A stretch of 61,758 nt of DNA, counting the filler, from Bonamia ostreae (lineage: Eukaryota), in the NCBI GenBank assembly GCA_040357525.1. It is 9 parts of 9 records of this genome, joined end to end, with 100 filler letters (N's around TTAATTAATTAA, not from the genome) between each part and the next. Parts side by side here need not be neighbours in the genome. Positions count along the whole stretch, not along the records: positions 55,053 to 61,758 come from JBDODL010000112.1; 8 more parts are not named here. One strand, 5' to 3'. Shown piece after piece: positions 1 through 61,758 of the stretch. Under the pieces are notes generated by a model. The model did no database searches and was not told the origin of the DNA. It was given only the letters and a program-made list of their open reading frames with translations. Position 1 is the first letter of the stretch. Each line of letters opens with the position of its first letter. Both the position numbers and the translations under genes were made by a program.

Positions 1-1860
1 ATTGCTTTTTTATAATAACCGTTTTGGACATTAACGACAAAACGGCGCTCACTTTCTCAAAATCGATTTTGGTTTTAAGCGAGATCCCAGAAACTCTTTT
101 GTCGCCTTTTAAAAGCTCAACTGCCTCGAAATTGCCCGTCATAATTTTGACTTTCTGTTTCGCTGTTCTATCGCCATGTCTGAAGAGCGTGATGACGCCC
201 AAGAGCATGTCGCCTTTGCGAATGTCCAAAATCCCCTTTAGCTAAATTTTAAATTAAATTGGACTTTGTTGTTTCTGCTCGTCTCCTTCCGAGCTTCGCT
301 TCTGTAACCATAAAACGGATGGCCCATTCGTCTAAAATTGTTGAGAAAATATCCGCGCAGAATGTGAGCGGCGTCGTCGTAATATTTGAGGTTATATTTG
401 ACGAAGCTCATTCCGTTGACGTCGATGACGAACGAACTTTTTTTATCGAATTCAACTTTTTCTCGTCTTCTCTGATGATGTCGAACCCGCAGACGTTTTG
501 CTTGAACACTTTGATGATCTTCCGAGCGATCAGGGCTTCTTCATAAGTGAGAGGACAGAATTCTCTCTTTTCGAAACCTTCCGCGTTTCTTTCGACCACG
601 CCGTCGACGTTGGGCGATTTCCGCATTTCTGTGTAGCAGTAGTCGTCTAGAACGGCGTAGACCTTTATGTCTTTGACGCCTTTTGTTTTTGTGTTTCGTT
701 GCGAAAAAACTGTCGATGAGCCGTTCGTAGATGTAAGTCCCGTCTCGGCGGACTTGGCTCGGACCGGGGTAATATTGGCTGGAGACGTTTTTGATTTTTC
801 GGAAGAGTTTCCTGACGCCTCCTTTGGGTTATGAAGAAGAAACGTCCCATCGCTTTGCTGTAGTAGATGTTGATGTCGTGTCTTCTCGCCGACAGAGGCT
901 TTTCCACGAATGGGCGGTAGATCCTCATGCCGTTAGTTTGTATGTAATCGTCATTTTCCTCGAACTTTAAAGATCGGATTTTGAACGCAGTTCATTTTAA
1001 AGTTTTTAAGTATATTGCAATGAGCTTTGTAATGTCAGTGGAAACTGAAGCAAATAGCTACATGTGATTTTAATGTAATGAACGATTTTAAAGTAATGAA
1101 CGATTTTAAATAATGAACGATTTTAATTAATGAACTATTTNNNNNNNNNNNNNNNNNNNNNNNNNNNNNNNNNNNNNNNNNNNNNNNNNNNNNNNNNNNN
1201 NNNNNNNNNNNNNNNNNNNNNNNNNNNNNNNNNNNNNNNNTAAATAATGAACGATTTTAAATAATGAACGATTTTAAATAATGAACGATTTTAAATAATG
1301 AACGATTTTAAAGTAATGAACGATTTTAAAGTACAAAAAAAGCTGTTATGGCGATGTGATATTAATTTTTTTTACATATGTTAAGACGTTTTAAGTGTCG
1401 TCAAATCTTTAAACTTTGTGCGGGTTAGATTGGTCAGTATGGTCGTACACAAAATTTTCCAGACATGGAATGCCGTTTTTCCTCAAACACTCGTAAATAT
1501 GTCGTCTGTCCTGGATTTTGGCTAAAGTGCTTAAAATGGCAACCTTGCGATTCCAGGTCGTTGAACAAGAACGGTTTTCTGATCCGGACGTATTCTAGAG
1601 CTTTGTCGATCGTAAAGAAATCCAAGTGATAGGGAATGAACACATCGAAAATGGGCCATTCTTCGGCCGGCTGTTTCGTAAATTTAGACTAAAAACAAGT
1701 TTGTCGAGATAAGAACTACGTACTATTTCGGCTTTAAATTCACCGAAAGCTTCTAATCGTTCGACGAGATTTCGAATTTGTTTGTTTCTTTAAAATGAAG
1801 CAAAAACTTTGCTTTTTTGTCGGTTGTTAAGAATCCTATCTTTAAAAACTCGTGCTTCAT
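1..1860 (-). CDS. VIP1: Inositol hexakisphosphate/diphosphoinositol-pentakisphosphate kinase (PPIP5K/VIP1), 5' part; multi-exon, runs off the window start
   Basis: Spliced translation MKHEFLKIGFLTTDKKAK...PAEEWPIFDVFIPY...RKPFLFNDLESQ...RPFVEKPLSARRHDINIYY...DIKVYAV...RKSPNVDGVVERNAEGFEKR...FKQNVCGFDIIR...SFVIDVNGMSFVK matches the ATP-grasp kinase domain. Most introns are 20-31 nt; one is long and repeat-filled. Confidence 0.93.
1076..1331. repeat. Intronic minisatellite of about 17-18 bp (TAATGAACGATTTTAAA)n spanning an assembly gap
   Basis: At least 9 visible copies flanking the 100-N gap, inside a PPIP5K intron. Confidence 0.95.
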
Positions 1861-2097
1861 TTTTAGTCCTGACTAAAAATATTCTTTTTGTTTAATATAC
1901 TGCCATGTAATTTATATACTAAATTTTAGCGATCGGATTAGATCACAATCTGTTCACCATTTTTGCATTAAAACTGCTAAAATGAGATTTATTGGCAAAA
2001 TAAGATTCTGTTTTTTGATATTTAGTAAAAACAAAAAAAATGGTGTCAACATCATTTCTAAATTGATTGTGTGAAATAAGATTTATTAAACTACAAC

Positions 2098-2289
2098 TTA
2101 GCCCTTAGTGCTCTTTCTGTTTATTAAAGACAAATTTTGTGAAAATCGTCGACTGAGAAAATCTTCGGGTTCTTGTCCTTCCTTCATAACTTCGCGTGTA
2201 GACAAACAATACAAAACAATAAAATTCAGAATAAAAAATGCCAGGTATAAACAAATGCCAATTAAAACCTTTTCTGAATCAGAGTCCAT
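2098..2289 (-). CDS. Small single-pass membrane protein, unknown
   Basis: MDSDSEKVLIGICLYLAFFILNFIVLYCLSTREV...; one hydrophobic helix, intact ORF. Confidence 0.5.
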   Translation of the reverse strand: MDSDSEKVLIGICLYLAFFILNFIVLYCLSTREVMKEGQEPEDFLSRRFSQNLSLINRKSTKG

Positions 2290-2681
2290 TTTAGTATAAT
2301 CGTTCAAAAGCAACGTCAATTATTGTTATTAAAATGTGCACTCGGTTTTGTTAAATAGATTGTGTAAAGTCAATTTTTAACTGCATCTTTTCAATACAAA
2401 AATTTTTGATTTTTTGGCGAGGGGGAGTACAGAGTATGCAAAATCTTGTCGTTTCAAAATTTATTATGATTGAATGTGTTTTTCTTAATGGAACAATTTT
2501 TTCTTAATGGAAAATACAGATTTTAATCTCTCCACTTTCCATTTCATCCTTTGCGGGTAGATATGTCGTCCTAGTATTTTAACCATTTTATTGTTTTTTT
2601 AAATGATCGAAAAAGTTTTGTTAAATTGCAAAAAAGATCGAAATTGCTAATTGAAAATTTTTAAAACTCCAAAAAGTAAAA

Positions 2682-4651
2682 ATGTTTATTATTTCGACAT
2701 TTTTATTGTTTGTTACAATAGAAACATCTTACATTCAAAAACTCTTTTCATTGGAATCCCAATTGAGAGCGAAAATCTTGTCGAACAAATCTAACATTCG
2801 ACATTTGCAGTTATCGCATTCTAATCTTTCTTGTTGGAAATCAGTCACTAAGGACTTGGCTGGCTTTAAAAATTGCAGAGACAATGATTATCATTCTCTT
2901 TCACTCTTTGCTTGTTGTCAATTTTTTATTTAAAGATAGGTTGACTAGTTGTCATTTGAAATTGTCTGGGAGGAAAAATCTGAATTGTAATCTAAAAAAT
3001 GACGTGAAAAGATGTTTAAAAAATATGGATGCGCCAACTTTTGACGTTTACACGTCTTTTTTCAGTTCGATTGCTGACATTTGTCTATTTATTCAAGGAA
3101 ATTCTTTTTACGAGGTTTTAACTTTTCGTCACATTTATTAAAAATTTTTTCGTCACAACTTTTATTTTTGGTCGATATTGCATCAAATTTGTTTATACAA
3201 TGAAAGGAGACATTAGGAGCAGTAAATAAATTGTACACTGCAACAAAAGATTCCTCGGAAAACATCTTATCACTTTATAAACAAACTCAAATTATATCAG
3301 AAAAATACAACGAAGCTAGTGAAACAGCATTGAATACGTATAACGACATAAAGAACAGTATGGACCAATTGTTCGAAGAAGAAAAATTGCGTTTTTCGAA
3401 GATTGAAAATTTTTCTGGTAACTATAAATTAATAAAAGAAAGGTACATATCAAGACAAAGAATAGTTTTGCAAAACCAAGAAGACATGATGAGATTTCAC
3501 AGGCAACTTGGAGATGTTGCTGCAAAGATATGGAGAAAAAACACTGAGGTTGCTTTGACGCAAAAAGAAATTGTTTCAAATTTGGGTTTTGTTAAAAAGA
3601 AGCAAAATGAAATGATTGATAGACTTAGCGAATCTTTTAGCGTCCAAGAAAAAGTTGCGGTTAATTTTTATTAAATGTAACAATAGTAAAAGTTTTATCT
3701 TAAAGACTGTAATAACAGCGAAGGTGTGTACTTTAATGAAAACTGTAACATAAAAAGGCCCAACAACTAAAAGCGGAAAATAAAATGAAAAAATTGTCGG
3801 AAACGATAGAATCGACAAAAGAAGAAATAAATTTTCAACTGAAACAGTCTTTAAATCTAAACGAAAAGGTATTGGCTTCTCAAAACACGGCAAAAATTGG
3901 CATGAACGAATTGAATGAGAAACAGCACATCGTCAAGTTTGTATTTTAAAAATAGAAAAATGATCGAATCTGCAACAAATGATTTATTGTTGTTGCACAA
4001 AACTCAGAAAGAAGCATTAGAAAACACAACTAACAATCTGATGTCGAATTTTAAAACCTCGGAAAAGTCTTTAAACACAATGAAGAAGACATTAGAGAAT
4101 GTTTTTATATGCGCATTATAAACAGAATTATTGAATATACACATTAACAAAAAAGATGACAGAAAAAATACAATCAATCTCATTAATGGACAATTTAATT
4201 GTCTCCGAAATAATGGTAGTTCATTCTGTTTTGTATTTTATCGCTTTTACGGTTAAATTTGGTTATTTTTAGACATTTTGTTATTTTGCAACTGGTTTGA
4301 AACAGACGTTCTCAGTGCGTCTCAAACTAATAATGATCGGAATTTCTAATTTTGTTGTTGAAAAGGTTTTTAGAAGCGTTTACGCGAACATTGATGTTCT
4401 AAAGTGGCATAAATTTGTGTTTGTTGTGAGATTTTGCGCGTTGATAGCATCTTTATTACTGTTGTTTCAGTTTTTTTAAATAGAAATAATGAAAAAAATT
4501 TATCAAATTTTCAAAAATTAATTGTAGATCGATTGTGCATTATAAGGATTATGTCAAAGAAAGCTACATTCTTTTAAAAAACAATGTGGTGAAAGAAAAG
4601 GGTGACAGTGTTAGAAGAAACATCATTATTCCATTTTTAAGAAAGAGATAA
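2682..4651 (+). CDS. GEX1: GEX1/KAR5/Brambleberry-family nuclear membrane fusion protein
   Basis: Signal peptide; Cys-rich domain CWKSV...C...FAYRLTSCHLKLSGRKNLNC...RCLKNMDAPTFDVYTSFFSSIADICLFIQ; long coiled coil; three C-terminal TM helices followed by YKDY. Seven GT-AG introns, including 19, 21 and 22 nt. Confidence 0.85.
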
Positions 4652-4714
4652 ATGTCTCATAAAATTTTAAAAACGAAATTAATCAATTATTACAATTTTG
4701 TCAAGAATAATTTA

Positions 4715-4885
4715 TTAACAACACAATTTTCTTCGTTTACAGTTTAATTTTGAATCGTTTTTCGAATTTGTCGTTTTAACATTTTCCGAAAAAATAAAAC
4801 TTAAAACGGCTGTTGCCATTACAGATCCAAACAAAAACAAAAACAAAAACATTCCTATTGTTAATCCTAATGCAAATTTAACCAT
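4715..4885 (-). CDS. Small membrane protein (56 aa) ending in CC, unknown
   Basis: MVKFALGLTIGMFLFLFLFGSVMATAVLSFIFSENV...KRRKLCC*; may have upstream exons. Confidence 0.4.
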   Translation of the reverse strand: MVKFALGLTIGMFLFLFLFGSVMATAVLSFIFSENVKTTNSKNDSKLNCKRRKLCC

Positions 4886-5128
4886 TTTTGTTGTTGAAAT
4901 TTTTTTATAAAAATTTTGTGCATGGCGACTTTACAAAATTGGATAATTTTGATAAAATTTTATCAATATTCTTTTATAATTCGATAATTTCTTCTAAAGA
5001 TTTATCAAAATTAGATAATCTTTTCGTTGCAAATCCAGCAATTTAAAATCCTAAAATTTAAAAAAATTAGCTTTTAATTGCTTAAAATCGGGTTATTTAA
5101 TCTTTTATATGAAAATATTATTAAACAG

Positions 5129-6452
5129 ATGTTCCATAAAACAAAATTATTCTATCGTTTTTCAACAAACAGAAAAAGGACTTTAATGAACATTATAAAC
5201 AAAAAGAATAACGGACTGACAAACAACGCAATAAAAGTTTATTGTACAAAAAAACAATAAAACACAAATTTTACTTAAAACATTTTTTCGAAACAGAAAT
5301 TGCAAATATTAACAAATTTCAAAATATTTTAATTAGTTTTTAAAAGATTCCAAAAATAAAATTATCTCGGTTAATTTCAACTTGCATATCCCTCGCTCAC
5401 CAAGCAGGAAACGAAATAAGAAAAGTACATTCGCAAACGAACTATAAAATAAGAGAAAAGGGCACGCCTCAAAAATCTTCATTCGACGATCCGCAAACCG
5501 AAGCAGATATCAGAGCTCAATATATCATTCAGAATTCTCTCAACATTCTGTACCCCTCTTTGAAAGTAATTGGCGAAGAAGGTTTAACAAAACCTTTTGA
5601 AAAGCCCCCATGTTTTGTTCCCCCGAGAAACGATATTTTCTCTGCGAAAATCGAAGAAGAAATGTCTGTTAAAAATATTGTTGTTTGGGTCGGTTTTTTG
5701 AACTGAGAACAAAATTTTGTAAAATATTGGAATTTCGACTTTTTAGTATTTTTATCGTTTTACAGTTTTTTTTTACCAAAAAACGCGAAAAAGATCCGTT
5801 AGATGGAACAAGCGAATTTATAAAAGGCAATGTGAGCGCAGTGACGGTTTTAATCGGAATCTCTTTTTTCGGAAAACCGATCGCAGGCGTGATTGCTCAA
5901 CCATTCAGTGATTTGAAAAATGGAGAGTTTCTGATGATTTGGGGTGTGAACACTGCGAAACAAAAAATCGTTTCGTCCAATTTTGGAAATGTTGTAGACA
6001 CTCGAAAAAAGGCTAATTTGGACAATTTGTTGATAACAAAATCCCATTTGGACGATGAATATAGGACATATCTGAGAGGACTGGGCAAGCGTGAATTGAT
6101 AAAGATGGGGGGATGTGGAAGCAAAATGATATCTTTGTTGAAAAAGGAAGCTAACGGATACGTTTTTCCTATTCAAGGTACTAAAAAATGGGACACCTGT
6201 GCTCCTCAGGCTATTCTAGAAGCAGCTGGTTTTCCATAATCGAAATAAAATTTTCAACGCTACTGTCTAAAAATGTCTGAATTTTAGTTATTTAGATATC
6301 ATTTGTTTAAAATGTCTGAAAACGTTTTAAAAGGAGGAATATTTACAAAACCGAATGGTGAAAATATTGAGTATTCAGATGAAAATGTAGAAAATGAAGA
6401 AGGGTTTATTGCGACGTTGGATGGAGAGCATGCCCAATTCGTAAAAAAATAA
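5129..6452 (+). CDS. BPNT1: 3'(2'),5'-bisphosphate nucleotidase (inositol monophosphatase family)
   Basis: DDPQTEAD, VIGEE, VWVDPLDGTSEF, GGCGSK and KKWDTCAPQAILEAAGG motifs after removing 3 GT-AG introns. Confidence 0.92.
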
Positions 6453-6632
6453 TTTGTAAAATTTTTGGATAAAAAATTAACTTGAAATTTATTGTGATTT
6501 TACAAGATATATTTTTAACGTCAATATGTCTTGAGTAAATGTAAAAATGTTTTATCGATAGTTCAAATAGCAAAGGCGATTTTTTGTAAAGTTTTTTCAC
6601 TGTTATTGACTCAACAGAACCTTTACTAAAAA

Positions 6633-6714
6633 TACAACCGGCGGGATTCGAACCCGCGATCTCAAAGAGAACACGGACCTAAACCGTGCGCCTTAACCAC
6701 TCGGCCACAGTTGC
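6633..6714 (-). tRNA. tRNA-Leu(TAG)
   Basis: GCAACTG acceptor, CACGG-TT-TAG-GT-CCGTG anticodon arm, long variable arm, GGTTCGAATCC T arm, downstream T-run. Confidence 0.97.
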
Positions 6715-6957
6715 AATTATAAAAATGAAAATTTTTGATTTATAAAATTGTTCATCAGCAATTGTTCGATTTGTCGTCTTAATTTTTAAAAATATTTAAC
6801 AAATCTCGCCATGTCCATATTATGATTCAGTTAATGCCGTTTCCAAAGTTTTGTCGTACAGACAATTTTTATACGAATTTTAGAAGCAAACTCGACAAAA
6901 TATTGGAGACTGANNNNNNNNNNNNNNNNNNNNNNNNNNNNNNNNNNNNNNNNNNNN

Positions 6958-6969
6958 TTAATTAATTAA
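6958..6969. other. Artificial scaffold linker TTAATTAATTAA within N runs (also at 13861, 20763, 27645, 34508, 41346, 48181 and 54997)
   Basis: Identical six-frame-stop 12-mer centred in N blocks roughly every 6.8-6.9 kb; genes are truncated at these points. Confidence 0.97.
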
Positions 6970-7013
6970 NNNNNNNNNNNNNNNNNNNNNNNNNNNNNNN
7001 NNNNNNNNNNNNN

Positions 7014-8060
7014 TTCTCTTAATTGGATTTCATTAAAATTTTTGTTATCCGAAATCCATTTTTCAATTTGCTGTCGGTACCAAATCTGTTTTTTCTGGAG
7101 GGAATCGTTCCCCTTTCGGTCATTTTTATCTTTAAAAAAATCTTTATTTTTATTGTTGTTCGCGACTTTTGTGGTTTCAGTATTTTCTGTGATGCCATTA
7201 CTTTGATGTTTTGTCTCAAAATTTTCGTCAATCTTGACACATTTTTTAGAATTTTTATTGATTTTTAGCAACAAATTCAAATTTTCTCTTTTCAAATTTT
7301 CGCGTTCAAAATGATATTTTCTGCACTGTTTTTCCAAATCATTCGCTTTTTTTACAAGTTGATCAAATTTGTTTGCAAGATTTTTATTTTCAAGTTTCAG
7401 TTTTTTTACCATAATTTCCAAACTTTTGGCACTTTTTAGAGAAATTTTTGACTTATCTCTTTTCGACCGAAAATTGTTTAGAAAATCTTCTATTTTGTCC
7501 AAATCAGAATTATCTTTTGCGCTTAATAAAATTTTTGACAATTTTGATAAAATTTTGTTGTTTTTTGAATGCTTATCGACTTTTTCTCTGGTGAGATTTT
7601 TGTAATTTTTCTTATTTGATCGTTTAATGTCAAACAATTTGGTCAGATAGTTTGTTGCTTTTTTTAAATATTGCTTATTCTCTTTTTTGTTTTTATCTCT
7701 TTTAGAGGATCTTTCAATATTGTTATCTCTTTTAGAGGATCTTTCAATATTGTTATCTCTTTTAGAGGATCTTCCAATATTGTTATTTCTTTTAGAGGAT
7801 CTTCCAATATTGTTATTTCTTTTAGAAGATCTTTCAATATTGTTATTTCTTTTAGACGATTTTTCTTTGTTTTTGGTTCTTTTTGACAATTTTGTATTGC
7901 TTTTAAAAGATGCAAGACTATTAAAATAAGGCTCAGATGAAGAACATTCAAAACTATAGCCGTTTTCATTGTTTTCAACTAATTCTGGGGACGAAATGTT
8001 AAGATCTGTAGTTAACTCATCATCCCAATAAGAGAATTTATCAGAATTGCTTCTAAGCAT
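7014..8060 (-). CDS. Lys/Asn-rich coiled-coil protein, unknown; 3' truncated
   Basis: Open frame of about 349 aa running into the scaffold end, with a heptad-like segment. Confidence 0.7.
7689..7868 (-). repeat. Coding 30-bp tandem repeat (about 6 copies) encoding SSKR(N/D)NNI(E/G)R
   Basis: Repeated unit TTTAGAGGATCTTTCAATATTGTTATCTCT with point variants. Confidence 0.92.
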
Positions 8061-8261
8061 TTTTGTTTTTGACTTAAATTAATTTAGGTCTTTCAAATCA
8101 AATATTTTAAATTTTTATTTAATAATTATCACATTCCGGAGAGTTTACGAAAAATAAGGTCATTTTAAATGCTTTGTTAATTATTTTAAATCCATAAATA
8201 TATTATAATATCTATTTAGCTTTCAAACTATATACAAACTGCTTAAAACAACTGCTAATTA

Positions 8262-10334
8262 ATGGCATACAGTGGCAGTTATAATAGCAGATTTAAACGA
8301 CCCCATTCATATTCGAATAATCGATTTGCACCGAAAAGGCGACAGAACGACGGTTTTGTACTCGAAAAAATCGATTGGCGCAAACTCAAATTGGCTCCAT
8401 TCCAAAAAGACTTTTATTTCGTTTTAAACCATTTTCAAATTTTCAAAAACCACTTTCAACTTTTCGCCCAAAACAAAAAGGAACACCCGGAAGTAACCGA
8501 AAGATCGACAGGAGAAACCCAAAAGATATTAAAAGAAAACGAAATAACGATCTACGGAAACGCCCCCAAACCGATAAACACTTTCAGAGAAAGCGGATTG
8601 CCTCCTTATATTATGAAATCCATCGACAAACTCAAATTCGAACATCCGACTCCGATTCAACGCCAAAGTTGGCCGATTGCCTTGAGCGGTCGCGACATGA
8701 TCGGAATCGCGGCTACTGGTTCCGGAAAAACGCTCGCTTTTTTAGTTCCGTTAATCGTTCACATCAACGCGCAAGTTTTCATTCTCAAATTAAAATTTTA
8801 TTTAAACGAATTTTGTTCAACAATTTTGATTTTTTGGAATTTTTAATTTTCTAATTTTGGTCGACTTTTAAATAAAAAACGGAATTTTTTTCATTCTGTG
8901 AATAAATATAGAAACCGTTGTCAAAAGGAGACGGCCCCTTGGTTGTGATAGTGGCGCCGACAAGAGAATTGGCTACACAGATAATGGGGCAAATACCCAA
9001 TTTTGCCGAATCATCCCGAATACGCTACACCTCTATTTATGGAGGAGTGCCAAAGCACAGCCAAGAAAAACAACTTTCGAGAGGTGTGGAGATCATTGTG
9101 GCCACGCCCGGAAGGCTTCTGGACTTCCTCCAATCGAAAGTAACCAATCTCAAAAGGGTCACTTATCTCGTTTTAGATGAAGCTGATCGTATGCTTGATA
9201 TGGTTTTTGACTAAATTTTTATTGTTTTGTCAAATTTAAAAAAATTTCGTTTAATTTGAAAAGGGATTTGAAAAACCGATTCGCCAAATATTGAGTCAGA
9301 TACGGCCGGAAAGACAGACTTTGTTGTTCAGTGCGACTTGGCCAAAGGAAATTCAAAAATTGGCATCCGAAATTTTAAACAATCCCGTTCATGTAAACAT
9401 TGGAGCTCTTGACATCTCTTCTTGTAAAAATGTCAAACAAGATTTTGAAGTAGTCGAAGAATATAACAAACAGATGAAACTGTTGTTATATTTGCGACAA
9501 GTTTTTTATTAAGAAAGATAATTTTAGCTAATTCCAAAAACTTTTTATTAAAATTGTCATTTTGGTTTTAAAATTTGGTTTAAGAAAAACTAATTTCCTT
9601 TAAAATGTAGTTGCCTCCGAGAGACAAAGTGTTAGTTTTTGTAGCGACAAAAGCAATGTCGAACCAGCTAGCACAAAATCTGAAAACAAACGGATTTTAT
9701 TGCGCTGCTATTAACGGGGATAAAAGACAATCACAAAGAGGTGAAAATTTTTAGATTTTAAATCGCTAATTTTCAAATAAATTATAATGAAAACGCAAAA
9801 AAATTAACTTAAAATTGCAAATTTTCAAATAAATTATAATGAAAACGCAAAAAAATTAATTTAAAAATTGCAAATTTTAAGAATTTATATTATCGAAATT
9901 CAGAAACGGGGAAATTAGCATTTTGATAGGAACTGATGTTGCTTCGAGAGGAATCGACATTAGGGACATTAGAGTTGTAATAAATTTTGATTTCCCAAAC
10001 ACAATCGAAGTTTTATTAACAAAAATCAAAATTTTTTGAAACCTCTCCAAATCTGTAAATTTTAAGAAATCGAGTTAAAATAATTTCAAAAAGGATTATG
10101 TCCACAGAGTGGGAAGAACGGGAAGAGCTGACAAACAAGGCCGTTCATACACACTTTTGACTAGAAAAAACGCGAACAAATCGGGAGATTTGATCCGTCT
10201 CCTCAAAAACGACAAAAAGAAAATTCCTCCGGATATTGAACGACTTTACAGTTGACTTAAATTAAACTTTTAAAATAGACAATTATGGAGTAAACGCGCG
10301 CTCGAATAATAGCCATTACAGAAAATGGAGGTGA
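8262..10334 (+). CDS. DBP2: DEAD-box RNA helicase DBP2/DDX5
   Basis: [47 protein letters not shown] and [11 protein letters not shown] motifs; 7 GT-AG introns. Confidence 0.96.
9771..9878. repeat. Intronic direct duplication of about 55-60 bp
   Basis: TTTCAAATAAATTATAATGAAAACGCAAAAAAATTAA...AAATTGCAAATTTT occurs twice in a DBP2 intron. Confidence 0.85.
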
Positions 10335-10749
10335 AAATTAAAAATTTTGCCAATTTGTTTGATATATCAAATAAAAACTTTTTAAAAATAAATCCATTTT
10401 TCTTATTTCTCGGACTCTAAACAGCTAAACTTTTGTAATATCATTATGATATTAAAGTTTTTACATATATTATCGAAAAATGACAAAAACAGCAAAGTTG
10501 ATCATTTTTCATGTAAATTTTGATTATTGTTGTTAATTTATCATGTAAGACCACCTAATTTTCTCTATCTAATAAAATCCTAAATCGAAAATTCTTTGGG
10601 AAAGCATCGTTTACTAAAACAGAAACGAAATCAAGAAATCCAAGATAGAGATTCTTGATTTTAAGATGGAAAAAAATGACGACTAAAATGCAAATATTCG
10701 ATTAAATGTAAATCCGTAAATAAAATCAAATTTTTGAGCATTTTTAATT

Positions 10750-11039
10750 TTAATACACAACTTGAATGAGGCTTTCGGATGAGCTATAATTTGTACGGGT
10801 ACTAAAATTTTCATTAATTTGACTTAGTTCGTGGTCTTCTTCTATTTCGTTTAAACTTTCTCGTCTTTTGCAAATCATTTCTATTTTTCAAATAAATTTA
10901 AATTTGTTGCTTAGCACTGCAAAACATAAAATCTTTAATTTAAACTTAACAATTTTCTTATGCAAATAATTAAGAGCAGACATAATATCAGAAAGGCAAC
11001 GATGATATCAGGTATATTGTTTTGAATTATATCCCTCAT
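10750..11039 (-). CDS. Small single-pass membrane protein, unknown (2 exons)
   Basis: MRDIIQNNIPDIIVAFLILCLLLIICIRKLL|KMICKRRESLNEIEEDHEL...VVY*. Confidence 0.45.
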
Positions 11040-11507
11040 TCTTTAAAAAATACAACGAACAGTTTTTTAAAATCACAATCATTAATTTTCAGTTAATTTA
11101 TTTTGTTAATTTATTGTTTTTACTATTTCAACCTGTATTTTGTAAACTTATTTTTATAGCAGTCCGTTACATTTTCCTTTGACAATAGTCTTTTATCGTT
11201 TACAAATCGCTTTGTAATTGAAGTTCAAAGAGAATGGAAAAGTTTTGTAAATTAAGATAAATCTAAATTTTTGGGGTCAGTGGCTCAACTCAATACGATA
11301 ATTTTTAATAAAAGCGATTCATTTCTAATAACGGAAAAGCCCTTTTTAGAAAGAGGGGCGTGTAAATAAAATTAAGCATTTTTAGATATTTTCGAAAATT
11401 TTATTGATCAGTTTAACAAACTTTAAATTAACCGAAATAAGAGCTAAAACACAAAAAAATCGTTCTCTGGAAAAAATTTATATAGAAAACCAAAAATTAA
11501 CAAAATA

Positions 11508-12465
11508 ATGGTCATCAATTGGTTTTCCAATTTTACAAAAAACAAAACACTAATTCAGAATAAAAGCAAACGGAACAAAAATTTGGCCAGAACGTTAAAA
11601 ATGACTATTCGGGTTATTTATATCAATCTTTAGAAAGATAATTTTTCGGAAGAAGGGAATTTTAGGAAAGCTGTTCATTTGCCTAAAGGCGAAAATATTA
11701 ACGATTGGATTGCAATTCAAAGTTTTTTCAATTCAAAATTTAACGAATTGAAAATTAAAGTCAAATTTAAAAAATTTTAATGTTAAATTTGAACGTTAAA
11801 AATTTAGCTGTGGATTTGGCAGAATCTTCCCTTTTGCTATGGTCGATGACTGAACAATATTGCAATAAAAAAAGTTGTCCATTAATGTCTGCGGGGGACA
11901 AAACTACTTATTTGTGGTCGGATGGTAAATCCAAACCAATTTATTTGCCAGCAAAAGATTATATCAGAAATACGTTTAATTGGATCGATAAACAATTCGA
12001 AAACAACAAAATTTTTCCAATAAGTGAAAGTTTTTTATTACACAATCTTTTGATTTTGTATTCTTTGTATTTTAATTTACCGTTTTTCAATTTCTCGAAT
12101 TAACTTAATCTAAAACGCAAAAAAAATTTTAACGTTCTTTTATCGTTTTTTAATTCGCAAAAACTTTAAATCTTGCAAATTTAGACGAAGATTATCCAAA
12201 AAATTTTCAGAAAATAGTTTCGACGATAATTAAAAAAATGTATAGGATGTATGCTCATATTTACTTTTCTCATTTTTCCGATATGGAGATCAACGGATTA
12301 GAATCCAACATCAATTCGTTTTTCAAACACTTGGTCTTCTTTATCGCCGAATTTAAGTTGCTAAAACCAGCTGATATGGCGCCATTGCGTTCTATTTTGG
12401 AACGATTTTTGACTGATGACGAATATTTTAAACTTATGAAGATAAAGAAACGAGATTTCCACTAA
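11508..12465 (+). CDS. MOB1: MOB kinase activator (MOB1 family)
   Basis: GNFRKAVHLPKGENINDWIA, CNKKSCPLMSAG, YLWSD, PAKDYI and RMYAHIYFSHF...INSFFKHLVFF motifs. Confidence 0.93.
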
Positions 12466-12834
12466 ATTATCAATAATTTTTTTGAATGCACAAAAATCAA
12501 TCTGACTGTTTCAAACGTCAAATTGATCATTATTTTATCAAGCATTAGAATTCCAACGAACATTAATTTTTTAAGGCAATCTAAATTTTTATAAAGAGAG
12601 TTTTCTCACGTTAATTNNNNNNNNNNNNNNNNNNNNNNNNNNNNNNNNNNNNNNNNNNNNNNNNNNNNNNNNNNNNNNNNNNNNNNNNNNNNNNNNNNNN
12701 NNNNNNNNNNNNNNNNCTGCAACAAAATCCTTTACACATCCAAAAAACTCAAATCCCCAAAAACAAGCGTTGGTCATGTGAACAGGAACTTTAGCGGAAA
12801 CCTTTAAACTTCTCTAACACAGAAAGCTTTAAAA

Positions 12835-13655
12835 ATGGCTTTGCCTATTTTAAAAGTTAAAGACGAGCTATTAAGACGGATAGAGCAAGAACAATGTCTC
12901 ATCATCACTGGTGATACCGGCAGTGGCAAAAGTACCCAAATCCCGCAATTTTTGTACAACAGCGGGTATAGAAGGATAGCAATAACGCAGCCAAGACGAG
13001 TCGCAGTTTTTTAATATTTGCAAATTTCCCTCAAATTTTGTATTTTCAAATCGCCCAAAGGCCGTTTCTTTGGCGACGAGAGTGTCGACAGAAATGGCGG
13101 TCAAATTGGGCCAAAAAGTCGGCTACACAGTGCGTTTCGACGACTGCTCTTCCGACAATACAGAATTGAAATATTTGACCGACGGCTGTCTCCTCCGGGA
13201 ATGCATCGCCGACAGAAACTTTAGTCGCTACGACGTCATCATTCTCGACGAAGCGCACGAACGCAGTCTCCAAACTGACATCCTCTTCGGGCTACTCTTC
13301 GAGACGCTCCGGAGAAGACCCATTTCACACGGTAAAAAAGGTCTGAGAGTAATCGTCACATCCGCGACTCTTGACACCAAAAAGTTCTGCGAGTACTTTA
13401 ATTGTCGTTCGTTCCATATTCCGGGTCGTTGCTTTCCGGTCGAGATCAGAAACTCGGATGAAGCTCCGAGGCGATATGTCGCCGCGGCTGTCGACACTGT
13501 TTTGGCGATCCACAGGAAAAGTGCGGCGGATGGCCATGTTTTGGTGTTTCTGACAGGGCGCGAAGAGATCGAAGACGCGTGCGAAATGTTGGGAAGAAAA
13601 GTGGACGCTCTGATTGATGAGAATGTTGATTTGCCGGATATTGTTATATTACCGG
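12835..13655 (+). CDS. DEAH-box RNA helicase (PRP43/PRP22/DHX40-like), 5' part
   Basis: LPI...GDTGSGKSTQIPQF, TQPRRVA|AVSLA, TDGCLL, DEAHER, SAT, PGRCFPV and VFLTGREEIE; truncated at the scaffold end. Confidence 0.92.
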
Positions 13656-14202
13656 GTATTTTTATTTGTCCATCAAATCGTTATAAAAATCTGGCAAAAA
13701 AGTAAAATGTTAAAAAATTTTGTAACAATAAATTGACGATAAAATCGTTGTAAAATTTTGTTACAAAAAATTAAAAAAAAATCGTTTTAAAAATTCGTAA
13801 CAAAATATTGGCAATANNNNNNNNNNNNNNNNNNNNNNNNNNNNNNNNNNNNNNNNNNNNTTAATTAATTAANNNNNNNNNNNNNNNNNNNNNNNNNNNN
13901 NNNNNNNNNNNNNNNNTGCTTAAACGACATATCTTCGAAAAAAAATCTCGACATGATAATGAGGTTAAATTTGGATAGATAAATTTATTGACGCAAAAAA
14001 TTTCAATTTTAACATTCAGTCATTTTTCGTTTAGAAAGGATTGTTTTGTTATCATTTAATTTGCGTACTACTACAGACCATTAATTTAACTTCAGATTCA
14101 CATAAAAAATTTGCTGTTGCATTATCCTACTTCTTTCTTGTAAAAATAAAAATTGTTCAAATTTTCTAAATTAAGCACTTCAAAAATACTTAAATGATGG
14201 AT

Positions 14203-15574
14203 TTAATAATATGCTTCTTGATCGTTCTTCGTCTTTCCTTTTCGCGTGAAGCCCAAACATTTTCCAACATGTTTTGCAACTCGAACAATGAGATTTATTC
14301 TCATAGCGACTTCAGAACCGATCGACAACCCAAAAATCAATCCGAGCAACATTATCATTGACAGTTCTGCGTTTCTGCTGTAACTGTTTTTCAATCCTAT
14401 AGACAGAAATAACAGGAAGGAAACAGTATAAAAAGAGAGCCAAAAGTATTCACCAGTGAAAGCAATAAATTTATCTTTGATTAAATTCACGAAAGTGTGT
14501 TTTCGTCTGGCACATTCTGATGATGGTAGTTCTTCGAAATTAATTAGATTAAGGAGAGAAGTTGATTAAAATAAATATTTTTTCGAAAGAATTTATTTTT
14601 GCAAATTTATTATAAACGAAAATAAGTGTTGTTTGAATTCTTATGTAAAGTATCCTTGTAAATTGTTTTAAGAAGACCGATTAATGAAAACAGCCCCTCG
14701 TTTATCTTGTCGTCCTATTTCTTAAAGCAAAAAACATTTAAAGAGCATCTACTTCCACATCTTTTTGCTAAACTAAATTCTCTTTCAATTTGTTTAGCTT
14801 CATTAAAATCAAATGCTTTCAAATTGCCATTGCATCTTCTATAGCCGTCTTTCAAATTAGTTTTCAAAATTATACAATTCTAAATAACGCAAACTTAAAT
14901 CGAAAAATAACGGTTACAAACAAAATCATAACAAAACAAAGATCTGTAAAATGCTAGTTGATTCCATAAGAAAAATAACCTAAAATGATATCAAGCAAAT
15001 AGCGTGGATCTTTTTCCAGAGGATCACTTTTCTCTAATTTTGATAAATGAGTCTCTGCCATTTTGTCGATAAAGCAGACGACGTCAATTCCTAACGTTAC
15101 TACTTTTTGTGTCGTTAGTGTAATTTCGTAATGACGATTTTTATATTTATCATACACCTCACTCACTTCACTTAAGGCACTGATTAACTTTCTGTAAGCA
15201 TTCATTTTCAATATTTCATTGAGTTTAGACCACAGATCAAAGGAGGATTGTTTGAAACTTGTGTTTTCGACGATTTGCTTTGCCACAAAATAATTCGCTT
15301 GTTTGAAAATTTCATCTTTTTCTTTGAGTACATTGGTCATGTGCCATTTGTTTTTAATGTCAACGAGATTTGATAGTAATAGAAAGGGATTGTTGGCCAT
15401 TTGTAATAACTTTCCTTTAATAAAAATACTTTGGTTTGAGTCGATTGACCCAAAAACAAAATCTTTTAAAAGGGGAAAGAATTCTTTTTCTGAATCATTT
15501 GTAGCAGTGTGAAGAAATTTTCTAAATGTTTCTTCTTCAGAATGAATTAAATATAATGAATCTTTTTTGCACAT
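14203..15574 (-). CDS. Orphan protein with two C-terminal TM helices (multi-exon; exon joins uncertain)
   Basis: 206-aa and 95-aa ORFs on the same strand; last exon carries a TM pair ending LLGLIFGLSIG. Confidence 0.45.
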
Positions 15575-16178
15575 TATTGTTTAAATTATTTTTTGGCTTG
15601 TTGTTTAATTGTTTACTTTAAAATATTAAAATTTTGGTTTCGTTGATTTTTTTCGTAGATTTTAAAGATATCTGCTGTATCTGTTTAACCCCAATTTAGA
15701 TGTTGCTTTCGGTTCCCTTTGGAAATAAAATAGCTTACTTCCTATCTTGAAATCATTTTGTTTCCTCTGTTGTCGATTCTTTTAGCATTTATCCAGATCA
15801 ATCTTCCGAGTGCGATTTTATTTTTTAAGTAAAGTTACAGAGATTATTGAATAAATTTGTAAAATTTTGAAAAGATCTGAAGCTAAAAATATCAGACTAA
15901 AAAAGATAATTTAAATAATAAAGCTGTTTGCGGCTCAAAGATTGAAATTCTGAATCATTAAAAAAATTTCAAATAACTAAATTGTTGTCACGTTTAATTA
16001 AAAATAAAACAATCAAAGTACTGACAATGAATATAACTACAGTGTTGTTACATTTAATTTCGTCACAAGCCTTATCTTTTTGTATATTCGAATCCAAATT
16101 TGGGATTATTGTTGTTAGATTTGTATAAAGTTTGAAAATAAAATTATAAATGATTAACAAAAAAGGATATCGTTGTTT

Positions 16179-17465
16179 TTATTCACTTTTGTGTTTTGAT
16201 GCAGAAAAGCAACATCTGTAAAAAGGCCAACAACATCCAGTTATAAAATGTGCAAAACATTTGTCAAATTGTCCTCCAACAGATAAACCAACAAGCAGTC
16301 CAAAAAGATGTATCAAACCCTTTTTTTGATCAAAATACATTAAAATTATTCCACAGAGGAGAAAACCTATAAAAATAATTCCAATTATTGCAGATATGAC
16401 TTTTGAATTTTATTGAATTAATTTTTATTTTAAGTAAACCATAATTGAAAATCGCTTTTTTGCTGCTTCTAAATTTTTCGAGCAATTTCTCTTTTAATGA
16501 GCCTGAAAACATTTTAATTCTGCTTAGAAATCCCCCTTGTTTCTGTTCTAAATTGTAAAAATAAATCATTGTTACAACATTAATGGATTGCTACAATACA
16601 TGTTCAAATAATAAAAACGGAACAATGTCTTAGGTTCATTGCTTGCAGCAATGTCAGAAACTTTATTAATGAGGTTCTTTGCCCAGTTTTCAAGTTCTTG
16701 TATACTTTTTGCTTTATCTATATCTTTTACATCCTTTTTATAAATTTCCATAGTTTCTTTGTTTGCTGGATTAACATTAGCATTACAATCTTTCACGCTC
16801 GCTTTAAGTTTGTGTAATAACTCACCACTGGTGTAAGTGTCTGTTAAATTATGCTTTGCTACTTTTGAAATCGAATACTCCAAAGTGTTTGTGATGATGA
16901 CAAGAATAACAGTTGGTATTCGAGCATACTCTTTAGAGTCAGAAAGGTATACGTCATAAAAGCGCATCCCGTACATTGAAGAATTTATGGCCATTTGGTC
17001 GAGAGCTGGTCTCAATTCCAATATGTTGTTTTCGTTCTCTGAGCATCTTTTGATTGTGCCATATGAACCTTCGAATAAGCATTTCAAGGCTTTGTTTTTC
17101 AAGATTGACTCTAGTTTTTTTTTTTCAAATTTAGTTTTTTATAATGTTGTTACTCAATTAAATAATCAGATTCCAAAATAATATTAAAAACTTGACAAAA
17201 TATTCCAGATATTCTGCAATAACGAGCATTTCTTCTTTTCTGAATCGCTATCCGCCCAACCAGCCATTAAATCGTTCAATTTTGCTTGAACTTTCATTGG
17301 ATTACTGCACATCTCGATCAAGCCATGATTCACATTATAAGTTAGATCCACATTGTCCTTAGTTTCAAAAAGGATGTCGTTTAAGACCGGATGATATACT
17401 GGTACTTCTGTATTACTAGAAATTTTTGTTTATTGATGAAAAAACGGATTTAACGGATCAGACAT
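16179..17465 (-). CDS. Orphan protein with two C-terminal TM helices and a Cys-rich tail (multi-exon)
   Basis: Spliced C-terminus VISAIIGIIFIGFLLCGIILMYFDQKKGLIHLFGLLVGLSVGGQFDKCFAHFITGCCWPFYRCCF. Confidence 0.55.
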
Positions 17466-18666
17466 TTCTATTCGATATTATTTAATTATTATAAATATAC
17501 TGATTTAGTTTTTTTCCGGTTTGTTTTTTCATATGACAATATAACTTAAGGCAAAACAATAAATCTCAATTCTAAAATCCTTAAAGTCGCATTAATAATA
17601 AAATTTTGGAAGTTTAAACAAAAATAAAAAGTAAAGCATAATTAACTTTAGTATTATCAATTTAAAATACAAATCTATTAGTAACAAAATATTAAATTCA
17701 ACATTTCATCAAGCACGAATTGTTTATCCTTATAACGGTTTTACTTTAAAGTGGAAAATAAAAATTTTGCAACAGAATTGAAACAATAGATCATGTACCA
17801 AAATGTGAAGTTTCTAGCAGTATTTTGAAAAGATTGTTGTATCAACAGGGGAAAGCCAAATAATGTCCCATTCAACAGGGGAAAACAAATACTAAAAATC
17901 GTTTTGCTGCTATGATACCATCCTCGTGAGAGGTTCTGGCTGAGCACCCGGTGGTCATGCTATTCTCGAGACAACTTAAATCATATTCCCACAGTTCTAA
18001 AGAGATTTTCTTTGCACAAAAATGGTGTAAATTCTTGAGGGGATAAACACAGAAGAAGGATTTTTGCTGGTATGCAAAATCAAAAAAAATGAAAACGATA
18101 TCTTAATTAAAATTTGTGAGAAATCGATCATCAAAAGTTATGAGAGATATCTTAAAGAGAATGACGAAAGAATAAATAATAACATAGTTTTGAGTGTGTT
18201 AGTTAGTTGTTAATATGATTGATCAAAAAATAAACAAGAACAATTTAAAATTCAAAAGATTGAACAACAATCGACTGATTTTTTCTTTTGTCGTGTTAAA
18301 TAAAACTTTAATGTAGCCAGTTGTTGAATCGCTGTTAAATTTTGTATCGACGGCATTATTGTCGGGCATTATGGTTATGTTGAAAAAGTAATTTGCCTTA
18401 TTTCCGAATTATTGATGGATAAGAAATCATGATAAATAAAACCGAATTTGGTCGAAAAATATAAATAATAAAATGTTTGTTAAATATAAGAGAAAATGAT
18501 ATCGGGAAATAAAATAAATTAAATTTAAGGTTAATAACGGCTATTTTTTAAAATAAGAGTTCAATATAACAACAGTGTGTTCATATAATAAGCTTCACAA
18601 AAGTTAATATACCTCAGAATAGATAGTTTCTGCAAAAAGTAAATATCAAAAATTTGTTATGAAAAA

Positions 18667-18739
18667 TGGAGATGGCGAGTTTCGATCTCGCTGCCTCGTG
18701 CGTGCAAAGCACGCACGCTTCCGATTGCGCCACACCCCC
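18667..18739 (-). tRNA. tRNA-Ala(TGC)
   Basis: GGGGGTG/CATCTCC acceptor with G3:U70, CGTGC-TT-TGC-AC-GCACG anticodon arm, eukaryotic Ala-type ATCGAAA T-loop. Confidence 0.96.
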
Positions 18740-18911
18740 AATACAATGATTCATAATTTAATATATAAAACATTTTATTGAAAAACCAAAAATTTTTTAG
18801 TTCTACTTTTTCAAAAATGTTTATATCGCCTTTTTAAACTATGCTTGCACATCATATTTTTATAGACCAAATACAAAAAATGATAAACTCAAAATTGCAT
18901 TCTATTAAAAT

Positions 18912-19709
18912 TTACTCGCTTTCATCAATTTCATACATTTCCAATTCCGTTGAAGAATGATGCTCGATAAAAACAATTGCTCTCAAAACCACAAACATTA
19001 AATGTTTATAATCGATTTTGTGGCGAAACTTAACTTCAAAACTTGTTTTCTTTTGTGTGTCGGATATTTCAGTTAATATTATTTTGTTCTTTTTTCGAGA
19101 TTTAAATTTTAAAAGAGATTTTAAACAGTTTTAAAAGATTTATTACTAAAAGTGAAATTTTTTTAAATTCATTGCTAAAACAGTTTTGTTCTCAAATCCC
19201 CAAAAGAAGCCACATAATGGAAGAATAAGTTCTTTTTCGAATATATTTCTCTGTGGGAACAAGTCGTTGTATGTTTCAGTGTTATTTACACAAAACCAAA
19301 CTTTTATTTTTTAAAGAAAACAGTCAAATTTTGCGTTGGAATAATGAGACAAGTTGTAAACCGAGAAGAAAAACGATCCGCCTCCTCCAACAGCTTTATT
19401 TATGCGCGCATTTTGGCTTCCTTTTGGAACTTTGACGGAGACAGGAAAATTGTCGACGAGCACATTTGCAGATTCGAAATTAGTGGCAATAGAGCTGAAA
19501 GTCTTTATTTTTCCGACTACTTCGTCGTTCATTCAGTATTTACTAAAATTTAATATATTTTCAAAACTTAGCTTTTCAAAGCTCTTTTCTGTTTGATTTC
19601 TGAAGGAACAGAAAATTCCAAGATGCTTTTTTTGTGTTCTGTCTGCTTCAGATTAAATTCTTGTTCATACTTATTTACGATTTTTTGCAACCGTGGAAAT
19701 CTCATTCAT
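18912..19709 (-). CDS. Possible scramblase/Tubby-C/LURP-one-like protein (multi-exon)
   Basis: C-terminus TSFEVKFRHKIDYKHLMFVVLRAIVFIE resembles the scramblase terminal strand-plus-helix; weak. Confidence 0.3.
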
Positions 19710-20031
19710 TGATGATTCTGGTGATTAACCCATTCTGTGTGGGACAAAACACTGAATAATAAAAGAATGATAATTCTGATTTGATTGTTTATTTAATATG
19801 GCCAACAGAGAATGAAAAATTGTAATGAAAAAATGGGTGTTTGTTGAAAAATGGTTTGGAGAATGATTAGATATTTTAATTAAAAAGGAGAAATGTTCAG
19901 ATTTTCAGAGAGCATTGCAGTGACGAATTTTGAATACAATTCTGTTAACTGGCGTTATTTGCCATTCGTTAAACAAACAACTCGATATTATAACGTCAAC
20001 AATATACTAAAAAAAGCTCAAAGCTTTAAAA

Positions 20032-20718
20032 ATGCCTCGCGAAAAGGAATTGCATGTGCTCAAATCCGTAAAATTTATTTAATTTAAGCGGGATAGAAGA
20101 AGTTTTGCCGTTCGTTACGAACCGAAAAAGGCCGGCTACATCAACGGTAAATCTATCGGCTTTCACGACAAAGCTCTCCGACGTGCAGAAAAAGCCAATT
20201 GTAAAATAAAATTATATCAAAGACAATGCCGATAAAGATCCCATGATAAAAGGCAATCCATTCAAAACACTTTTTGTTTCACGCCTCGAAAAAACGCTAA
20301 CCGAAAATCAAATTAAAGCAGTGTTCGAACGATTTGGAGACATAAAACGGATAAGACTTGTCAAAAACAAAAATAATGTTAGCAGAGGCTACGCATTTCT
20401 AGAATTTAGGCGTTCGAAAAGCTTTATGAGAGCTTATACAACTTCTAATAAAATGGTAATAAAGGGAAAGAGAATTCTTGTTGACTTTGAAAGAGAGCGG
20501 ATAATGAAAGGGTGGAAGCCTAGAAGATTGGGTTTTATTGTTATTAAAAATTGGCTCCATTATTACAGGATAATATAAAGCTCAAAAACTATTAGATTGT
20601 TTTGATATATTAATCTAAAAGGCGGAGGATTGGGCGGTAATAAAAAATCGGGTCAGATGAGATTTGGGTCTAGAGATTATCCATTTTTTAGGGGAAAACC
20701 TAAATTTGCTAAATATAA
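20032..20718 (+). CDS. SNRNP35: U11/U12 snRNP 35 kDa protein (minor spliceosome); 3' end at scaffold edge
   Basis: N-terminal FAVRYEPKKAGYINGKSIGFHDKALRRA, an RRM, and the C-terminal GWKPRRLG|GGLGGNKKSGQMRFGSRDYPF. The last motif is diagnostic of U11-35K rather than U1-70K. Confidence 0.9.
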
Positions 20719-20847
20719 NNNNNNNNNNNNNNNNNNNNNNNNNNNNNNNNNNNNNNNNNNNNTTAATTAATTAANNNNNNNNNNNNNNNNNNNNNNNNNN
20801 NNNNNNNNNNNNNNNNNNTACAAATATGAAAATAGATAATATTTAAG

Positions 20848-23632
20848 TAGATCGATTAATTATAATGATATTTACAAAAAAGAACGCAAAAATCATTTAA
20901 ATGCAAAAGAAAACATTTTCTATAGCAGGTTAGAAGTAATAAAATTGATATTTCCGCCATTTGGAATATTAGGATTTCATCGTTACTATTTGAAGGATTA
21001 CATCACTGCTTTCTTTTATACGGTTACTTTTGGTTTCTTTGGAGTTGGATGGATTTTCGACCTTTTCTTTTTCTCTGATTATGTTCGAGATAAAAATAGA
21101 GAATTGGAGAAAAGAACATCTAAGGAAAGTGTCGAGAGAGTTAAAACATTTGCCCGTCTCCAAAGAATTAATTGTTTTCCGCTTAAAGAAGGGGAAAAAT
21201 CGTTGTTTTTAGCAATTTTTTAATAAAAATGATTTTTTTATAATTGTAAATTATATCTTAAAAAGTGAAGAAAAATGTATAAGGATATCCAACAAACCAA
21301 AAGTGTTCATAGAATTGTTTTCGAAAAACCAAATCAATTTATTTCTTTTTATATTTTTTATTGAATGTTTGATTAGCGATTCAATCAAAATATGCAGTCT
21401 TTTTATTATTAGTTCTCCTACTACAAATTGTTTTTTAATCTTTAAATTATTTAGTAATTGCTGGAGAGATAATTTTGATGTTGTTAAACTTAATATTAAT
21501 TAAATTTTGGATAAGAAGTGCTTTCGATTATGGTTTCTATAAAAAGGTTTTTTGGTATTGAATATGATCATATAATGTTTTATACTATGTAAAAACATGC
21601 AATATTAAGTTGTTACCACAGCAAATATGGATACTGGTGTTTTTGATATTACTATTGTGCATGCGCTTTGTAACAATAACTGCATTGCAATTAGAAAATT
21701 TGTTTATGTATCATTTGTCGTTTGCAATTATTTTGTCGTCAGAAAACGTTTGGATATTGTTTTTGATTTCTTCGTTTCGTCTTAACTTTGAGACAAAAAA
21801 CAACTACTCGTTTTACATCCCGAAAATAGTTTTTGGTTTTTTAGTTTAATTAATAGAGATTTTAATAGTTGGAGTGGCGATAACAGTGGAATACTTGAAA
21901 TTTTTTCAATGTTTTTAGAAAAATTTTGAAGGTAATAAAACATGGATTGCGTTTTGGATTATGTTGGGAACAAATATTGTCTTTATTATTTGGGTGCTAC
22001 GAGAAATTTTTATGGGCAAAAGGACGATAGCTAATTCTCCATATATGCGAACAAGGACATTTCAATTGGCTTTCCAGTTTATATTTTTTAAAAAATATGT
22101 ATTTAAAAATAATTTTAGATTTAAATTGTAACATTAAAATTTTAATACATTATTTCTAATGTAATAAAATATTTTAAAACGAAAACAATAATATTACTTT
22201 AATCAGAGATATAAAATTTAATCAATAAAAAAGATTGAGTGTAATAATATCATGCACCTTTTTGATATCCAAAATTTTGGTTCTGATACAACTTGCAATG
22301 TGGATAGTCAATTTTTGCGAACAAGAAACGTTCACTCCTATTTTTATATTACTCAACTACATGTTAATTCTGAAAATATTTCTGCTGTCCATTGCGTTCA
22401 TACCGTTGAGAAAAATATCTTTCGTCAAAGAATTCGATTTCGATATTCGCGTTGCTAAATGGCTCTCAATCTTTTCAAATGAAGTTTACTTCCCGTTTTT
22501 ATTCGAGAAAAGAAAATCGAAAAGCAAAATTGTAAAACCTTATCCCGAACTTCCTCTGATGAATGTAGAAAAATATAATTTTAATCTTTCCTTTGTTGGT
22601 TTTCTTTGATATCTTCGTAATTTAAATCTTGTAGCAATATTCTTAATTCATGTGACAAAAATAAAAGCCTCGTCATTAGAAACAGACGTTCAAGGAATAA
22701 TTTGCAGAAAAGAGAATGTGATAGTAGTCGCATTTAAAGGAACGACGTCAATGAAAAATATGTACAGCAACATAGATTTTCGGCAAAGTAAGATATTCTC
22801 TGATCTACAACCCGCTATTTCTTCTCTACAGAAAATCGTTTTTAATAAATTTATTTTTACATTGTTAAAATAAAATCAAAAGAAAATGCCTGTAAGAATT
22901 CACAAGGGGTTCAAAATGGCTTACTTTTCTATAAGAAAACAATTATTTGGTTATTTGGAAAAAATGACAAAACAGTTTACAGATATTAATGTTTCTATTT
23001 ATTGACAATCATTCTTTATTTCTTAAATTATCTTCTGTTGATTATAAATTTGTTTACGTCAGAAATATCTGTCATATAAATTTGTTAAAATCTAAATTCT
23101 TGATTAAGATCGATTTTTATGTGACAGGACATTCATTGGGAGGAGCCTTAGCTCAAATTTTTGCATTGGATTTGATTTTGAGGAAAGAACATGAAAGTAA
23201 AGTTTACACATTTGGAAGCCCAAAAGTAGGGAACGCTTTCTTTTCAAAATTATATGATGAGGTTTTGAGTAACTGTTGCTGTCGTTAATTAAAATTTTAA
23301 ACTTGAAGTTTTATCGATAATACAAAAAGGTGTTGCCAAGTACATTTAGATTAGTATTTAAGAAAGATGCGATAAGCAATTTACCGATGATGTCTGGATA
23401 TGTACATTCGGGAGTTACGGTACAGTTGGATCACGCTGGAAACATAATAATCGACCCATCTTTGGCAGAAAAGTTTATTGTCGGCTCGACAACTTCTTTG
23501 GACAACCATTTTTTGGGAAATTATATCAACGCTCTTTTTGAAGCAGAAAAATTTTATTCGGAACTTTACCAAAGAGAGAAAATGGGCGTAAAATCATCAT
23601 CGTCATTGTTCAAAGAAAATTCACATATTTAA
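20848..23632 (+). CDS. Multi-pass membrane lipase: TM2 domain + Wntless/TMEM181-like TM region + class 3 lipase; 5' truncated
   Basis: PFGILGFHRYYL...GVGWIFD (TM2); several TM helices with PYMRTRTFQLAF; VVAFKGTTS, IHKGF, TGHSLGGALAQ, YTFGSPKVGN, DAISNLP and H(F)LGNY lipase motifs; frames join through canonical introns. Confidence 0.8.
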
Positions 23633-23786
23633 ATTATTTTCATGGCATCAAAGTTATTTTTACAACAAATATTTAACATATTTCAAACAAATATATAAAA
23701 AATATCACAGAAATCGCAAATTGCAAAATTTTTTAACTTTAAATATTAATCAAGCAAAATATATTCGAAAATGAAAAATAGCAAGG

Positions 23787-25643
23787 TTAATATTTAGCAT
23801 CCTCTTTTTTAGAGACCCCAAATTTTTTCTTCAAAGCATCAAATTTCTTTTTGTTAAAATCGATTCTCCCAGGTTTGATAATTTTAACTTTTCGTTTATA
23901 TTTATTTCTCGATTCCTTTATATTGTTAATGAAGCACTTTGATAATTGCGTAACGTCCATCCTTTCAATACCACTGTGAGCCGTGTTGTTTAAATCTGGA
24001 GAGGTCTCCCATTCCAATTCTTCTTCTGCTTTATAATCGTTTTCATTATTGGCTTCTTTATGTAAATCTTTGCGAAAAAAACCATCTGTGTCACTGTCGT
24101 AAAAAAGGCAATTAACTTTATCTTCACTTTCATCATCTGAAGATTCAATAACCGTCTTTAAGTTTTGATTATTTGCTGTTTGCTGTTTCGCGTTTTTGTC
24201 AGTTTTGTCAGTTTCGTCTTTTTTGTCTTTTTTGTTTAGTTCGTGATTTTCGATTGATCTTATTATACTTTCTTTTCTGAATTTAAGTCCTTTTATGTTA
24301 AAATTTTGAAATCGGAAACTATTAAATTCTGCTTCTCCACTGTCTGCATCATCGTTTTTGTCGGAATTCATATTTTCATCATCTTTTACTGCGGAATTCG
24401 TATCTTTGGCAACATCGAATTCCTTATTTTCCAAACTTTTCTTTTCTGGTGTTCCTTGAGCAACTTTTAATCCAGATTTAAGATACGGAATTGGAGATGG
24501 TGGTGGTGGCGGTGGTGGCGGTGGTGGTGGTGGAGACAATGCCAAATTTTGAGATACTTCCGATTCAGATTTAAGCTGCGGGGATGACGGGGGAGGGGGG
24601 AGAGGTTGAATAATCGTCCTGACATGTTTATTATTAGTTCTTTTTATCACTGGTTCCTTTTCTTCATTCTTTTCAGTTTGATTGCTATCTATTTGCGTCT
24701 GATCATTATTATTTTCATTTCTTTCGACTTTATTTATTTGTTTCATTAGTCGCATGTCCAAATTTTCTATACATTTGTTTTCCTTTTCACAAAGTCTCTT
24801 GTCTGTCGTATTCTTATTTGGTAAAGAGAGGATTTCTATAGATGGTCGTGTATTTTCGTCTATCTGCGAAATTTCTTCAACTATTCTATTTTGGTTGCTC
24901 GAGGAATAGCAATTATTTCCCTTTGTTTGATCAACATCATCGTCAAATCTAATCAAATCGACATCATTAATATTCTTAAAGTGGCCATTTTTGGGGGATT
25001 CGTCTGATTCCAAAGATTCTTTCTGTCTTTGTTGACATGTTGTTGCAACAAACTCTTTTGCGAATGTTTGCTGTATTTCGTCACAATTGTTCCAAGCTTC
25101 AGATGGGTTTATTGGGGGAGTATCTGTAGTATTAATATCCGATGCGGTGGCATCAATTTTTTGTGCTTCTATTTGGAACGTAGGGAAATGATTTCGTGCA
25201 CTTTCATCTATATTTCTGCCAGAAATTGTATTTTCTCTTTGTCGCATAAGAACGTCATCTTCCCATTGACTATAATTAGATTGATTTCGTGGAAAAAATT
25301 GGAAGTTTTGTTCGTAGTCGTTATCGATTGATATTGTTTCTTGTTGATCATGATCAGAATTACTATTTACCAATCCATTTAATTCGTTTTTTTGATTACT
25401 GCTGACAGGTACATCAGCAGTTGTCTTGTTTTCCGTATTCAAGTTAATTGAATGATATTTATCTTCGCCAGATTGAATCAAATGAATATTGTTGTTAACT
25501 TTGATTTGATTATTTACATCCTCTTGTTTATTCACATCGGTGACAATATCTGTTTTTTCTGTAATATCAGTTTGATTTCTTTCAATTTCACAATTCTCTA
25601 AATGTGAATTTAACAATTCTGCAAATTGCGAATTTTTATTCAT
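23787..25643 (-). CDS. 618-aa intronless low-complexity protein with polyproline tracts
   Basis: Long ORF, Asn/Asp/Gln-rich, with PLPPPP and an 11-Pro run, then acidic and basic C-terminal segments. Confidence 0.8.
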   Translation of the reverse strand: MNKNSQFAELLNSHLENCEIERNQTDITEKTDIVTDVNKQEDVNNQIKVNNNIHLIQSGEDKYHSINLNTENKTTADVPVSSNQKNELNGLVNSNSDHDQQETISIDNDYEQNFQFFPRNQSNYSQWEDDVLMRQRENTISGRNIDESARNHFPTFQIEAQKIDATASDINTTDTPPINPSEAWNNCDEIQQTFAKEFVATTCQQRQKESLESDESPKNGHFKNINDVDLIRFDDDVDQTKGNNCYSSSNQNRIVEEISQIDENTRPSIEILSLPNKNTTDKRLCEKENKCIENLDMRLMKQINKVERNENNNDQTQIDSNQTEKNEEKEPVIKRTNNKHVRTIIQPLPPPPSSPQLKSESEVSQNLALSPPPPPPPPPPPPSPIPYLKSGLKVAQGTPEKKSLENKEFDVAKDTNSAVKDDENMNSDKNDDADSGEAEFNSFRFQNFNIKGLKFRKESIIRSIENHELNKKDKKDETDKTDKNAKQQTANNQNLKTVIESSDDESEDKVNCLFYDSDTDGFFRKDLHKEANNENDYKAEEELEWETSPDLNNTAHSGIERMDVTQLSKCFINNIKESRNKYKRKVKIIKPGRIDFNKKKFDALKKKFGVSKKEDAKY

Positions 25644-26340
25644 TTCTTTTTAGAATTAAAATAAAACTTTGCGAAACTTCTTCTTTTTTAAATGCATCAT
25701 TTTTTATTCCCGTGAGTTTATTATTTATAGAAAGGGTGATGTCATTATTAATTTCTGATTTTTTGCACAAAGATTGTGTTCCATTATTTATTCTTTTCGA
25801 CAAAATCACTTTTTATATTTATGTTTTGAACAAATTTAAACAAAAACTCCAAAATTGAAGCTTAAATTGTTAATCTGTAAAACAAATCTTATTTTAAAAA
25901 CATAATTTCTTTGATTTGAGATTAGTAAAAAAGCAAATCGCGAGAATAGAAAAGAAATTGAATACGATGAAAATAGAACTGATTGCAGTCAGAACGAGGA
26001 ATAAAAATCTGTAATTTATTTCATTCATCTCCAGTTCAAAGAAAATTTGTAAAATATCACTTTTTTCCATTATTTCGAATATTATTTTTTTCGTTTTCTG
26101 TTAAAAAAATTATTTTTTAATATACTTTTTGCGATTTTTAGAATTTTTGAAAAATTTTCTAAAGATCGAATTTCAACTTGATTTAAAGAAAATGTTGAGA
26201 TAAAGAAAAAGTAATGAGAAAATAGAAATGGAGCACTATTCAATACCGGTTGCTCATATATAGACAGCGCTGTAGAGATATTAAACAACATGAAAAAATA
26301 AAAATGGAATCTTATTAATAAGACGATATTGTTTAATAGT

Positions 26341-27450
26341 TATCTATGACAAATCCTCTCTCTTTTGACTATCTTCGCTTTTGGTGTCACTGCTTGTCTC
26401 CGGATTTGTTTCTCTTTTTCGTGTTTTTTCCACTTGAGAATAAAGTGCTTTATTTTTAAGCAATTTAAAAAATTTAAGTTTGCATTAGAAAAATATCAGA
26501 TAATCTATCCAAAATGACTTTTCTATAAAACCTTGCTTTCTTGTCTCCTTTGCAGGATCCGATCCGACTTTTGTTGGATCGATAGGATCATTTTCATCAA
26601 TTCCCGCCCTTCCTGTTCGATTGATTTGTTCTAATACAAGTTCTCGATCGAGAACGGCATAATTTGAACCTGTAAACATTAATTTCAAAACTTGGTATTG
26701 TGTCTCTTCTTTCTAACGATGGTCTTATATTTGCAGCTCTTTCATAACTTGGACCATCTTCCATTTCATCCCTAATTTCCACCCCTTTGTAAAAATTTAT
26801 TCAATGGCGAATGTATTTGAATATCAAATATGCAAAAAATCAATAACTTTGCGGAGCAGCGGCATCAATTTCAGGAATAGGATTGATTGCTCTCAAAGAA
26901 ACCGAATCGCCGAAAACAGGATTGACTCTTGGCAACTGAAAAATGGATTTTTCTGAATTGGAAGTGCTATATCTTTCCTCTTTAAATCAAAATTAGAATA
27001 ACGAATATTTTTGAAAATAAAGAAGGCTAATAAAGCAATCGCTGAAATGGATTTGATTGCTAAAATCACATTATTCGTGAAAATAAGCGCAAAGATAGCA
27101 CTTTCGCTTTTGCTTTCGCCGAATAAGATTTTGGTTGGCAATAGCGACATGGTTTATATATAAATCGATATTAAAATTATAATTTATAAATCTGAAAATA
27201 TATTTTATAAATTATAACAAAACAAAAGCAAGCGACAGAATTTTATTGGTACTGAAACATTTGCAAGAAATCGGTGACTCGATTCAAAAATCTAAAAACA
27301 GATGTATTCTTCCTGGTTCAAGATGGATATTGTGGAGATCAGCTAAATCGAGTGGAAACGTCGAATAAGCAAATTGAATTGGAAAAACAAAAAAATCCTG
27401 CAATTATAAAACGAAACTAAAAATGCCATCTTTCAAAATTTAAACGATGG
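26341..27450 (-). CDS. Unknown membrane protein with cytoplasmic tail (multi-exon, boundaries approximate)
   Basis: Hydrophobic exons (AIFALIFTNNVILAIKSISAIALLAFFIF) splice to polar exons (QLPRVNPVFGDS..., EDGPSYERAANIRPSL...). Confidence 0.4.
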
Positions 27451-27810
27451 AAAGTTTAAGACTTTTAATATAGCAGCAAATATGATTCACTTTCTACAGG
27501 ATGATTTTCTTGGATAAATGCCTTTATGAAATCAACAAATCTTATTTTATATTAATTTTGACGAAAACTTTTTTTCATCTCCCTCTGCGATATCTTTTAG
27601 NNNNNNNNNNNNNNNNNNNNNNNNNNNNNNNNNNNNNNNNNNNNTTAATTAATTAANNNNNNNNNNNNNNNNNNNNNNNNNNNNNNNNNNNNNNNNNNNN
27701 TATTTTTGTAATCTTTTGATGATTTTTTGATATTTTGCAAACTTTTGTAAATAAAAACGGTTCTTTATAAATTTTCAAAAATTTTAGATTTGATGAAACA
27801 AAATGTTATT

Positions 27811-29210
27811 TTAATGTAAAAAAGGATAAAAATAATAATTTTTATTTATTTTAGTCAAAATTCGTCTATATTCATAACTAGTCTTAGAATTAAGAATGCC
27901 TTTGTATGTTTTGTTAGAATAAAAAAGCCATTTTTCAACTAAATTTTCGTTGTCCTTTCCAAAACTTGATTTCATATAAATATTATCCGCGAATAATTTT
28001 ACCGCCAAAGATTTGACAGTCGATTCATAACTTGTTTGCGCTGAATCAGTTCGCTTTTCGATAATAAAAATGCCAAAATCGGAAGAGTTTAAACCAAAAT
28101 CGTCATTTTTTATATTCGCTAAACGTTTTTATAATTAAGTCAGATCAAATTTAAACAGTAAATTTTCTAATTTAAAGAGCGCAATAAATTTTAAAATCTA
28201 CCATTCGAAACTAAATCCGAATTCGAAAAAATGAGCTTTAATGTTTCGTTTATTTGTTGAAAATAAAAGCCGTTGAGATTGCAGAAGGGCGTTTTGTTAA
28301 AAACGAAAACTAAATTGCTGCTTAAGAAGCCATTTTTGCTTTCAGACAAAAAATGTGCTTTTTTAAGGTCTAAAGCAGTTCTAACAAATTTTAACAGAAA
28401 AATATCGATTTCTTCGGAAACGATTAAAACATTATGACAAACTGACAGCAAAAACCAGATTTTTTGGATTTCCTAAATTTTAAAAAAATTTTACTCTTAG
28501 TTGTTTTTGAGTAATATTTTCAGTTGATGTTACATCCGCCACAGAATATAAATTTAGAATCGGCTAAATTTTAAAAATTATTATATTTTAGATAATTTGG
28601 AGATGATCAAATTTTAAATTTTAATTAAAATTTTACATTTTTTAAAAATTGTTTTCGAAATTTTGTTTTTATAAAATTTTAAAATTGATTTCGAAATTTT
28701 GTTTTTAAAAATTTTAAAATTGTTTTCGAAATTTTGTTTTTAAAAATTTTAAAATTGTTTTCGAAATTTTGTTTTAGAGACCTCTGTGTCCACAAACACA
28801 AATCCGTTCCGACTGCAATGAAAATTGCATCCGACAGTGCAAGAACGACATTGTTCAACAACGTTATTCCCCGAAACATTAAAACAATTTTTAAAACTAA
28901 AATTGCCATCATCACAAAGCTTAGCCATTTTTGACAACAATTCGGATTTACCGGAATTTATACGGCCCAAAACTCCTATTATTTTAATCCGATTATATCT
29001 CTGTTTCCCGAAATTTAGCTTTAAGCAATTTGAATTAAATCGGCCAGTTTTCCCTTCCAATAAATTAATCACATTGTTATATGGATTTGTTATAATTTTA
29101 TTTTGTTTTGAGCTTAATGGCCTTTTGGTTTCGATAAATTTGTTGTTCTTTTTCCCTTCTATTTTGTGTAAAGACTTTTTTCCCGAATCCATTTTTTTAG
29201 ATTCGCTCAT
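27811..29210 (-). CDS. SMG9: Nonsense-mediated decay factor SMG9
   Basis: IIGVLGRINSGKSELLS P-loop, CTVGC...FVFVDTE|PIL, FLLSVCHNVLIV...FVRTA and C-terminal EKWLFYSNKTYKGILNS; 3' end approximate. Confidence 0.8.
28640..28778. repeat. Intronic tandem repeat of about 35 bp (AAAATTTTAAAATTGTTTTCGAAATTTTGTTTTT), about 4 copies
   Basis: Visible repeats inside an SMG9 intron. Confidence 0.88.
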
Positions 29211-29242
29211 ATTGTTAAAATTAGTCAATAATTTAGAAATTA

Positions 29243-29551
29243 ATGGAATCGAAAATTTTAAAGTTAGTGAGAAACAACAAGATCGTCTTATTTACAAAAC
29301 CAAATTGCCCTTTCTGTTTACGGTCTAAAGCTTTGTTCGAATCTTTACAAATGCCATTCCACGACGTCGATTTATCCGAAAAAGCCGATCCAGGTAACCA
29401 TTAAATTTTACAATAAGACACATATCAAGACGAGCTTAAAAAAATTACGGGAGCTAGATCTGTCCCGCGCATTTTTATCAACGGAAAGTCAATTGGCGGC
29501 TACACCGATTTGGCCGCACTGCACAAAAAGGGCAAATTAGCAAAGCTTTAA
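29243..29551 (+). CDS. Dithiol glutaredoxin (CPFC)
   Basis: IVLFTKPNCPFC...ITGARSVPRIFINGKSIGGYTDL; one 25-nt intron. Confidence 0.95.
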
Positions 29552-29637
29552 AATCAGATAGTAATATATTTATGTTCGTTAATATATTTAATTGATGACT
29601 TAAACTTTATGGATTATAAATTTATGCCCTAAAAACA

Positions 29638-30995
29638 TCAAAATTTATCGATTTTAACTGAGTGAACTTCGTCTACAAAAATCCTAACAGCTTCAAAGTC
29701 CATGTCCGGCAACATTCCATGGCCCAAATTAGCGATAAACCTTTTGTTCTTTAAACTAGTCAGCATTTCTTTTGTTTCCTTCTTTATTGTTTCTTCGTCT
29801 CCGTAAAGCACGGCTGGATCCAAATTGCCCTTAAAATCTGGACCGAAAACCATCAAAGTGACGTCGTCTCCGACGATTTTCCTCGCTTCGTTTACCGAAA
29901 TGGTCCAGTCGATGGCTATTACATCGCATCCAGTTTCGGAAACCTCTTTTAGCGAATGATTTGCTCCCTTCGGGAACAAAACAATGGGAACAGCGCCCAT
30001 TCCCAAATTCCCCATTTCCGCCCTCAATTCTGAAACGATTCGGCTCAAACACGGCAACACAAAATTTCTGAATTCCTTTGGACCGAGATGCCCCGCCAAA
30101 GTTTCGAACACCTCTAAAACCTTTTATTGGTGACAGTCAAAACTTGGCAACCTGCTTCCATTTGGAGCAGAAGGTGGTTTACGATAAGAGAGGTTAATCT
30201 GTTTAGCAATAATTTTGCTTTTTCGGGACAACGGAACAGCCATTTTTTCGCGGAAACGCAGTTCTTTTGAAATAGCCATAAAATAAAAAACTTTTGAGCT
30301 TTTTCCTTCGACCATGTAGCTCATTAAAGTCCACGGACCTCCTGTGAAGCCTATCAACGGCAAATCCGGTTTAAGCTTAGAGCGCGTTAACTTTATCGCT
30401 TCGTAGACATAACTATAATTTGCAATTTGGTTTTTCTGGTTAAAATGGAAACGATAATTTTTGTCTTAAATCGATCCGGAAATTTGTTTCTGGAAAATTT
30501 TCGATTGTAACTTTTTCCTTGAAAAGTGGTCCGATTTGCGGAACCATGTTTACTTCGAAACCGATCGCTTGTGGAATAACCAGAATGTCGCTAAATATTA
30601 TCGCGGCGTCCAAATCAAATTTTTTTATCGGTTGTAGAGTCAATTCACAAACTGTTTCGGGGTCTTTGCACAATTGGAAAAAATTTTTCTATTTTGTGAA
30701 AAATAAACTTTCCCTTTAGTTTTTCGGTATTCTGGTAAATATCTTCCCGCCTTTTTTGATATTACAATTTATTAAATGGATAAATCTTCTGATCTAAAAT
30801 GGACAAATCTTCGAAAACGAAGCCCGTTTATCGACTAAAAATGGACAAATCTCACCGCAAAAAATGGGATGTTAAATGGATCAAATGTTTATCGACTAAA
30901 AGATCTTTAACTTGTCTGTGAATAAAAATGGGAAATTTTGTTATTTCTTTGCCTAACGCAGCTTTAACAAACAAGCTTTCTTCTATTTCAGGCAT
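29638..30995 (-). CDS. UROD: Uroporphyrinogen decarboxylase
   Basis: [53 protein letters not shown] and IANLGHG; 6 introns (about 162, 20, 40, 28, 23 and 21 nt). Confidence 0.96.
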
Positions 30996-31053
30996 TTGGA
31001 AATTTTTATATGGGATATAATAAATAAACGACAAAACAAAATAACTTTAAAAA

Positions 31054-31359
31054 TCAAAATATTGTTCTGACATATCTCATCAAATCAGACAAAATCGCAT
31101 CCAAAAAATTCTTTTTGTCTTTGGGAGCAACAGACCTTTCAATTTTTCTGTCCAACAAGTCAAAGCTCTTTTTATAAAAATGGCGTTTAAGAACTTTTTG
31201 AAGGTTTTCTTGCAGATGTGGATGGTTTTGCTGTGATTTTCGAGAGGTGCTTTCTTGTTCCCCAATTTCATTTAAAAGCTTTAATATTTCTTTTTTGCAT
31301 TTGTTTCGTTCTTTCGTCAAATCGATATATCGCTCGCACAAATATAGACATTTTTCCAT
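31054..31359 (-). CDS. Small helical/coiled-coil protein, unknown
   Basis: 101-aa ORF starting MEKCLYLCERY. Confidence 0.5.
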   Translation of the reverse strand: MEKCLYLCERYIDLTKERNKCKKEILKLLNEIGEQESTSRKSQQNHPHLQENLQKVLKRHFYKKSFDLLDRKIERSVAPKDKKNFLDAILSDLMRYVRTIF

Positions 31360-31859
31360 TTTGTATTGAATTAGCTTTTGTAAAAAAGATAACAAAGAAA
31401 TTTTAATTTGTAAATTTTATTATTTTATTGCTATATAAACTCTCTTTTTTCCTATTTTCAAAGTTTTATTTTTGTCCATTTCTGATACAATTTAAGCGTT
31501 TTTAGATAAATCAGATTTTTGTTATATCGGTTTAATTATATTTTAAATCAGATGTTTATCTGGTTAGTATTGTCGATCTTCTTTATAATTATTTTTCCAA
31601 TAATGAATTTGTGTGGATATTTTGATTTTGTTGTTTGATATTTGAATTTTTAGATTTGACTTATTTTCAAAATATATTTTTTCTCAAACAACTTATTAAC
31701 TTTAAGGATTTTTGTATTAATATTTTTCAAAAATATCTAAAAATATTTAAAATGAAGTTAATTTAACGATAATAAACGCATTAAAACAAAAAATTAAAAC
31801 TTTAAGTTTTTACAACGAATTTTTTGATAAAACTATTTCATGGAAAAATATTTATAAAC

Positions 31860-32200
31860 AAATTAAATTTCTAAATCTAAAAAGCCCCTGGCTTTGATCA
31901 AAAAATGTTTTTAGAAAGTGCTGAAACAATCGCAATTTACTTATCTATTTTAGTTAATAAAGCTACCGGCAAATTTTAATATTGTTAAAATTGTACCAAT
32001 CACCAAATTAAATAAAAATGTCTTAAACGTAACAGATATCAGACCAATATCACTATTATCAATAACCAGTAAAATTTTAGAAAACATTTAAAGAAATTAA
32101 ACAAATTTGTATTTACAAATCAATAAAAGTTATTTATTAACGAAAATTGAGACCTTTCAACACTTTGATTTCCGTAAACAAACGTTCATATTACTGCTTA
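31860..32200 (+). mobile_element. Degenerate non-LTR (LINE) reverse transcriptase fragment
   Basis: Broken frames give KAPGFD...KIVPITK...DIRPISLLSITSKILE...QHFDFRK, matching the LINE RT N-terminal motifs KAPG.DG, RPISLL..SKILE and QFGFR; frameshifts and stops present. Confidence 0.85.
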
Positions 32201-32654
32201 AACTTACTCTCGATTGAAAAGCGATTTTATTTCCGCAAAAAGCATAAAGTTACGCCAAAACAACTTTAATCTAAAGTTCTATAACAAAGGTTCAAAAATT
32301 CAAAAAGGACCTCGATTTGCCCTCGAAAAGTCTTAGAAATTACTTAAAAAGCAATTCTTATGTTTAAATAAAAAACTACGAGATTTACAAATCTAAAAAA
32401 TTACAATTTTTGGAAATACGCGAATGACAAAAATGTTGAATCCATTTTATAAAAAAAATTTAATCAAAAGAAAAAAAATATCTGCACTCAATTATTTAAG
32501 GTTTGAATAAAGCGGAAAACAGTTTTTTCTGTAACGGTTTGAATAAAGCGGAAAACTGTACAGAACAGGAGACAATAGAACATTTTTACCGTGAAACTTT
32601 AGCCAGACAGACTTTACAAAACTCGACTATAACCGAAAAACGACTTAGCCGAAA

Positions 32655-32958
32655 ATGGTTTCCATTCTCACTCATCCACAGCACCAACCAACCAATCCTC
32701 AGCCGTACTTGACCGATCTCAAAGGAAAACAAGTCGACGTTAAGCTCAAATGGGGGATCATCTACAAAGGCTTCCTGGTGTCGACAGACCCATACATGAA
32801 CCTACAAGTTCTATTTCCGAACTAAAACGCAGCTCGCCAACACGGAGGAGTGGATAGGCGGCAATCTCAAAGGAAAGTTGGGCGAAATTTTCGTGCGCTG
32901 CAACAACGTCTTGTACGTGAGGGAGATCCCGGAGGAAGACGGCGATGAAAAAAAATAG
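32655..32958 (+). CDS. SNRPF: Small nuclear ribonucleoprotein F (SmF)
   Basis: [46 protein letters not shown]...[14 protein letters not shown]. Confidence 0.96.
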
Positions 32959-32970
32959 GATGAAGAATTT

Positions 32971-33424
32971 TTATTTTGGCGAATAATTGTCAGCAAAACT
33001 TACTTCTGTTCCGTCGACCATCGCCGTGGCTCCTTCGTAGTTTATCGTTTCGTCCAAGTCTTCGAACTTTGTGATCAACTCGGAGACTTTGGCGGTCAGC
33101 ATTTTTTCGACTTTTTCTTTTTTGAATTCTTCTTCGATCAAACCGACGAGCGCGGTTCTAATTTAATTTGGTTTGCGGTTTAAGCTCAAACCTCGTCAGC
33201 AGTTTGTCCAGATCGTCTTGATTCGAGATTTTCACTATTCCGATTTTGCGGCTTAGCAGGACGATTCTTATTATCTTCGGGTTGTGGCCGGATTGTTTGG
33301 TCCTTGAGAAAGCTCTTTTGTGTTGATTTGGTATAATCGAATGTCCGCGATTAAAAAAATGGCGGTTGCGGGTCAAAGGAGGTTTTTTGGTGGCCAGCAT
33401 TGGGCTTCTTAGAAGAACGCGCAT
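32971..33424 (-). CDS. Unknown protein with Arg-rich, acid-free N-terminus (possible mitochondrial presequence); 2 exons
   Basis: MRVLLRSPMLATKKPPLTRNRHFF...; a GT-AG intron joins to TALVGLIEEEF... Confidence 0.6.
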
Positions 33425-33466
33425 TTAAGAAAACTAAGTTTGACAGCTAACACGATTTTATATAAA

Positions 33467-34463
33467 ATGGCAAATAGACAAATTTCGGAAAATTACGAAA
33501 TGAAGACTGACGAGGAATATAAACAAATCGGAAACGACCTTTTTAAGCAAAACAAGTTGAATGAAGCTTTAGAGCAATATTTAGAGTTTTAGAATATAAT
33601 TTTAGAGCTATAAAAATTAATCCGGAAAATGGTTGTGTCTACTCAAACATTGCTTTGGTCTATATACGTCTCGAAAAATATGGCCAAGCAGTGATCGAGG
33701 CAACCAAAAGCGTCAAATTCGGATACAATAAAGGCTATTACCGAAGAGCTTCCGCATATTTGGCAATGGCTAATTTTGACAAAGCCGCAAAGGATTTCCG
33801 GATTGTAACATTTTAAAAATAAAAGGCGTCGAAACTGTTCCCGTCGAACTTTGGAATAAAAAACAAGGTTCGATTCTATAAGGCAAAATTTTAGCTGGCG
33901 TTCTGCAACGCGGAGATACGCAAAGCTATTTTCACGGATTCGATTAAAAATGAAAACAACATTCCTCTTTCCGAAAGATTAGATTTGGACAAATTTGGTC
34001 ACAATTTTTAAAATTTAAAGTTGTTCCAGACGACTTTTCCGGTCTAAAATTAAATTTCCCTTTGAACAGAGAAACCGTTTTGGAAATAAAATCAAATTTA
34101 AAACAACAAAAAAGGATTCATATTCGGTTTTTCGATTTGATAAACATTAAGATTCGTATATCAGATCATCTTGAAAACTATCGAAATACTGAAAAGCGAA
34201 CAGAACTTGGTCAAATCTTCGATTCCAAAAGTAAATTTCGATATTCATTTAAGGAAGCCAAATTTAACGTTTGCGGAGATGTCCACGGCCAATTCTATGA
34301 TTTGGTAAATATCTTCGAAATTTTCGGAGAGCCTTCTAAAAACAACATCTTTTTGTTTAATGGCGATGTTGTCGATCGGTTTTTAAAGATGTTGATTTTT
34401 TTAAGACGTAAAATAAAAATTTGGCTTTTGAAAATTAAAAATGACGTAAAATAATAATGACTT
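33467..34463 (+). CDS. PPP5C: Ser/Thr protein phosphatase 5 (TPR + PPP catalytic), 5' part
   Basis: TPRs ([23 protein letters not shown]) followed by [12 protein letters not shown] and FNGDVVDR; six introns of 20-27 nt. Confidence 0.94.
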
Positions 34464-36684
34464 NNNNNNNNNNNNNNNNNNNNNNNNNNNNNNNNNNNNN
34501 NNNNNNNTTAATTAATTAANNNNNNNNNNNNNNNNNNNNNNNNNNNNNNNNNNNNNNNNNNNNAATATTTTCTATTTGCAATTTCGTTGGTAGCAATTAT
34601 TTTTGTCGGAAAAAACTCAGAGCATTAGCAATTTAACATTGAATGTGGAAGATGCAAGTTTGTTTCAATGGCCAGATGTCACCTTTTAAGTGTGATGGTG
34701 GCTCAAATTTTGATGGAAAATTTGCCTGTTGATTGTTTAAAAACTTTGTTTTTAATTCAGAATCAAATTGATTTTACTTATTTTATAACTTCAATGATTT
34801 TAACTGCTATTTTGGTACTTTGTGTATTAATAAATAGCAAAGAAATTGCTTTCTATCTGAAATTGCCTGCTGATATTTTGTTTTTTTTTGAAATTTAGTC
34901 GTTCTAATTAAAAATATTTTGTGAAATTTAAATCGAAGGAACTAAAAAACTACAAAACATTTTCGTTTATTAAAATTGAAAAAAAGTGTGGAAGCAATTG
35001 AAACTAAATCGAACAACATCAAATTTTTGAATTTAGAAAACATAGACGCAAACTTGATATCAAAAGTTGTTGATGGTAACAAAAGCATAAGTACTTTGAT
35101 GTTTTGTACAAATATTATTATAGATTGCGACAAGTAAAAATTGACGATTTGGGGAAAATAGTTCATAATAGTTTAGTAACAACAGTAAAGTTATTTTTTA
35201 ATAAATTTATCTTATTTAAAATAGGTCAAATTTTCAAGTTGTTGAATTTTCTATTTTATTGTTAAAATTTAGCTCTAATTTTTAAAGGCTATTTCGATGC
35301 AATTTGTTAAATTTTTTTGAAGAAGAGATGTTCGAAAAAAGTTTAAAGATTAGAAGATTGTGGTTTGATATTACAATTTTACAAAATTGTTTTACCTTTT
35401 TTACTCGAACAAAAATTTTTATATTTTCTTAGTACTAAAATTGCTAACAATGATTTTACAACTTTATATTTGTACAAAAAGTGTTGAAAAATGTGATTTG
35501 AATTTAGAATTTTTTGATTTTTTGGACAATAGCTTGAAACACAAATCAAAAAGTGCACTTGAAGAAATAATGTTTGTATTCAAAATATTTTATAAAAAGA
35601 TTATTAAATAATGGAATAAATGACAGTTCGTTCATGCAAATATCCCAAATTTTTAAAAATTGTCCCTATCTTACACATTTATCGTTTTTTAAATTAAAAT
35701 TCTGTAGTTTTGGAATATAAATTCTTTAAGTAATAATACATTTTACACATTAAAATTATAATTTGAAAATCAAAAATAATACCTTTTAAATAAAATAACA
35801 TTTTTATAAAAATGTAGACTATCTGGTAACAAATTGTGTGATAAATCGTTAAAAGAAATTATTTTCTTGTGCTCTAGTCAATTTTCAATTGAAGTTTTAA
35901 AGTTTCTATTTCTAAAAATAGTATCAACGATAATAAATTCACTCCAGAAGGAATAAAATATTTGGCTCGAAGTTTGCTAAACAGGCAAAATTGTATTAAA
36001 ATTTTAAAGTTTTTAAGTATGCCTTCATAAGATTAATTTTATTAATTTTTAATTACAAATATTTTAGCGAAAAAATTATAGAATTGACAGCAAATACAAA
36101 AAGTACTTTGACGAGATTTCACCAGCATCAAACAGGCAGATCGATTTAATTTTCTTAAATAAGCCGAAAAGCGAAAAAAAGTGTGTACATTTTAACAAAA
36201 ATATTTGCAGATTTTGCGATTTTGAGCAAATTTGTTCAATTTGCAACAGCGAAGATAATTTTCATTGGTATTTGTGTGGTGAGAGATCATTTGTCTATCC
36301 TTAAATATTTTTTTAATTTTGTTAATTTGCCGTTTCATAATGGGAGACAGTGTCAGGAGCGGAGCGTTCATGCTTCTATTGATGGTGCCATCATTTGTAG
36401 TTATAGTACAATGATGCTGCCATCGATTATAACCTCCACCAATGCCTTGAACGTCCACTTCAGTTTAGGAAATGAATTCATTGCTACCACTAGACTGCCA
36501 TAAAATTTTTCTTAGTGATTTTAATTTTGCTAGTAACTTTTGTTTTTGTTATGAACATTTATATTTTTTTGATTTAAGAAATATTTGTTATCAGAAATGT
36601 TCAATAAATATCTGTATTTATTATTAAAAATTTGATTCATTTAAATATTTTATCTTGCAACAAATTAAACAAGTACGAATAGAT

Positions 36685-36936
36685 TTAATCAGATTCTATA
36701 CACAGTAGGATTAAAAAACAGAAAGCAACGGATGTTAATATTACAGTCCCTGTTATTATGACACCAGTTTTTTCGTAGTGGATGCCACAAACAAGTAGAA
36801 TAGTACCAATCACTAAAAAAAGAACTAACATCGCAAAAGATATATTTACAAAATTTAAATACGAACTTTCTTTGGGGTTATTTTTAAGATAATGTTTTGA
36901 TGACGGATCAACATCATACTCAATTCTCATTGTCAT
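36685..36936 (-). CDS. Small two-TM protein, unknown
   Basis: 83-aa ORF: polar N-terminus plus a TM hairpin. Confidence 0.55.
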   Translation of the reverse strand: MTMRIEYDVDPSSKHYLKNNPKESSYLNFVNISFAMLVLFLVIGTILLVCGIHYEKTGVIITGTVILTSVAFCFLILLCIESD

Positions 36937-37133
36937 GTAATTTCTTTTTAATCCATGGATGTAGCAATATTAATTTGTTTGATATATTTGTAGCAAATTA
37001 TCGTTTGGAAAGTAGGAATTTTTTATGTTATATCTTAAATATTCACAAATAAAAAATTTTCGCAACAATTATTAATTTTTAAAATTGGCAAATTCACGAA
37101 AATATTTACAAATAAAAATCATTTAGAGATTCA

Positions 37134-37412
37134 TTAGCGACCCCAGATAAATAACATTACAACAACATCCAGTAAAGAAAAGCAAATAAATACCAAGCCA
37201 AAAGCAAACAATTTTTTCGACATCAACCCAGATGCCGAAACTTTTGAAATAAGAACAATTATCAGACCGATGATTAAATAGATCATAACAGTGCTGATTA
37301 TTTTAAAGAAATCGCATAATGTTAATTTTTTTGTGTTGAATTCAATGTCGAGTTTTTTGTTTTTATTCGAGCCACTGGTATCATACTCGTTTAAATTTGC
37401 GTGATTTAACAT
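37134..37412 (-). CDS. Small two-TM protein, unknown
   Basis: 92-aa ORF with the same topology as its tandem neighbour. Confidence 0.55.
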   Translation of the reverse strand: MLNHANLNEYDTSGSNKNKKLDIEFNTKKLTLCDFFKIISTVMIYLIIGLIIVLISKVSASGLMSKKLFAFGLVFICFSLLDVVVMLFIWGR

Positions 37413-38216
37413 TTTTTATTATTTTAATAATTATTCCATGCAATCTTTAAATTGATATAATTACACATAAAAATTGCAATTTTTCGCCAAATTATGTTAA
37501 AATATAAAATTCTAGAATAAGCATTTTATTGATTTGTGCTTGTTAATATTCTATTTATTAAATTTTTTTGCGATAAACTTAACGAGTAGATAAAACTTAC
37601 TGTAAATAGACAAAATGAATAAAATATAAAGCACCGCATTTACAACTTTTCACAGATCAAATATTTAAATATTAGCAAGTACAAGTACATATACAACTAA
37701 TACTAGAAAATGGAAAAAATTTAAAAAATTGAAAAAAAAAGCAAAAAATTCTACGAAAAGTGTGGTAAAAAATTATTGTTTTCTTTAAACAAAAAAGTAC
37801 GATTTTTTTTAGAAAATGCATTGCAAAAACAAATATAAAGAAAACTCAAATTGGAAATATTTCCTATTTCCAACTTCAAAGGTTCTAAAAATAATCGTAA
37901 AAACGTAAAAATAATCGTTACAAACTTCCCTAAAAATAATCGCAAAAGCGTAAAAACAATCGTTAAAACTTCAAATGTTTCAAAAATAATAACTAAAACG
38001 TCAAATAATCACTAAACACAAAAACAATTAGATAATCGTAGTACCTTACAAGCCAATTACTAAAATTGCAAATTTAATTTCAAAGACTTTAGTATATTCG
38101 ATGACATTAAGTTTTATTTTAGTGGGCTTAAAATTTTAAAAAGAGCTGTGTTTTTGTAATTTTTAATATAATCCAAAAAACAGCATATTTATTATTATTA
38201 TATTGTGAAGCCTAAT

Positions 38217-40411
38217 ATGAAAAATAAAATTGCCACAATGTCGGCATTTGAAAAAAACAACCTAGTGGCCTCTTCTGCTCATTTAAACTGTTTAGAAGTG
38301 CAAAATGGTTGTGAATTGTCCGAAACTGTCAAATGGTTTTAAGCTCAATCCCTCAATTAAATTACCTAATCAAATTATTTTTAAAGCTCGTCCAAACGAC
38401 TTTTAATGAGCCAGAACGTCTGTTTGAACGAATTAGAAAATAAGCTGTCCATTGAATGTAAAGACCGAATCGGAAAGTCGAAAATACTAAAAAACGAACT
38501 TTGTAATTTTTCTCTTAACGAACCGGCGATTTTGCAATCGAAAAATGAGGAAAGGAACAGCGATTGCGAAAATAGCCAGAATTGGCCGATGAAAAATTTT
38601 TCGTCGCTGATCATCAAAAAATCGGCCACTCCAAAATCAGACCCAAAAAGCAAACCGGTTAAAAACGAAATTAGGCGCGAGGGGGAGCTTAGTCCTTCCC
38701 CGTCAAATGAAATGTCAAAAGACGAAAGTGAAGATTCGAAAACGAAAACTGGCAAAAGAAGGAATAACAAAGGCAAAATTGCGAAACGAAAAATATCGAA
38801 AACTAAAAAAAACCTTCGAACGCGTTATACCATCAAATTGAGGGCGCGCGACAAACTAAAGCGCAGAAACATATTCGATGACTCGATCTATGACGAATAC
38901 GATTCGCTAAGCGATTCTTCTTCTAGCAACATTATAGAAAAAAACTCCGAAAATTCCGTTTCGACCGATTCCCCTCCGCACAACGATATGACCAATTCGC
39001 CCCAAATTCCCAAAACCAAACGGAAGAAAAATAGCTTCGTCAAATGGTCATTAGAAGAGGTTTCGACTTTAGGACTTCTGAATTTATAAATTTGTTAAGT
39101 TCTAGCAAAGTCAGTCCAGCTTACATTATTTAGTCTTGTTCCATAAAATTTGTATAGTATTAATGTTGAAAAACTGTAATAATATTGATTTAAAACACAA
39201 GGAGATAACGTTGAGAGATTGCGTCTTGTACCAATCTCAAGAATCGAAAACGATCGCTTGGAAAAGCGTCATGGATATGATGCCGCAAAGGTACCAAAAC
39301 AGAACACCGAAAAAACTCCGCAACAAGTGGCGCAAACTCTTGTTTCGGAAGGACTTCGTCTCCGAAGCCGATCTCAAGAGACTCTATCGCGGCAAAAAGG
39401 ACACCGCGTTAACCAAAAAAGACGAAAACGCTCTCCAAATTCCCGAAAAACCTGTCACACTGCGGGAAAAAATCCTCGCGAGGAAAAACGGGCAGCTTTT
39501 GCCCAATGAAGAGAACGCCGATTTTGGAACAAACAAAAATTGGGACAAAACCTTCATCGTCAAAAAACTCGACAAGACCACGATCGAAAGGCAAAACAAA
39601 AATTTTGACTACAACGACGCGATCGCGGAGAAATGGCTCAAGTCGCTCGAAAAGCGGATAGAAAAAACAAAGTCTGACAAAATCAAAAGCTTGGACGACC
39701 TGTGCTCCTCGGCGGATTTCCAAGTCGCCAAAAATTTGCCGGTCGCCCCGCCAAAAATTTGCGGGAAAGAAAAGCCGAAACCGCCAATTAGCCAATCGCC
39801 CGCAAAATTCCCCGTTCAAAAATCAGAGCCCCCTCCGCTCGTCTGGGCGATCGAGCGATATCGGAAAACGGGGCGATCGGCGCAACACAATCTGGTCAGC
39901 CTCAAAACGCCGGCGGGCCCCAAAAGAACGAGCTACTCGATGCCGAACTATTGCAGACTTTTCAGTCCTTACAGATTCGGCTCGCTCTGCTCTAAACGAG
40001 TGCCCAGACTAGAATTCAACACTCACCACAGCTACGACAGGATGGTTTCCAATCCGATAAATTATTGCAAAACTTAAAATTTTGCAAAATGTCCGATTTT
40101 GTAAATGAAATTAGAACACGATGCAGTTAGAATCGCTGTTTTTCACGTACACGCGGAACATAAGAATAAAGCGATTTAAAATCAGCGAATGCGAAGCGAT
40201 GGCGGAAAAGGGCAAAAAGTACTCGAAAGACAAATCGAAGCGCTACAGCGAGCTTAAAGTTTACTTTGGCAAATTTAAGAAGCGATTAGAAAAAGAGCAA
40301 GCCTTGGCAAACCAAATGGAGCGGAACGACGAGAAGATTCTCTGGCAGCTGCAGTCGATGCAGATGGAGTTTTCTCTTTTGCACCGAAAGCGCGCACAGT
40401 TGAGTGACTGA
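38217..40411 (+). CDS. Myb/SANT-domain protein
   Basis: KWSLEE|EITLRDCV...IAWKSVMDMMPQRYQNRTPKKLRNKWRKL carries three Myb tryptophans; basic low-complexity flanks; C-terminal coiled coil. Confidence 0.75.
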
Positions 40412-40618
40412 AGTTTGGACTGATTTTTGCTATAAATTTTCTGCAAATTTTTCCAATTTTTTGCGCAAATGACGGTTAATTAAATTTTTCCGCAAATAAT
40501 CAAATTTTCCAGAATTAATTAACTATTTTTGACATTACTATTTTAAGCAAATTTCGATATAAAAAGTAAAGCTTGAATTCCTTTAAATTAATAACGATTT
40601 TGGTATATTAAAACGCCG

Positions 40619-41301
40619 ATGTCTTCTCAAAAATCGTATCACCAATTCTCTGAAAACGCGAACAATAGAAGGTAAAGATTCTTTCTACGAAAGAAACATT
40701 TTCCGTTCGCTTTCAATTTCGCCGCACGAAGAATCGAGCAAGCTGATAATTATTCTGGTGGGCCTTCCAGCCAGAGGAAAATCTTACATTTCCCACAAAC
40801 TTAGCAATTTCCTCAATTGGCGAGGTCATTCCTGCCGAGTTTTCAATGTCGGTCAATACAGACGCACCGAAATGTCGGACGAACCTCGCCAAAATGCTGA
40901 TTTCTTCTCAGACAAAAACAGCAAAAATGTCGAAAAAAGAAATATTATTGCTTTGAAAGTTCTCGAAGTGGCCATAACGTGGTTGAATAACAAAAACGGG
41001 CAAAGTTTTAGACAATTTTTTTAATTTGGCGATTTGTAAAAAATTGTAAATTTTGGCTCGGAAAATTAAATTTTCGATTCTAGTTGCGATCTTCGACGCG
41101 ACAAATACGACAAAAAGCAGAAGAAAGGCTCTCAGCGAAATCATTAAAAAGGTAATTTTTAACTATTTAGACAACGCACCGATTTCTCTTCGTCGAATCG
41201 ATATGCGATGACGAAAAAGTAATCGAAACTAATTTGAAAGCTAAAGCTGAAAAATCTCCGGATTTCAATAACATGAAATTTGAAAATGCTTTAATTGTTG
41301 T
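40619..41301 (+). CDS. PFKFB: 6-phosphofructo-2-kinase/fructose-2,6-bisphosphatase, 5' part
   Basis: LVGLPARGKSYIS, VFNVGQYRR, AIFDATNTTKSRR, FVESICDD and KSPDF. Confidence 0.93.
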
Positions 41302-41435
41302 NNNNNNNNNNNNNNNNNNNNNNNNNNNNNNNNNNNNNNNNNNNNTTAATTAATTAANNNNNNNNNNNNNNNNNNNNNNNNNNNNNNNNNNNNNNNNNNN
41401 NATTTATTGTTCTAGATAATAAAAATCGGATAAAG

Positions 41436-42100
41436 GACCAAAAACAACAACCATCTGGGCAAGTTCGAGCTCAAAGGAATCCCCCCGAAACCACGCGGGG
41501 TTCCGCAGATCGCGGTTTCCTTCGACATCGACTCCAACGGCATCATGACCGTGAGCGCAGAGGACAAAGACAGCAGCAACAGGGCGCAGATCACCGTCAC
41601 GAACGACGACAGCAACCGCCTCAGCGACAAAGACATCGAGAACTTTATGGAGCAGCACGAGAAAAATAAGGAGGAAGACGAGAAGATGTACCAGAAGGTG
41701 ATGGCCAAGAACAACCTCGAGCAGCAGGCGTACAGGTTTTCCTCCGCATTTTAGCTTGAACAACTATGTCAAAGACGAGAAGGTCAAGGAGAAGCTCGAC
41801 GAAGCGCAGAAGAGGGACTTCGACAGTTTGAGCGCGAAGGTGAAAGAGGTGATGGGACTCGTGCAAGGCGACATTGAGCTGGAAGAAAGTGAACGCCACA
41901 AGAAGGAACTGGAGGACTTGTCGAAGCCGGTCCTCGAAGCCTTGTCGAAGAACAACGCCATGCCTGGAAACGGCATGCCCGGCGGAATGCCAGGCGGAAT
42001 GCCGGGAGGAATGCCGGGAGGCATGCCCGACATGAGCGGAAATCAAGGCGGACAACAAGCCCCTCCTTCCGAAGGACCGAAGATCGAAGAAGTCGATTAA
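41436..42100 (+). CDS. HSP70: Cytosolic HSP70, 3' part
   Basis: [34 protein letters not shown] repeats, GPKIEEVD*; 19-nt intron at 41736-41754. Confidence 0.96.
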
Positions 42101-42150
42101 ATCGATTCGAAGATTTTTTTTCACGTCAAATATTTTTGACAATTTAAAAT

Positions 42151-42976
42151 TTATTGTTTGGCCTTTCTCTTCGGGAAAACCTCGGCTATAGTTTCTCGCC
42201 AACTTTCGCCTCGGAAAACCTTTACTAAAATCTCAAAGGCTTTTGATGCAAATTAAAACTTTGGTTGACCGTGAAAACTAGGTTCTTCTTGTTGATTTGG
42301 TCCACGGGGAATTTCTTGCGACTAACGCCCAACTCCTTTGCGATGTCCAACGTCAAGTTTTTCTCGTGGCCATTGTCCACCAGTCCGCCGATGACGTAAA
42401 CCTTTTCCTCCTCGATTTCCCCCAACACCTCTTCCGCGTCTGGAGACAGATAGACGATGTCCTCGCTTCTGAAGATGTCCTTCCAATGGCGAGCGTCCTT
42501 CTCGATCTTTAATTGCGGAAAGAAACCATCCATTTGTCCAAGTCGATTTTCTTCTGTTCCACAAACTTCTCGACGCTCGAGCCGAAGCTCGTCCAGATCA
42601 TCTTCGCGGGCGATTCAAAGTTTCGCTTGTTCTCCGCGTAGCAATAGAGCATCTGGTTCACGAGGCTGTTGATTTTCTTTTATTGGCGAGGAAAAACTCT
42701 TTCCGGCATCAGATTGTTGAACGACAAGTCGAAGACGATATTGAAGCGCGACTTCGCCACGTTTTCTCTGAAGAGCTGCAGACTTTCCCGTCGCGTGTAT
42801 TTCATGTTGTTTTGTTCCTCGTTTGGCGTTGCGCGCCGGTTGCTCTTTTTGTTTGTCTTTTTGAGTATTCGCTTTTGGCGTCTTTTGTTTTGCATAAACT
42901 CGACTTTATTTCTGTATTTCTGCTCTCTCTTTAGTTCATTCTTGGACTTGACATAATTCGCCTTCAGTCTTTCCAT
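42151..42976 (-). CDS. TRM10: tRNA (guanine-9-N1)-methyltransferase TRM10
   Basis: IVFDLSFNNLM, IVYLSPDAEEVL...VYVIGGLVD, VFTVNQ|TFEIL...WRETIAEVFPKRK; introns of 20-21 nt. Confidence 0.93.
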
Positions 42977-43449
42977 TTATGACAAATTTTGTTTTAGGGT
43001 TAGGAATTATATTGTCGTTGATTAAAGCTAGTTAGTTTCCATTTTTGATAAATTTTTGATGAAAAACGGGCATTTTTTGATGAGACGGAATTTGATTTTT
43101 ATTCTTTTTGTCGCTCGAGACGGAAATAAATCAAAATGAAAAATTTCCGATCAGTTTTAGCGTTCGTTGCTTGAAGAACAGAAATAGAAATTGCCAATCA
43201 GATTAAAACGAAGAGAACGAGCCGGAAATAGAAATTGCGAAGATTACAACAAAAATTTTCCCTTTAAAAAATTATTGACTTGAAAATGGCCATTCAAACT
43301 TGCTAAAAAGCAAGAAATGGCGCTAACATCAATTAGCTAAAATTAGCCGATTGGCTGCAAAAGTAAGAATGGCCGCAAATATACCTAAAAAACATAACAT
43401 ACCTAAAAAGCCTACAAGATTAAGCTCAAACTAAGTGCAAACTCACAAT

Positions 43450-44283
43450 TTATTTTGCCATGTTTTTTAACCAGCGAAGTTTATTCATTATAAAAATCGC
43501 AGACCTGTTCTCCAGGTGCGGCAGAACTGTTCGTTTGTCTGCGCGCATGAAAGGATTGTACCTCTTCTCCTCTTTGATGGTCGATTCTAAGATACCCGTC
43601 TTCATCAAACTTATAGCCGCCGACAACTTTATCTTGGCTTCACTGTTCACCTGTTCGGCTATCCTCGTCGCAAACATGAGGTTTTCGTACGCGTATTCGT
43701 GTCCGCTATGAACGGCAGTGTCGTCCGGCAGCCGCTTCAGTTTATCCATGGCGGCGACCATGTCGCTCGGACCGCCTTCGAAGAACTTGCCGCAGCCCGC
43801 CAAGAAGAGCGTGTCCCCCGTGAAAACTGCTTTCTTGTCTTCCCGGGAACTCGTGAGATAGTAGCAAATGCTCCCCCTCGTGTGGCAGGGCACGTGGATG
43901 GCCTTGATCGTCAGCTCTCGTAGCTTTATCTCGCTGCCGTCCACCACTTCGTCGGTGAGCCCCGGAATGTTGTCCTGCGCGCAGCCTTCGAGATGAGAGA
44001 TGGAAACCGAAAATCTTCATCTTCGGGTAATCTTCCAGCATCATCGTGTTCCCCGCGGTGTGGTCACTGGGCGTGATTGATTTAAAAACTCGTGTCCGTG
44101 CGTCGTGAGAGTCATCACCGGGTTCAAGCCGAAGACTTCTATTTCCTTGAATTTCCTGTGTAAGCCGTTGTCGACCAGAATGACGTCTCGCGAATTCTGC
44201 GGGATGACGATGTAGCCCAGGTTGTCTATTTTGTATCTTACTGGGATTATCTGCAGCGCGTTTTTCATTTGTATGTCGAGCAT
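43450..44283 (-). CDS. HAGH: Hydroxyacylglutathione hydrolase (glyoxalase II)
   Basis: DNLGY, LTTHGHDDHTAGN, PCHTRGSICY, FTGDTLFLAGCGKFFEG, GHEY and STIKEEKRYNPFMR. Confidence 0.92.
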
Positions 44284-44456
44284 TAAACGAATAGAACTTA
44301 ATAAAGTGTGCTAAATGCAAATTTTTGTCGTTTAGGCCACAAAATATAAATTTGAAAATCGCCTCTATCGGAGAGCCATCGCAGTTAGCGAGTTCCTTTT
44401 TAGAAATCGATATTCTGTCCAAATCGTAAAAATTCTATATTGGAACACTTTATTAA

Positions 44457-45053
44457 ATGGCGACGCCAATGGACAAAAAGGCAAACAGGTACCCGTTTTG
44501 TGTGGTTTGGGGACCTCTCCCCGTAATCTCGTTATTTTTCTAACTTTAGCTGGATTTGCCCTGTGATCGGCCATCTGGGGATTTGCGATTCCAGAGGAAA
44601 GATACACGACTTCTCGGGACCCTATTCCATCACTGTTTTGAATTCTATTCTAGTTGGATAGTTTTATGACCGGCAAAGTGAGACGCTTCCAGAAAATCGA
44701 TCTGGGCGAATTGAGCGTTGACGAAAAACACGGCCTCTCCAAGGAAGAATTCTGGGACGAATGCATAGAAGAGGCCGACGCAGCGTTCAGAAAGAAACCG
44801 GTTTTGTTTTATTATTCGCAGCACAACTTGATAACGTTTGATTTTTAAACCACAGCAACAATTGCCATGACCACGTAATAATGGCTTTAAACAAAATGGG
44901 AATCGACGCGAAAGTGATTCCGTTCACTGCCAAGTTCACACTTGAGGCGCAATTCGTAGAGTTTTCTTTCACATTTTCAGCAAAAAGAGCGCTGTTCTGG
45001 TTTATCTTCCCTTTCTCCTCATCTTGATTTTTCTGCTTTTCTTTCTGCTTTAA
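44457..45053 (+). CDS. TMEM222: TMEM222/RTE1-family membrane protein
   Basis: [40 protein letters not shown]...HNLITNNCHDHV; five introns of 19-21 nt. Confidence 0.92.
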
Positions 45054-45804
45054 TAAATTCAAAATGAGTATTTTTGTAATTTAATCAAATCTCTCCACTT
45101 TCATTTTTTTATCAAATTCAATGATGTAGCAAATCTTCGGATTGTAGCCGTTTTCGCCAAATCATCTTTTAGATAAAAGTATAATTGCTCAAGACTGTTA
45201 ATCAGTCAATTTTTTCTTGCAAACTTTTATCTTTATGTTGTTTTTCAGTATAAAATTTTTTTCTTATAAAATTTTTTCAGTGGTTCAAAATTGCTTTTCT
45301 TAAATTTGCTAAACAAATAGTTCAATATTCAATGGCTGATCCGAGTGAGACAGCGTTGCTAAAAATTTTACTACAAGGACATATTTTTAATTATTGCAAT
45401 TTTTGCTTTGAACCAAAAACTGCTTCTCGGATCTGTTTATTCTCTTTACACCAAAAACAGATTTTTATAGTTCTCATATCACGGAATATCAACTTAAAAA
45501 TCGATGTTTTTTAAAATAGTATTACAGTTTTAACAGAATTGGCGAAAGAACCAAAATGCTGATAAACGTTCCATTTAAAAAANNNNNNNNNNNNNNNNNN
45601 NNNNNNNNNNNNNNNNNNNNNNNNNNNNNNNNNNNNNNNNNNNNNNNNNNNNNNNNNNNNNNNNNNNNNNNNNNNNNNNNNNCGATTGCACCGGATGATC
45701 GTCCTGCGATTTTAGCATTTGAGTTTTGGCAATTTTACTACATTTCTTAAAGCGATTTTAAAACAACCAGATTTAAAGCCGTTAAACTGACCGAATTTAA
45801 ACCG

Positions 45805-47326
45805 ATGCGCGACGACGGCCCCATTAAAATGGCCTCCTGCGCGCCAATTAATATAGCCGTCGTGAAATATTGGGGAAAGCGGGACGAAAGACTAGTTCTT
45901 CCCTGCAACTCCTCCATATCACTGACGTTAGACATGGACTCTCTTTCGACCTCCACCATCGTCGAAGCAAGCCCTAAATTCGAAGAAAACGAAATATTGC
46001 TGAACGGAAAGTTTTGAAAGCAATTTACAGGAAAGAAAGTTTTGACAACACGAGGTTGAAGCGATGCATTAATGACTGCATCAAATTCTCGTCAAACGTA
46101 ACATTTTTAATAATTCCTAAAAGCCCGAAAAATGGGCAAGATTCAAATTCCACATTTCTTCGAAAAACAGTTTTCCGACAGCCGCCGGTTTAGCGAGTAG
46201 CGCTTCCGGGTACGCTTGTCTAGGTTATTTTTAGAAAAACTTAAAATGACTTTTTTAATAGATCAAAATTTTAGAAAAACAAAAAGTTATTTTATTCTTG
46301 ATTTTTTTGAACTTTTTTTGCAATTTTCAAACTTTTGTTATTTGTAAATGAGTGGCCGTTTTAAAACTAAACCTTCGTACTTGTCAATTATATTTCTTCG
46401 AAGTTTTAAAAAACCTCCGATCTAATTTGACTAAATTCGATTGTGCACAACTTGCAAACTAAAAGTCGACTAAAAATCTTTGATAATTTGGTCAATTATA
46501 AAAATTTGCGAAAGCAAAAGCGATTTATAAAATTTAAGTCAATTGTCTTTGCAAAATGTTTGGAATTCGCGAGAAGAACCTCATTTCCAGAATAGCGAGA
46601 ATGGGTTCGGGCAGTGCTTCGAGAAGCATTTTGGGGGGATGGGCCGAGTGGCAAAAAGGCGAAGAATCGGACGGAAGCGACAGCTTTGCCACCGAAATAA
46701 AGCCATTTGGCTGGTGGCCCGATTTCAGAATTCTGATCCTAATCGTTTTCTACGACATAACGAACAAAGTCCGACAATAGCTCAAAATCGGTTTCGAGCA
46801 CGATCGGAATGCGACGGACCGCGAACACGAGCAGACATTTCGCAGCTCTTTTGAAAACCGGACATTGCGAAGAGCAGATTGAAAAAATGCGGAAAGCGAT
46901 ATCCGGAAGGGACTTTGCGTCCTTCGCGGAAATAACGATGCGCGAAAGCAACAGACTGCATTCGGCCTGTCTCGACACCTTTCCCCCCATTTTTTACCTA
47001 AACGACATTTCCCGAAAGGTGATCGAAACAGTCCATTCATTTAACTCGCAACGCACAAAGGCGGCTTATTCGTTCGACGCGGGCCCGAACGCGTTTTTGT
47101 TCGTCTTGAAAGACGATCTGGAAGATCTAATAAACTCCTTATTTGGCGAATTCGGACAATTCGATATTGAAGACAATTCGAAGCTTCGGGTTTTTGTGCG
47201 AAACTTTAGCGGTCAAACTTAGCGTCGGCGGCTGTGGGAAGAGGGGAATCGAGCAGAGGAATCAAAAGAGCCGTGCTGGCCCGGATAGGCCCGGGGCCCA
47301 AAAGCAGCGGGGACAGTAAACGTTAA
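45805..47326 (+). CDS. MVD: Diphosphomevalonate decarboxylase
   Basis: [60 protein letters not shown] and IGPGP. Confidence 0.96.
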
Positions 47327-47334
47327 ATGTAAAT

Positions 47335-48089
47335 TTATGCGACCACTTCGGTGGCCATCAACAAAGCAAAGTTGGCCAGAGCGAACAAGACGACCAAAGT
47401 CAGAAAAACGAGGATCACCTCCGCTTTCATGTTCAGCTCGAACGAGTCCGTCTTGTCTTTGGCTGCCCTTGTTAATGAGAGAAGACGAACCAGACGCAGA
47501 TGAGGAAGGTGGCGAGGAAGATGAAGGAGAAGATGGTGGCCGAGTAGTCGGGGTCGTCTTTGCTCCCTGTTTTGGTTTCGGCGCGGTCCTTCGCCACGGC
47601 GTGGAGGACCAGCCTCCGGACTGCTCGTCCGTGCGAGTAGGCTTCGCATTCCTTGCAGAGCGAGGCGATGGACCTTCTCTCTCCTGCGTAGTTTCCCAAG
47701 AACAAGAGGGCCACTTTGTATCTTTCGAAGGGGACTGTTTCCGAGAAGACAATGTCGACCAAGTCGCTTACTCGTTTGCGCGGGTCGATTTTGACCTGGA
47801 TGCAGTGCATTCCGCCGTAGAGGATCTTCACTTCCACGAGGTCCCTTCCGTCGGAATTTTCTGGCAAGAGGTTGATTTTGGGGGAGCACTTGATCCGCAG
47901 AAGGTCGCGCAGAGTTTTCCTGGCCGATCTTCTTTTTGTCGCTTTCCGCGAGGAGTGCTTCAGGAACAGCATTATCGCTTTGTTTTTAGTCAATTTAGGA
48001 TTAGAGCTTTCGGACTCAAAATTACCTTTTAGAAGTACAATGGAGCAAACCAAGATTGAAAGTGCTGTGATTGTTATAAAAGCGAGCAT
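47335..48089 (-). CDS. Transmembrane + ubiquitin-like domain protein (TMUB/Dsc3-like)
   Basis: N-terminal TM; Ubl-like VEVKILY...VSDLVDIVF...VALLFLG...LVLHAV; two C-terminal TMs after a 23-nt intron. Confidence 0.55.
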
Positions 48090-48289
48090 TTTTTAAGTTT
48101 TGTGGCTTAATAGATTTATTTGTTTAGACTTTAAGTNNNNNNNNNNNNNNNNNNNNNNNNNNNNNNNNNNNNNNNNNNNNTTAATTAATTAANNNNNNNN
48201 NNNNNNNNNNNNNNNNNNNNNNNNNNNNNNNNNNNNGAGACAACAATATTTTTAATAAAAAATATTAATGTAATAATATCAAAATTTAA

Positions 48290-51200
48290 ATTATTTATTT
48301 TGAAGCTCCAATTCGGAAGATTTCTTTCATTTTAAAAATTAAAAATTGACCAAAACGACAAATCGAAAAATGAAGAAACCAAAACAGAAAATAATTGGTC
48401 GATTTTGGGTACAATAACAGATTTTTCAATAACGAACTTTGAATTAAGAGATTTGACAGCGTCTTCAATCTCTTTGGTCGATTGAGATAAAATGTACTTT
48501 ATCGCTGTTATCAACTTTTCTGTCAATTTTGTATTCAAAATTCGATTGTTGATTCGTTTTAGCAATTCTTTCGGGTAAAAAATCGGCGTTTTCTTTTTAA
48601 AAATGTCATTTTTGAAAATTTACTTTTTCTTTGTTGCCAATATCAATTCTATTTAAAGCCCAGAAACAAATCTGGCCATTCAACATATCAAAAAACAACG
48701 GAATTCCTAAAGTTTGGTTAAAATTTAGCAAAACTTGTATAATTGTCTGAAAGTTTTAAGAAAATTTGTAAAAAAAGTTTCATATTTTTCTCTTCAAAAT
48801 TTTCTCCTTTTTCTGGTTTTATCGAACATTTCAAAATTTCTGAATTATTAAAATTGCTAAATTTTGATATTTAGCAAAAATTTTTTCACCGATAAAATTT
48901 TTTGATAAAACACAACAACAAATTTGACCAATTTTTTTTGAAATTTAGTAATTTAAAATTTAGCAATTTAACCGTTGTTTTCCAGAGATGTCAATTCGAA
49001 AGAAATAACTGGTAACAAAGACGATAGAACGTGAAAAGGAGAATGAATTAGTTTAATAAAAAATTTTAGACAATTTTCTGAAAATGGCGGAGCGCAAACA
49101 ATTTTTTCCAAATAAGAGCTTAAAACCAAAAGCTCTTTTTGTTGTAATGAACAGTTTTCTGGAGTAACTTTGATGACAAAGTACTTTTTTAGAGCTAAAA
49201 GTGCTCCGTTGTGATGAATGTTTTGTCCGAGAATCGTTTTCTTGTTTTCCAAATATTTTGACTATTTAGAAATTTGTTTTTTGGTCAAAATTTTAAAAGC
49301 GGTTTTGCAAAAATTTTAATTTTTGAAAAACGTCAAAATAAATTTTTTTGAGGAAATCGAATCCGCATCGGAAATGCCATTTTCTTAAAAAATCGTCGAT
49401 TTGGTTGATTTTAACGAAATTTTGCTTAAAATCAGCGCTTTCGATCATTAAGTTTTTGTTCGTTATTTTTATTCGAAGTTTGTTTTTTTGGTTTCTTTAA
49501 GTTATTTGTTTAAAAATTTTGTGAATAATTAAATTCTCAAATTGTAAAATTTTTTTATAAAACCTAAAAGATATTGTAAAACAACAAAAATGGTCAAATT
49601 GATATTTGAGCGATTTTTCAATTCCGTTTTTAAAATCCAATTTTTTACTCCAAAACAAAAACTTATCCAAACCGTCAAGTTTAGGCAAAATTTCAACAAC
49701 GGAAAAGAAAGTTTTTACATTTTCGTAATTTTCAATTGATTTAAAATCAAAAAAATTTTCCATTTTTTTCTAATTTTAAATTTAACAAAACAATCAATTT
49801 TTCTTTAAATTTTGAATAATTTTGACAAATTTTTGCATTTATTCTTACTTTTGCAGAAAAATTGTTTTCGCTAAATTTTAACCCTTTCATCGTAAAAACT
49901 ACGTTTATTAAAACATCTTCGGACTTTAGTTCGATTTTATTGAATTTTGAAAAACAGATTTCCCATTTGAATACGTTTTCTTTTGTTATAATTTTGACAT
50001 TTTTTACAAATTTTGAAATTTGGATAAATTTTAATTTCATTTTTATCCATTTTTCCAATATGGTCGATTTTATTGGTCCAATATATCTTTTTATGTCAAT
50101 TAAAATTTTTTTGTTACAAATTTTATTATCGGATTTTAGAAATTTTTATTATTGATTTCGAAAACTCGATTTTTTGTAAATGACTTTCATCAGACAAAAT
50201 CCAATTTTTTCCAATTTTGTCTAAAATCGAATTTGAACCGATTTTGAAAAAAAAGGAAATTTTATCATCGACGTCAATTTTATCCAATTTTAACAAATCG
50301 AAAAATTTGTTGGAACTGCAAAAATTTGAAAATTTTGTCGTTTTCGAAGTTTTGTCCGATTTGTAATTTATTCCAAATTTGGCAAATTCTGAAATTATAA
50401 TGTTCTCAAAAATCACTTTTTTCCAATCCAAAAATAAATTTGGACCAAATTTGGACCAAATTTTATCAAAATCATCGATTTTTAAACTTTGGGACATCTT
50501 TGAATTAAATTTTAGTCAACTTTGTAAAATTTAGCAGTCCAATCTAAAGTTACATCGAATTGCGATTTGTTAGAAATTATCAAATCGATTTTGTAAATCT
50601 GTTCGTCAAACCAATGAACGCAAAATTTCAAGTTTTGGTTCAAAATTATTTCCATTTTGTTTCTTTCCACTTAAAATTTTGATAAATTTGCATTTTATAA
50701 TAAAATCGTTTACTAAAATTTAGCCAAATTTGACTAATTTGGAATTAAAATTTAGCCAAAAAACATTTACTAAATCTGTAAAATATCTCATTTTTACAAC
50801 ATTTCTTTGCACATTCTCCAATTTTAGATTTTCTCACAATAAATTGATTTAAAGAAAAACGAAATTTTGAAAAATAAAAATCCGTTTTTATTGATAAAAT
50901 GATCTAAAATTTTCAAATTTTTACTTTAAAAATGTTCCTGTAATCTTCCGACAACATTTTATTGTAAATATTCAATTTATTGATGTCAGAAACACAATTC
51001 GTTTTTACAATCAATTCGCCATTTCTATAATTGACCGTAAAATTTAGCCAGACATTTTTGTTCGCAATGACGAACAACGACATTTTTTCAGTGCAATCAA
51101 CAAATTTTTTTATTCCAATCTCCAAAATTTCGGTTTCAACTTCTAAAATGTTCAGTTTTCGACTAAATTTTAAATTTGAAATAACATTAAATGCTCAGTC

Positions 51201-52718
51201 GATTCGAATTTGTTATCAATTACTTTGTTCTTATAATCGTTTTCAGGAATAAGAAACGCTTTTTCCCAAAGAAAATTGTTGATGTTTTCAAAAGTCCGAA
51301 TATTTTTAAAGCTTTTTTTCAAATCTCTTAAAAATTTGAGAATTGTTAAAAGAAGAGCATTTCCGTTCGCATTAAAAATCGTTTTTACGATTTCAAGCAA
51401 AAATATGGGATTTTTGCTGTTTTTGAATGTCGTTTTGTCGTTATTAAAAATTTGGACGAATTTTGTCATTTTTTGGTCCAAATCGGAAGATTCAAGAATT
51501 TTTGTGTTTTCGTCAAAAGTGAATTTGAGCGAATTGCAAAATTTTTCGATTTTGATAAATTTTAGCGATTTTTCTTTTTTTTCGAATTTTCGAATTTTCA
51601 AATTTTTGCCAAAATTTGGTAATTTACTCCAATAATATATCACAAGGAATTCACCCGGAGAATAATCAAATTCCATTTCACAACAAAAATATTTCTAAAA
51701 TTTTGGTTTTAAACCTTTAAAAAGCTTATTTCGGATTTTAAATGGTTTAAAAATATTTTGTTTTTTAAGTCGATCAAAGCTTCAAAAATGGCATCAAAAT
51801 TTTGTTTTGTCGTTTTATCGTCTAAATTTTGATGGAAAGAATTTAAATTTAGCGATTCTATAAATTTTTGTTTGTCGCTTTTTTTCTTATTTGCCAAATA
51901 TAACAAATTTTCAGCTTTAAAATTTAGCAAAATCCAGAAAATTTTAAAATTCTCTCTTTTCGCGTTCATTGATATACTTAACTTAATTTTTGGAAAAAAG
52001 GGCATTTGAAAATATCCCATTCCTTTATCTATTAAAATTTAGCCAAAAATAATCAAATGAAAAAAAAATAAAAATTGACCGATTTTATTAAAATCGAAAA
52101 AAAGTTAACCGATTTTGAGCAACTTAATATTTAGTTTTTTGGCAAAATCTTTTTTGCTCAACAAATCGCAAATTTTATTATTTAGAAAATTTTTTGTTTG
52201 GTCAAAATTTTTTTTCTCGAAAAGAGGTTTTTCAGTAAAGTTTTTGGTTACTGAATTTATATCAAGATAAGGATATGTTCTGCGGTAAAGAACATTGCTC
52301 GCAGTTATTATGTCCCACATTTTCACGACTTTAATTGTGGCCAAATTTTGAGACAAATTTAGTATCGAATCGGTCGTTATTTTTGCGTTTTTTTCGAAAA
52401 CGATTGTTTTAGACTAATAAAATGAAATTTTCAAACGATCAAATTTTCCTTCTCGGAAAAATTTAATCGCGTCCATTTTAGAAAACAGTACAATTTTAAA
52501 ATTCTAAAGTGAAGCGAGTCGATGAAATGGGACAGTTTTTTGTTCATTTCAAAAACGGTCTCATTGTCGAGACTTCGGATTATTTTTATATAAAACTTTT
52601 CTAATAATTCTATAAGCTCCAAATATATTGAAGCAAAGAATGACTTGACCGCTTTTTTAACGAGAATAAGATCGCCACCGACATGTTTCCATATAAGTGG
52701 CAATTTGCTGTCAGACAT
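48290..52718 (-). CDS. MED14: Mediator subunit 14 (highly divergent, many exons; 3' end approximate)
   Basis: N-terminal KLSHFIDSLHFRILKLYCFLKW and MWDIITASNVLYRRTYPYL match the Med14 motifs L..LVKW and DI..A..VL...Y..L; a chain of same-strand ORFs follows. Confidence 0.65.
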
Positions 52719-52837
52719 TTTCCTTTGGCTAAATGCTAACAATCTAAAAATTAAAATTTTAGGCTATAAGTTTTTAGCAATCGATTCGTTGTTCTAATTT
52801 TTTGCAATAAATGTAATTTGAGCAATGCGAAAATAAG

Positions 52838-52951
52838 TGATGCCTGCGGGATTTGAACCCGCGAATCCCAAATGTGGGACCAATCCAACGACTCAAAGAC
52901 GAGGTCAGGAGTTGGAGGTGAAAGATGTGTTTACCACTGCACCAAGACATC
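52838..52951 (-). ncRNA. Aberrant tRNA-like gene (114 nt) with expanded D, anticodon and variable regions
   Basis: GATGTCT/AGGCATC+A acceptor, A box TGGTGCAGTGG, perfect T arm GCGGG-TTCAAAT-CCCGC, TTTT downstream; no canonical anticodon arm. Confidence 0.75.
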
Positions 52952-53134
52952 ACTTACGATAATAAAAATTTGTGGCATTTAAATATTCAGATTAAAATAT
53001 TTTTTTATATTTCGTCGTTTTGTTTAAAATTGTCACATCGAAAATTTTAAATTTTACAAATCGGAAATGAGCTAATTGTTTTATCAAAATTGACCAAAAA
53101 GACGAATTAAAAAATTACAATTAAAGTCATTTAT

Positions 53135-54339
53135 TCAAAAATGGTCGTCGTAAACGCCCATTGGATCCGTTCCCAAACTATTTAAATAGTTTTTGTACAA
53201 GCTATAATCATTGTTCCTTTCGTGATCATTGAATGGTTCCATGAAGTTATCAAGAATATTATATTCATTAACTATTTGCTGTGGTTTGCCCTTTTCTTGG
53301 TATTCGTTTAAAATTTGCTTCAGTCTTTCAAATTTATCGCTTTGCAAAAATTTCGAATTAGAAATTTTTCGAATTAAAATTAAAAAATTTTCATGTTAAA
53401 AATCAAATGAACGGTTTCAATGGTTCGTTATCTTCAATGTTGACACGACCAATTTCTTCGGGCATACCAAAAAATGACTCTTCAGTTCTAAGATACAATT
53501 GGCACCTCAACTTGCGACTAACCCGATCTACTGAAATAACTATTCGCGCCATTTGGTTCGCTTCTTCATAATTTTGCAATGCCATTGAACGCGGCAGAAT
53601 GTAAAAAATTTCGTGTAGTTGAAATGCGTACTGTTCCTTTTTCGGGTACACCTTTCTAATAAACGAAGTGGCATCTATCGCGTCTTGCTCTTTTGGGAAC
53701 AATATCAAATGCCACGCTTTGTTGTACACTTTAAATTGTTATTTTGAAAATAAGTAAATGCTTTATTGTTACCAAAAATTTTATTTTTCATAATTTTATT
53801 GTTTTGTTGTTAACGAAAATTTTATTTTTAATTATCTTTTTGTTACGAAAAATATTGAAAATTTGAACCAAATGAAAATTTGCTAAGAGTGACGGATTTG
53901 TTGCCAATTTCAATTTTTCTACTTGAAGTTTGACATGGAAACTCAATTGATTTGGCAAAGCGGCACCTTCTCAAATCAACAACAACATTGTTGCTATGAT
54001 TCGAACATACCAATGCTTTGGTTGTCACAATCATATCACAATTGTCCACTCTATGAAAAGCACAGTGTTGTTTTCTTTTCGATTTTTTTCTTTCATTTTA
54101 TTATTAGGAAATGTTTTACTCGTTTATTTGTTCTGTTTTGTAACGCTTTTAAATTTTTGTTACTATTTACAAATTTAGTTTGCACTTTTGAAAAAACTTC
54201 AAAAATTTTTCGAAAAATTATAAACGACCAAAACACAAAAAATTACTGTAAAAAAATCATTCCGGTTACTTAAGAACACGTAATAGGAACGATTCCAAAA
54301 ACAAAAAAACCCTTTCAGATTTTTCAAGTTGTTCTTCAT
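53135..54339 (-). CDS. Orphan protein with Cys-rich domain (copy A); start uncertain
   Basis: Exons QHCAFHRVDNC...EFPCQTSS, then YNKAWHLILFP..., then QSDKFERLKQIL... Confidence 0.65.
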
Positions 54340-54585
54340 CCCAAAATTCAAATGACACTTAATTATCGTACTTAAATTAATTCTAATTTAGACTTTGCTT
54401 TTTTTTCGAGTTTACGGGAGATAGACCCTTCTTTCAAAAATCTTAAATCGGTTGTATATATTCAGAACTGGAATTTCTGTCACATTTGTTAACTTTTCTC
54501 CCGAAACTAATTTTTTTCCTATTTTATTTCAATTGTTAAACGTTGCACCAGAATTCCAGTAACGGCTTTTTTCGCATTTTTCTAG

Positions 54586-54880
54586 CTAATCCCATTGAAA
54601 CTGTCATGAATTCGCCGCAATCTTGTTTTTATAATTTGTGATGAAAATTAGTGATGAAACCTTCCTATGAAAAGACGCAGCATTGTGTATTCCATCGACT
54701 TTCAGGCTGCAAAAAGAACGTTTCCAGTCGAGCTTTGGTGTGTGATGAGCATTTTGGGACTGTGAAAGTGCCTTTGGAGCGTTGCAGGGTAACAAAGTCG
54801 CTTGAATTTCCGTGCCAGTCGAGTTCGAAGAAGTTGAGATTTGCGTCGAAAAGTATATCGATTGTTAAGTTTAATTTTGG
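54586..54880 (+). CDS. Orphan protein with Cys-rich domain (copy B, paralog of copy A); 3' truncated, start uncertain
   Basis: QHCVFHRLSGCKKNVSSRALVCDEHFGTVKVPLERCRVTKSLEFPCQSSSKK aligns without gaps to copy A. Confidence 0.7.
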
Positions 54881-55127
54881 TTTTTAAAATCAAAGTCAAA
54901 AAATTTTTAAAATGGTTTGTGAGTTCTCACCTTTTATTGAAACTAAAAATTTNNNNNNNNNNNNNNNNNNNNNNNNNNNNNNNNNNNNNNNNNNNNTTAA
55001 TTAATTAANNNNNNNNNNNNNNNNNNNNNNNNNNNNNNNNNNNNNNNNNNNNAATTTTGACCGAACTTTAATATTTTTTCTAAAACTAATTTTGATCGAA
55101 CATCTAAAAATTCTAAAAAATATTTAG

Positions 55128-55471
55128 CCGAGAAACTAATAGCAATCTTCGACAGCAAAACTTACTCTCTGAAATCGCTAATTTTGCAGAGAAACAAAAT
55201 TAGAAGTGTTTGTTGGGACAACAACAAACAAGAATTGTTGTTTTGTTGTGGCAACAACAATTTTGCTGTTTGGTCTCCTGAACAATGTTGCATTATTGAC
55301 CTAAATTTCAACCAGAAATGTTTTCTAGTTTTTAAAAATAGTAAAATGGCGATCTAAAAAGATATCTTCGTTTGGAATAAAAGACCACCGAAAAATATTG
55401 ATTGCTGCAACAAATGTTTAAAATTCGCTAAATTTATAAAGGGGCAAGTTTGTGTTGGAAAAATAAATTGA
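55128..55471 (+). CDS. WRAP73: WRAP73/WDR8 WD40 protein, 3' part
   Basis: LIAIFDSKTYSLKSLILQRNKIRSVCWDNNKQELLFCCGNNNFAVWSPEQCCIIDL resembles the C-terminal WD repeat of WRAP73. Confidence 0.65.
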
Positions 55472-55622
55472 TTTTAATTTGTTAATTGGTTCTCAGTTAT
55501 AAAAATGGCGTATATGAACTAATCGATTTTCATCTACTTTAATATTTTTAAATCCTTAATATTGTCAAGAAGATTTTCAATTTTAAAAATTGATATCGTC
55601 AATTTAAAAAAAATGTCGTAAT

Positions 55623-56164
55623 TTAGCAAAACGGCTCGTAATATTTCTGATACGACTTTCCAGGGCAGCCAGGTTTCCCGCACTGTCCAGGAGGGCCACA
55701 AGCCCCTTTTGGGCCTCTGCAGCCTGGTGCTCCAAAAGCACCGCGGGGACCCATCACGCCATTTCTTCCAGATGGTCCACACAATCCAACGTTTCCACAT
55801 CTTCCTCGATCACCCCGAGGACCCATTGGTCCCATTATTCCAGGGCATCCGCGCATTCCGTGAAGTCCTTTCAGATATAATGAGCCAAAATATAACAAAG
55901 TCAAATTTATCAAGTAACTGTTGTTTATAAGATTAAAAGAATGGTTTTGTAAAAATAATCGAACAAATTTTGTTCATCAATTCCAAAATCAAAATTATGA
56001 CAAATATAACCAATTCCAGGGCATCCTTGTTTACCAGGAGGACCTGGTGGCCCAGGTGGTCCAGCAATAACAGGACGACAAACATTGCCGCAAGGCTGTG
56101 GCAAACAGTTCCAATCGTTCTGACAATAATTGTTGAAGGGGTAGCAATTGTTAAAATTGTACAT
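55623..56164 (-). CDS. Short cysteine-rich collagen-like protein (132 aa, 2 exons)
   Basis: Removing intron 55868-56010 joins (GXY)5-GI-(GXY)24; Cys/Asn/Tyr-rich N-terminal head. Confidence 0.85.
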
Positions 56165-56372
56165 TCTAAGAACATTAAATTGAAACCTTTTCTAATCGAT
56201 GGCTTTTGGAGTTTTTTTAGCGATTTGAAAATTTTATTGACGGTTTTGTTCGAATAAAGTAAAATATTGTCCTTGATAAAATTTTTCTAACTTTGGCAAT
56301 ATTAGATTTTAAAATGGCGTAAAAGTTATATTAAAGATTTTATAAAAAAAAGTAAAGATGACATTTAATATT

Positions 56373-59300
56373 CTAAATGTCAAATCTCTCATTTGTTTCG
56401 TCATCTTTATCTCCGTTCAAATAATAATTGGTAACAATAACACGTTGAGCCTTCTCAACATTTAAAAAATCGTTCATATCTTCATTCGCGTTCAAAATTT
56501 GCTCGCTCAAATCTAATGGCTTCTTCAATGGATTCGGTGGTGCAATCAAATCAACAATGTTTATTCCTATTAACAAAAACACAGCCAAATAACAGTAATA
56601 ACATTGAAACCACCCTTGAGATCGGACGATTTTCAGTTTTATGAAAGGTATTAAATAAAACAGCGAATTTAAAATGGTATCAAAGGCCAAAAAATGGAAG
56701 AAACCGGTGAAAAAGATGATCAAATTAAATGTTAGCGCGTTGGTTTTTAATCCTTTTTTGCCCGTTAAAGCAGAAAGTAAGTTTGATGTTACCAAAACTA
56801 GAATAATTATGAAGCAAGGGTATATCATCAAAATTTTACAAAAAGTTCCAAAGAAATTTGTTACTCCAAACGATTTTTGTATTCTTTTAAGACTTTCTAA
56901 AGTCTCTTTCATTTTTTTGAATTCTTTTTTAATAAATTAGTTTCAATGCTACAGATTTTATAAAAAATTTTGTGTGCGATAATATAAAAAATTGTCATTG
57001 TCCCAAATTATAAATGTGCATATCAAAAATAAAAACGAGGATTAATGTCTGAAATAGAGCCAAATAATGGCCCCAAAAACTTTAGAATAAAGATAGCGAT
57101 ATCACTTTTGCATTCAGCGCTTTGTTCTTTATCTTGCGAAATTAATTCATCTTCATTTGATTGAGGTCCCAAATCATTTAAAATTGCAGAAAGCAATTTT
57201 TTTAAATTCGTTTTAATCACAAAATATTCAAATGTGAATGATTTAATGGCGATGTAGCCAATTATTAACGAGATGAGCACATAGATATTTACCAAAGCGA
57301 TATCTCCAAAATGTGTAGTATCACAAACTTTTTTGCATTCTGCGTCTTTTTGTTAATTTACATATTCCATATAAACCGTTTAAATCGAACTCAAGTTTCT
57401 TGTTACAACAATAAATCGGTTTATATCTTCGCATAAAATCTTCTTCTCCGCCAGAATGTTGGCAAGGGCAACATTTATTCTTTTCATAACAGCATACTGG
57501 CCTTCTATCCGTCGTCACATTCAGTTTTAGAAATGGACAAATGTTCGCAAAAATCAATTTACATATTTCAGAAGGGCTTTCTTCAATGTTTTTTGAACAA
57601 TTACAACAACTTTCAAAAAAATCTTTTACCAAATAAGTGTTGTACACTATTTCTGAAATGCCGTTATGATCATAAATCAACGGCTCTGTACCGGAATTGT
57701 TACCAGTTTTCAATACCTTTTCTCTTTTATCCATTATGTTTTCATTGATTTCCATTTTTCTTTCTATTTTTTCAATAATTTCCATTTTTCAACATATTTT
57801 TAATAATTTTTGTTGCTACCGTTTTAATAATGTTGTTTGTGATTATATGATTTGGTCGTTTTTTAAATAATTTTTGTTGTTAACGTTTAAATGATGTTGT
57901 TTGTTATTCGATTTAATAATATTATTCGATTGTTATCGTTTTTATATAAAACCTTCGTAATTTTTTTGGCGACTGAAGAATATGTGCAATGAAAAAAACA
58001 GCATTGAAAGCAAAGAAAGTACATACGATATAACTATCATTGTATAAAAAGTGGTTGTAGCAAACCAAACATCCACAAAACCCAAATTTATTCGTCTAAC
58101 AATTACAAATTTTATCAAGAAGATAAAAGAAAGAAAAATTGCCGAAGAAACAGCCATTATTTGAGGGAAAATGGACAATTTAATTTTAGTCAGAAAGGTT
58201 TGCCGTTCGCAAAACAGAATTAGTATTAAAAAAAGTTCAATCACTCCAGTCAATGATCCAATAATCAAAAAACTGGCACTGAAGTATTTGAGTTTCGACC
58301 CACCAGTTTTTTGCATCTTCAATTTTTTAACTTTCTTCACAAATTTTAATATTCCTTTCAAATTGCTCTTAAAGCGAAGAAGCAATCTGGAAAATTTGCG
58401 GAAACTTCTTGACATCGTTGATATTCTCGATGCGAAATAAGGCGCAGAACCCAAACTATTTTTGTATAAATCAGATATGTAAACAATAATGTAACAATAT
58501 GCAAATAAAAAAATTATTGGTAACTATCAGATGTATAGAATAAAAACCCAAAAGGCAAAACAGCCAAAGAAATTGCCAATGCTACAGCTATTATAATGGC
58601 AATGCAAATTAGAACAGAAATTGCATCATTAAAAGCAAAAAATGCCAAACTTGTCATAAAAACAACCGCTTTTTCAATGTAAAAAATCAGATTTTCACAT
58701 CCTTCAATCAAATTTTTTAAAATGTCATGTACTTGGTAATCAAAATCGAACCAATCTTTAAAAAACGACAAGAAATAGAGAAAACAAGCAATTGTCGCGA
58801 ACAAATAAGCGATGAAAAATGCCACCAAAGAAGCCGTTTCAGCAGAAAATGTCTTTTTTACTAGAAAAATAGTCATATTTTTTGTTTTGTTGAAATTCAT
58901 AAAGATGTTTACGCACAAATTGAACATTGTCACCAATATTAATGAGACGTAAGCAATAATAAAATCTTTTCTTTCCGCAAAATTTTGATAAATGACTGAA
59001 TACAAAAACAAAATGTACAAAAAATCGGACATCTGGATGAACCTTAAGCTTTCTTTTCTGTTTTTTAGCAAGAAAAAGTACACTTTTCGTATAAAAATCA
59101 GCGGTAACAATAGTAAAACGAAAGAGTTTTGAAAAAGAGACTTTTGTGATTCGCTCCATTCGTCTCCGGAAAAATCATCGAAGCAAATTTTGATAAAAGA
59201 CTTTTGTTAAAATTATAGTTACCAAGTACAAGAATATTTCAACACAATTGTTTATAAGAACTAACAGAACGTCTATGAAAGCGAAATCTGATTTTTTGTG

Positions 59301-60054
59301 TGTCATATCTTCGCCGAATGAAGATAACCAAGGATGTTTCATTTTATTGTTACACTTTGCAGAAACAAAAACTTTTGTATTGTAAATTGATAACGTAATT
59401 TTTTAATTGGCTTATTGGTACCAGTAACAATAAAACTACAAAAATAATGATTTGGTTTTTAGGTTTGTTAAAAATATATTTGCATTGGAACAAACAGTAA
59501 TAAAATGTACCTAAAAAAGAGATTATCGTATACAGAAGCACAGCAAGGTCGAAAAGAATATCCAAATTGGTTTCAACGAAACTAATATTCTGCATAAAAG
59601 AAGTGTCAACGCTTTTATAGAAAGTTGAAATATCAAATTTATCCATTTCGGAAGCATAGAAAATCTAAAATTAAATAAAAACAATTGAAGCGTAAATGCA
59701 CATTCGAAACAAATAGATGTCAATAGTATTCGCAGAAAATCCGAAAAAACGCACTATTTTAGATAATTTTTGTCTTCCTAGAAAATCTCCTTTGCCCGGG
59801 AAATTGAAGCCACCACAAAAAGTATCGAAGATTGCGACTATTATCAAAACGGCGAAAATAGTTTTGTGATAAAAGTTTGCAAATTCTGCCATTGTTGCAA
59901 TTGTCTTGTTTGGATAGTACTCATTTTCATTTTGATATAAAATGAAAGAAAGAAGAATTTGGATGAAGTAAAGACAGAAAAACAAACGGATGAAACCGAC
60001 GAGAATATTTGTTACAACCGAAATAACATTATCGTTTATTTTGGATTGAGTCAT
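56373..60054 (-). CDS. Large orphan polytopic membrane protein (many exons; may be more than one gene)
   Basis: Chain of same-strand hydrophobic ORFs linked by short GT-AG introns (e.g. 18 nt at 59665-59682); Cys-rich loop at 57321-57785. Confidence 0.6.
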
Positions 60055-60434
60055 TAATTTTATTTTCCGAATTTCAAGTTTTGTTACAGTTTTGTGTATG
60101 TTTGCGGCTATTTTTAAATTTTATAGTTGTCGTATAATAAAAAGTGGCAATGATAAATAATATGATCAGTTTTAAATAATATTTGACAACAATGTTTTTG
60201 TCATTATCGAACAAAAAGATATTTAATTAAAATTGAACAAATCGTAAATTTATTTTAATCAGTCATAAATAGACTGTTTATTTTAATCATTAAATTTAAC
60301 AAAATTAAATTTTTCATGTCAAATTTCGAAGAATATTTATTATTAGAAAATCCGTATAGAACTCTAATTTCAATATTATATAAAAAAATATAAGCTTGAG
60401 ATAACATATACTTTTGGCTAAATCTTATTGTCGA

Positions 60435-61758
60435 ATGACAGTAATTTCATTAGCAGAATCAGAAAGTCAAAATTTAGAGAATAGCAAAAACAGTCTTGAA
60501 AATTTCCCGATTCCAAATTTTATCAAGAAAAATTTAAAAGCGCAGTCAATAGAATCTTTGTTTGAAATTCAAATTCAATCTTTCCAACCAATTTTTGATG
60601 GGAAAGATTTTGTTTTTCTTCGATCTTAAAATTTTAAAATTGTCAAAAATTTTTATTTTCGATTTTTAAAATTTTAAAACAAAATTTGTAAATAATCTTT
60701 AAAATTTTCAATCTTCAAAAACAAACAAAAATTGTCAAAAATCTTTAAATTTAAAAACAGATTGGAAGAGCTAGAACTGGACAAGGAAAAACATTGGCAT
60801 TTGTTTTGCCAATAATAAGTCGGTTATTCAACGACGACAAAAATTCACGCTCAAAGTTTCCTTCTGTTTTGGTACTTTGTCCCGTCAGAGAATTGGCCAA
60901 ACAAGTCGCTACAGTTTTTGAGAAAACTTGTGGCAATCGATTCGCTGTTTGCACAGTCTATGGCGGCACTCCTTATTCTAAACAACGTTTGAAATTTTTT
61001 ATAAAACTTTGATATCAAATCTTTAAGAATTTTGACTAAATTTTACTTAAATTTTTTTTCTATTTGCAAATTTTGAATATTTGAAGAAATGATGCTTAAA
61101 AGAGGAGTAGATATCGTTGTAGGAACTTGCGGGAGAATAAAAGATCTCCTAGAAAAGCAAATGCTTCGATTAAAAGCATTGCAGTACGTTGTTTTAGACG
61201 AAGTCGACGAAATGTTGAATATCGGCTTTGCAGATGATGTCGAGACAATTTTAAGTCAAATTGGAAATGGTGAAAATAGCGAGAAAAAGAACAAAAAACA
61301 TCAAGTTTTATTGTTTTCGGCTACTTTGCCGAAATGGGTTGAGAAAATCGCAATGAAATATTTGGCGTTTCTATAAAACAAATTTACAATTTCAAAAAAT
61401 TTACATTAAAAATAATTTGCAACAACAAAATTTCAAAAATTTACATTAAAAATAATTTACAAAAACAAAATTTCAAAGATTTAAATTTAGAAATAATTTT
61501 CAACAAAAAAATTACATTAAAAATAATTTGCAACAACAAAATTTCAAAAAATTTAAATTTAGAAATAATTTGCAACAACAAAATTTCAAAAATTTACATT
61601 AAAAATAATTTTCAACAACAAAATTTCAAAAAATTACATTAAAAATAATTTGCAACAACCAAATTTCAAAAAAATTTCAAATTAAAAAAATTTCAAAACA
61701 AATTTAAATGATAACATTTAGCCAAAACTACGATCAAATCGATCTCGTCGGAAAAGAA
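60435..61758 (+). CDS. DDX21: Nucleolar DEAD-box helicase DDX21/RH7, 5' part
   Basis: LFEIQ...FDGKDF|IGRARTGQGKTLAFVLP, PVRELAKQV, YGGTPYSKQ, GRIKDLL, DEVDEMLNIGF and LFSATLPKWV. Confidence 0.88.
61380..61705. repeat. Intronic minisatellite of about 38 bp (AAAATTTCAAAAATTTACATTAAAAATAATTTGCAACA), about 8 copies
   Basis: Visible tandem copies within a DDX21 intron. Confidence 0.9.

Follow-up and report, generated by a model that had tools for sequence, protein, structure and literature searches.

What a protist parasite might do with a very short collagen-like protein that has no leader and carries cysteines (Cys) inside its Gly-X-Y region is the question raised by a minus-strand locus of Bonamia ostreae. 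The locus lies in a window (the whole stretch of DNA analysed, 61,758 nucleotides with filler) that holds no second collagen-like frame; as read from the sequence, its frame starts with the ATG at 56164 and stops at 55623-55625. This is a real, native, and probably functional gene, an orphan of unusual make-up. The reading preferred here, with a probability of about 0.4, is that by analogy with known systems it may encode a cytoplasm-assembled, disulfide-locked fibre of the spore wall or spore ornament, which is weakly read in microcells.

Parts of the stretch are contained in seven public runs from five studies, four of which were compared here. DNA run X10 yielded 0 reads, and 12 of 18 indexed runs bearing the species label of X1 contain almost none of the words of the stretch, which does not prove absence; neither was counted as evidence. 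X1 is a DNA run. The RNA status of run X3 is guessed, not on record; X3 was treated as RNA because it skips six GT..AG introns kept by X1 and has zero depth in 11 of 30 bins. At the locus it is represented by a single 497-base contig over 55607-56218, with no other X3 contig at either end according to the depths per bin, and this island comprises the collagen gene and its short flanks. The features of the locus are as follows.

56187-56218, minus strand: 5′-UTR exon, with an in-frame TAG 5′ of the ATG; RNA cover stops at 56218
56166-56186, minus strand: 21-nt intron of the 5′-UTR (GTTT..TAG), missing from the X3 contig and retained in X1
56011-56164, minus strand: coding exon 1, by sequence reading, with an Asn/Tyr/Pro/Cys head of 34 aa and the first 5 triplets
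55868-56010, minus strand: putative 143-nt phase-1 intron (GTTA..AAG), giving an open frame in all three haplotypes
55623-55867, minus strand: coding exon 2 (sequence, Pfam, and variants), with 24 triplets including 7 Cys, a Tyr-rich 9-aa tail, and the stop codon
55607-55622, minus strand: short 3′ flank covered by RNA (X3), the cover stopping at 55607 in an A/T run
55920-56019, plus strand: 100-nt intron of an antisense RNA (GTTG..CAG), overlapping the sense intron and the last bases of exon 1

There is direct support for sense RNA at the 5′ end. The X3 contig extends to 56218, where the bin depth of 3.91 is accounted for by that contig alone, and the bin beyond the 3′ flank (55277-55500) has zero X3 depth. 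Because the contig lacks the 21-base minus-strand intron 56186-56166, sense RNA exists. In this spliced form, there is an in-frame TAG two codons upstream of the ATG, which counts against an upstream signal-peptide exon. Both the 21-nt intron and the stop before the ATG had been foreseen in the original prediction and are recovered in the RNA-like run; a signal-peptide exon further upstream, which would speak against that prediction, is absent from the X3 contig, and a rarer isoform may exist.

Once joined, 56164-56011 and 55867-55623 would encode 132 aa: the 34-aa head, which carries 5 Cys, is followed by 5 triplets, then by a GI break of two residues, and lastly by 24 more triplets and a tail of 9 aa. 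The model contains 29 Gly-X-Y triplets (87 residues) and 14 Cys in total, with 8 within the triplets (4 at X and 4 at Y; GCP three times, and GRC, GLC, GCR, GAC, and GQC once each) and another as the last residue of the Tyr-rich tail. This frame and this composition are directly supported, and the head, the 29 triplets, the eight in-helix Cys, and the terminal Cys agree with what had been described. The chain is basic (13.6 kDa, pI 9.1), has no Thr and no KGE/KGD motif, and carries Pro at 18 of its 58 X/Y places (31%). Exon 2 has 23 complete triplets in one run, compared with at most 5 in 1000 base shuffles, and matches Pfam Collagen (PF01391) with 44 bits (cut-off 27.2); for exon 1, Collagen is the sole Pfam match at E up to 0.05. 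By hydropathy only, the mean Kyte-Doolittle value peaks at 0.85 over 11 residues and at 0.62 over 15, the latter maximum arguing that there is no leader or membrane segment, as had likewise been proposed. The head Cys are found at residues 7, 14, 20, 25, and 29, spaced by 7, 6, 5, and 4. The 7, 6, 5 spacing of the head (residues 7-29) is repeated at rod residues 101-119, with a chance of 0.3-0.7% by permutation, calculated post hoc.

A search for relatives and paralogues had been suggested together with the original prediction; it revealed no specific homologue, and no paralogue in the window, which is what the paralogue part covered. Word-based searches with exon 2 (44-140 aa) and with residues 1-42 (91-2000 aa) returned no candidate; both are weak for low-complexity queries, and the genome may be missing from the collection, in which 0 of 10 exactly looked-up window frames were present (start sites guessed). 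A phmmer search of 1.84 billion representatives gave 23,296 matches, the best 150 of which are all long repeat proteins with 37-47% identity, with no specific relative among them. ESM Atlas yielded generic collagen clusters only, with recognition below its threshold, the PDB sequence search reached a best E of 0.52, and blastn against phages gave 34-base chance matches only. Contig scans detected one locus each in 1 of 18, 1 of 496, and 1 of at least 600 stretches, all matched through the triplets alone. One candidate (L001) was dropped as an analogue, there being no Cys in its helix.

The Cys density of the rod (8 in 29 triplets, 0.28) compares with 41 Cys in 30,388 triplets among the best 150 of the 23,296 phmmer matches, where 135 of 150 have no triplet Cys and the maximum density is 0.085, although this comparison is biased toward long proteins, the matches having been ranked by repeat number. 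The contrast drawn with animal fibrillar collagens, whose helices were said in the original prediction largely to exclude Cys, is right but incomplete, as a bacterial protein has 6 Cys in 47 triplets. This protein (L002, 1465-2475, from a Bacillota genome) is leaderless and consists of a 14-residue head with 3 Cys, the 47 triplets, and a 182-residue tail that is BclB-related (TIGR03721, 80.3 bits, below the cut-off of 93.15); TIGR03721 matches neither exon of the collagen gene. Cys inside triplets are carried by both proteins, at a density of 0.13 per triplet in L002 and about twice that (0.28) here. In addition, a gene cut by the end of a metagenome contig (L003, 1309-2037) encodes a leaderless head with 11 Cys in 56 residues, followed by 16 triplets that include GCP, are rich in Thr, and hold only 1 Cys, and by a globular tail of at least 139 residues; its match covers 18 triplet residues only. 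Directly upstream of this Cys-headed collagen-like gene (L003, 269-1165) lies a 2OG-Fe(II) oxygenase-like frame (Pfam 21 bits, below the cut-off). L002 and L003 are likenesses of design, matching the Bonamia protein through the triplets only.

BclA/BclB and L-BclA of Bacillota have in common with the Bonamia protein the lack of a signal peptide and a short Cys-bearing head or anchor before a Gly-X-Y rod. According to the available text of two sources, BclA/BclB are assembled in the cytoplasm on disulfide-linked cysteine-rich layers (PMC11362473, PMC7333573), and the same design is proposed for the Bonamia rod. In spores of Clostridium and Bacillus, cysteine-rich lattices are reported to self-assemble and form disulfides inside the mother cell and to bear collagen-like hairs (PMC7333573, in the part available), and L-BclA has been proposed, in the accessible part of PMC11362473, to anchor via an N-terminal Cys pair. 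Compared with BclA/BclB, the Bonamia protein has no C-terminal trimerisation domain (a 9-residue tail, compared with 182 residues in L002) and no Thr-rich triplets; Thr accounts for 48.3% of Y positions in Gram-positive collagen-like proteins, as given in the portion of PMC8968730 at hand. Furthermore, the Bonamia gene is eukaryotic with introns, and there is no sequence kinship beyond the Gly register.

Minicollagens polymerise into a wall through disulfides, and by analogy this is likely a working principle common to minicollagens and the Bonamia rod. Cnidarian and myxozoan minicollagens likewise have a very short collagen domain, many Cys, and a Cys-rich N-terminal part, but the Bonamia protein lacks the signal peptide/propeptide, the CXXXCXXXCXXXCXXXCC pattern, the polyproline flanks, and the C-terminal Cys domain that the available text of PMC4195985 describes for them. 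Unlike minicollagens, the Bonamia rod has most of its Cys inside the helix and one C-terminal Cys. Animal fibrillar collagens possess a signal peptide, about 330 triplets, and a C-propeptide (COLFI), whereas the Bonamia protein has no leader, 29 triplets, and only PF01391. Nematode cuticle collagens are characterized by an N-terminal cuticle domain with a hydrophobic segment, and neither the domain nor such a segment is present here. The 87 triplet residues are close to the SAR median of 85.5 given in the accessible part of a preprint (Linden and King, bioRxiv 10.1101/2021.10.08.463732), from which the word cysteine is absent. By its sequence, the Bonamia protein is a collagen-domain protein that is neither a minicollagen, nor a member of BclA/BclB, nor a fibrillar collagen, and by analogy its rod may work like minicollagens and BclA/BclB.

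With regard to structure, a trimer prediction had been suggested, and the model of three copies of exon 2 reaches the pass mark, probably through likeness to solved collagens. The three-copy model scored 0.50, compared with 0.00 for the best control, with at least 92% of contacts agreeing between runs and a partner pLDDT of at least 81. In calibration, this threshold was attained for 21 of 30 solved pairs but for 0 of 23 single chains; for eukaryotic proteins the figures were 17 of 29 pairs (just 1 of the 7 lacking an older relative) and 0 of 30 single chains. The calibration does not extend to three copies. The score probably reflects solved collagen helices, which are well represented among known structures, and shows likeness only. 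For exon 1, the single-sequence AlphaFold model is not confident (pLDDT 51.7). Collagen rises by 0.286 nm per residue, at which the rod would be about 25 nm long. In a triple helix, the X and Y side chains point outward, which favours links between rods. In synthetic collagen peptides, Cys oxidise to give inter- and intra-helix bonds and polymers, as described in the available part of PMC10765305. Cys114 (Y) and Cys119 (X) show the i to i+5 spacing of interchain salt bridges in collagen, as the accessible text of PMC11923368 has it. The 29 interrupted triplets may be barely stable if prolyl hydroxylation is absent.

In the preferred reading, a native single-copy gene of a haplosporidian-type parasite would yield a basic collagen-like chain made on free ribosomes, and three such chains would wind into a rod with a kink near its N-terminal end. 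Outward Cys would join a rod to its neighbours and to partner proteins instead of bridging its own three chains. Anchorage would come from the Cys head and the terminal Cys, and dityrosine links may be contributed by the Tyr-rich ends. The rods would be assembled in the cytoplasm, where haplosporidian spore walls and ornaments form, and would be locked by oxidation as that cytoplasm breaks down, like cysteine-rich bacterial spore coats; in the non-sporulating microcell, the gene would be weakly read and covered by spliced antisense RNA. It was reported, in the parts of these sources available, that the haplosporidian wall first appears as a dotted layer in sporoblasts enclosed by episporoplasm (PMC9790386) and that spore ornaments of Bonamia and Haplosporidium consist of wall material (PMC4141087). 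The cytoplasm-assembled, disulfide-crosslinked fibre of the original prediction has a close analogue in Bacillota spore coats, and its link with spores, filaments, or extrusomes is conjectural.

Several observations stand against a spore-wall fibre. According to the available text of PMC7527985, no spore has been shown in B. ostreae, while B. perspora has one. No homologue of the head or the rod was found in the searches described above, and the protein has no BclA/BclB-type trimerisation domain, no Thr, and no KGE/KGD. The coding junction is unseen in the RNA-like run, and its GTTA donor is not among the 6 observed introns. Moreover, the neighbours of the gene are membrane-protein-like frames and a DDX21 helicase, not a spore cluster.

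That the protein instead serves in the microcell, as a structural or metal-binding component of the cortex, the haplosporosome, or another dense body, with its Cys reduced or bound to zinc or copper and no spore involved, is somewhat unlikely. Proteins that lack a leader remain in a reducing environment, in which Cys clusters often serve as metal ligands, and a microcell role would agree with the sense RNA of X3, from which the 21-nt intron has been removed, as well as with the lack of a known B. ostreae spore in the part of PMC7527985 available. However, the Cys of the protein are 4-20 residues apart, with no CXXC or CC cluster, and the X3 depth at the collagen locus (27) resembles the depths of 8-20 next to it and is dwarfed by the value of about 3,500 for DDX21, although contig depth reflects expression poorly.

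A relic of lost sporulation, subject to background transcription both ways and with no working splice or translation, is unlikely. It would account for the lack of a known spore (PMC7527985, available text) and for the splicing seen in RNA, in which the dominant joint is antisense and the sense coding junction is unseen. The junction of the 143-nt intron is absent from the X3 contig, X3 being the one such run examined. The sole large X3 joint at the locus connects 55919 to 56020, with 100 nt removed, plus-strand GTTG..CAG ends, and 199 letters on the shorter side; it is absent from X1 and X4. The original prediction of a 143-nt intron with a GI break at the exon junction is upheld as regards the open frame, but X3 shows the joint 55919 to 56020 in place of that splice, and the GI break stays conditional because the exon junction is unobserved in RNA. 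Assembled contigs keep a single path of a bubble, so the missing sense junction is not proof of absence, which weakens the case for a relic; the X3 contig may merge sense and antisense molecules, one path being kept.

The antisense intron itself is directly supported, and the simplest reading is that spliced antisense RNA exists at the locus and is at least as common as the sense-spliced message. Two plus-strand frames were rejected: a Pro-X-X frame at 55651-55863, which has no Met and mirrors the Gly codons, and a spliced frame from 55772, which has 83 aa in two haplotypes and is frameshifted to 65 aa in X3. As the latter is not kept in X3, the haplotype that shows the splice, there is no stable plus-strand frame. 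In yeasts, sporulation genes are repressed by antisense RNA, and it may be guessed that the Bonamia gene is held down in microcells in the same manner.

Variation among the window, X1, and X3 also bears on the relic. With 5 of the 12 X1 differences falling in these 542 of 4,862 bases (p = 0.007), the locus varies more than the DNA around it, which would suit a relic; on the other hand, the frame is intact in three haplotypes, all 29 register glycines are retained, and the exon 2 substitutions are all at third codon positions (4 of 4, chance 0.012), three being synonymous and the other changing Ile to Met. Within the 143-base intron there are 2 indels and 2 substitutions, both indels of the locus falling there, and exon 1 is free of variants in X1 and, over 56020-56164, in X3 as well. 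The frame appears to be under constraint, although the variant counts are small.

The same variability, and the bacterial spore collagens that act on host complement (PMC11362473, in the part available), could be taken to indicate a host-interface protein, i.e., one that leaves the parasite without the aid of a signal peptide and, as a cationic collagen mimic or adhesin, attaches to oyster matrix or haemocyte receptors. The Pro content would be consistent with this: 31% at X/Y lies near the 29.9% that the accessible part of the preprint gives as the median for animals, and far from its 0% for SAR (bioRxiv 10.1101/2021.10.08.463732). Such a role is nevertheless quite unlikely, as the protein has no export signal, membrane anchor, or globular binding domain, and the variation is mostly synonymous, unlike that of an arms race.

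It is very unlikely that the gene is real but has another mature form. Eight single-intron models are open in at least one haplotype and four in all three, and among these only the 143-nt model has a GTT donor; all 6 introns seen in X3 on the collagen piece have GTT donors (5 GTTT, 1 GTTG, and 0 GTTA), and one ends in AAG. A GTAAAC donor at 56034 would give 124 aa with an unbroken 27-triplet helix and no GI break, open in all three haplotypes, while a 47-nt intron (55964-55918) would give 164 aa with a hydrophobic insert, a version broken by a 1-base deletion in X3. The minus-strand reading of the X3 contig also gives an open collagen frame, of 146 aa, whose register is restored by the one-base deletion and which would represent the product if the X3 gap were a deletion allele. 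However, the gap has exact plus-strand GTT..CAG ends with one shared base, which is intron-like and rare for a random deletion; as ends that match an intron exactly would be unusual for a genomic deletion, the open 146-aa frame was taken as chance. The 143-nt intron model appears to be the best available from the sequence.

Host or contaminant origin of the gene is unlikely, and that the piece as a whole is foreign DNA (oyster, cnidarian/myxozoan, or bacterium), as an animal-like collagen with 31% Pro and an assembly of short pieces from an unculturable parasite might suggest, is highly improbable and largely refuted by X1 linkage, by a DDX21 exon that falls outside the animals, by a GTTT spliceosomal intron like those of the neighbours, by a GC3 of 0.37 compared with 0.28-0.36 in four neighbours on the same piece, and by the lack of the minicollagen Cys pattern. 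The preferred reading of a native gene, made already in the original prediction, is directly supported in this respect. A 4,863-base X1 contig (55072-59933; 11 other letters and 1 gap) spans the collagen gene and its neighbours at depth 8.6, and depth is 9.8 in the adjoining X1 contig, which covers DDX21; X1 and the source sample may be related, yet 12 differences separate X1 from the window on the 4,863-base contig. The helicase exon shares 40-63% identity with the 120 matches listed, and 54% with DDX21 of Ostrea edulis. A tree built from 29 rows and 88 columns places it in a set of 14 that includes the rhizarian Amorphochlora and 0 of the 7 animal-group rows, with weak support (89/82, not starred). 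The source of the collagen piece is, judging from these sequences, not oyster and probably rhizarian. The best named helicase match is a UniRef entry labelled as the amphipod Hirondellea gigas, which lies in the set of 14, apart from the animals, and is perhaps a parasite sequence in that record.

The window consists of separate pieces of about 6.8-6.9 kb in falling size, linked by N44-TTAATTAATTAA-N44 spacers (the 12-base TTAATTAATTAA at 54997-55008), with joins at 6914, 13817, 20719, 27601, 34464, 41302, 48137, and 54953 (eight paired N runs in steps of about 6.85 kb). Because the pieces are separate, the neighbourhood of the collagen gene is 55053-61758 only, in which the neighbours are hydrophobic frames without Pfam matches and a DEAD-box helicase. 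The former make up a minus-strand run at 56373-60120 of membrane-protein-like frames, possibly one or a few long multi-exon genes, two of which are linked in X3 by a 92-nt intron (58547-58456); a Cys-rich frame at 57324-57785 lies within the run. The latter, a DDX21-like nucleolar RNA helicase on the plus strand (60400-61758), has three GTTT introns seen in X3.

Other pieces show features of their own. The piece at 41400-48100 is higher in GC (0.37-0.45 per 2-kb step) and in GC3 (0.55 and 0.69 in two enzymes) than the collagen piece. Two head-to-head paralogous frames, 53846-54094 (minus strand) and 54648-54884 (plus strand), have common Cys/His and are 49% identical over 71 aa; they have no Pfam match above the cut-off and lie on a different piece from the collagen gene. 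In addition, a 114-base Rfam tRNA match (52838-52951, minus strand, 38 bits) is uncalled by ARAGORN and is possibly an intron-containing tRNA or a pseudogene.

The word collagen has 0 occurrences in the ascetosporean genome paper PMC11069148 with four supplements and 0 in the main text of the B. ostreae transcriptome paper PMC9329632, and no named haplosporidian spore-wall protein was found in literature mostly outside subscription journals, the search having been built for other questions. A 2021 proteome survey reported, in its available text, zero collagen domains in Rhizaria (Linden and King, bioRxiv 10.1101/2021.10.08.463732), a group in which the present work places a collagen-domain gene. 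Collagen-like networks have been proposed for the foraminiferal shell matrix (PMC11329275, accessible part, citing Tyszka 2021), so a claim to the first rhizarian collagen holds at the gene level only and within the literature covered here.

The gene is of interest because no B. ostreae spore has been shown although B. perspora has one. A resistant spore of B. ostreae is an old open question, which bears on the return of infection to fallowed oyster beds (PMC7527985, in the part available). The fullest version of the proposal must be regarded as doubtful: that B. ostreae keeps, intact and under selection, a gene for a spore-wall fibre; that the fibre is a mini-collagen, self-sufficient, lacking a folding domain and cross-linked along the whole rod, whose heads could zip onto the rods of other trimers via the 7-6-5 spacing; and that antisense RNA would hold the gene down in microcells. 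If true, this would be a fibre design not described in eukaryotes, and the gene would provide the first molecular marker for a hidden B. ostreae spore stage as well as the first description of a collagen-domain gene in a rhizarian; if the gene is an ordinary microcell orphan, it would be a curiosity of composition. The analogy suggests independent origins, in bacterial spores and in a eukaryotic parasite, for collagen rods that lack a leader and are locked by cysteines. As a species-specific candidate wall gene with a putative sense/antisense switch, it would offer a target for sequence data from oysters, sediment, and possible second hosts.
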